A DNA stretch of 30,337 nt from Dubosiella newyorkensis (lineage in GTDB: Bacteria; Bacillota_I; Bacilli_A; Erysipelotrichales; Erysipelotrichaceae), in assembly GCF_001945605.1 (NCBI RefSeq), contig NZ_MPKA01000079.1:1-30337 (forward strand), written 5' to 3'. Both the position numbers and the translations under genes were made by a program. Positions 1-30,337 of this stretch are shown in pieces (the stretch's first letter is position 1; each line of letters begins with the position of its first letter). The notes beneath the pieces were generated by a model. It was not told the DNA's origin. It made no database searches and was given only the letters and a program-made list of their open reading frames with translations.

Positions 1-2
1 CT

Positions 3-197
3 TTATGTTTAGAGTGCTGTCTAGTTTCGTGCGAGAATGGGATCGTGATCGGAAAGATCTTGAATACATCCGCGGATGAAAGGGTCTTGGATGAGGAAGG
101 GTTACCGGATCTTTCAAAGATGGATCTGTTGGCGTTCGATCCGATTCATGATGAGTATATTGAATTAGGAACGGCGTTTTATCCAGCGTTTAGATAG
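3..197 (+). CDS. 3' end of an unidentified CDS (partial, continues upstream of the window)
   Basis: The frame is open from position 3 to TAG at 195-197 (...GIVIGKILNTSADERVLDEEGLPDLSKMDLLAFDPIHDEYIELGTAFYPAFR*). A hairpin plus T-run follows immediately. I did not recognise a family. Confidence 0.45.
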   Translation, partial: LCLECCLVSCENGIVIGKILNTSADERVLDEEGLPDLSKMDLLAFDPIHDEYIELGTAFYPAFR

Positions 198-217
198 AGG
201 GGAACCTCTTTTTTTTA
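196..217 (+). terminator. Rho-independent terminator
   Basis: Stem AGAGG (196-200) pairs with CCTCT (205-209) around a 4-nt loop, followed by a T8 run. Confidence 0.6.
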
Positions 218-276
218 TGACAGCAATGTAATGTAGGGAAAATAAAAGTCTTCTATACTATTTGTAGGAGGTTTTT

Positions 277-1332
277 ATGCATACCTATATAGAAGTATTC
301 AAAACCGCGTTGATTTACTTTCCGTTTGTGGCATTGTTCTTCACTCTGCCTTATATTTTATATAATTATCACAAATATGGCTCGATCGTTTCGTTCAAGG
401 TCGTGATCGTTTATTCTTTTATTTTATATATGATGACTGTGTATTTTTTAGTTATTTTACCTCTTCCTTCTCGCGAGGCGGTCGCCGCTTCGCCTGGAAG
501 AGCGCCCAATTTTATTCCTTTTTCTTTTGTGAAGGATATTCTCGAGTTTCAAGAAGAGCATCAAGTTCCTTTGTGGAAAAATGGCGCGTTGTTTCAAGTG
601 CTCTTCAATGTTGTGATGCTTATGCCCTATGGAATGTACTTGCGCTACTATTTTAAGTGCTCGCTTTCGAAAACTGTGCTGTTTTCGTTTTTGTTTTCTT
701 TGTTTTTAGAGCTGACCCAATTGAGCGGCTTGTATGGCTTTTATCCAAAGCCGTATCGGATGTTCGATGTCGATGATTTGATGGCGAACACATTGGGCGG
801 TTTTCTTGGCTATTGGGTGTTCGGATTGGCGAAAAAGCTTTTGCCAAGTCGTCAAAGTCTCGATTTGCAAAGTTACGCCTTAGGGAAAAAGGTCTCGCTT
901 TTGAGAGTGATGCTTTCAATCGGGATCGATTTGTTCTGTGCTGGCATATTGTATGGGATGTTGTCCTTTTTTGCCCAAAAGATCCCGTTCTTTGTTTTCT
1001 TTACGTTTTATTTGTGGCTTTTAACGAGTTTTTGTCATGGTCAGAGCATCGGTATGAAGGTCCTTCAGCTCAAGATCGTCAACGAACTCCCGCAACAATC
1101 GTTCATGCTTGCGTGTGCGATGCGCTACTTCAGCATGATGATCGTTTTGTTCGCTTTGCCAACGGCGTGTCTTCATTTGTTCGTGACAAGTTTTCCTGTG
1201 TTCGTATTGATCGTCTTGTTTGTGTGGGGAGCGGGGGCGCTTATCGTTCTTCTAGACATTTTGCGGCATGTTCCTCCGTTTTATGCGAGGATGTCAAATA
1301 CGCGGCTCGTCTCTTCGATCCATGCGCAATAA
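277..1332 (+). CDS. Polytopic membrane protein, VanZ-like N-terminal half fused to an RDD-like C-terminal half
   Basis: 351-aa ORF with RBS AGGAGG 7 nt upstream of the ATG. It is very hydrophobic with multiple TM segments. A VanZ-type core is present (LELTQLSG...RMFDVDDLMANTLGGFLGYW). Confidence 0.65.
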   Translation: MHTYIEVFKTALIYFPFVALFFTLPYILYNYHKYGSIVSFKVVIVYSFILYMMTVYFLVILPLPSREAVAASPGRAPNFIPFSFVKDILEFQEEHQVPLWKNGALFQVLFNVVMLMPYGMYLRYYFKCSLSKTVLFSFLFSLFLELTQLSGLYGFYPKPYRMFDVDDLMANTLGGFLGYWVFGLAKKLLPSRQSLDLQSYALGKKVSLLRVMLSIGIDLFCAGILYGMLSFFAQKIPFFVFFTFYLWLLTSFCHGQSIGMKVLQLKIVNELPQQSFMLACAMRYFSMMIVLFALPTACLHLFVTSFPVFVLIVLFVWGAGALIVLLDILRHVPPFYARMSNTRLVSSIHAQ

Positions 1333-1364
1333 AAAAGGGAAGCGGATTTTCGCTTCCCTTTCTT
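1331..1364. terminator. Bidirectional rho-independent terminator between convergent genes
   Basis: Stem GGGAAGCG (1337-1344) pairs with CGCTTCCC (1351-1358). An A-run lies on the left and a T-rich tract on the right. Confidence 0.7.
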
Positions 1365-1365
1365 G

Positions 1366-1698
1366 TTAGAAGATCACGACTAAGATCATTTTGAAGTCAT
1401 CGTCTCTTGCGTTGATGGCATGAGGGACATTGGCTGGCATGATGATCGTCTCGCCTTTTTTCACTTCGAATTCTTTACCATCGATCACGACGATCCCTTT
1501 TCCTTCTAGGCCTGTGACCATCGCGTCGCCTTTTGAAGAATGAGTCGAGATCTCTTCGCCTTGAGAAAAGGCGAATAATGTCACGCTTACCGCTTCGTTT
1601 TGGGCGAGTGTTTTTGAGGCGACTTCGCCAGGACGGACCGTGATTTCTTTGGCAAGATCGAGTAAAGCCGCTTTTTCAATATTTTTAATTTTTTCCAT
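1366..1698 (-). CDS. Cupin domain protein (110 aa)
   Basis: The track ORF 1366..1806 is trimmed to the ATG at 1698, which is preceded by AAAGGAGGAG. The sequence is MEKIKNIEK...GEEISTHSSKGDAMVTGLEGKG...GETIIMPANVPHAI, a small beta-barrel cupin pattern. Confidence 0.7.
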   Translation of the reverse strand: MEKIKNIEKAALLDLAKEITVRPGEVASKTLAQNEAVSVTLFAFSQGEEISTHSSKGDAMVTGLEGKGIVVIDGKEFEVKKGETIIMPANVPHAINARDDDFKMILVVIF

Positions 1699-1768
1699 GA
1701 ATACTCCTCCTTTAGGTTTATCTTCTTTTTTTTTATAATAGTACTGATTATGGATAAGAGGTAATGAT

Positions 1769-2341
1769 ATGCGTATTATTTCTGGTAGTGCAAGAGGAAC
1801 GAGCATTCAAGCCCCGGAAGGCTATGACACTCGCCCTGTCACGGATAAGATCAGACAATCTTTATTTAATATATGGCAATGGAAAATTCCAGGAAGCGAC
1901 TTTTTAGATGTGTTTTCAGGAAGTGGCAGCATGGGAATCGAAGCGCTTTCCCGCAACGCGCATCGAGTCGTGATGATCGAAAAGGCGCCTAAAGCCGTCA
2001 AAGTGATCCAAGAAAATATAAAAAAATGTCATTTGGAGCATTCGAATCATGAAATCTTGGCGCAAGACGCGTTCGTCGCTCTGCCTAAGCTAGCCCAAAA
2101 CAAAGAAACGTTCGACTTGATCTATTTGGATCCGCCTTATACGGTCGATTCGATCTTTATTCCGATCATGGAGCTTCTTTCTTCGCTTCCTTTATTGAAG
2201 GAAGAGGGCGAGATCGTCATTCGAACTCGAAAAGAGAAAGAAATGCCCGAACGTTTTGGAAATCTCGTCAAGTATCGAGAGAAAGTGTATGGCATTTCGA
2301 AAGCCCATTTTTATCGAAAGGAGGAGGAAAGCGATGTATAA
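1769..2341 (+). CDS. rsmD: 16S rRNA (guanine966-N2)-methyltransferase RsmD
   Basis: MRIISGSARG...TRPVTDKIRQSLFNIW...FLDVFSGSGSMGIEALSR...LDPPY. These are the canonical RsmD N-terminus, SAM-binding motif I and DPPY motif. Confidence 0.85.
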   Translation: MRIISGSARGTSIQAPEGYDTRPVTDKIRQSLFNIWQWKIPGSDFLDVFSGSGSMGIEALSRNAHRVVMIEKAPKAVKVIQENIKKCHLEHSNHEILAQDAFVALPKLAQNKETFDLIYLDPPYTVDSIFIPIMELLSSLPLLKEEGEIVIRTRKEKEMPERFGNLVKYREKVYGISKAHFYRKEEESDV

Positions 2342-3257
2342 GAAAACTTATTTTTTTAAAACATCCCCATATGATGAGACGAGATTGAGCGTTTTGATGA
2401 TCGTTCCCGATACGGTAATAGGGGTCGTACAGATCGCGCATGGCATGGTGGAACACAAAGAACGGTATCTTCCGCTCATGAAGTTTTTAGCGAAACATCA
2501 CTACGCCACGATCATCCACGACCACCGAGGACACGGCATGAGCGTGCGCTCGCAAGAAGAGCTTGGCTTTTTTAACGATGAGTCGGCTGAATATATCGTT
2601 GAAGATGTGCATGTGATCTATGAAAAGATGAAAGCTCGATTTAGCGATGTGCCTTATATTTTATTTGGTCATTCGATGGGATCGCTTGTCGTTCGCAAAT
2701 TTTTGCAGAAGTACGACGCGCTTCTCGATGGCTTGATCGTTTGTGGAGCGCCAGGCAACAATCCTTTGACGGATTTTGGCTTGCGCATCGTCGAACGGCT
2801 CGAAAAACGATTTGGAAACAACCATCGTTCCAAATTGATCGAAAAACTATCCACGGGCGCTTATGATCGCCCATTTGAGGGAAAACATAAAAATCGTTGG
2901 ATCAGCGCCAATGAAGAAAACGTGCGCGCTTTCAACGCGCATCCAAGCGACGGCTTTACGTTTACGCTCAATGGCTATAAAAATTTGTTCAAGCTCGTCA
3001 AAGACGTGTATACGCCAGGCAATTGGAGCAAAGAGAATCTCGATCTTCCGATCTTGTTCATCGCAGGGGAAGACGATCCTGTTCTTTTATCGATCGAAAA
3101 ATGGAAGGAAGCCCAATCGTTTTTGAAGATGGAAGGGTATAAAAATGTCGAGGGTGTCTTGTTCGATGGCATGCGGCATGAGATCTTGAATGAAAAGAAT
3201 AAAGAGCTCGTCTATGAGACGATCCTTCATTTTTTGGAAGGGATCTGTGGAAGATGA
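2334..3257 (+). CDS. Alpha/beta hydrolase (lysophospholipase / monoacylglycerol-lipase-like)
   Basis: I chose the ATG at 2334 (RBS GGAGGAGG upstream, overlapping the rsmD stop) rather than the track start at 2256. It carries the GHSMGS nucleophile elbow, an HDHRGHG oxyanion region and a C-terminal DGMRHEI His motif. Confidence 0.8.
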   Translation: MYKKTYFFKTSPYDETRLSVLMIVPDTVIGVVQIAHGMVEHKERYLPLMKFLAKHHYATIIHDHRGHGMSVRSQEELGFFNDESAEYIVEDVHVIYEKMKARFSDVPYILFGHSMGSLVVRKFLQKYDALLDGLIVCGAPGNNPLTDFGLRIVERLEKRFGNNHRSKLIEKLSTGAYDRPFEGKHKNRWISANEENVRAFNAHPSDGFTFTLNGYKNLFKLVKDVYTPGNWSKENLDLPILFIAGEDDPVLLSIEKWKEAQSFLKMEGYKNVEGVLFDGMRHEILNEKNKELVYETILHFLEGICGR

Positions 3258-4138
3258 GGCGAGAATGGGAAAATGGCTCGGTCACAGAAGCGATCGAAGT
3301 CACGACAAGCAAAGATTTTAAACAAGAACATCCAGAACTTTTTGATCGGACGCTTGTTGGCAAAAGCATCAGTGATATTCACTTCTGCAAAGCGAATCAT
3401 TATAAAGATATCACGTCGGGAAGTTTTGTCTTGCCGACTAAAGAAGATCCAACGAATCAAAAGATCGTTTTCGCTTTTTGTATCGCGGAAAATACTCTCT
3501 ACTTTATCGATGACCAAAACAAGATCGAGCTGCTTTTGAGCGATATGCAAAAGGAAGTGGAGTATCAGCTTACGACGCCAATGGTTTTCCTGCTCGATTT
3601 TATGCAGTTTTTGATAGCGGACGACGTATATTATTTGCAGAGATATGAAGAGCGTCTTTCGGAATTGGAGGAACAGCTCAAGCATGGGATCGCGAAAAAT
3701 CTCGACCAAAGCATCATGGGAATGCGAAAAGATCTCAATGTGCTCGGCATGTATTATGAGCAGCTTTCGGATATGGGGCAAACGCTTGAAAATGTCGTTC
3801 TCCAACAAAGAGACGCGTTAGCGAATAATTTATTGTCCTTGTATGTGACAAGAGTCAATCAGCTCTATTCGATGGTGCAGACGATCAAAGATTATGCGAG
3901 TCAGCTTTCCAATTTGGCGCAAAATATTTTATCGGCCAAGCAAAACAACATCACGACTTTTTTGACAGGGGTCACAACGATCTTTTTACCGCTCACTTTA
4001 GTGACGGGCTGGTTTGGAATGAACTTTAAATACTTGCCTTTGATCTATACAAGACAAGGGTTTATAGGGACCTGTATTTTTTGTGTGTTATGTTTAGCGC
4101 TAGAAATTTATATTTTTTCGAAGAAAAATTTATTTTAG
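3254..4138 (+). CDS. corA: CorA-family divalent cation (Mg2+/Co2+) transporter
   Basis: The GWFGMNF (GMN) signature is followed by the final TM helix. A coiled-coil cytoplasmic domain lies upstream. The start overlaps the previous stop (ATGA). Confidence 0.85.
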   Translation: MRREWENGSVTEAIEVTTSKDFKQEHPELFDRTLVGKSISDIHFCKANHYKDITSGSFVLPTKEDPTNQKIVFAFCIAENTLYFIDDQNKIELLLSDMQKEVEYQLTTPMVFLLDFMQFLIADDVYYLQRYEERLSELEEQLKHGIAKNLDQSIMGMRKDLNVLGMYYEQLSDMGQTLENVVLQQRDALANNLLSLYVTRVNQLYSMVQTIKDYASQLSNLAQNILSAKQNNITTFLTGVTTIFLPLTLVTGWFGMNFKYLPLIYTRQGFIGTCIFCVLCLALEIYIFSKKNLF

Positions 4139-4150
4139 GAAGGAAATACG

Positions 4151-4921
4151 ATGAAAATAGGAATGATAGGATTTGGGAATATGGCCCAAGCGATGTTGGA
4201 AGGTTTTTTATTGAAGGAATTAGTAGAGCCAAAAGATGTGTTTGTATGCGCCGCTCATTATGATTTGTTGTGCTTGAGGGCCCAACAATATGGGGTTCAT
4301 GCTTGTAATGACGCGCAAGAGGTGATCGATCAGAGCGAGTTGATCCTTTTGGCGATCAAGCCTTATCAAGTCGAAGCGCTTGTGCCTTCTCTTGACTTTC
4401 AAGAAAAGCTTCTTGTTTCAGTCGTGGCAGGCTATTCGTTTGAAAAGCTTTCTAAACTCGTGTCGCATGGAAATACGATTTGCATCATTCCAAATACCCC
4501 GATCGCGATTGGGGAAGGGATCACATTGGTCGAGGAAGAAACGAACAGCACGCCTGAAGAATTGGCATCGTTCATGTCTTTGTTTTCTCCTGTTTCGCTC
4601 GTTCAATTCGTGGATGAAGCGCATATGAAGACGGCTTTGATCTTGGCGAGCTGCGCGCCTGCGTTTGCGGATCTGATGATCGAAGCTCTTGGCGACGCTG
4701 GCGTTGAATATGGATTGGATCGGAAGATGGCTTATACACTGGCTGCCAAAATGCTTGTGGGAACGGGAGGATTGTATTTGGAAAAGGGATTGCATCCTGG
4801 AGCGATGAAAGATGCGGTCTGTTCGCCGAAAGGAATGACGATCAAAGGCGTTACGACGCTTGAAAAAAGAGGCTTTAGAGCGTCTTTGATCGAGGCTGTC
4901 GAAGCGATCGAGGAGTCTTGA
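4151..4921 (+). CDS. proC: Pyrroline-5-carboxylate reductase
   Basis: MKIGMIGFGNMAQAM Rossmann N-terminus, followed by ...AIKPYQ...SPKGMTIKGVTTLEKRGFR in the C-terminal P5CR dimerisation domain. Confidence 0.85.
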   Translation: MKIGMIGFGNMAQAMLEGFLLKELVEPKDVFVCAAHYDLLCLRAQQYGVHACNDAQEVIDQSELILLAIKPYQVEALVPSLDFQEKLLVSVVAGYSFEKLSKLVSHGNTICIIPNTPIAIGEGITLVEEETNSTPEELASFMSLFSPVSLVQFVDEAHMKTALILASCAPAFADLMIEALGDAGVEYGLDRKMAYTLAAKMLVGTGGLYLEKGLHPGAMKDAVCSPKGMTIKGVTTLEKRGFRASLIEAVEAIEES

Positions 4922-5793
4922 TGGAGCTAAGGGTCCTGCGATATTTTTTAAGCGTTGCAGCGAATAAAAGCGTTTCGAAGGCGGCCAAGCAGCTTCATAT
5001 CATTCAGCCAACTCTTTCAAGGCAGATCCAAGAACTAGAAGAAGAGCTTGGAGTGTCTTTGCTTATACGGGATCATCACCGGATCCGGCTAAGTCCAAAA
5101 GGCGAGGTGTTCGCCCAGCGGGCTAGTGAGATTGTGAAGCTATGCGATAAAGTGCAGGAAGAGTTTTCTAAGAAGATGAAAGGGACGCTTTCGATCGGCT
5201 GTATCGAAAGCAATGGTTCGAAAGAGATGGCGCAGTGGATCGCGAAATTTCATCGTCAATTTCCAGAAGTGCATTTTGAAATATTTAGCGCCGATTCGCA
5301 AGAGATCAAGCAAAAGCTGGAGGCGGGTCTTTTAGATCTTGGCTTTTTGATCGAGCCTGTCGAGAAGGAAGAGTATGAATGGATTCGTTTAAGATCGTGC
5401 GATTTAATGGGTTTGATCTTGCTTAGAGAAGATCCTTTGGCGAAAAAAAAGCACATTCAAAAAGAAGATGTATATTCGCTTCCGCTCTTTCTTCCGTATC
5501 GGAAAGAGGTGCGGAAAGAGATTTTGCGCTTTCTTGAAAAAGAAGAGAAGGATCTGCAGATCGTTGGCAGTTCTCGGTTGTTTTCGAATGTTGGATATCT
5601 TGTAGAACAAAAAATGGGATATGCCATTGGCGTGGATGGGATCATTGGTTTGGCAGAAAGCGACAAACTTGTTTTTCGTCCTTTTTCTCCGGAAATCAAG
5701 ATGCGGACGATCATGGTTTGGCGTAAAGGGCGCTTGCTTTCGCCTGTGGCCGAAGCCTTTCTCGAATTTGTGAAAAAGGAGTTGAAAACATGA
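4921..5793 (+). CDS. LysR-family transcriptional regulator
   Basis: MELRVLRYFLSVAANKSVSKAAKQLHIIQPTLSRQIQELEEELGV is a classic LysR HTH. I prefer the ATG at 4921 (TGATG overlap with the proC stop) to the TTG at 4918. Confidence 0.9.
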   Translation: MELRVLRYFLSVAANKSVSKAAKQLHIIQPTLSRQIQELEEELGVSLLIRDHHRIRLSPKGEVFAQRASEIVKLCDKVQEEFSKKMKGTLSIGCIESNGSKEMAQWIAKFHRQFPEVHFEIFSADSQEIKQKLEAGLLDLGFLIEPVEKEEYEWIRLRSCDLMGLILLREDPLAKKKHIQKEDVYSLPLFLPYRKEVRKEILRFLEKEEKDLQIVGSSRLFSNVGYLVEQKMGYAIGVDGIIGLAESDKLVFRPFSPEIKMRTIMVWRKGRLLSPVAEAFLEFVKKELKT

Positions 5794-6599
5794 TCAAATT
5801 GTTGGCGATCGATATGGATGGAACTTTATTGAACTCGTTTTCTAAATTGTCGAAGGTGAATTTGAGCGCGCTCTATCGGGCAAAGGAAGCGGGCATCGAG
5901 ATCGTGCCTACGACGGGTCGGACGCTTTCTTGCTTGCCGCATACGCTGCAGGAACATTCGGATTTGTTTCGGTATGTAATCACGAGCAATGGGGCTTCTT
6001 TGTATGACACCAAATATAAGCGAGAATTATTTTCTTCCTCGATCCCGCGCTATCTTGTTCATGAGCTTGTTTTCGCTCTCAAGAAAGAGCCTGTTTTTAT
6101 TTCAGCGCATATCGATCATGAATATTGGGTGGATGGAGCGCTGATGCGTTTGAATGGGCGTCTTTTGTTTGGTAAGGACGCGTTTCAAACAAAGGCGAGC
6201 AAAGATCTATTTGAGCAGTTGTTGAATACGAATGGACGTGTCGAGGAGATCCAGCTTTATTTTCTAGGCAAAAAGACAAAAGCGCGGATCCAGACGATCT
6301 TACAGTCGTTTCCGGAAGTGTATGGGGCTTTTACTTCGAATTATGTGGAGATCTTTAGTCGTTCTTCTTCCAAGGGGAAAGCGCTTGATCGGCTCAGGGA
6401 GCACTTAAATCTGGATCAAAGCGAGATCGCATGTATTGGAGATGGGGAAAACGATGTCCTTATGTTTGAGCAGGCGGGCCTTGCGATCTGCATGAAAAAT
6501 GGAGAAGAAAAGATCCAAGAAAAAGCGGATAAGACGACGTTGTCCAACAATCAAAATGGGGTCGCTTACGCGATCGATCAATATATTTTAACAGAGTGA
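5790..6599 (+). CDS. Cof-type HAD-IIB family hydrolase (sugar-phosphate phosphatase-like)
   Basis: LLAIDMDGTLLN (motif I), TGR (motif II) and GDGENDVLMF (motif IV) are present. There is an ATGA overlap with the preceding gene. Confidence 0.85.
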   Translation: MIKLLAIDMDGTLLNSFSKLSKVNLSALYRAKEAGIEIVPTTGRTLSCLPHTLQEHSDLFRYVITSNGASLYDTKYKRELFSSSIPRYLVHELVFALKKEPVFISAHIDHEYWVDGALMRLNGRLLFGKDAFQTKASKDLFEQLLNTNGRVEEIQLYFLGKKTKARIQTILQSFPEVYGAFTSNYVEIFSRSSSKGKALDRLREHLNLDQSEIACIGDGENDVLMFEQAGLAICMKNGEEKIQEKADKTTLSNNQNGVAYAIDQYILTE

Positions 6600-6614
6600 A
6601 AACTCTGTTTTTTA
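6591..6614 (+). terminator. Rho-independent terminator
   Basis: Stem ACAGAGT (6591-6597) pairs with ACTCTGT (6602-6608), followed by a T-run. It overlaps the stop codon of the HAD gene. Confidence 0.6.
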
Positions 6615-6699
6615 ATGCTTTGAAGGCATAGTACTCGTATCCAATAAGTATTGTACAATTTTCAAATTGTTTTTTATGATGCCTGTAGAGGTGAAGAAT

Positions 6700-7416
6700 A
6701 TGGAAAAACAGATCAAGGATCTTTATCAGAAATTTCGTGAAGAAAATGTGGAGATGATCGATCGCTGGCTTTATTTCGCCTATAAGGAAATTCCAAGCAA
6801 GGTAGAATTGTCCATGAAGGATCGTTGTCTTTCGATCTTGGCGGTATTGTTGGGATCGCAAGGACAAGAAGAGTTTGAAAGGATCGTAAAATATGCGCTC
6901 GATCAAGGTGTCGAGGCAGAAGCGATCCAAGAAGTCGTCTATCAGGCGACTGCGTATTTGGGGATGGGGCGAGTGGCTCCATTTTATTCAATCGTGGACC
7001 GTGTTTTTTTGGATCGAAATGTTCAAGTGCGACAAGATCGGCAAACCACAAATCTTCAAGATTGTTTAGAGAAAGGAAACGCTTTGCAAGTTCGTTATTT
7101 TGGAGAAGGTTTGAAGGAAACATGGAAAAATGGCGGAGAGCGAGAAAATGTAAACTATTGGCTGGCGGCCAACTGTTTTGGGGATTACTATACGCGCAAA
7201 GGATTGAATGATCAGGAACGGGAGATGGTGACGTTCTGTTATGTTTACGCGCAGGGCGGCTGTGAAAACCAGCTTCGCGGACATACGAGAGGAAATTTAA
7301 ATGTAGGAAATTCGAAAGAAAAGCTTTTGGCGATCTTAAGCACATGTATTCCGTGGATCGGCTATCCTAGGACATTGAATGCGTGGGCGATCGTGGATGA
7401 AGTGACAAAAGAATAG
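6700..7416 (+). CDS. Carboxymuconolactone decarboxylase (AhpD-like) family protein
   Basis: The start is moved to the ATG at 6700 (GAGGTGAAG upstream). Two CMD-like repeats are visible: ...LSILAVLLGSQG...YQATAYLGMGRV and ...REMVTFCYVYAQGGCENQLRGHTRGNLNVG...IGYPRTLNA. Confidence 0.7.
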   Translation: MEKQIKDLYQKFREENVEMIDRWLYFAYKEIPSKVELSMKDRCLSILAVLLGSQGQEEFERIVKYALDQGVEAEAIQEVVYQATAYLGMGRVAPFYSIVDRVFLDRNVQVRQDRQTTNLQDCLEKGNALQVRYFGEGLKETWKNGGERENVNYWLAANCFGDYYTRKGLNDQEREMVTFCYVYAQGGCENQLRGHTRGNLNVGNSKEKLLAILSTCIPWIGYPRTLNAWAIVDEVTKE

Positions 7417-7427
7417 GAGGAATAGTT

Positions 7428-7844
7428 ATGAAAGAGTTCAAAAGTGTTTTTGAGCGTGGTGAAGTCAATCCTTTTGGAAAGTATTTTGAAGGAACCAGTT
7501 ATTTAAAAATGCTTTCGACAGAAGGGGTAAGTGTTGGGAATGTGATCTTTGAGCCTGGCTGTATCAATCATTGGCACATTCATCACGCAAGTCATGGTGG
7601 CGGTCAGATCCTTCTTTGTTTGAGCGGGCATGGATGGTATCAAGAAGAAGGAAAGGACGCCATTCCGTTGAAGGAAGGTTCTTTTGTTCGTATTCAGGCG
7701 AATGTGAAGCATTGGCATGGAGCGAGCAAGGACGACTGGTTCGAGCATATTTCGATCGAGGTTCCTGGAGAAAACACATCAACCGAATGGTGCGAGAAGG
7801 TCGATGAAAAAGAGTATGAAGCTCTAGTTTGGAAGGAAGAGTGA
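7428..7844 (+). CDS. Cupin domain protein
   Basis: FEPGCINHWHIHHASHGGGQILLCLSGHGWYQEEG...VKHWHGA is a two-His cupin metal-site pattern. RBS AGGAGG lies upstream. Confidence 0.7.
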   Translation: MKEFKSVFERGEVNPFGKYFEGTSYLKMLSTEGVSVGNVIFEPGCINHWHIHHASHGGGQILLCLSGHGWYQEEGKDAIPLKEGSFVRIQANVKHWHGASKDDWFEHISIEVPGENTSTEWCEKVDEKEYEALVWKEE

Positions 7845-7898
7845 ATCTAAAGCTAGAACAGTAGGAATTTGGTATACTTTTTCAAAAGGAGAAAGTAT

Positions 7899-8465
7899 AT
7901 GAAAATTTGTATTGTGGTTGGTTCGTTTCGTAAAGATTCTTTAAATGTGCAGCTGGCTCAGATCATACAGGAGAGTTTGGAGAAACGCGCGATTGGATCG
8001 ATGATCCGGAATGACCTAGAGATCCCGATGTTCAATCAAGATCTTGAGTTTCTGGTTCCGGATTCGATTCAAAGCTGGCGGGACTCGTTCTTAGAGGCCG
8101 ATGGGATCTGGTTTGTCACGCCTGAATACAATGGACAGATTCCGGGGTCTTTAAAAAACTTGCTGGATTGGATGTCTCGTCCTATGTCTTTAGGTGCGGC
8201 TTGGACCGATACAGCGATGCGAAATCAATGCGCTACTGTATCTGGCATTGGGGGAAGGAATGGTACGAAGAGCGTGCAGAAACTTTTGATCGAGCTTTTG
8301 AATTTTGGCGGCATGAAGGTGATGGATCATGATTTGGCGCAGATTGCGATGTCGAGCAAAACGATGGAGACGAGTCAGATCGAATATACGCCGGATGTCG
8401 AATCGATCGTCGAAAAACAAGTGGAGGCGTTCCTTTCTTTTATTAAGATGGAAGAGAATCGATGA
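7899..8465 (+). CDS. NAD(P)H-dependent FMN reductase family protein
   Basis: The start is moved to the ATG at 7899 (AAGGAGAAAG upstream). MKICIVVGSFRKDSLN...WFVTPEYNGQIPGSLKNLLDW is the typical flavodoxin-like FMN reductase motif. Confidence 0.8.
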   Translation: MKICIVVGSFRKDSLNVQLAQIIQESLEKRAIGSMIRNDLEIPMFNQDLEFLVPDSIQSWRDSFLEADGIWFVTPEYNGQIPGSLKNLLDWMSRPMSLGAAWTDTAMRNQCATVSGIGGRNGTKSVQKLLIELLNFGGMKVMDHDLAQIAMSSKTMETSQIEYTPDVESIVEKQVEAFLSFIKMEENR

Positions 8466-9055
8466 ATTGGATTTCTCAGCTTGGTGTCGTACTTGTTGTC
8501 GGGGTCGTCTTGTATTCGGCAATCAAGAAGGGCGTTCAAAAAAGCTTGGAGCGCCAGTACATGATCTGGATGCAGTCAGGAGCGTATGATCGGCTGCTTG
8601 ATTCATTGCGCTCATGGAAAGGGAAGTGGGCCTTTCCCAAATATAATCGGTTATTGATGGAAATGCAGATCGCTCAGCTTCAAAACGAGGATGAAAAAGC
8701 CAACAAGATCTTAGAAGAGCTTTTATCAATCAAGACGAATCCGATGCAGCGGCAAGATCTTGTATTGCGGGCGTATGAATCGTATATCTATGAAGGAAAT
8801 CGAAAACAAGCAAAAGCTTTGTTGCAGGAGATCAAAAAAACGATGGATCAAAATACGATCCAAAGAGCCGAATGGATGTATGATATTTATCTTTCCCACA
8901 AAGCCAATCATATCGACGCGCTCGTTCAAATGCTTCCCGAGCTTCCAGAGCATCAAAAGGGTGCTTGTTTGATGATGATCGCCAAATCGTATGCGAATAA
9001 ACACGATGATCAAAAAGCGAAGGAATACGAGGAACAAGCCAAACAATATTTATAA
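8462..9055 (+). CDS. Hypothetical membrane-anchored helical-repeat (TPR-like) protein
   Basis: One N-terminal TM helix (LGVVLVVGVVLYSAI) is followed by all-helical repeat-like sequence. There is an ATGA overlap with the upstream gene and a strong terminator downstream. Confidence 0.6.
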   Translation: MNWISQLGVVLVVGVVLYSAIKKGVQKSLERQYMIWMQSGAYDRLLDSLRSWKGKWAFPKYNRLLMEMQIAQLQNEDEKANKILEELLSIKTNPMQRQDLVLRAYESYIYEGNRKQAKALLQEIKKTMDQNTIQRAEWMYDIYLSHKANHIDALVQMLPELPEHQKGACLMMIAKSYANKHDDQKAKEYEEQAKQYL

Positions 9056-9417
9056 TCAAGGGATCGCGGAAATACACGATCCCTTTTTTTATTAGATTGA
9101 ATGTTCAAGCACGCGCTTTCCTTGACCCATTTTTTGAGCACGTCTATCTCGATTTCCGAGATCATTCCTTCGTTTTGGAAAAGGTCTCGCGTCGTCTCGC
9201 TTTCAGCTCGTTGGCTTGCATCGATTCTAGACCTGGAATCAATAACCGGCAAATATCGGCGAAGATGTCGTCGAACTCCAAGAGATGTTTTTCCAAAATA
9301 TCTTTGTCGTGATTCATAACAAAACTCCCTTCTAATATTCAATACGACAAAAAACAAAAAAATGAGCCCAAAAAGTAAAAAAATGGCAAGACCGATTTTG
9401 GTCCCGCCAATTTTCAA
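9010..9417 (-). CDS. Doubtful ORF downstream of the ABC permease (only the N-terminal TM segment looks protein-like)
   Basis: The ATG at 9417 overlaps the permease stop and encodes one TM helix (IGLAIFLLFGLIFLFFVVL). The frame then becomes Arg-rich and nonsense-like and runs through the convergent terminator at 9060-9090. An alternative 51-aa ORF lies at 9162..9317. See findings. Confidence 0.25.
   Translation of the reverse strand: MKIGGTKIGLAIFLLFGLIFLFFVVLNIRREFCYESRQRYFGKTSLGVRRHLRRYLPVIDSRSRIDASQRAESETTRDLFQNEGMISEIEIDVLKKWVKESACLNIQSNKKRDRVFPRSLDYKYCLACSSYSFAF
9060..9090 (+). terminator. Rho-independent terminator
   Basis: Stem GGGATCG (9060-9066) pairs with CGATCCC (9077-9083), followed by a T7 run. 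Confidence 0.75.
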
Positions 9418-11012
9418 ACGTTCATCAAATGCTTCAACACGATTTTTGGAACGAACTTATAAAAGATACCGACCAAAACGATCGTCACGATCAAAGCCAA
9501 TAAGGCAAAAATATCTAAAGAAGGCGATACAAAATAAAGGAGCACGAACAAACCGAGAATGAGCCAAGAAACAAAGAGTTCACCCATCACATTGAAGTTT
9601 TGTTTGACCGCGCCCGTTTCATCTTCCCAGTCAAGTTTTGGATGGATCCCATCGATCAAGATCGAAATCAAATTGACTAAAATTGAAGATAAAAGCGCTC
9701 CACCAATATAAGCTAGATCATAATACCAAGCGTAGCTGAAAATATAATGGAAAGCGATCAGCATCAATAACGCGCTGATCATGGAAAAAAACAATCCAAC
9801 GATCAATCGCGCGTCGATTTGTTTCGACATAGAAAGAGGAATGATCTTGATAAAGTCGATATTTCTTCCCTCTCTTGAAAATGTCGTCGCGCAGATCCCG
9901 TTCATCGAACCTAGGAAAAAGCCGCTAATGCCGCCAGCCAAAAACAACCCGGTCCATAAATTAAAGAAAGTGGACAAATCGATCGACTTGAGCATAGGTA
10001 AAAATTGACGGATCTCCGGATTGATCAAAAAAATCGCCACCATCATGATCGGACCCACAAACGATCCAAGCACCAAATTGGAAAAGTAGGTTGGCGAACG
10101 CAGCAGCGTCTTGAATTGAACGCCCAAATAACTCATGAAAGGATCGGACGCCTTGATCTTCTTTTCTTTGACCCGCTTTTGTCCACTGGAGCCGATCGTC
10201 AACGCGACAGGCAAATACATCTTTTCTGCCAAGACAACAAAAACAAGACCGAAAGCGAACGAAATCAAAAGCGAAATCAAAAACGCGCTCCAAGACCCAA
10301 AATAAATACTCTCGCTCACACTTGGAATTTGAAAAAAGATCTTCAACGCGTTGGAAAACAACTGCGGGTTTTTGCTGAGCATCTCTTGAACGATCTCCAT
10401 CGCATCTCCAGAAAGACTTTGAGAACCCACGCCAACAATGACCGCCAAACCGATCGAAAGGATCCCTAAAACAAGCATGAACCGATCTTTGTTTTTAAAG
10501 AAAGGAATAAAGCGCATCACCAAAATCGTCAAGATCCCAATCACAAAGAGGACCGGCAAAAAATTCAAGAAGATCTGAAAAATAAAGAATACAGCGCCTA
10601 GCCCATTGACGCCTGCTTGCACAAAAGCGATCCAGACAGGAATCAAAAATAAAACGCTGATCAAAAGCGAAGAAACATACGCCATGAACGTCTTGGCCAA
10701 GATGATCGTTCTGCTCGGGATCGGCAGCGTCAACAGCTGCGGCACATCGTTTGAAAAGTAAAACGAGCTCGGGAAGACGAACAAAGCCGTCCAGAAGATG
10801 ATCATATTCGCCAAAAACAACAACGCCTGCAACGTCAGTAAGCCAAGGTTGCTGTTTTGAAACGTATCCAAACATAAAAAGTAAGCCATCACAAGAATGG
10901 GTGAAATCGACAAAAACAATAAAGCGGCTAACGCGATCGTCTTACCACGATTCTTTTTCAGCGAATATGTGTTCTTGAACAAAGCTCTAGAAAGCAAGTA
11001 AAAATCACGCAT
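9414..11012 (-). CDS. ABC-2-type transporter permease (large polytopic membrane protein)
   Basis: 532 aa with more than 10 hydrophobic segments. It overlaps the upstream ATPase gene by 8 nt, so the two form an operon. Confidence 0.7.
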   Translation of the reverse strand: MRDFYLLSRALFKNTYSLKKNRGKTIALAALLFLSISPILVMAYFLCLDTFQNSNLGLLTLQALLFLANMIIFWTALFVFPSSFYFSNDVPQLLTLPIPSRTIILAKTFMAYVSSLLISVLFLIPVWIAFVQAGVNGLGAVFFIFQIFLNFLPVLFVIGILTILVMRFIPFFKNKDRFMLVLGILSIGLAVIVGVGSQSLSGDAMEIVQEMLSKNPQLFSNALKIFFQIPSVSESIYFGSWSAFLISLLISFAFGLVFVVLAEKMYLPVALTIGSSGQKRVKEKKIKASDPFMSYLGVQFKTLLRSPTYFSNLVLGSFVGPIMMVAIFLINPEIRQFLPMLKSIDLSTFFNLWTGLFLAGGISGFFLGSMNGICATTFSREGRNIDFIKIIPLSMSKQIDARLIVGLFFSMISALLMLIAFHYIFSYAWYYDLAYIGGALLSSILVNLISILIDGIHPKLDWEDETGAVKQNFNVMGELFVSWLILGLFVLLYFVSPSLDIFALLALIVTIVLVGIFYKFVPKIVLKHLMNV

Positions 11013-11724
11013 TCGAAATCACCTCTAAAAAGATCTCTTCCAACGATTGATTCGGGAACTTTTCTTTCAGCGAATCCAGCGTCCCATCAAAACAAATCTT
11101 TCCTTTGTTGATGATGACGATCTGATCGCATAATTTTTCAGCCACCTCCAGCACATGAGTCGAAAAGAAGACCGTGTTTCCTTTTTGCGCATGCTCCTTC
11201 ATCTTTTCTTTCAATAAAAAGGCGCTCTCGGGATCAAGTCCTGTCATCGGCTCATCCAAGATCCAAATGTTTGGATCGCACACTAAAGCGCCAATGATGA
11301 TCGCTTTTTGACGCATCCCGTGCGAAAAACTCGATAAAGGCTGGTCTAGATCGCTTTCGATCTGAAAATCTTTCGCCAGCTGTCCTATCCTTTGATTGCG
11401 TAGACTTTGATCGATTTGATAAATGTCCGCCATGAAGTTGATATATTCTCTAGCCGAAAGCCGCAAAAACAAATCAGGCGAATCAGGAACAAGGCCAAAT
11501 TCCCGTTTGGCTTGGATCGGATTTTTCGCAATATCGATCCCATTGAGCAAGATCTCGCCCTGATCGATTCCCAATGCTCCTGTCATCATATGGATCGTTG
11601 TCGTCTTTCCAGCTCCGTTTGGGCCAATAAAGCCCGTGATCGAACCCGAAGGAACTTGAAAGCGAATGTCGTCGACCGCCTTTTTTGTTCCAAAAGACTT
11701 CGAAACGTTTTTGATATCTATCAT
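11005..11724 (-). CDS. ABC transporter ATP-binding protein
   Basis: Walker A GPNGAGKTT, a degenerate signature FSHGMRQK and Walker B IWILDEP, followed by the H-loop STHVLE. The ATG at 11724 lies 8 nt after GAGAGGTG, and I prefer it to the GTG at 11733. Confidence 0.85.
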   Translation of the reverse strand: MIDIKNVSKSFGTKKAVDDIRFQVPSGSITGFIGPNGAGKTTTIHMMTGALGIDQGEILLNGIDIAKNPIQAKREFGLVPDSPDLFLRLSAREYINFMADIYQIDQSLRNQRIGQLAKDFQIESDLDQPLSSFSHGMRQKAIIIGALVCDPNIWILDEPMTGLDPESAFLLKEKMKEHAQKGNTVFFSTHVLEVAEKLCDQIVIINKGKICFDGTLDSLKEKFPNQSLEEIFLEVISNA

Positions 11725-11832
11725 AAAAATCACCTCTCTGATGTATTCGATTATAAGCTTGTTTTTCGAAAGAGAAAACTAGGGATGGATGAGATGTCTC
11801 GATTTCTGTATGAAAGGTAAGAAATTAGACAT

Positions 11833-11856
11833 GAAAAAAGTCCGTCATGCGGACTA
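11833..11856 (-). terminator. Rho-independent terminator (minus strand)
   Basis: Stem AGTCCG (11839-11844) pairs with CGGACT (11850-11855). The A6 run on the plus strand gives a T-run after the hairpin on the minus strand. It overlaps the stop of the GNAT gene. Confidence 0.6.
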
Positions 11857-12741
11857 AAGAAGCTGATCCCATGAAGGATGGCCAAACAAATCGGCGTTCA
11901 CGGGCAGCCAATGCTCAAAAAGCTTTTTATTGTTGATCCTAAGAAGGATCTCGTTTTTCTCATAAGAGCGAATACTTGGATATAGTTTTTCAAGCACTTC
12001 GAATTGACTCGTCTCGATCAAGATCGTATCGCAAATCAAAGAAAGCGAAGAAAACAAAGACTCGATCGCATTCGAATTCAAATAGACGAGCACCTCGATA
12101 CGCGCTTTGTTTTCATGCAAGGCATAGATCGCGAATCCCTCAGGTTCATAGCTCTTATTGTACATCAAAACGACATTTCGCTTCGCATGCGCATAATAAG
12201 CAAGATCGTTTTCAAACTCCTGCCGACTCAAATGGATCGAACTATCAAAGTGAGAAAGAAACGTCTCGTAAAGTGGATATAGATCAAAAGCAGGCCGATA
12301 TTTTCTTACCCGACTGATCGGCAAATATGTCACCTTTTCGCTTGAGAGCGTATACACTTTCGTGACGCTCTGCATCCAAAAATCCTGCTGCAAAAAGGGC
12401 TTTGGAATACTTGTCTTCACAAGCGAAAGCAGCTCATTGCATTCGCATTTTTTGATATACGCCTCCAAGAGCTTTTTAAAATAGCCATGGTTGCGGTATT
12501 CGGGATCGGTCAAAGCGAACTCGACCACCGAGACGAGACAATCTTTGTTTTGGATCGAAAAGACACGCTTGGCCGCCTGCAAGATCGAAATGATCTGATC
12601 GTTCTCGATCAATAAAAACATATCTTCCGGATTGAATTTGTATTTGATCCAAGCCTCGATTTGATAATAAGGGGCATGCCAGGCGCTCTTTAAAAAGAAG
12701 AGCACTTGTTTTTCTTTACCTAAAGCGTTTTGTAAGATCAT
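11854..12741 (-). CDS. GNAT-family N-acetyltransferase-like protein (Eis-like size)
   Basis: An acetyl-CoA binding-like segment is present (FALTDPEYRNHGYFKKLLEAYIK). The 295-aa length suggests an extra C-terminal domain. Confidence 0.5.
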   Translation of the reverse strand: MILQNALGKEKQVLFFLKSAWHAPYYQIEAWIKYKFNPEDMFLLIENDQIISILQAAKRVFSIQNKDCLVSVVEFALTDPEYRNHGYFKKLLEAYIKKCECNELLSLVKTSIPKPFLQQDFWMQSVTKVYTLSSEKVTYLPISRVRKYRPAFDLYPLYETFLSHFDSSIHLSRQEFENDLAYYAHAKRNVVLMYNKSYEPEGFAIYALHENKARIEVLVYLNSNAIESLFSSLSLICDTILIETSQFEVLEKLYPSIRSYEKNEILLRINNKKLFEHWLPVNADLFGHPSWDQLL

Positions 12742-13004
12742 TGCCCATCATCGCTTTCTTCATACTCTACATAATCGACATCGATCGAATCCGGGCGCGC
12801 CTCTCTTGGCTGGATGCGAGGCTGCGGATCCTCGTAGTTTCGATAGTACGATTCAAAATCGCTTTCCTGCTTGTTGCGGCGAAACGCCTTGGCGATCGCG
12901 GCCACCACCCAAAAGAAGATCAAGAACGGGATCAGGACCGGCAAAATATAAAACGCGAATAAAAACGTGATAAAAACCGCAATAACTAAAATTAAAAACT
13001 GCAT
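12738..13004 (-). CDS. Small membrane protein, hypothetical
   Basis: Two TM helices are followed by an acidic tail. RBS GGAGGAAT lies upstream. There is an ATGA-type overlap with the downstream GNAT gene. Confidence 0.55.
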   Translation of the reverse strand: MQFLILVIAVFITFLFAFYILPVLIPFLIFFWVVAAIAKAFRRNKQESDFESYYRNYEDPQPRIQPREARPDSIDVDYVEYEESDDGQ

Positions 13005-13007
13005 GAT

Positions 13008-13619
13008 TTATTCCTCCATGGAAATTGGTGTTTCTTTTTCTATTTCTTCTAGAAAGATCGGCTGGATGCTTCCGCTCGACAATTCGAGCAAATCCGCTTC
13101 GATCTTTTTGTTGCCAACATATTCATAATACACTCTTTCTTGATAGTCCTTGTCGATAATCTCGATGCCTTTGGCTCGAAAATACCCGTCGACCTTGCCC
13201 AAAAGAGCGTAGTCGAATTCGATCGCGAACACTTCGACCTTTTTAGTTTCCAAAAGGACAGCCTCATTTAAAGCGAGCTTGACACTCGAAGAATACGCTT
13301 TGACTAGACCCCCCTTGCCAAGAAGAGTGCCTCCAAAATAACGAACGGTGACCGCCAAAATATCTTGCATCTTCATTCCTTGCAGCACATCGAGCATCGG
13401 CCTTCCCGCTGTGCCCGCAGGCTCTCCATCGTCATTGCTGCGCTCAAGAGAGCCAATGATCATCGCTGTGCAGGCGTGTCTAGCGTTTGGATGCTCCTTT
13501 TTGACGAGCTTTAAGAAACTCTTGGCTTCCTCTTCATTTTCGCTGCGATGCAAATACGTAATGAAACGGCTTTTTTTGATTTCGATCTCGTGTTCGACAT
13601 CGTTCATGATCTTTGGCAT
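13008..13619 (-). CDS. YigZ / IMPACT (UPF0029) family protein
   Basis: EIEIKKSRFITYL...EEEAKSFL...KEHPNARHACTAMIIG...NDDGEPAGTAGRPMLDVL matches the YigZ N-terminal domain pattern. Confidence 0.8.
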   Translation of the reverse strand: MPKIMNDVEHEIEIKKSRFITYLHRSENEEEAKSFLKLVKKEHPNARHACTAMIIGSLERSNDDGEPAGTAGRPMLDVLQGMKMQDILAVTVRYFGGTLLGKGGLVKAYSSSVKLALNEAVLLETKKVEVFAIEFDYALLGKVDGYFRAKGIEIIDKDYQERVYYEYVGNKKIEADLLELSSGSIQPIFLEEIEKETPISMEE

Positions 13620-13702
13620 ATTTCCATTTTAATGGATTGAAGCTTTTGAGTCAAAATAGAGAACTATGATAAGATAGAATTGATTCAGGAGGTTTATACA
13701 CT

Positions 13703-15247
13703 ATGAGAATGAGTGACGAATGGATGGAAAAATATCATAATGAAATCGACAAGTTCGCACAAGAAACAAAAGAGTTTCACGAACACGATCTATCCCGCAA
13801 AGACTATAAAGGCATTTCGGGAGGATTTGGCTCGTATGCCCAGCGCGACGACCAAGAACACATGGTTCGTCTTCGATTGACGGGTGGAAAGCTCGATCGA
13901 GAAAATCTCGAATTTTTAGCCAATTTAGTGGATCGCTACAACATCAAACGATTAAAAATGTCGACATGCGAAACGATCCAGCTGCACGATCTATCCTACG
14001 ATCAAGTCGCCCCGATCATTTGGGAAGCGGCAGACCATGGCATCTATACAAAAGCGGGCGGCGGAGACAATCCCCGCAATGTGATGGTTTCTCCTCTTTC
14101 TGGCGTGCAGGAAGGCGAAGCGTTCGATGTCAATCCGTATGCCGACGCGGTCGCTGAATATACGTTATCGGTTTGCCGCGACTTCAAGATGCCGCGTAAA
14201 TTGAAGATCGCCTTTTCCAATGGCGTGGATGATTCCGTGCATGCGACCTTCCGCGATATGGGCTTTATCGCCAATCCGGATGGAACCTTCAAGCTCTATA
14301 TTTGCGGAGGACTTGGAAACGATCATAAAATGGGCGTTTTGATGGAAGAAAATCTTGATCCAAAAGAAATCCTCTATTATGTGCGAGGGATGATCGATTT
14401 CTTCTGTCAATTTGGCAACTATAAAAACCGCGCCAAAGCAAGGACGCGCTTCTTGCAAGAAACGATGGAACCAGAAAAGCTCAAAGAAGAATATTTCAGG
14501 ATCGTAGATGGACTCAAAGCCAAAGGCGGTCTCGACCTTTATAAAGTCGAAGAAAAAAATATCGACAAACAAGGAGAAGGAACGATCGTTTCCGCGCGCG
14601 TACTCCCTCAAAAACAAAAAGAGCTCTTCAGCGTGGAATATCATCCAATTGGGGGCGTTCTTCCGACTGAAATGCCGCGCAAGATGCTCGAGCTCTTGGA
14701 AAAGATGCCTGGCGTAGAGATTAGGATCGGCGCCGATGAAACGTTGTGGTTCATCAACTGCACGGCCAAAGAAGCAGCCGAGATCCTTGAATTGAGCAAA
14801 GAGAGCGCGAACACACCATTCGAGCATTCTGTCGCTTGTATTGGGGCGGCTGTTTGCCAGCAAGGTTTGCGAAATTCCCAAAGTATTTTGCGAGATTGTA
14901 TTTTCAAAGTCCGCGAACATCCGGAAATTAGCGAAGTTCTACCAAAAGTGCGAATCTCAGGGTGCGCTTCTTCGTGCGCGGCACATCAAGTTGGTTCGCT
15001 AGGCTTTCAAGGTTTCGTGAAAGTGGTCGAAAAGATCCCGCAAGCCGCGTTCCGTGTCTTTGTTGGCGGAAGCGACGAAAAAGACAACGTTCGTTTTGGC
15101 GAATTTGTCGGTGTCGTTTTGGAAAAAGACATGCCAGATCTTTTTTTGGCGTTAGGAAAGGCGTGCCTGGAAAGTCAAAAAACGTGGGATGCTTTTGTTC
15201 AAGAAAATCGAGACGATGTCGTTTCGATCATCGAATCATTTGCCTAA
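13703..15247 (+). CDS. Nitrite/sulfite reductase family protein (siroheme/4Fe-4S type)
   Basis: RBS AGGAGG lies 10 nt upstream. Cys clusters typical of the NiR/SiR 4Fe-4S-siroheme domain are present (VACIGAAVCQQG ... ISGCASSCAAHQ). The ferredoxin-like half-domain repeat is duplicated. Confidence 0.75.
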   Translation: MRMSDEWMEKYHNEIDKFAQETKEFHEHDLSRKDYKGISGGFGSYAQRDDQEHMVRLRLTGGKLDRENLEFLANLVDRYNIKRLKMSTCETIQLHDLSYDQVAPIIWEAADHGIYTKAGGGDNPRNVMVSPLSGVQEGEAFDVNPYADAVAEYTLSVCRDFKMPRKLKIAFSNGVDDSVHATFRDMGFIANPDGTFKLYICGGLGNDHKMGVLMEENLDPKEILYYVRGMIDFFCQFGNYKNRAKARTRFLQETMEPEKLKEEYFRIVDGLKAKGGLDLYKVEEKNIDKQGEGTIVSARVLPQKQKELFSVEYHPIGGVLPTEMPRKMLELLEKMPGVEIRIGADETLWFINCTAKEAAEILELSKESANTPFEHSVACIGAAVCQQGLRNSQSILRDCIFKVREHPEISEVLPKVRISGCASSCAAHQVGSLGFQGFVKVVEKIPQAAFRVFVGGSDEKDNVRFGEFVGVVLEKDMPDLFLALGKACLESQKTWDAFVQENRDDVVSIIESFA

Positions 15248-15250
15248 ATA

Positions 15251-15280
15251 AGAGGAATGGATGCTCATTCCTCTTTTCTT
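15251..15280 (+). terminator. Rho-independent terminator
   Basis: Stem AGAGGAATG (15251-15259) pairs with CATTCCTCT (15266-15274), followed by a T-rich tail. Confidence 0.75.
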
Positions 15281-15360
15281 CGTAACTTTCTATTGCGTTC
15301 TATGTAAATTTCATGTAAATAAAAGTTAAGTGAATATGAATTCTGAAAGGAAAAAGGATT

Positions 15361-17127
15361 ATGAGTAACACGGTATTGATGATTTTGAATCTGCTTTGTG
15401 GAGTCGCTCTCTTCTTGTATGGCATGTCTTCGATGGGGGACGGGCTCAAGAAAGTGGCCGGAAACAAGCTGGAGCTCATTTTGTATCGGCTGACCAATTC
15501 ACCTTTGAAGGGTTTTTTGTTGGGTACAGCGGTGACATGTGTCATCCAGTCTTCTTCGGCCGCTTCGGTCATGGTCGTCGGCTTTGTCAATTCGGGCATG
15601 ATGAAAGTCTCGCAAGCAATCGGTGTGATCTTGGGCGCCAATATTGGAACGAGCATCACAGGCTGGATCATTTGCTTGTCGTATTTGGATGCTGGAGGCA
15701 TCGCTTCGTTCTTGTCTTCCGCCACGATCACGGCTGTGGTCGCGATCATCGGGATCATTTTGAAGATGTTTGGCAAAAAAGAAGTATACGCCCATGTAGG
15801 AAATATCTTGCTTGGCTTCGCGGTGTTGATGACAGGCATGTCGGTCATGTCCCAAGCTGTCTCTCCATTAAGAGAGAGTCCATTTTTTATCGATATGATG
15901 ACTTCGCTCAACAATCCATTGTTAGGAACGCTCTTTGGCGTGGCGTTCGCGGCCGTGCTGCAGTCGGCTTCCGCGGCGGTCGGCGTGTTGCAAGCGCTCT
16001 CTACAACAGGGGCGATCGCTTTTGGGGCGGCGTTCCCGATGGTGCTTGGCATTAGTGTGGGCGCGAGCGCGCCTGTGCTTTTAGCGGCGGTGGGCGCGAA
16101 CAAGAATGGTCAGCGGACTTCGTTTTTGTATTTGATCGTGGCTGTGATCGCTTCGATCTTAGCGCTGGTCGGCTTTTATGGGTTCGATCTCGTGTTCCAT
16201 TTCGATTGGATGGATAAGACGATGGATCCTTTCTCGATCGCGATCATGAATACGGCGTATCGGGCGATCACGATGTCGCTTCTTCTTCCATGCGTGCCTT
16301 TGTTGAAAAAATTGATGTTCATCGTCATTCCAAAGAGCGAAAAGGACGAGGAGTCGACGGCCGAATTCGACAAGCTGGAGGATCGTTTCCTGTCCAATCC
16401 GCAAGTGGCATACGAGCAGAGCATGCAAGTCATGGAGGGCATGGCGAAAAAGGCGAAGAAAAATGTATTGCGCGCTTTGAATCTTCTGGATTCCTATTCT
16501 TCGGAAGGGTATAAAAAGGTCGTCGAGCTTGAACAGACGCTCAATAAATACGAAGACAAATTGGGTGGTTATTTGATGAAGCTGACAGTTTCGGGAGTTG
16601 GCGAAGAGCAAGGCAAGACCATCAATAAGGCGCTGCAGGCGATCAGCGATTTTGAAAAGATGTCAGATTACGCTTTGGAGATCGCCAATACGGCTAAAAA
16701 GATGCACGATGCCAATCAAAAATTTTCTTTGAAGGCGGTGGATGAATTGACGGTCGTAGAAACAGCGATCGAGGAGATCGTGACGATCACGGTCAATGGC
16801 TTCATCAACAACGATTCGAAGATCGTCAAGTCCGTGTTCCCTTTGAAGGATCTTGTGACGATGAACTGCAACGAGATCAAGAAGCGGCATGTGCTTCGGC
16901 TTCGTTCAGGCGAGTGTCATACGGAGCAGGGTTTGGCTTTGTATGATTTGTTGAACGATATGCTCCATATCGCGCAACACTGCGCGAGCTTGTCGCTCGA
17001 TATTATCAAGATGGACGAGAAAGAGTTCAATCTCCATCGTTTCTTGCGCAAATACCAAGCCGAAAACGAGAACGAGTATTCGGACTTGCTCCATCAATAC
17101 GAGATCAAATATTCGATTCAATCCTAG
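15361..17127 (+). CDS. Na+/phosphate cotransporter family protein with C-terminal PhoU-like domain
   Basis: LLCGVALFLYGMSSMGDGLKKVAG...TCVIQSSSAASVMVVGFV and a second QSASAAVGVL repeat form the NaPi-II duplication. The helical PhoU-like C-terminus follows. Confidence 0.85.
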   Translation: MSNTVLMILNLLCGVALFLYGMSSMGDGLKKVAGNKLELILYRLTNSPLKGFLLGTAVTCVIQSSSAASVMVVGFVNSGMMKVSQAIGVILGANIGTSITGWIICLSYLDAGGIASFLSSATITAVVAIIGIILKMFGKKEVYAHVGNILLGFAVLMTGMSVMSQAVSPLRESPFFIDMMTSLNNPLLGTLFGVAFAAVLQSASAAVGVLQALSTTGAIAFGAAFPMVLGISVGASAPVLLAAVGANKNGQRTSFLYLIVAVIASILALVGFYGFDLVFHFDWMDKTMDPFSIAIMNTAYRAITMSLLLPCVPLLKKLMFIVIPKSEKDEESTAEFDKLEDRFLSNPQVAYEQSMQVMEGMAKKAKKNVLRALNLLDSYSSEGYKKVVELEQTLNKYEDKLGGYLMKLTVSGVGEEQGKTINKALQAISDFEKMSDYALEIANTAKKMHDANQKFSLKAVDELTVVETAIEEIVTITVNGFINNDSKIVKSVFPLKDLVTMNCNEIKKRHVLRLRSGECHTEQGLALYDLLNDMLHIAQHCASLSLDIIKMDEKEFNLHRFLRKYQAENENEYSDLLHQYEIKYSIQS

Positions 17128-17142
17128 TGGAGGTCAACAACA

Positions 17143-17562
17143 TTGGAAACGGAACGTTTAATACTCGACGAGATCGATCACGACCATATTTATGAGCAAG
17201 GCGTGATCGTGCAAGGTTGGCAAGTTTGTTTGAAAAAGGGAAGGAAAGCGATCGGGAAGTGCGCTTTGATCGAGCATCCTTGGAAAGAGAGGGTCGTTCT
17301 CGATCTTGTCTACGCGATCGATCCTGCCTTTTGGAATCAAAAGTATGGAACGGAGGCTGCCAAAGCGGTCCTTGATTACGCTTTTCAAGTTTTGAAGGTC
17401 GAGCGGGTGCATTCGATCATTCGGGATGTGAATGAATATTCGCAGATCATTTCGGTTCGTTTAGGCATGGAAGTGATCGATCGGATGACGCGCGTTCATG
17501 AAGGTGTCGAAAAGCCGCATTATCTCTATTGTGTCGAGAAAAAAGAGTTTTTGAGAAATTAG
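17143..17562 (+). CDS. GNAT-family N-acetyltransferase (RimJ/RimL-like)
   Basis: The TTG start lies 9 nt after GGAGG. TERLILDEI...NQKYGTEAAKAVLDYAF...ERVHSII is the GNAT motif A region. Confidence 0.6.
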   Translation: METERLILDEIDHDHIYEQGVIVQGWQVCLKKGRKAIGKCALIEHPWKERVVLDLVYAIDPAFWNQKYGTEAAKAVLDYAFQVLKVERVHSIIRDVNEYSQIISVRLGMEVIDRMTRVHEGVEKPHYLYCVEKKEFLRN

Positions 17563-17592
17563 GATCCTGTTTGCTTGCAGGATCTTTTTTGT
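17562..17592 (+). terminator. Rho-independent terminator
   Basis: Stem GATCCTG pairs with CAGGATC around loop TTTGCTT, followed by a T6 run. Confidence 0.7.
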
Positions 17593-17626
17593 TTTGTATC
17601 GTGCTAGAATGGAGGCAGGTGATCGT

Positions 17627-18193
17627 ATGAAATTTCGTTTAAAATACAACGCGCCCGTTATTTTAACGTTCGCGCTTCTTTGTTCGGCTGTGTTTCTTTT
17701 GTCACTTGTCTATGGGCATGCTTTTCTTTCGGATTGGTTCGTGACGCATCGAGGACCTTTATCGAGCGTGCACACATGGCTGAGTATGTTCACATATGTG
17801 CTAGGACATGCTTCGTTGGAGCATTTTATGAGCAATATGATGCTTCTTTTGCTGGTCGGTCCGGTGGTGGAAGAAAAGTATGGAGCGAAGAACACGCTGA
17901 TCATTATCGTTTTTACGGCGGTGTTGACGGCTTGGGCGAATATGGCGGTGACGAACAATGGCTTGATCGGGTGTAGTGGCGTGGTGTTCGCTTTCATCAT
18001 TCTTTGTAGTATGACTTCTTTTAAACGAGGGGAAGTTCCGCTGACGATGATCTTGGTCGTCGCGCTCTATCTTGGACAGGAGATCGTGGCGGGCGTGATT
18101 TCTTCGGACAATATTTCGCAAATGGCGCATGTGATCGGTGGAATCGCTGGGGCGGCGTTTGGCTTTTTCTTGGAAAACGGGAAAAGGAGATAG
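17627..18193 (+). CDS. Rhomboid-family intramembrane serine protease
   Basis: The start is moved to the ATG at 17627 (GGAGGCAGG upstream). It carries HASLEHFMSNMMLLLLVG, GCSGVVFA (GxSG catalytic Ser) and AHVIGGIAGAAFG (catalytic His helix). Confidence 0.8.
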   Translation: MKFRLKYNAPVILTFALLCSAVFLLSLVYGHAFLSDWFVTHRGPLSSVHTWLSMFTYVLGHASLEHFMSNMMLLLLVGPVVEEKYGAKNTLIIIVFTAVLTAWANMAVTNNGLIGCSGVVFAFIILCSMTSFKRGEVPLTMILVVALYLGQEIVAGVISSDNISQMAHVIGGIAGAAFGFFLENGKRR

Positions 18194-18196
18194 GAT

Positions 18197-18826
18197 ATGG
18201 AAGGCAATAATAAGAATAAGAAAAAACGGAAACGGCCTCTTTTATGTCTTGTGTCCGCTTGCTTTTTGGCGATGAGCGGCTGTGTGACGATCATTGAAGA
18301 AGAACCGGCCCAACAAGAAGAGAACAGACAACAAGAAGCACAAGAGAAACAAGAAGTACAACAAACAGAACAACCAAAACAAGAGACGCAACCTTCTTCT
18401 GTTCAAGCGAATAATACGTATGGTGAAAAAGTGTATGGAACGTTCGTGAATGCGGGCTATACGATCGTGGATAAGCAAGTCGTTCCTTTGGCGAATGGGA
18501 ATGTGGAGACGGCTTTTGACGCGACCGTTCAAAACGGGAATGTGAAAGTGTTCGTGACGGATTGTGTTTCGAGCGAGTTGGCGCAAAAGACATTTGATGC
18601 CAATATCGCTGCTTCCAAGCAAAACAATATGGAGATCATGGAGCATGGAGCGAATGGAGATTTGTCGGTGGCTGTGGTGCGCAACAATCGGGCGAATTTG
18701 AATTTTGTCAACGCGATCGATTTGAGCGTGCCTTCGACGATCTATATGGAGGATTCTTTGTCTGAACAAATGGAGCCGATGCTTCAGTTGTTGAAGAATC
18801 TAGGCTATCCGGAGGTGGTTCAATAA
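18197..18826 (+). CDS. Lipoprotein with Q/E-rich linker, unknown function
   Basis: Signal peptide plus lipobox LAMSGC. A low-complexity EEPAQQEENRQQEAQEKQEVQQTEQPKQE linker precedes a globular C-terminal domain. Confidence 0.7.
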   Translation: MEGNNKNKKKRKRPLLCLVSACFLAMSGCVTIIEEEPAQQEENRQQEAQEKQEVQQTEQPKQETQPSSVQANNTYGEKVYGTFVNAGYTIVDKQVVPLANGNVETAFDATVQNGNVKVFVTDCVSSELAQKTFDANIAASKQNNMEIMEHGANGDLSVAVVRNNRANLNFVNAIDLSVPSTIYMEDSLSEQMEPMLQLLKNLGYPEVVQ

Positions 18827-18827
18827 T

Positions 18828-19583
18828 ATGGAACATAAAATTAGAAAGCAGGAGGATCTCTATAAGAGGTACGTCCGTCTTCTTTTAGAGAAGGAGAAGA
18901 TCGTGAAAACGAATTTTCAAGTTCAACAGCGATTTATTGAATTGTTTGGCGATCTAAGGCTCGAGATGTTGAAGGTCGAGATCGAGATCGCCAAGATCAA
19001 GAAGGAAATGGAATATTTGGTTCGCAAGAAAAACCGGAACGAATCGTATGATCTTGAAGAGATGGATGATTTTGTCAACCAGGCGCTGGAAGGGATGAAA
19101 GCGCAATACGAGAGGATGAAGGAAGAGCAAGCGCAACTCAAAAACAAGAAGATGTTGAGTCAAGAAGAAGTCAAGGAAGTCAAGAGGCTTTATCGGCGGC
19201 TTGTCAAGCTCGTGCATCCTGATCTCAATCCACACCAAACCAAGGAGCAGAAGGAGTTGTGGCATCAGCTTCAAGAGGCATATCGAAACAATGATCTTGC
19301 TTGGTTGCGGGAATTGAATGTGTTGATCGTTTTTAAAACAAAGGGGCATGAAGAAGTCGAGATCGAAGATCTGGAGGATAAGATCGAAGCGGTGCGAGAA
19401 GAGATCGCGCTATTAAAAGAAGAGGATTTATACCAGATGAGAGAGCTCGTGTTCGATGAGGAATGGATCGATGCGTATAAAGAGCAGTATGAAAGAGAAC
19501 GGTCCGATTTTGAGGTGTATCTTCGTTCGCTGCAGAAGGAGAAAGAGAAACTAATAGGTTCGTTTGGATGTCGTTTGAATTGA
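18828..19583 (+). CDS. J-domain (DnaJ-like) protein with coiled-coil flanks
   Basis: EVKRLYRRLVKLVHPDLNP...LWHQLQEAYRNNDLAWL is a J domain with the HPD motif. It has no G/F or zinc-finger regions. Confidence 0.7.
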   Translation: MEHKIRKQEDLYKRYVRLLLEKEKIVKTNFQVQQRFIELFGDLRLEMLKVEIEIAKIKKEMEYLVRKKNRNESYDLEEMDDFVNQALEGMKAQYERMKEEQAQLKNKKMLSQEEVKEVKRLYRRLVKLVHPDLNPHQTKEQKELWHQLQEAYRNNDLAWLRELNVLIVFKTKGHEEVEIEDLEDKIEAVREEIALLKEEDLYQMRELVFDEEWIDAYKEQYERERSDFEVYLRSLQKEKEKLIGSFGCRLN

Positions 19584-19957
19584 GTTTGAAAGACTTTCCG
19601 CCAAGCTTGATCTTGCCGGGGTCTATTTCGAATTTGTTCGATCCTTTAATCAAGGAGATCTTTTTATTGGATACGTTTGTCGCGGGCACTTCGCATGTAA
19701 AAGATGCTCGGGTGTTTGAATCGTTAAAGAGAAAGGACGCGCTTTTCCTTTGCAGGGAAGAGAATGAATATGACGCGATGGCGATTTTGGTGCTGGATCG
19801 TGATCATTGTAAGCTTGGCTATGTGCCGAAGAAGGATAATTTGATTTTGGCGCGTTTGATGGATGGTGGCAAGCTTTTGAAGGGAAAAGTGGAGTCGGTC
19901 GAGAAAAAGGGCGGATACTGGAAGGTCGAGTTCAAGATTTTTATGATGGATTTTTAA
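19568..19957 (+). CDS. HIRAN domain protein
   Basis: LLDTFVAGTSHV...LFLCREENEYDAMAILVL...KLGYVPKKDNLILARLMDGG matches the HIRAN fold pattern. It overlaps the J-domain gene by 16 nt. The start is uncertain because there is no clear RBS. Confidence 0.6.
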   Translation: MSFELSLKDFPPSLILPGSISNLFDPLIKEIFLLDTFVAGTSHVKDARVFESLKRKDALFLCREENEYDAMAILVLDRDHCKLGYVPKKDNLILARLMDGGKLLKGKVESVEKKGGYWKVEFKIFMMDF

Positions 19958-20000
19958 AAAAGAAGGAAACGGTTTTGGTTTTGTTTCCTTCTTTTTTTTA
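19955..20000. terminator. Bidirectional rho-independent terminator
   Basis: Stem AGAAGGAAAC (19961-19970) pairs with GTTTCCTTCT (19983-19992). An A-run lies on the left and a T-run on the right, between convergent genes. Confidence 0.75.
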
Positions 20001-20474
20001 GTGTTGGGCGGCGTCTTTGATGCAGTCAATGGCTAGTGCGAGCAAAAGTAAAGGAAGCTCGTCTTGTTTTTGTTCATAGTGGATGGCGTAATGGTCGCTA
20101 AGATGCCAATGTTCGGGTTGGATCTTGGCTAAGAGGGTGTTGGTTTGATCATAGATTTCATAGTTCCATCCGAGCAGATCGCCTTGAACGCTCCATCCGT
20201 AATAATCGAGGTCGAGCTTGGTTTTGAGGCTGAGTTTTTGTTGGATCGTGCCGACGGGTTTGTCGTAGAGTTTGAGTTCGAAGCGAGGAAGGCCGAATCG
20301 CAGTTTTTGGATGATCTGGCCGACGTTTTGTTCGTTTTGATCATAGATCGTTTGATTTCTGGCGATTCCTGCTTTTCCTTGGACTGTGTAGAGAAGGTTT
20401 CCTTCTTCGTTTTGGATGGTGTATTGGCCAAAGAGCTTGAATGGTTTTTGGGCGATATAGAGTGTGTGTTTCAT
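19998..20474 (-). CDS. LURP-one-related / tubby-C-like (DUF567, YxjI-like) family protein
   Basis: MKHTLYIAQKPFKLFGQYTIQNEEGNLLYTVQGK...IYDQNEQNVGQIIQK...FELKLYD follows the typical YxjI pattern. I prefer the ATG at 20474 to the GTG at 20483. Confidence 0.6.
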   Translation of the reverse strand: MKHTLYIAQKPFKLFGQYTIQNEEGNLLYTVQGKAGIARNQTIYDQNEQNVGQIIQKLRFGLPRFELKLYDKPVGTIQQKLSLKTKLDLDYYGWSVQGDLLGWNYEIYDQTNTLLAKIQPEHWHLSDHYAIHYEQKQDELPLLLLALAIDCIKDAAQH

Positions 20475-20615
20475 GGATATCACTATATCACAATGTGTTT
20501 TTGGTGGGTTTGTTTTTCGTTCTTTTTTCTTTCTTTTTTAAGGCATTTGACTAGTAGTCATTTTTTAGTTTGGGTATGATGGATTTAAAGATCAAAGATC
20601 TTGGAGGTATTTTGT

Positions 20616-22397
20616 ATGTATTATTCAAGTGGTAATTATGAGGCGTTCGCGCATCCGAGAAAGCCAAAAGATGTGGAGAAGAAATCGGCGCATTTGATCG
20701 GGAGCGGGCTTGCTTCTTTAGCGGCTGCTTGTTTTCTAGTTAGGGATGGGCAGATGCCTGGAGAGAATATTCATATTTATGAAAAGAGTGATCATGCGGG
20801 TGGCGCTTTGGATGGCGATCAGCTGCCGGATGTTGGTTATGTCATGCGGGGTGGCCGGGAAATGGATAATCATTTCGAGTGCATGTGGGATTTGTTTCGT
20901 TCGATTCCTTCGATCGAGGATGAGAACCATTCTATTTTGGATGAGTATTATTGGTTGAATAAGGATGATCCGAATTTTTCGTTGTGTCGGGCGACGATCG
21001 ATCGGGGAAAAGATGCGCATACGGATAAGAAGTTTGGTTTGTCGGACAAGGGGGCTTTGGAGATCGCGAAGTTGTTCATGATGCCGGATGAAGACTTGTA
21101 TGATGTCAAGATCACGGATGTGTTTGACGATGAAGTGTTCAATTCGAATTTCTGGCTGTATTGGAGGACGATGTTCGCGTTCAAGGACGACCAGTCGGCT
21201 TTGGAGATGAAGCGTTATATGCAGAGATATATTCATCATATTGGCGGTCTTCCTGATTTTACGGCGCTTCGTTTTACGAAGTACAACCAGAACGAGTCGA
21301 TGGTGCTTCCGATGGTGAAGTATTTGGAAGATCATGGTGTGCAGTTCCACTACAACACAGATGTGCGGGATGTGGATTTTGATATCAATGATGATTCGAT
21401 CCAGGCTACGTCTTTGACGATCAAACCGGAAGGTAAGGATGACGAGATCATCAATTTAACGGAAAACGATCTCGTATTCTATACGAACGGTTCGAATGTG
21501 GAGAATTCGACGTATGGAGCGCAGGACAAGGCGCCTGGCATGGATGGAGAGATCCACGAGGGTGGTTCGTTTGATTTGTGGCGAAAGATCGCGGTGCACT
21601 CTGACAAGTTTGGAAATCCGGATAAGTTCTGCATGGATCCGGAAGATTCGAACTGGGTGTCGGCGACTGTGAATACGTTGGATGACAAGATCATTCCGTA
21701 TATTGAAAAGATCACGAAGCGCGCGCCTTTGACTGGACATGTCGTGACAGGCGGGATCGTTTCGGTTCCGGATTCGAATTGGCTTCTTTCGTGGACGATC
21801 AATCGTCAGCCGCAATATCGCGACCAGCCAAAAGGGCAAGTGCTCGTTTGGTTGTATGGCATGTTTTCCGATCGTCCTGGCAACTTTGTGAAAAAGTCGA
21901 TGCGGGAGTGCACAGGTAAAGAAATTTGTGAAGAATGGCTGTATCATTTAGGGGTTCCTGAAGATCAGATCGAGGAAATGGCGGAAAAGAGCGCCAATAC
22001 AGTGCCTGTCATGATGCCTTTTGCGAGCGCCTACTTCCAGCCAAGAAAAGATGGCGATCGTCCAAATGTCGTTCCGAAGGGTTCGAAAAACTTCGCGTTT
22101 ATTGGAAACTTTGCCGAAACGCCTAGAGACACTGTCTTTACAACGGAGTATTCGATCCGTACGGGCATGGAGGCTGTGTATACTCTGCTAGATATCGAGC
22201 GTGGCGTTCCGGAAGTCTGGGGCAGCGTATACGATGTTCGAGATTTAATGAACGCGACCGTTCAACTTCGGGATGGCAAGCCGATCACAGATATGGATCT
22301 AGGTTTGATCAAGCGTTTTGAGTTGAAGGAAGCTCTAAAAGCGATCAAAGGCACAGAGATCGAGAAACTCATGAAGGAGCATAAGGTCATTCAATAG
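20616..22397 (+). CDS. ohyA: Oleate hydratase (MCRA / myosin-cross-reactive-antigen family, FAD-dependent)
   Basis: MYYSSGNYEAFAHPRKP...AHLIGSGLASLAAACFLVRDG...GGALDG is the canonical MCRA N-terminus with the FAD GxGxxA motif. The protein is 593 aa. The ATG at 20616 follows GGAGG. Confidence 0.9.
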   Translation: MYYSSGNYEAFAHPRKPKDVEKKSAHLIGSGLASLAAACFLVRDGQMPGENIHIYEKSDHAGGALDGDQLPDVGYVMRGGREMDNHFECMWDLFRSIPSIEDENHSILDEYYWLNKDDPNFSLCRATIDRGKDAHTDKKFGLSDKGALEIAKLFMMPDEDLYDVKITDVFDDEVFNSNFWLYWRTMFAFKDDQSALEMKRYMQRYIHHIGGLPDFTALRFTKYNQNESMVLPMVKYLEDHGVQFHYNTDVRDVDFDINDDSIQATSLTIKPEGKDDEIINLTENDLVFYTNGSNVENSTYGAQDKAPGMDGEIHEGGSFDLWRKIAVHSDKFGNPDKFCMDPEDSNWVSATVNTLDDKIIPYIEKITKRAPLTGHVVTGGIVSVPDSNWLLSWTINRQPQYRDQPKGQVLVWLYGMFSDRPGNFVKKSMRECTGKEICEEWLYHLGVPEDQIEEMAEKSANTVPVMMPFASAYFQPRKDGDRPNVVPKGSKNFAFIGNFAETPRDTVFTTEYSIRTGMEAVYTLLDIERGVPEVWGSVYDVRDLMNATVQLRDGKPITDMDLGLIKRFELKEALKAIKGTEIEKLMKEHKVIQ

Positions 22398-22423
22398 CAG
22401 TTAAAATAAAGCATATAATCACG

Positions 22424-22450
22424 AACCAGTCAGAGATGGCTGGTTTTTTA
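22424..22450 (+). terminator. Probable rho-independent terminator of the oleate hydratase gene; left edge of the AT-rich island
   Basis: Stem AACCAG (22424-22429) pairs with CTGGTT (22440-22445), followed by a T-run. Confidence 0.5.
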
Positions 22451-22673
22451 TATATTGCCTTAGAGTCAATCATCCTTTTAATTGTAAACTTAGTTGAATT
22501 ATTTCTCTCTCATTTATGCGGATATAATTTTATATGTTCAGGATATGTCATTATAATTTGTCCAATTCTTAGAAAATAAATAGAACCATTGTTTAAATTA
22601 TAATTTTGTCCCAAAAAGTAGATTTATGTCTCAGATAGGAGTATTATATGATTAAAGAGGAGTGAGTGGGGCA

Positions 22674-23711
22674 ATGAAAAAGAAATCAGTGCTGAATTTA
22701 ATAAAATATCATTTTGAAAACAATGAAAAGGCTTTTAGATCCGAAGCTTATTCTATTGCTAAGGAATTTAGCCAAACAGGTAATCAGGAATTAGCACAAT
22801 ATATTATGACGTTTCTTTCGAGTTCACAGACTTGGATACCGATGGAAACCAGTCGAAAGTATGAGTTTTTAAATCAAGTCGAGGGAAATGGGGAACCATT
22901 GTTGCTTCCAGAGCTGATTATGAATGAAATTATGGGAATCGCAAATGCGGCAAATCGAAATATGGGGGTCAATAAATTTCTGTTTGAAGGAAAACCTGGT
23001 ACTGGTAAAACGGAGGCAAGCAAGCAACTGGGAAGGATATTAAATCGTCCGGTTTATAGCGTAAGTGTCGAAACTTTGATTGACAGCAAATTGGGACAAA
23101 CTTCAAAAAATATATCTAAACTTTTTAAAGAAATTAATCAATTAGTAAAGATTGAACCATCTATTGTTTTAATTGATGAAATAGATTCTTTCGTTTCGAA
23201 TCGAATGGATCAACAGGATGTCCGAGAAATGAGTCGGGTTACATCGACGATTTTAAAACAGTTTGATCAACTTGATTATCGTGCCACAATTATCGGTACG
23301 ACTAACTTACTGAAACAACTGGACAAAGCCTTAGTAAGAAGATTTGATAAAGTTGTATCGTTTGATCAGTACACCAAGCAAGATCGAATTGAGCTTGCTG
23401 AAAAATTATTAAATCGTTATTTAGCTCAGGCAAAGATTACCACAAAGAATCTGCGTTTATTCAAAAAAATATTGGATTTGAATCTTCCTGAGACGCCTGC
23501 TGAATTAAAGAATATTATTCGTACAGCGATTGCTTTCAGCGATCCTCAGGATGAATCAGATTACCTAGTTCGTTTATATAGTTTAATTACTGAACATTCT
23601 ATTCCGGATGCTCAAGCCTTAAAAGAACAAGGTTTCACTATTCGGGAATCAGAAGTATTGCTCCAAATATCGAGGAGCACGATCAATCGTGAATTAAGGA
23701 GGGGACAATGA
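22674..23711 (+). CDS. AAA+ ATPase (classical AAA clade) with C-terminal helix-turn-helix; IetA-like partner of the downstream S8 protease
   Basis: Walker A GKPGTGKT (22989-23012), Walker B IVLIDEID (23163-23186), sensor-1 GTTN and an RRFD arginine-finger region are present. The C-terminus GFTIRESEVLLQISRSTINRELRRG looks like a resolvase-type HTH. The ATG at 22674 follows AGAGGAG; the GTG at 22662 is the alternative start. Confidence 0.85.
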   Translation: MKKKSVLNLIKYHFENNEKAFRSEAYSIAKEFSQTGNQELAQYIMTFLSSSQTWIPMETSRKYEFLNQVEGNGEPLLLPELIMNEIMGIANAANRNMGVNKFLFEGKPGTGKTEASKQLGRILNRPVYSVSVETLIDSKLGQTSKNISKLFKEINQLVKIEPSIVLIDEIDSFVSNRMDQQDVREMSRVTSTILKQFDQLDYRATIIGTTNLLKQLDKALVRRFDKVVSFDQYTKQDRIELAEKLLNRYLAQAKITTKNLRLFKKILDLNLPETPAELKNIIRTAIAFSDPQDESDYLVRLYSLITEHSIPDAQALKEQGFTIRESEVLLQISRSTINRELRRGQ

Positions 23712-25951
23712 ACAATGTTTTTGAATTACGAGGAGAGATGAATTCAAGCAAACCTAAAAAGAACCGGCCTGTCCCACAGTTGAAAGGGCTGAAAATAGAA
23801 GTGGATACGATTCGAAAGTTTAGAAATCAACTTGAAGAGATCAAACAATTCTGGGAATCGGAAAAATATCTTGATGGTGCGTTGGTAAGTATCCACTATA
23901 AACGAGTGATCCCTAAATCAAGTCGGGTCAATCGTATCCTAGGTACAAAATCGAAGCCAAGTTCTAAATTTATATGTGGAGCAAAATATGATGGGTTTGA
24001 TGAAAATAATATTGGTAAGGCTCATATTATTACCTATTATATTTCGATCGAACAATTAACTGATACGATTCAGCTTTTGAAATTTTTGGAAAATATAACA
24101 GCTACTCGATTTGAAGATACTGCTACCGAAAAAAAGGTTCGTGAGTTAAAACCTTTTTTTAAACAGAATGTTTACAGTTATTCGGAAGTTGTGCAAGGCT
24201 TAGTGGACTTAAAGGAAATTGAAACTTTTTCTATAGAAAAAGAATCTATCAATGAAAATGGGAATCATATGATTTCGTTTTATAAAACATCAACCAATCT
24301 TGATTGCTTATTTGAAAAACTGCATATTGATCCCTTGAATATTGAAAAGATCGACGAACAGACTTACGTGTTTTCAAAGCATGATATGTCTGTCATTTTA
24401 CAAGAAGTTCCTTATCTTGTTTCTATGGGCTTGCAAGATCTAAATGAAGTTTGTCCAATCCAGTTTCAGATTTCGAAACCGCTCTATGAGCTAAAAGAAA
24501 TACCTGATCCAAAGGATGAACCTGTTATTGGAGTCATTGATATGCATTTTAAAAAGGGCTCCACTTATTTAGATAAATGGGTCGATTATAAACGCGTGAC
24601 TTCTGATGAGATTGAATTAGAGGATAACGATTACGAACATGGGACGCGGGTGAGTTCCATTATCGTGGATGGGCCAAGTTTAAATCCTCATTTAGATGAT
24701 CATTGTGGTCGTTTTCGCGTTCGTCATTTCGGTATAGGAGCAAGTGGAAAATTAAATAATTCGACGGCTTTGAAACAGATTCGTGACATTATAGAAGATA
24801 ATCTTGATATTAAAGTTTGGAATATTTCGCTAGGTTCAGAATTTGAAGTCTCTCGAAATTATATGTCTGTTCAAGGGGCTTTGCTTGATGAATTGCAGTT
24901 TAAATATGATATTTTGATTATCGTTGCAGGAACGAATAAACCAGAAAAAATTGGGAATGAATCTTATCGTATTGGCAGTCCAGCAGATTCTCTTAATTCG
25001 ATCGTAGTCAACTCGGTGTCTTTAAAAAAAGAGGTGCCTTCTTATGCGCGTAAAGGTCCTGTGCTTTCTTTTTTTATAAAACCTGATGTTTCTTATTATG
25101 GAGGAACAGTTGAAGAGCCCATTCAGGTTGTGACTGCTTCTGGAGATATTACGCAAACGAGGGGTACGAGTTATGCTGCTCCTTGGATTGCCCGAAAAGC
25201 TTCTTATCTGATTGATAAAATGGGTATTTCTCGCGAAGTGGCCAAAGCATTGCTGATCGATAGTGCTGCCGGTTGGGGCAACCAGCAGAAATTTGATGTA
25301 GGTTATGGAGTTGTTCCAGTCTCTATTGATGATGTACTTCAATCAAAAGATAATGAAATTCGATTCGTAATGAGTGGAAAAATGAGAAATACTGAAATCT
25401 ATACACATCGTCTTCCAGTAAATTTGATTGATGGAAAGCATCCATTTAAAGCAAAAGTTACGATGACCTATTTTCCAAAATGCGACAGATATAGTGGCGT
25501 TGATTATTCTTGTACAGAACTTGATGTCCATTTTGGAAGAGTGTATGAGGATAAAAAAGGCAGTTTTCAAATTAAATCAATCGATGCCAATCATCAAGGA
25601 GATGATGGGATTCATGTGTGTTATGAGAAGACGGCCCGAAAAACGTTTCGGAAATGGGATAATGTGAAGCATCTTGAGGAAAAAGTCAATGAAAGATCAA
25701 AAGATGTGAAAGCGATGACTGAGAAAGGGTTCTGGGGCATTAAAATCAATGAAAAAGAAAGACAGGATGAAAAATATGGAGAAGATATTGATTTTGGATT
25801 GGTCATTACTCTCAAAGAAATACATGATGAAAACCGCTATACAGATTTTATCAACCGGTGCATTGCTCATGGATGGATCGTGAATGAAATCAATATTGAA
25901 AACAGAACAGCGATTTACAATGTTGCGGAAGAAGAAATCGAATGGGATTAA
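23708..25951 (+). CDS. Intracellular subtilisin-like serine protease (peptidase S8) with unassigned N- and C-terminal domains; IetS-like
   Basis: The ATG overlaps the ATPase stop (ATGA at 23708-23711) and RBS AAGGAGGGG lies upstream. The triad is in D-H-S order: VIGVIDMH (Asp codon 24539-24541), EHGTRVSS (His 24638-24640) and GTSYAAPW (Ser 25169-25171), with the oxyanion Asn in WNISLG. No signal peptide or TM segment is present. Confidence 0.85.
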   Translation: MNNVFELRGEMNSSKPKKNRPVPQLKGLKIEVDTIRKFRNQLEEIKQFWESEKYLDGALVSIHYKRVIPKSSRVNRILGTKSKPSSKFICGAKYDGFDENNIGKAHIITYYISIEQLTDTIQLLKFLENITATRFEDTATEKKVRELKPFFKQNVYSYSEVVQGLVDLKEIETFSIEKESINENGNHMISFYKTSTNLDCLFEKLHIDPLNIEKIDEQTYVFSKHDMSVILQEVPYLVSMGLQDLNEVCPIQFQISKPLYELKEIPDPKDEPVIGVIDMHFKKGSTYLDKWVDYKRVTSDEIELEDNDYEHGTRVSSIIVDGPSLNPHLDDHCGRFRVRHFGIGASGKLNNSTALKQIRDIIEDNLDIKVWNISLGSEFEVSRNYMSVQGALLDELQFKYDILIIVAGTNKPEKIGNESYRIGSPADSLNSIVVNSVSLKKEVPSYARKGPVLSFFIKPDVSYYGGTVEEPIQVVTASGDITQTRGTSYAAPWIARKASYLIDKMGISREVAKALLIDSAAGWGNQQKFDVGYGVVPVSIDDVLQSKDNEIRFVMSGKMRNTEIYTHRLPVNLIDGKHPFKAKVTMTYFPKCDRYSGVDYSCTELDVHFGRVYEDKKGSFQIKSIDANHQGDDGIHVCYEKTARKTFRKWDNVKHLEEKVNERSKDVKAMTEKGFWGIKINEKERQDEKYGEDIDFGLVITLKEIHDENRYTDFINRCIAHGWIVNEINIENRTAIYNVAEEEIEWD

Positions 25952-26063
25952 TGGAAAAGAAGCTCAGTGAAGATCTGAGAATCGGTATATAGTTGTTCAG
26001 GATATGCTTTCAAAGCAATACTATATATTGAAAAGATTATAAGAAGGAGTAAAAAGACGACTT

Positions 26064-27719
26064 ATGAAGATAAAAAAGATAGAATTGATTAATTTTAAAC
26101 GATTTACGCATTTAATTGTTGAAAAAATACCTGAGACGGCTAAAATGATAATTTTAGTGGGACCTAATGGCTCTGGAAAAACATCTTTTATGGAGGCACT
26201 AAATCATTATTATAAGTATACTGGATATTATGATATTGGAGATTATCATTATCTCAGTAAAATAGGTAATGAGGAGGAGCTCAACCATGATCAATGGTTT
26301 AAACGTGCATCAAAACTAGTGGATATTGACTTTCATGATATAACCCCTCCCAAAACTATTGGCAACAGTAGCGATATAAAAGGCCATTTTTATTTTCGGA
26401 GTGCATATAGAAATGAACCTGATTTTCAAATAAGTTCTATGCAAAGACAACCAGATCCTACTGAATCAATACGATTAAAAACACTTAACCAAAATGATCA
26501 AACGGTTTCTGCAAACTATCAAAGATTAGTAGCCACTACTATCTCGAGTGTATATAATGTTGAAAATGATTCAAAATCTGTTGCTACTTTACGTGAAGAA
26601 TTAACTGGAAAAATTTGTGTTGCTATTGAACACGTATTTGAGGATTTGGAGTTTTCATCTCTCGGTGAGCCTCTTAAAAATGGTAACTTCTATTTCACAA
26701 AAGGAAGTACAAAAAATTTTAACTATTGCAACCTTTCTGCTGGGGAAAAATCAGTCTTCGATTTAATTTTAGACATGGTTGTTCAATCGGAGTATTATCC
26801 AGATGCTATTTACTGTATTGATGAACCAGAGACTCATTTGCATACCAAATTACAGGGAAACGTTCTACGAGAACTGTATTTTCTTATTCCAGGAAATTCA
26901 CAGCTCTGGATTTCGACTCATTCAATTGGAATGCTACAAGAAGCAGAAGAAATTGAGAAAAAAAATCCAGGTACTGTTGTTTTTTTGGACTTTGGTGAAC
27001 GAGATTTTGACACAGATCAAGTAATTTATCCAACAAAAATTGGGAAAGCAGTATTGGAAAAGTTTTACGAACTTGCTTTCGGCGATTTTGCGAAGTTAAT
27101 GTTGCCTCGAACAATCATTTTTTGTGAAGGAGATTCAAATGGAAAAAAACGAAAGAATTTTGACAAGACGATTTATTCGACTATTTTTGCCAATACTCAT
27201 CCGGATGCATTTTTTATCTCTGGCGGTTCTTGTAATGATATAGAAAAGATTGAGAACACGCATGGAGAAATAATTAGTACACTTCTTAAAAATACTCGAG
27301 TCATTAAAATCGTAGATCGAGATAATCGCAGTGATCAAGAAATTATTGATCTCAAAAAAAAGGGGATTAGGGTCTTGAAAGAGCGAAATCTCGAATCCTA
27401 TTTGCTTGATGATACTGTAATCAAGAAATTATGTGATTCAGTTGGAAAAAGCGAAGAATATAGCGAATGTATTCGAGAAAAGAATTGTGCCCTTGTCGCT
27501 TCTATAGATAGAGGAAATGCTTTAGATGATTATAAATCAGCTAGTGGAGATATTTATAATTCGTTAAAAAAGCGACTTGCTCTTACAAAATGCGGAAACA
27601 GCGCGGATAGCTTTATTCGTGATACTCTTAGTCCATTGATTACACCTGATATGGATATTTATAAAAAACTAGAAGAAGAGATTTTTGGTAAAATGGGCGA
27701 AGAAGAAAATGACGAATAG
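26064..27719 (+). CDS. ABC-type (AAA_15/AAA_21-like) ATPase fused to a DUF4435/TOPRIM-like nuclease domain (OLD-family / merged PARIS AriA-AriB-like)
   Basis: The N-terminus MKIKKIELINFKRF and Walker A GPNGSGKT (26160-26183) are present, with signature-like LSAGEKS, Walker B IYCIDEPE (26808-26831) and H-loop ISTHS. The C-terminal domain follows with IIFCEGDS (Glu codon 27126-27128), GGSCNDI, IVDRDNR (27315-27323) and NLESYLL. Confidence 0.8.
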   Translation: MKIKKIELINFKRFTHLIVEKIPETAKMIILVGPNGSGKTSFMEALNHYYKYTGYYDIGDYHYLSKIGNEEELNHDQWFKRASKLVDIDFHDITPPKTIGNSSDIKGHFYFRSAYRNEPDFQISSMQRQPDPTESIRLKTLNQNDQTVSANYQRLVATTISSVYNVENDSKSVATLREELTGKICVAIEHVFEDLEFSSLGEPLKNGNFYFTKGSTKNFNYCNLSAGEKSVFDLILDMVVQSEYYPDAIYCIDEPETHLHTKLQGNVLRELYFLIPGNSQLWISTHSIGMLQEAEEIEKKNPGTVVFLDFGERDFDTDQVIYPTKIGKAVLEKFYELAFGDFAKLMLPRTIIFCEGDSNGKKRKNFDKTIYSTIFANTHPDAFFISGGSCNDIEKIENTHGEIISTLLKNTRVIKIVDRDNRSDQEIIDLKKKGIRVLKERNLESYLLDDTVIKKLCDSVGKSEEYSECIREKNCALVASIDRGNALDDYKSASGDIYNSLKKRLALTKCGNSADSFIRDTLSPLITPDMDIYKKLEEEIFGKMGEEENDE

Positions 27720-27914
27720 AAAAATGAAGATAGAATCGATCAATATTATCGCTTAAAATGTTATGTTATTTCAAATAAGGCTAACTAAGGCTATTGATGA
27801 AAACAAACCGGAGAACAATCAACTATGAATTTCTAAAATTGATGGTATGTCAAGCTAAAATACAATCTAAATTTCTATTTTTTACAAATTGGAAGATTTT
27901 GTTTCGCTTTCCAT

Positions 27915-28250
27915 TGACTACGGGTCCTCATCTCTAAGAATCCATTTTTTGTTGATTTTCAGACTCCCAGCTTTTGCTGCGGTTTGAAAAGCTCCTAGCT
28001 TATCTTAGGGATCCTCATCGTCAAAGCCGCTTCCTAGTTTTATCTGAACGCAACGTTTTCAATATCTTGTAGTTGTTCTCATATTCCATCGAGGATTCGT
28101 ATCCGTAATGAAATGGATACGAATCCTATTATAGAATTCTTCTGTATATTTGAATATAGCTTTCTTTGCTTCTTTCATGATCGAATAGACGTATTTATAG
28201 TGCCATTAGGTTTCTAGCTGGTGGAGGATTTGATGAATTAATATTTGTGA
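27915..28250 (-). pseudogene. Decayed IS3-family transposase (OrfB C-terminus) remnant with possible terminal repeat
   Basis: The minus-strand reading gives ...ILHQLET*WHYKYVYSIMKEAKKAIFKYTEEFYNRIRIHFITDTNPRWNMRTTTRY*. This resembles the IS3 integrase C-terminal motif (...EEA..AIFEYIE.FYNR.R.HS.LGY.SP) but carries in-frame stops. A possible end TGACTACGGGTCC lies at 27915-27927. Confidence 0.45.
28092..28127. repeat. Perfect 13-bp inverted repeat (hairpin) inside the IS3 remnant
   Basis: AGGATTCGTATCC (28092-28104) and GGATACGAATCCT (28115-28127) flank a 10-nt loop. No T-run follows on either strand. Confidence 0.8.
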
Positions 28251-28456
28251 TTAGTATAGCTTTTTAAGTTATAAGGTAAATGCCAGAATGTTTGTTCCTT
28301 AAATTCTTTGTCATATTACTTTTCCATTTTTCATTTCTCCTTATTATAGAGATCAAGTTATGCTTTTTATAATGTTTTACTCCTTTAGTTTTCAGAGGTT
28401 TAAGCGACACAGTAATAATACTAGACTCACAGGTAGTGAGATTCCGCTTTTTATTT

Positions 28457-28501
28457 GGGTAACCAAATAACTAAGGGGGGATTCTCGAAATATTTTGGGT
28501 T
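28457..28501 (+). repeat. Direct repeat copy 1 (upstream of the TA module)
   Basis: GGGTAACCAAATAACTAAGGGGGGATTCTCGAAATATTTTGGGTT. The first 14 nt are identical to 29378-29391. Overall identity to copy 2 is roughly 80 percent with one indel. Confidence 0.8.
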
Positions 28502-28678
28502 ATTTTCATATTGGAGATAATGTTTATGAACAGATTTTAAATAAGTATATTACGTTTGGTATATAAAATCTTATATGAAATGAATTTATATCAGTAGATT
28601 AGCTGATAAATTTGGGAATAATAGTTTAGATAAAATAAGGTTTTTGGTATACTTATCTGTAATAAAAGGAGTTATTTT

Positions 28679-29002
28679 ATGAATGATCTATCGAACATAA
28701 TTAATAAAACGGTTTCTATTTCTATATTTAATCGTGGTCGTGCTGGTCAAGTCTTCTCGGATGTAAAAAAACGCGGATCGTTGGTTGTTCTAAAAAATAA
28801 TGAACCTGAATGTGTTCTTTTATCTCCAAAAGAATATGTTTCTTTAATGGATGAGTTGAATGATATGAGATTAGAACTTCTTGCGACACAAAGGATGCAC
28901 AATACAGATTTATCGGCTACTATTCCTGCTGAAGATGTTTACAAGAATCTTGGAATTGATCTCAATGATCTAGAATGTTTTGATGAGGTAGAACTAGATT
29001 GA
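28679..29002 (+). CDS. Type II antitoxin, Phd/YefM family
   Basis: ISIFNRGRAGQVFSDVKKRGSLVVLKNNEPECVLLSPKEYVSLMDELNDMRLELLA is a Phd/YefM-type N-terminal fold. RBS AAAGGAG lies upstream. The stop overlaps the toxin start. Confidence 0.8.
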   Translation: MNDLSNIINKTVSISIFNRGRAGQVFSDVKKRGSLVVLKNNEPECVLLSPKEYVSLMDELNDMRLELLATQRMHNTDLSATIPAEDVYKNLGIDLNDLECFDEVELD

Positions 29003-29328
29003 GCTGGAATGTAAAGTTTTTACCTGAAGCACAAGATGATTTGTTTTCTCTTGACAAGAGTCAGCAGAAGCTTGTCGTTAAAGCAATTCAAAAAGTAAAA
29101 CAGAATCCGCTTTCTTCTCGAGAAGGAGGCTATGGTAAACCTCTGGGCAATAAACGAGCCAATAAACTTTCTGGTTTTTTGAAGATCAAACTTCGCTCTG
29201 CAGGTATTCGTGTGGTTTATCAACCTATTAAGACAGAATCAGAAATGTTAATCATCATTATCGGAGTTAGGGAAGATAATGAAGTTTATGAAGTTGCTGG
29301 CAAAAGAATTAAAAAGCATAAATTATAG
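28999..29328 (+). CDS. Type II toxin, RelE/ParE (RelE/StbE-like) family
   Basis: The TTG start overlaps the antitoxin stop (TTGA). WNVKFLPEAQDDLFSLDKSQQKLVVKAIQKVKQNP...LSGFLKIKLRSAGIRVVYQ...MLIIIIGVREDNEVY is the canonical RelE/ParE pattern. Confidence 0.8.
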   Translation: MSWNVKFLPEAQDDLFSLDKSQQKLVVKAIQKVKQNPLSSREGGYGKPLGNKRANKLSGFLKIKLRSAGIRVVYQPIKTESEMLIIIIGVREDNEVYEVAGKRIKKHKL

Positions 29329-29377
29329 TGGCAAACTATTATAACTGGTAATAAAGATTGAAAATAGCGTTTATAAA

Positions 29378-29421
29378 GGGTAACCAAATAATTCAGGGGG
29401 GACTTAAAATATTTCGGGGTT
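29378..29421 (+). repeat. Direct repeat copy 2 (downstream of the TA module, ~60 bp beyond the ISL3 transposase stop; possibly an IS terminal repeat)
   Basis: GGGTAACCAAATAATTCAGGGGGGACTTAAAATATTTCGGGGTT. It is in the same orientation as copy 1. Confidence 0.8.
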
Positions 29422-29479
29422 TGATGATCGAATGTAGATATCAAGTTAAAAATGTACAAATTCGATGAGATAAAAATGC

Positions 29480-29826
29480 TCAATTTTGTTTGAAAGATAC
29501 TGAAGGATCTTTTCTCTCTGCCCAAAGAATGAGATTGCGTATATAATCGAAATTGGAAGTTCCTCTAGCATTCTTTTTGTAGTCTTTGGGTTTTCTGTTG
29601 AATGATTCCATAGGGCCGTTCGAGAGCCGTGCATAGTAGGTTTCAAGATCCTTTGATCCTTTTCTTGAAACTTCGGCTACTGTAAAAGAAAGTGCGATTT
29701 CTTTTTTGTGGGCTTTCAAGAACTGTGCGAATTCGACGAAGACCTGCTGATCGGATTATTTGTATTTTTGGATCAGGGCTTCGGGTGTTCTAGAGGCTTC
29801 CTCTGTTGTTGGATAAAAAACGTGTC
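29480..29826 (-). pseudogene. Truncated ISL3-family transposase (C-terminal fragment with in-frame stop)
   Basis: The minus-strand reading gives ...TTEEASRTPEALIQKYK*SDQQVFVEFAQFLKAHKKEIALSF...YYARLSNGPMESFNRKPKDYKKNARGTSNFDYIRNLILWA. This matches the ISL3 C-terminal signature (SNGP.EG.N.KIK..KR...G..NF...R.RIL). About 115 codons remain, with a TAA inside. Confidence 0.6.
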
Positions 29827-29961
29827 ATTGAAAGCGAGATATTATTCTTCGACAATATAAAAGAATCATTGTCGGGGAGGCTGAAATGACCGAAAAGATA
29901 AGAATAATCAGCAGATATGAAAAAACCTCTTAAAATAAATCTAATATGGATACCCGAATCT

Positions 29962-29990
29962 AAAGCCAAGCGGAAGTTTGGCTTTTTTTG
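29962..29990 (+). terminator. Orphan terminator-like hairpin
   Basis: Stem AAAGCCAA (29962-29969) pairs with TTGGCTTT (29978-29985), followed by a T-run. No convincing upstream gene exists on the plus strand. Confidence 0.45.
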
Positions 29991-30101
29991 TTATTTCCTA
30001 ACCACTCTTTTTGTGATGTTTACTATAAATCATAATGACATCCAAGAAATATTCTATTATGATGATAGTATTAGAACGTTAAGGAAGAAAAGAAAAAGGT
30101 T

Positions 30102-30233
30102 ATGAAGAAAAATACGATTGCGATCATCGATTCGATCAAAGAAAAATTTTCGAATTATATTTATTCGACTTTTACATTAGAGGATGTGAAAGATCAAGGT
30201 AAGCGGGAATTAAAACAGCGGGTAGCAGCCTGA
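30102..30233 (+). CDS. Short hypothetical ORF (43 aa), possibly the truncated 5' part of a larger gene
   Basis: ATG at 30102; MKKNTIAIIDSIKEKFSNYIYSTFTLEDVKDQGKRELKQRVAA*. The composition returns to core-like (GATC-rich). It was below the track cut-off and I read it by hand. Confidence 0.3.
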   Translation: MKKNTIAIIDSIKEKFSNYIYSTFTLEDVKDQGKRELKQRVAA

Positions 30234-30273
30234 TGAAAGTTAAAGTAGAGTAACCACAGGAGGTGGCTACCCT

Positions 30274-30337
30274 ATGGAAACGAATACCACTGCTCATAAT
30301 GAAGATCTTGTATTTACCGAGATTCCTTTTCCAAAAA
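30274..30337 (+). CDS. 5' end of an unidentified CDS (partial, runs off the window)
   Basis: AGGAGG (30258-30263) lies 10 nt before the ATG at 30274. METNTTAHNEDLVFTEIPFPK... stays open to the window end. Confidence 0.4.
   Translation, partial: METNTTAHNEDLVFTEIPFPK

Follow-up and report, generated by a model that had tools for sequence, protein, structure and literature searches.

The IetAS gene pair was reported as an anti-phage defence system by Gao et al. in 2020. Its toxin-antitoxin (TA) nature has been on record since 2009, when Yamamoto et al. described IetA/IetS as a stability and incompatibility determinant of pTiC58, that is, as an addiction module consisting of an AAA-ATPase antitoxin and a subtilisin-like protease toxin (as far as the account cited in PMC13069673 and PMC6755753 extends). 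In the Mycoplasma TA132/133 pair the protease alone is toxic and is neutralized by the ATPase, and removing only the ATPase kills the cell (PMC6755753, PMC8562856), and a TA132/3 homologue is carried by Mesomycoplasma hyorhinis (PMC8562856). Phage protection has been obtained experimentally with two systems, namely the B. cereus m1293 IetAS, which is reported to act by abortive infection with SPbeta YosG as the trigger (bioRxiv 10.1101/2022.08.27.505566), and the E. coli variant ietHAS, which depends on an active protease and whose ietA resisted cloning in mutated form (PMC13069673). An earlier, sequence-only reading of the locus described below had regarded the trigger, substrate and mechanism of IetAS as not worked out, which is only partly right in view of the trigger protein, the abortive infection and the TA nature reported in these papers.

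The stretch of DNA analysed here (the window) comprises 30,337 nucleotides from Dubosiella newyorkensis (GCF_001945605.1 NZ_MPKA01000079.1:1-30337), and carries a gene pair (Table 1) that very probably represents an IetAS-family, toxin-antitoxin-like abortive-infection cassette within a horizontally acquired defence island. Membership of the family is observed directly. The only specific NCBIfam matches are IteA_antiphage and IteS_antiphage, and the profile searches that the sequence-only reading had proposed returned, once run, PADLOC IetA (PDLC02196, 3.9e-39; PDLC04232, 1.1e-32, with aa 3-287 spanning positions 4-298 of a 330-position profile) and IetS (PDLC02197, 4e-71, with aa 167-734 spanning positions 156-747 of a 749-position profile), as well as Pfam AAA (PF00004, 4.5e-26, aa 103-231) and Peptidase_S8 (PF00082, 4.2e-29, aa 270-534). 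Together with full-length colinearity and strict synteny, these PADLOC matches bear out its call of a "divergent Iet-like" system, and on the same grounds the pair can be classed as a divergent member of the already described IetAS toxin-antitoxin/anti-phage family. When compared with the annotated iteA/iteS of Acidovorax and Dongshaea plasmids, the pair is colinear over the full length at only 21-23% identity, and its NCBIfam scores fall far below the equivalog cut-offs (106.6 bits against 510 for IteA_antiphage, NF042959, and 180.2 bits against 900 for IteS_antiphage, NF042956). By these scores, it belongs to a distant paralogous or divergent clade and is no equivalog of the proteobacterial IteA/IteS, and because of the low identity and the sub-threshold scores the anti-phage phenotype is transferred by family rather than by orthology.

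What is shared with the proteobacterial systems is a two-gene AAA+/S8 operon, a cytoplasmic protease and the same domain order, in addition to non-catalytic motifs (AKSxR, KW..VK and the C-terminal HTH-like helix set of IetA), whereas the window clade is set apart by additional segments in the N-terminal region of IetS and by GRFRVRHF, inserted into its S8 domain. The E. coli ietHAS differs further in having an associated helicase, which the window pair lacks. With pTiC58 IetA/IetS the pair has in common, as far as the cited account goes, the ATPase antitoxin and protease toxin, the location on mobile DNA and the addiction logic, but that system is plasmid-borne while the window copy is chromosomal and sits in an island; Agrobacterium plasmid matches to the window IetS have partial coverage and about 23% identity. 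By alignment, the closest experimentally characterized relative established is Mycoplasma TA132/133, which falls in the same clade: IetA is 43% and IetS 37% identical over the full length to the pair of M. hyorhinis, the homologue used for alignment, the proteins tested in the papers being those of M. mycoides, M. bovis and M. gallisepticum. Gene order and gene overlap agree, and protein sizes nearly so (353 + 757 aa vs 345 + 747 aa), but the host is a Mollicute as opposed to a gut member of the Erysipelotrichaceae, and the Mycoplasma experiments concern toxicity and neutralization, not phage defence.

Table 1. Features of the ietAS cassette, with positions counted from the first nucleotide of the window.
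Feature	Position	Strand	Description	Basis
5' leader and probable promoter region	22598-22673	+	travels with the cassette	conservation upstream of ietAS in Dubosiella muris
ietA	22674-23711	+	345-aa classical-clade AAA+ ATPase, predicted antitoxin	
IetA N-terminal three-helix bundle	22689-22817	+	aa 6-48, then disordered linker (aa 51-60)	AF2 secondary structure and pLDDT
IetA AAA+ core	22968-23366	+	aa 99-231, non-canonical pore loop S138-K139-L140-G141	Pfam AAA
IetA C-terminal three-helix HTH-like module	23610-23702	+	aa 313-343	AF2, weak Pfam match
ietS	23708-25951	+	747-aa S8 cytoplasmic subtilase, predicted toxin/effector	
IetS N-terminal alpha/beta domain	23708-24202	+	aa 1-165, AKSxR motif (K70, S71, R73)	AF2
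IetS candidate propeptide-like alpha/beta domain	24215-24442	+	aa 170-245, then low-confidence linker (aa 246-268)	AF2 and Foldseek
IetS S8 catalytic domain	24515-25309	+	aa 270-534	Pfam Peptidase_S8, D278/H311/N372/S488
IetS C-terminal beta-sandwich region	25340-25948	+	aa 545-747	AF2

Both open reading frames are present as first read, joined by the ATGA stop/start overlap at 23708-23711, and the Shine-Dalgarno sequence of ietS (AAGGAGG, 23696-23702) lies within the 3' end of ietA. The ATG of ietA is preceded by the ribosome-binding site AAAGAGGAG at 22654-22662, which an alternative GTG start at 22662 would overlap; since the IetA homologues all begin with MKKK, the start at 22674 is favoured. 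A protein of Dubosiella newyorkensis matches this IetA at 100% identity.

The AAA+ motifs of IetA, namely GKPGTGKT (aa 106, nt 22989), IVLIDEID (aa 164), TTN (aa 209) and RRFD (aa 222), are all located where the sequence-only reading had put them, and the residues of Walker A (K112), Walker B (D168/E169), sensor-1 (N211) and R222/R223 are invariant among the 56 homologues aligned. The AF2 model (pLDDT 86) has its best fold matches in spastin, Vps4, proteasomal Rpt, FtsH-like proteins and Msp1. In the N-terminal bundle Y12, N17, F21, E24, Y26, A29, F32, G36 and Y43 are conserved and a Pfam search of it gave no match; in its order of helical bundle, linker and single AAA module, IetA appears to resemble Vps4/CdvC. 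An aromatic-hydrophobic-Gly pore loop 1 was sought in IetA and is missing, the aromatic position being taken by a lysine: when HMMER aligns IetA with the VAT D2 domain, without gaps, K139 lies opposite the Trp of K-W-V-G, and it is invariant in the Bacillota/Mollicutes IetA clade, whereas proteobacterial IteA has Leu or Tyr there. The three C-terminal helices (313-318, 323-330 and 334-343) are modelled at pLDDT 90-95 and include the invariant residues F321, R324, E325, S335 and R339. An equivalent of this HTH-like motif is carried by proteobacterial IteA, and the module is assigned as HTH-like from its modelled fold and from a weak Pfam HTH_38 match (0.0086, below the gathering score); DNA binding is predicted accordingly.

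The catalytic sites of IetS are intact as well. Asp278 (GAT, 24539-41), His311 (CAT, 24638-40), Ser488 (AGT, 25169-71) and Asn372 in WNISLG form the triad and oxyanion Asn that had been picked out initially, and all four are invariant in 68 IetS homologues and also with respect to proteobacterial IteS. The protein is cytoplasmic, as had likewise been proposed: neither a signal peptide nor a TM segment was found in IetS (hydrophilic N-terminus, maximum Kyte-Doolittle 19-residue mean 1.0) or in the 68 homologues (mean of at most 1.44). The AF2 model of IetS has pLDDT 82.7 and pTM 0.87. Residues 1-165 gave no match in a Pfam search. The extreme N-terminus is conserved, and N2, L7, G9, K70, S71 and R73 are invariant in the 68 homologues, the last three vs proteobacterial IteS too. 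Next comes a beta-beta-alpha-beta-alpha-beta unit (aa 170-245) that may be a propeptide-like domain, considering that the best Foldseek matches are pro-forms of subtilases: ProN-Tk-SP (3afg, aligned over 606 columns) and pro-subtilisin E in unprocessed form (3whi, TM 0.69 over 355 residues, with mature subtilisins at about 0.72 over 275). At the C-terminal side, the top fold matches are subtilases that carry beta domains at their own C-termini (KP-43, 1wmd; Tk-SP, 3afg). Here, aa 630-649 have pLDDT below 50, are flanked on both sides by well-predicted strands, and run into RKWDNVK (aa 648-654), the motif best conserved across the family; E640, R644, R648, K649, W650, D651, N652 and K654 are invariant in the 68 homologues, K649, W650, V653 and K654 are common to proteobacterial IteS, and an automatic pick of the two most conserved IetS stretches includes [YF]RKWDN[VI]K. 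The best structural matches of the model (3afg, 1wmd and 3whi) have the S8 core in common with it, along with a propeptide-like alpha/beta unit and the C-terminal beta-sandwich, but those are secreted enzymes with 16-17% identity to IetS and without a partner ATPase, whereas IetS has an additional N-terminal domain of about 165 aa and no signal peptide.

By analogy with the characterized relatives, an unrestrained cytoplasmic subtilase such as IetS would be lethal. IetA, made just before IetS from the same mRNA through the coupled junction, would act as an active, single-ring-type AAA+ ATPase that restrains IetS in an ATP-dependent manner; a phage protein, or some other consequence of infection or of loss of the cassette, would then interfere with IetA and release IetS, which would cleave cellular and/or phage proteins, so that growth stops before progeny are released. 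The same logic would render the cassette addictive and stabilize the island. The roles of the protease as toxin and of the ATPase as antitoxin, the abortive infection, the phage-protein trigger and the need for protease activity are all borrowed here from relatives. As to how restraint could be exerted, the preferred guess is that IetA binds and remodels the N-terminal or propeptide-like region of IetS, or the conserved RKWDN loop. Processive unfolding by IetA is not favoured, because the pore-loop aromatic is replaced by an invariant Lys. Targets for mutagenesis are offered by features common to the family: the invariant AKSxR and RKWDN, the propeptide-like domain, the pore-loop Lys and the HTH-like tail of IetA.

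The opposite direction of control was suggested by the sequence-only reading, in which the ATPase senses or unfolds a target and so licenses proteolysis. Spelled out further, IetA would recognize or unfold a target, or the inhibitory propeptide of IetS, and thereby switch proteolysis on as in Lon, FtsH or the proteasome, the ATPase being needed for killing. Members of the classical AAA+ clade to which IetA belongs do feed proteases or extract proteins, the propeptide-like domain that adjoins the catalytic one is a possible removable inhibitor, and translational coupling suggests a stoichiometric complex. However, the genetics of the relatives run against it, as the TA132/133 protease from the same clade kills alone and is rescued by the ATPase, and the aromatic needed for processive threading is replaced by the invariant Lys; the scheme is therefore regarded as quite improbable. 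Given that loss of the ATPase is lethal in TA132/133 and that mutated ietA of ietHAS is unclonable, the ATPase is by analogy very probably the brake, though IetA may have a dual role, restraining IetS at rest and assisting it once triggered. A more specific form of the brake, unlikely as it stands, is that the Bacillota/Mollicutes IetA is a non-threading AAA+ protein which, bound to DNA or to its own operator, clamps a zymogen-like subtilase, until a phage protein frees the self-maturing protease. The pore-loop Lys, the Vps4-like helical-bundle N-domain and the C-terminal HTH may point in this direction, and the clamp may be exerted via the N-terminal/propeptide-like region of IetS or the RKWDN loop. 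If true, an immune system would here link an AAA+ switch to the activation of a zymogen in a new manner.

At about 22400 GC drops from 44% to 34% and GATC sites from 15.5 to 5.8 per kb, and the MCRA gene upstream has a GC3 of 0.55 against 0.21-0.30 in the island genes, in agreement with the AT-rich, GATC-poorer island noted from the sequence. The ATPase-TOPRIM gene, TA module and IS debris noted alongside it prove to be a fused AriAB (PARIS), a Phd/ParE pair and remnants including a C-terminal fragment of an ISL3 transposase. The island is a small, defence-rich and mobile context, very probably acquired horizontally, and its annotation (IetAS + PARIS + Phd/ParE) is of value in a much-studied mouse-gut commensal. 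Beyond the window, more than 6,600 clusters of full-length IetS homologues exist, and the proposed synteny check found an IetA homologue (46-54% identity) directly upstream, ending within about 15 nt of IetS, in 78 of the 80 genome loci compared (of the other two, one lies at the end of a contig and one has a truncated gene). The synteny is obligate. What is seen in the window is far more than chance. The distribution is patchy across many phyla and extends to C. perfringens, Macrococcus and other plasmids. The window pair is one ordinary member of this very large Bacillota/Mollicutes clade and adds no new principle; standard defence-annotation HMMs already recognize the system. Its wider meaning is that IetAS, the Mycoplasma TA132/133 kill-switch module and a very large gut Bacillota clade, whose proteins NCBI labels only 'S8 family peptidase' or 'ATP-binding protein', all make up one family.

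A rival reading is a pure addiction (post-segregational killing) module that stabilizes the island or a plasmid and has no phage-defence role in this host. The first description of IetAS was, in the account cited above, that of a plasmid stability and incompatibility determinant, clade members reside on mobilizable and conjugative plasmids, some cassettes are minimal insertions between housekeeping genes (e.g. one that separates pta-ackA from secA in a MAG of the Robinsoniella/Roseburia type), and the Mycoplasma work shows TA behaviour only. Against this, a search for adjacent defence genes, also proposed at the outset, found AriAB here and, in D. muris, where the same cassette (87-90% identity) occupies a different locus, an AAA_21/HEPN-like pair on one side and an AbiGii-like gene on the other; ResIII, UvrD/GajB-like, Eco57I-type and WYL genes are among the neighbours in other genomes, and two IetAS systems, probably from other clades, do protect against phages in experiments. 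An addiction-only role is accordingly very improbable. Addiction and phage-defence roles are not mutually exclusive. That the pair is an ordinary housekeeping or secreted subtilase beside an unrelated ATPase, as the usual secretion of S8 peptidases and the generic NCBI labels might suggest, is effectively refuted by the specific IetA/IetS profile matches, the obligate synteny and the fact that all 68 members lack a signal peptide and a TM segment, with the low-GC island location and patchy taxonomic distribution speaking against it too.

Regarding expression of the toxin-antitoxin-like cassette, the C-terminal HTH-like module of IetA may autoregulate the operon, as type II antitoxins do. The sole consensus promoter match, at 22529-22557 (TTTATA-17-TATAAT), is no better than shuffled controls and falls just outside of a leader block that is well conserved between D. 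muris and the window only from about 22598 to the ATG, the sequences farther upstream being unrelated. This block contains TTTTGTCyCAAAAA, GTATTATATGA and the ribosome-binding site, and farther upstream a terminator-like hairpin of MCRA (22423-22446) shows where the core gene ends.

The ATPase-protease pair very probably forms a toxin-antitoxin-like cassette for abortive infection and addiction, in which IetS would be the lethal effector, IetA would act as an ATP-dependent brake on it, and infection or loss of the cassette would remove the brake. Experimental work on relatives within the clade comes from the Mollicutes. Specifically, the pair of Mesomycoplasma hyorhinis, which adjoins type III restriction-modification methylase genes, matches the pair studied here over full length, with 43% identity for the ATPase and 37% for the protease, and PMC8562856 lists this species with a homologue of TA132/133, a Mycoplasma toxin-antitoxin pair of an ATPase and a protease (353 and 757 aa). 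In JCVI-syn cells, transposon and deletion analysis (PMC6755753) showed loss of the ATPase to be tolerated only with loss of the protease. In expression assays (PMC8562856) the protease was toxic and the ATPase neutralised it, and the M. feriruminatoris, M. bovis and M. gallisepticum homologues behaved likewise. The sequence-only reading had instead proposed that the ATPase licenses proteolysis. This direction is probably reversed, as it goes against the above genetics from within the same clade, and a licensing ATPase is improbable even if a second, positive role of IetA after triggering is allowed for.

A 2026 paper (PMC13069673) traces IetAS back, by citation, to a TA pair that stabilised a plasmid; it reports that an E. 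coli variant carrying an additional helicase requires protease activity and that the ietA mutant of this variant was unclonable, and it still calls the anti-phage mechanism unknown. The IetAS of B. cereus m1293 acts by abortive infection, with toxicity triggered by SPbeta YosG, according to a preprint (bioRxiv 10.1101/2022.08.27.505566). A literature search for structural, biochemical or mechanistic papers on IetAS found none.

Both open reading frames were present as first read, sharing the ATGA at 23708-23711, and each motif lay at its expected place. ATG 22674 is the most likely start of ietA, since AAAGAGGAG lies 11 nt upstream and all IetA homologues in an alignment of 56 begin with MKKK; GTG 22662 was rejected. 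A strong AAGGAGG stands 5 nt ahead of the ietS ATG. Pfam matched both proteins (AAA, 4.5e-26; Peptidase_S8, 4.2e-29, aa 270-534), and the Iet-like family call proved correct, with matches to the PADLOC profiles for IetA (3.9e-39) and IetS (4e-71, aa 167-734 against profile positions 156-747 of 749). The only specific NCBIfam matches were IteA_antiphage and IteS_antiphage, the proteobacterial-type models, and these scored below their cut-offs (106.6 vs 510 and 180.2 vs 900 bits). Compared with the annotated iteA/iteS of Acidovorax and Dongshaea plasmids, the two proteins align colinearly over their whole length at 21-23% identity and have in common the HTH-like tail of the ATPase as well as two non-catalytic protease motifs, AKSxR in the N-terminal domain (K70, S71, R73) and KW..VK in the C-terminal domain (K649, W650, V653, K654). 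Taken together, these sequence comparisons place the pair within the IetAS family, in a divergent clade and not in the proteobacterial-type equivalog. For B. cereus m1293, tblastn of the 61-aa IetA N-terminus encoded in the first ~500 nt of the construct, run against plasmids, gave no match.

The clade is large: 6,693 IetS clusters were found at E ≤ 1e-5 among 8,000 candidates scored, the best 120 being full length (~740-750 aa) at 42-47% identity, with a few Dubosiella-like ones at 86-99%. One genome per species yielded 590 stretches with IetS relatives, and in 78 of the 80 best of these an IetA homologue (46-54% identity) ends within ~15 nt of the IetS start, so that the pair is syntenic; of the two exceptions, one lies at a contig end and the other has a truncated gene. 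That the genes are neighbours by chance was rejected. Hosts are mostly gut and anaerobic Bacillota, and further include Listeria, Enterococcus and Megasphaera, as well as metagenome-assembled genomes (MAGs) labelled Bacteroides, Fusobacteriaceae, Treponemataceae, Alphaproteobacteria and Methanobrevibacter. Identity is similar in all of them (~42-45%), which points to spread by horizontal transfer or, in the case of some MAGs, to errors of binning. Clade copies also occur on C. perfringens and Macrococcus plasmids.

IetA carries Walker A GKPGTGKT (aa 106), Walker B IVLIDEID (aa 164), sensor-1 TTN (aa 209) and RRFD (aa 222), with motif residues invariant among the 56 homologues. Its predicted structure (pLDDT 86) has five parts, and the folds nearest to it are those of spastin, Vps4, proteasomal Rpt subunits, FtsH-like motors and Msp1; Pfam gave nothing meaningful for the isolated N-terminal part. 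In AAA+ motors the aromatic residue of the pore loop grips the substrate. The ungapped alignment with VAT puts a lysine at this position of IetA, invariant in this Bacillota/Mollicutes clade, and proteobacterial IteA has Leu or Tyr there. The S-K-L-G loop argues against a standard threading unfoldase.

In IetS, the catalytic residues Asp278, His311, Asn372 and Ser488 are invariant across 68 aligned homologues. Neither IetA nor IetS shows a stretch hydrophobic enough for a signal peptide or membrane helix, and this holds across the family, as had been noticed at first reading for the protease, and a secreted subtilase identity was rejected for want of a segment fitting a signal peptide. The predicted structure (pLDDT 82.7, pTM 0.87) again has five parts; the sole poorly predicted stretch of the C-terminal region, aa 630-649, runs into RKWDNVK, the most conserved IetS motif of the family. 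The best Foldseek matches are pro-forms or subtilases with a C-terminal beta-domain (ProN-Tk-SP, KP-43, unprocessed pro-subtilisin E), and the whole-model Foldseek numbers suggest that the unit preceding the linker would superpose on the subtilisin propeptide. Pfam returned nothing meaningful for the isolated N- and C-terminal parts, and searching the PDB by sequence turned up generic subtilisins and Cdc48/VAT-type ATPases but no structure of IetA or IetS. Three features, the lack of an aromatic residue in the pore loop, an N-domain resembling that of Vps4 and the exposed conserved motifs of IetS, tentatively suggest a brake in which IetA would bind or remodel a specific IetS segment, in preference to one that relies on processive unfolding.

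The C-terminal unit of IetA contains invariant F321, R324, E325, S335 and R339 and matches HTH_38 of Pfam only below threshold. On the predicted fold, antitoxin-style autoregulation would be expected from this tail, which the available parts of the IetAS literature were not found to mention. AT-rich inverted and direct repeats lie upstream of ietA, and a search there for an operator gave no convincing palindrome. The sister species Dubosiella muris carries the cassette at another locus (IetS 87%, IetA 90% identity), preceded by an AAA_21 ATPase and a weak RiboL-PSP-HEPN-like protein and followed by a 568-aa AbiGii-like protein (PADLOC 1.2e-09). DNA homology between the two loci starts only ~75 bp upstream of the ietA ATG, so the cassette moves as a unit with a short leader, and of the region upstream of ietA only this proximal ~75 bp is shared with D. 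muris.

Features of the cassette, its products and its surroundings (nucleotide positions in the window unless an accession is given)
Feature	Position	Strand	Remarks
MCRA terminator-like hairpin	22423-22446		closes MCRA gene
ietA	22674-23711	+	ATG 22674 most likely start
IetA three-helix bundle	aa 6-48		predicted structure
IetA disordered linker	aa 51-60		predicted structure
IetA single AAA+ module, then lid domain			predicted structure
IetA pore loop 1, S138-K139-L140-G141	23085-23096		ungapped alignment opposite VAT K-W-V-G
IetA C-terminal three-helix HTH-like tail	aa 313-343; 23610-23702		well predicted and conserved
ietS	23708-25951	+	ATGA shared with ietA
IetS N-terminal alpha/beta domain	aa 1-165		predicted structure
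IetS beta-beta-alpha-beta-alpha-beta unit	aa 170-245		predicted structure
IetS low-confidence linker	aa 246-268		predicted structure
IetS S8 core	aa 269-540		predicted structure
IetS C-terminal beta-sandwich region	aa 545-747		predicted structure
Fused AriAB, one-gene PARIS (551 aa)	26064-27719	+	PADLOC AriAB 2.4e-32; Pfam AAA_15, AAA_21, DUF4435
IS debris	28059-28178 and 29480-29719	-	ISL3 fragment and 39-aa ORF
Phd/YefM-type antitoxin (107 aa) and ParE-type toxin (109 aa)	28679-29328	+	4-nt overlap
D. muris cassette neighbourhood (L007)	NZ_SRYG01000010.1 4409-12038		distinct defence neighbourhood

The AT-rich, GATC-poorer island said to start at the pair was borne out: around ~22400 GC falls from 44% to 34% and GATC density from 15.5 to 5.8 per kb, and the upstream MCRA/oleate hydratase gene has a GC3 of 0.55 vs 0.21-0.30 in island genes. 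The neighbours first described as an ATPase-TOPRIM gene, a TA module and IS remnants are likewise real. Directly 3' of ietS, the first joins in a single gene an ABC/SMC-like ATPase of the AriA type and an AriB module of DUF4435 (TOPRIM-like); this PARIS gene is unlinked to IetAS in other genomes, the AbiGii-like gene taking its place in D. muris. The Phd/YefM match is weak, just under its gathering score (28.7 vs 29.8 bits), and the ParE match, also weak, is just over it (25.5 vs 23 bits). Among the IS remnants are 79 aa from the C-terminal end of an ISL3 transposase (DDE_Tnp_ISL3 of Pfam at 4.9e-07, over positions 180-239 of a 240-position profile) and an ORF resembling, by eye, an IS3-family OrfB tail. 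The gap at 27720-28678 contains no ORF >48 aa, and an Rfam scan of the island, this gap included, gave no matches. A Dubosiella newyorkensis protein matches IetA at 100% identity, the exact IetS sequence occurs on 19 contigs, among them those of two NCBI MAG assemblies that keep the gene order of the window, and public contigs carrying the island stop ~350 bp past the ParE gene.

Elsewhere in the clade, a survey of 146 flanking ORFs (PADLOC and Pfam, as per-family counts) found heterogeneous genes of a defence or mobile-element flavour: GajB/UvrD-like, ResIII, Eco57I-type, WYL, AAA_21, recombinases and DUF3892. None of the neighbourhoods surveyed resembled a sporulation or secretion setting, the housekeeping contexts that would have spoken against a defence role. 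The recurrent, divergently transcribed DUF3892 gene (~90 aa, minus strand, ~300 bp upstream of ietA) makes up 10 of the 146 (loci L008, L010, L011, L015, L019, L022 and others) and is absent from the window; it could be an optional third component or regulator. In one MAG a minimal cassette is inserted between pta-ackA and secA.

Since existing PADLOC profiles for IetA and IetS match both proteins strongly, standard defence annotation should recognise the locus from its sequence. Its novelty is low, the clade having thousands of members, experimentally tested TA pairs among them. What the comparison offers is an annotation bridge, by which 'S8 peptidase / ATP-binding protein' pairs of gut Bacillota, IetAS and Mycoplasma TA132/133 are one and the same, and a set of conserved features with which work on the still unsolved IetAS mechanism could be steered.

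Some side observations can be added. Full-length IetAS pairs of 41-45% identity lie at loci L052 and L063 (both at 1474-3747), L012, L024 and L065, in MAGs labelled Methanobrevibacter, 'proteobacterium', Bacteroides, Fusobacteriaceae and Treponemataceae, with identical pair coordinates in L052 and L063; such pairs in odd-phylum MAGs indicate wide horizontal transfer or mis-binned contigs. IetS homologues (40-51% identity) are found on two unannotated human-faecal 'Bacteriophage sp.' contigs (H41, MT838181.1; H42, MT836124.1), and more distant S8 peptidases in E. coli phage vB_EcoS-683R6 and Enterobacter phage phiT5282H, which suggests that phages or prophages carry some IetS-like genes. Finally, GATC is ~4.1-fold over-represented at 1-22400 of the window (347 observed vs 84 expected from base composition) and 1.9-fold in the island (46 vs 24); the enrichment of the core-genome part is unusually strong and may be tied to Dubosiella methylation or mismatch repair.

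Follow-up and report, generated by a model that had tools for sequence, protein, structure and literature searches.

A single-chain, divergent PARIS relative encoded by Dubosiella newyorkensis

Described ATPase-TOPRIM systems and the fused gene

In two-gene PARIS (AriA and AriB of E. coli B185; structures 8ux9 and 8v45), an ABC ATPase is combined with a DUF4435-type TOPRIM nuclease. PARIS is a sensor of the anti-restriction protein Ocr, and its nuclease AriB cleaves tRNA-Lys; the catalytic residues of AriB are E26, D88/E90, and E122, the insertions IS1 and IS2 have been described in AriA, and PARIS has been filed as class 4 of the "OLD-like" systems (PMC11464382). [quoted passage not shown] Other described combinations include the OLD and GajA proteins (classes 1-2), single chains in which an ABC ATPase precedes a TOPRIM domain, and RloAB and MADS3-4, which are ATPase plus TOPRIM pairs (PMC13064643; PMC11464382). 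Fused AriA-AriB forms, which an initial annotation of the present DNA had named as known, are indeed catalogued (PMC9122126; PMC11464382), and the bit-score thresholds published for detecting them are 80 and 20 (PMC9122126). Our literature search found no merged PARIS form reported as tested, and no statement placing merged PARIS in restriction-modification operons.

The window, by which we mean the whole stretch of DNA analysed (30,337 nt of Dubosiella newyorkensis, GCF_001945605.1, contig NZ_MPKA01000079.1, positions 1 to 30,337), holds a gene, here called X. Its product begins with an ABC-type ATPase, continues with a TOPRIM nuclease core of DUF4435 type, and ends in a helical tail that is conserved. 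The initial annotation had proposed a single-polypeptide fusion of ATPase and TOPRIM, and the open reading frame, the motifs, and the Pfam and PADLOC matches all agree with it. The nine motifs it had picked out are present where it placed them, and the codon positions it gave are correct, Glu355 being encoded by 27126-27128 and Asp-Arg-Asp 418-420 by 27315-27323. The protein is 100% identical to the NCBI entry "ATP-binding protein [Dubosiella newyorkensis]" (P0001), and RefSeq labels it merely "ATP-binding protein". Its features are as follows.

26064..27719, + strand: gene X, fused ABC-ATPase / DUF4435-TOPRIM, a single open reading frame of 551 aa
26064..27038, + strand: ABC/SMC-type ATPase domain, residues 1-325, matching AAA_15 and AAA_21 above the Pfam cut-offs
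Residues 1-14: MKIKKIELINFKRF motif
26160-26183: Walker A, GPNGSGKT, residues 33-40 (K39 at 26178-26180)
26505..26636, + strand: short helical hairpin inserted in the ATPase domain, residues 148-191 (model helices 148-163 and 173-191)
26733-26753: ABC signature, LSAGEKS, residues 224-230
26808-26831: Walker B, IYCIDEPE, residues 249-256
26913-26924: H-loop, STHS, residues 284-287
27111..27464, + strand: TOPRIM core of DUF4435 type, residues 350-467, with the motifs FCEGDS (353-358), GGS (387-389), VDRD (417-420), and ESYLL (444-448)
27126-27128, 27162-27164, 27315-27317, 27321-27323, and 27393-27395: codons of Glu355, Asp367, Asp418, Asp420, and Glu444
27411..27686, + strand: conserved C-terminal helical domain, residues 450-541, outside the coverage of the DUF4435 model

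Both AAA models named in the initial annotation match X above their curated cut-offs, AAA_15 at E=1.2e-18 (68.4 bits, cut-off 32.1) and AAA_21 at E=2e-18 (68.0 bits, cut-off 27). Its DUF4435 assignment also finds a match, although a borderline one: PF14491 scores 25.0 bits against the whole protein and 27.8 bits against the C-terminal domain alone, with a cut-off of 27. The alignment joins residues 351-467 to about positions 4-114 of the 238 in the model, or half of it, and just nine of 30 members of the X family match the model at E<=0.01. Structure models were obtained for the full-length protein (pLDDT 86.6) and for the C-terminal domain alone (pLDDT 90.5). In the full-length model, the C-terminal part has helices at residues 450-459, 463-482, 490-504, 514-525, and 531-541, among which a DDxK motif (488-491) is invariant in the family. 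Across an alignment of 40 homologues (28-67% identity), the invariant residues are G33, G36, G38, K39, S225, G227, E228, D253, H258, and Q280 in the ATPase part and E355, G356, D367, D418, and D420 in the TOPRIM part, with H286 and E444 kept in at least 90%.

Relation to PARIS and to OLD-family nucleases

X is a divergent single-chain relative of PARIS. As in merged PARIS (AriAB), a single chain carries an ABC ATPase of the AAA_15/AAA_21 kind at its N-terminus and a DUF4435 TOPRIM at its C-terminus, and PADLOC AriAB matches X at E=2.4e-32. The best PADLOC profiles for its nuclease half are PDLC02981 and PDLC02982 (PARIS_I_merge and PARIS_II_merge of DefenseFinder). Among 30 family members, the nuclease half matches AriAB in 22 and AriB in 14, and none of the OLD, Gabija, AbiL, MADS, or retron TOPRIM models of PADLOC matches it. 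In BLASTP searches, two bona fide merged PARIS proteins align with X at E=3e-13 and 6e-17 (27-29% identity), and this homology runs contiguously from Walker B into the TOPRIM core, crossing the domain junction.

While these matches tie X to PARIS, they do not place it close to the catalogued merged forms. X reaches 110.5 bits against PDLC02981 (profile positions 235-542 of 694) and 61.8 bits against PDLC02982 (positions 326-431 of 570), whereas true members reach 655.8 bits (1-693 of 694) and 518.2 bits (45-569 of 570), so that X matches neither profile over its full length. In addition to this partial match and low identity, X differs from merged PARIS in being compact, with an ATPase part of ~325 aa that holds a 45-residue helical hairpin only, in having a C-terminal helical domain outside DUF4435, in forming a large family of its own, and in the native home of that family, which lies inside restriction-modification operons. 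X is thus distant from both catalogued merged families and belongs to a third, large family of ~540-aa proteins. Judging from their lengths, the merged PADLOC models are probably those with the published thresholds, and because the scores of X exceed 80 and 20 bits, automatic tools probably still label it PARIS. The initial annotation had called X an OLD-family or merged PARIS-like effector; the PARIS link is upheld by the profiles of the nuclease half, and closeness to the catalogued merged forms is not.

Two-gene PARIS likewise pairs an ABC ATPase with a DUF4435 TOPRIM nuclease. The acidic residues of X (E355 / D418, D420 / E444) follow those of AriB (E26 / D88, E90 / E122) in order, the first Asp lying 63 residues after the Glu in X and 62 in AriB, a correspondence drawn from order and spacing and not from residue-level superposition; X has DxD where AriB has DxE. 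When all of X was searched against PDB sequences, only weak ATPase matches came back (PtuA, E=1.6e-3; AriA, a marginal E=0.074), and similarity to AriB is undetectable by HMM. The C-terminal 222 aa gave no PDB match at E<=10, and a 30-sequence profile of that domain gave spurious helical-repeat matches only, with neither AriB nor OLD among them. The ATPase part of X (~325 residues, against 464 in AriA) seems to do without the long AriA insertions. Since ATPase and nuclease are fused in X, release of the nuclease from an AriA hexamer is not possible. A shared logic of guarding against anti-restriction is plausible. While PARIS is often carried on P4 satellites, tblastn of X against 50,697 phage records found no match. 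A Foldseek search of viral structures (BFVD) likewise gave nothing significant, with an RloB-like protein at E=0.29, and a plasmid search with X yielded three matches only.

PADLOC matches to the C-terminal domain of the X family are almost exclusively to PARIS models.

The single-chain arrangement of X is also that of OLD and GajA, and X might instead act as these class 1/2 proteins do, as an ATP-gated TOPRIM that cuts phage or host DNA and is triggered by a change in the nucleotide pool or at DNA ends. The best Foldseek matches of the full-length model are GajA (8sm3_A, E=3.3e-10), PtuA, and the OLD protein of Thermus scotoductus (6p74, E=3.0e-9), and the ATPase domain groups with GajA, PtuA, SMC heads, and OLD. 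Among PDB folds, AriB (8ux9_A) ranks first for the C-terminal model, yet weakly (E=3.6e-3, probability 0.99, TM 0.36), and OLD C-terminal regions follow at E=4e-3 to 1.5e-2 (6nk8_B, E=4.4e-3; 6njw, TM 0.43), so that the domain resembles both about equally. In place of the D88/E90 of AriB, X moreover has DxD, the form canonical for TOPRIMs that act on DNA. The sequence profiles of the nuclease half point the other way. OLD-like_TOPRIM (PF20469) is found neither in the whole protein at E<=0.1 nor in 30 C-terminal domains at E<=0.01, and the GajA profiles of PADLOC match the ATPase part alone, none of them reaching the C-terminal domain, which finds PARIS models almost only and no GajA, OLD, or retron TOPRIM. 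With the merged PARIS homology also spanning the domain junction, we consider a DNA-cutting OLD- or GajA-like mode of action unlikely. X further differs from these proteins in that no UvrD-type helicase partner adjoins it.

Operon homes, the displaced copy, and the neighbouring ietAS genes

The X family, with roughly 4,000 homologues and, at E<=1e-30, 334 cluster representatives (50% identity), is conserved over its full length and keeps the ATPase-first layout in full-length homologues of about 530-555 aa. As gene neighbourhoods show, its native home is inside restriction-modification operons. Type III genes adjoin X at 24 of the 28 metagenome loci where it is 67-78% identical, and at nine of ten genome loci (Ruminococcaceae, Phascolarctobacterium, Lachnospiraceae, Treponema, Synergistaceae, and others). 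The order of these operons is SNF2-DUF4391-X-mod-res, with overlapping stop and start codons, and mod and res match a Type III MTase (E=8e-204) and a Type III REase (E=3e-283). In more distant family members (41-52% identity), the gene stands in Type I operons, with hsdS on one side and hsdR on the other. Hma was considered as the embedding operon and rejected: mod and res are ordinary Type III genes, and the SNF2 protein matches HmaA weakly (E=1.3e-25) but an HKD+Snf2 model at E=4.9e-123.

Within Type I (hsdS-X-hsdR) and Type III operons, members of the X family occupy a slot of the kind also taken by PrrC in EcoprrI, by RloA/RloB in Type I loci of Campylobacter, and by MADS3-4. Unlike PrrC, X has no PrrC-type anticodon-nuclease domain, and unlike RloAB and MADS3-4, its nuclease half matches neither RloB (Pfam) nor MAD4 (PADLOC), although its ATPase half matches MAD3 (PADLOC, E=1.5e-19). 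The window copy also differs from all these operon-embedded guards in standing outside any restriction-modification operon: its neighbours are IetAS, an unannotated gap of ~960 bp, and Phd/ParE, and restriction-modification genes are found neither within ~10 kb upstream nor among the downstream open reading frames of the window. A guard role tied to a partner in cis is therefore not applicable to this copy. The flanking features are as follows.

22592..25949, + strand: ietAS module, with ietA at 22662-23711, ietS at 23708-25951, and ~70 bp of upstream sequence
25952..26063, + strand: ietS-X spacer of 112 bp, holding the ribosome-binding site AAGAAGGAG (26041-26049)
27724..27756, + strand: candidate remnant of a Type III mod gene (its 5' end), reading MKIESINIIA-stop just past the X stop codon (tentative)

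Comparison with operon copies shows that the window gene descends from a Type III operon copy and was excised almost exactly at the limits of its open reading frame. In operons, X follows a DUF4391 gene, and the last ~37 bp of the spacer (26027-26063) still match the 3' end of that gene in a blastn alignment with L001. Past the other end, the candidate mod relic aligns with the mod start codons of operon copies, and blastn alignments from L018 and L006 reach 27737 and 27746; this candidate is ambiguous, the same 22 nt being 86% identical to codons 5-11 of X itself. Other orphans keep clear relics, namely a DUF4391 fragment of 78-79 aa and a Mod fragment of 53-61 aa. Such relic-flanked orphans lie on many contigs (P0003 in 81 and P0006 in 73 collection blocks), and in a neighbour-joining tree window X groups with them, nested inside the operon-embedded clade.

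It might be argued that X depends on the ancestral restriction-modification complex, as PrrC does on EcoprrI (PMC12707154), and that the window copy is an inert or decaying leftover. The closest clade is indeed tightly operon-embedded, with overlapping stop and start codons, and the window offers no such complex within ~10 kb upstream or in the downstream open reading frames. However, dN/dS between window X and its sister lineage is 0.11 over 550 codons (dS = 0.74), similar in both halves and accumulated since the two IetAS-linked lineages split, and since this signals purifying selection, window X is probably functional. Its catalytic residues are all intact, several independent copies stand alone (for example on the Zymomonas plasmid pZMOB01 and at L044, L055, and L104), and relic-flanked orphans lie on many contigs. 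We therefore consider a leftover dependent on its former operon to be very improbable; the window copy is a displaced orphan under purifying selection.

Several other features of the surroundings were considered. Window X and IetAS sit in a low-G+C island of the D. newyorkensis genome. Phd/ParE was rejected as a recurrent partner, as the pair beside window X and the pair beside X in L017-L024 show no detectable relation at E<=1e-5, and a transposase C-terminal remnant at 28059-28178 (- strand) found no support from Pfam. Nothing emerged from an Rfam search of 22300-30337, from tRNA scanning of the window, or from blastn searches of plasmids with the 27757-28678 gap and with 29330-30337.

The ATPase-protease pair upstream of X matches IetA (E=4.1e-39) and IetS (E=4e-71) in PADLOC, so that X is a second, separate defence module; the initial annotation had likewise called it a second, nuclease-based one. 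That annotation had also raised the possibility of a three-gene unit made up of ietA, ietS, and X. In such a unit, the nuclease might, for instance, be under the control of the protease or of the AAA+ ATPase. The arrangement invites this: the genes are on one strand, and the 112-bp spacer described after the protease gene is confirmed to hold no + strand terminator, nor does it hold a promoter match at the scan threshold. The closest homologue of X (85% identical) has the same ietA-ietS neighbours, and in the sister lineage (L120) the block is colinear with window 22602-27744 at 82% nucleotide identity, with all three open reading frames intact and under purifying selection. Yet the adjacency is confined to D. 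newyorkensis contigs and this one sister lineage; IetA and IetS are absent from beside X at ~115 homologue loci outside the window lineage (including 0 of 80 metagenome and 0 of 10 genome loci). A third ietAS lineage (L127-L132; IetS 86% identical) lies at another chromosomal site with no X downstream. Its homology to the window covers 22592-25949 only, ending at the ietS stop codon, and the slot of X is taken by an unrelated gene for a 330-aa, apparently secreted protein that matches nothing in Pfam or PADLOC. PADLOC models IetAS as two proteins, and Gao et al. are said to have found in 2020 that it works as a two-gene system. A three-gene unit is thus not supported, and we regard it as very improbable; X lies beside IetAS but is independent of it, and instead of a novel three-gene system the window carries a pair of unlinked defence modules, namely IetAS and a PARIS-like nuclease of one gene, each independent of the other.

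Proposed mechanism and meaning for the X family

Our best explanation is that X is an autonomous one-protein anti-phage module of ABC ATPase and TOPRIM nuclease, of Type III operon origin and acting by the mechanism outlined here, and we give this a probability of roughly two in three. The N-terminal ATPase would be the sensor, probably as a dimer or higher oligomer, and would hold the C-terminal TOPRIM nuclease, presumably metal-dependent, in a silent state. A phage product, most plausibly an anti-restriction protein, would alter the state of the ATPase and free the nuclease to act. Because the two parts are one chain, activation would proceed by a conformational or oligomeric switch, whereas in two-gene PARIS the nuclease is set free. 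The activated nuclease would then halt translation by cutting tRNA, like AriB, or, less likely, cut DNA, and the infected cell would arrest. A position inside restriction-modification operons would suit the family as a back-up guard.

More broadly, and only tentatively, with the odds in our view somewhat short of even, the X family may be the TOPRIM counterpart of PrrC, a fused sensor-nuclease of PARIS type with its ancestral place in Type I and Type III restriction-modification operons, firing when phage anti-restriction proteins disable the enzymes encoded there, with orphans such as that of the window having escaped to work alone and to spread between defence islands as a one-gene cassette. 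Fused PARIS forms and guards linked to restriction-modification have already been described, and the family brings no new principle. It is a large and unstudied family of fused ATPase-TOPRIM proteins, found mostly in Type III and Type I operons across several phyla, and its embedding there agrees with the role of "guardian of restriction" that has been put forward for both PARIS and PrrC. The relic-flanked orphans under purifying selection point to a compact system of one gene with no partner to release. If the family is indeed the TOPRIM counterpart of PrrC, it would offer a one-protein system for how an ABC ATPase activates a covalently attached nuclease.

The fused ATPase-nuclease gene and its family

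Gene X, as we call the fused ABC-ATPase / DUF4435-TOPRIM gene, has the following features:

26041-26049, + strand: ribosome-binding site, AAGAAGGAG, ahead of the ATG
26064..27719, + strand: X, 551 aa (window ORF listing)

The database protein 100% identical to X is named merely 'ATP-binding protein [Dubosiella newyorkensis]' by NCBI. The initial annotation had called an ABC ATPase fused to a DUF4435-type TOPRIM nuclease, and this domain call holds by Pfam, PADLOC and motifs: 9/9 of the motifs that it named were found at the positions given, and the codon ranges that it proposed for mutagenesis encode exactly Glu355 and Asp418-Arg-Asp420. The HMM searches that it suggested gave AAA_15 (E=1.2e-18) and AAA_21 (E=2e-18) in the ATPase half, both above the Pfam cut-offs. 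DUF4435 was borderline against its 27-bit cut-off, with 25.0 bits in the whole protein and 27.8 bits when the C-terminal 222 residues were scanned separately; the OLD-TOPRIM model that it had also named (OLD-like_TOPRIM in Pfam) did not match the nuclease half.

The family is large and conserved along its whole length: clustering at 50% identity gives 334 representatives with E<=1e-30, of which almost all have 530-555 aa and align between residue 1 and about 542. Across 40 members with 28-67% identity, the Walker A (G33, G36, G38, K39), ABC signature (S225, G227, E228) and Walker B residues (D253, E254), together with H258, Q280 and the H-loop His286, are fully or almost fully conserved, and the same is true of the TOPRIM residues E355, G356, D367, D418, D420 and E444, which argues that both predicted activities are under selection.

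A confident AlphaFold model of X, built from 51 sequences (pLDDT 86.6), has an ATPase head (residues 1-325), a less confidently modelled linker (about 330-350), a four-stranded TOPRIM core (350-437) and a helical tail (450-541). Where AriA of PARIS has long insertions (PMC11464382), the model has only a short helical hairpin at 148-191. As a whole, the model matched GajA, PtuA, SMC heads and an OLD nuclease from Thermus. For the C-terminal domain modelled separately (pLDDT 90.5), the best PDB match was AriB of the PARIS complex (8ux9_A, E=3.6e-3, probability 0.99), with the OLD C-terminal regions 6nk8_B and 6njw close behind, and TM-scores for these matches were low, at 0.36-0.43.

The profile searches point to the PARIS/DUF4435 type. 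When the nuclease halves of 30 members were searched with PADLOC, each of the two merged-PARIS (AriAB) models matched 22 and AriB matched 14, HEC-01B and PbeC matched a single member each, and the OLD, GajA, AbiLii, MAD4 and retron TOPRIM models matched none. In Pfam, the nuclease half matched DUF4435 alone, and OLD-like_TOPRIM and RloB were not found. Since the domain matches AriAB, AriB and DUF4435 without OLD or RloB, we assign it to the PARIS/DUF4435 type. To calibrate membership in merged PARIS, two plasmid proteins were scored on the same profiles: a 720-aa Lichenicola protein reached 656 bits, full-length, on PDLC02981, and a 533-aa Pseudoalteromonas protein 518 bits on PDLC02982, compared with 110.5 bits for X on the first model (positions 235-542 of 694) and 61.8 bits on the second (326-431 of 570). 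Pairwise, X is 27-29% identical to these proteins (E=3e-13 and 6e-17), in a match that is unbroken from Walker B through the junction to the TOPRIM core. The low, partial scores and contiguous identity therefore indicate that X belongs to a third family, divergent from both though alike in fusion architecture. Fused PARIS forms are already known, and PARIS has been placed among the OLD-like systems as class 4 (PMC11464382). Thus, the earlier suggestion of a merged PARIS variant stands as to domains and PARIS-likeness, and is amended in that X is a divergent third family of fused PARIS-like forms. Automatic tools would most likely label X as PARIS, because its scores exceed the published thresholds of 80 and 20 bits (PMC9122126), a comparison which takes the PADLOC profiles to be those of that study, as their lengths suggest.

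Neighbourhoods of the X family

Around homologues of 67-81% identity, the gene order is SNF2 helicase - DUF4391 - X - mod - (variable gene) - res, and the stop codon of one gene often overlaps the start codon of the next. By PADLOC, mod (E=8e-204) and res (E=3e-283) are Type III genes, and an 'HKD+Snf2' model matches the helicase. This Type III context was found at 24 of 28 metagenome loci and 9 of 10 genome loci (in Ruminococcaceae, Phascolarctobacterium, Lachnospiraceae, Treponema, Synergistaceae and Eubacteriales). Members with 41-52% identity lie between hsdS and hsdR in Type I operons (a dozen loci in one survey, plus others), and others stand beside other restriction or defence genes or alone.

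The slot between mod and res varies among the X-carrying Type III operons (L025 10576-12504; L029 10691-12659; L026), holding Abi_C with DUF1016/PDC-S02, RES with DUF1016, or nothing; together with X, this implies that these operons gather accessory defence genes at two positions. In two further loci (L121 13683-15653; L122 11442-13412), the X-carrying Type III operon is followed directly by two Gabija-like genes, one for a UvrD helicase and one for a 548-aa ATPase that carries OLD-like_TOPRIM, placing two different ATPase-TOPRIM systems side by side. Between X and hsdR, one Type I operon carries an 851-aa HATPase_c_3 protein and a methyltransferase-like gene (L034 9620-13557) and another a Schlafen/AlbA_2 protein (L036 9622-11028). 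In L104 (5975-12294), a 51%-identical homologue is flanked by genes for an Hsp70 and for an Hsp90-like HATPase, which is unusual company for a defence gene.

The window copy, its island and the IetAS pair

At about 22.4 kb, immediately downstream of the terminator that closes the MCRA (oleate hydratase-like) gene, G+C drops from about 0.44-0.47 to 0.31-0.38 and stays low for the rest of the window, against about 0.44 elsewhere; the genes upstream are housekeeping. The low-G+C stretch (22400-30337) is a foreign defence island with its right border beyond the window, small and built from separate modules. It holds, in order, the ATPase-protease pair ietAS, X and then:

27757-28678: ORF-poor gap 3' of X, about 920-960 bp
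28679-29328: Phd/ParE toxin-antitoxin pair (Pfam)
28457-28481 and 29378-29402: 25-nt direct repeats, GGGTAACCAAATAAnTnAGGGGGGA, 23/25 identical
29480-29719, - strand: ISL3 transposase remnant at the right-hand side, a 79-aa ORF covering the last 60 positions of PF01610 (E=4.9e-7)

The gap has no ORF of at least 60 aa and no Rfam or plasmid match; Pfam did not confirm a 39-aa ORF (28059-28178, - strand) as a transposase C-terminus. Bracketed by the direct repeats, the Phd/ParE pair looks like a separately inserted cassette.

PADLOC identifies the upstream pair as IetA (E=4.1e-39) and IetS (E=4e-71). That ietA, ietS and X might form one three-gene unit had been proposed from the 112-bp ietS-X spacing, the shared strand and the lack of a strong terminator between them. 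These observations are borne out, the spacer has neither a + strand terminator nor a promoter match at the scan threshold, and the nearest relative of X that is not identical to it (85%; L120, a sister lineage) has the same neighbours, the two loci being colinear across window 22602-27744 with 82% nucleotide identity. However, the suggested survey of homologues beside ATPase-protease pairs found IetA/IetS adjoining X in 0/10 genome and 0/80 metagenome loci, nor does either occur in the remaining X loci with Pfam-annotated gene lists. In addition, the next ietAS lineage (six contigs, IetS 86% identical) occupies another chromosomal site without X, and its homology to the window (22592-25949) stops at the ietS stop codon, 117 bp before the gene of an unrelated protein of 330 aa, which neither Pfam nor PADLOC matches and which has the look of a secreted protein. 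The survey and these homology limits make ietAS and X two discrete modules, and the three-gene unit is not supported; they were juxtaposed once, in the ancestor of the two sister lineages. Read-through transcription from ietS into X is possible.

The ietA-ietS pair itself behaves as a discrete 3.36-kb module (22592-25949): three lineages at two chromosomal sites, with IetS 86-100% identical, have exactly this span in common, which begins about 70 bp ahead of ietA and ends with the ietS stop codon. In NCBIfam the pair scores far short of the equivalog cut-offs (IteA 106 vs 510, IteS 180 vs 900), which marks it as a divergent IetAS. Between L120 and the window, dS is 1.53 for ietA, 1.09 for ietS and 0.74 for X; the lower value might reflect a more recent exchange of X, or merely codon usage.

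Orphan copies 82% identical to X, outside restriction-modification operons, keep clear traces of the Type III operon: upstream, 78-79 aa of the DUF4391 C-terminus, and downstream, 53-61 aa of the Mod N-terminus. A rough neighbour-joining tree places the window copy and L120 with these relic-flanked orphans, and the group is nested inside the Type III-embedded clade. Nucleotide homology between the window and operon copies is confined to about 26027-27750, which takes in the ORF and a few tens of further bases. A short stretch after the X stop aligns with mod start codons; because it also resembles X codons 5-11, a mod relic here is tentative. Against L120, dN/dS is 0.11 over 550 codons (dS 0.74), with 0.12 for the ATPase and 0.10 for the nuclease half. 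By this measure the window orphan is not decaying, and it reads as a displaced, selectively maintained copy.

A putative one-protein guard of restriction

At the level of sequence, X joins an ABC ATPase to a PARIS-type TOPRIM, both of them intact and conserved, the family's habitat is inside restriction-modification operons, and the orphan copies are autonomous and selectively maintained. In PARIS, AriA senses the anti-restriction protein Ocr, after which AriB cuts tRNA-Lys (PMC11464382); PrrC and PARIS have been described as guardians of restriction (PMC12707154), and Type I loci house ATPase+TOPRIM pairs such as RloAB (PMC13064643). We suggest that X is most likely a one-protein guard, whose ATPase part would detect something made by the phage, with an anti-restriction factor as the most plausible candidate. 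As the attached nuclease cannot be set free, it would be switched on by a conformational or oligomeric change, leading to a halt in translation or, with lower probability, to DNA damage. The substrate, tRNA or DNA, is the weakest step of this model, and the fold and DxD motif of X fit OLD-type DNA nucleases and AriB about equally.

The main added value of our analysis is that restriction-modification operons of Type I and Type III are the chief setting of the X family, of which the window carries a displaced yet selectively maintained copy.
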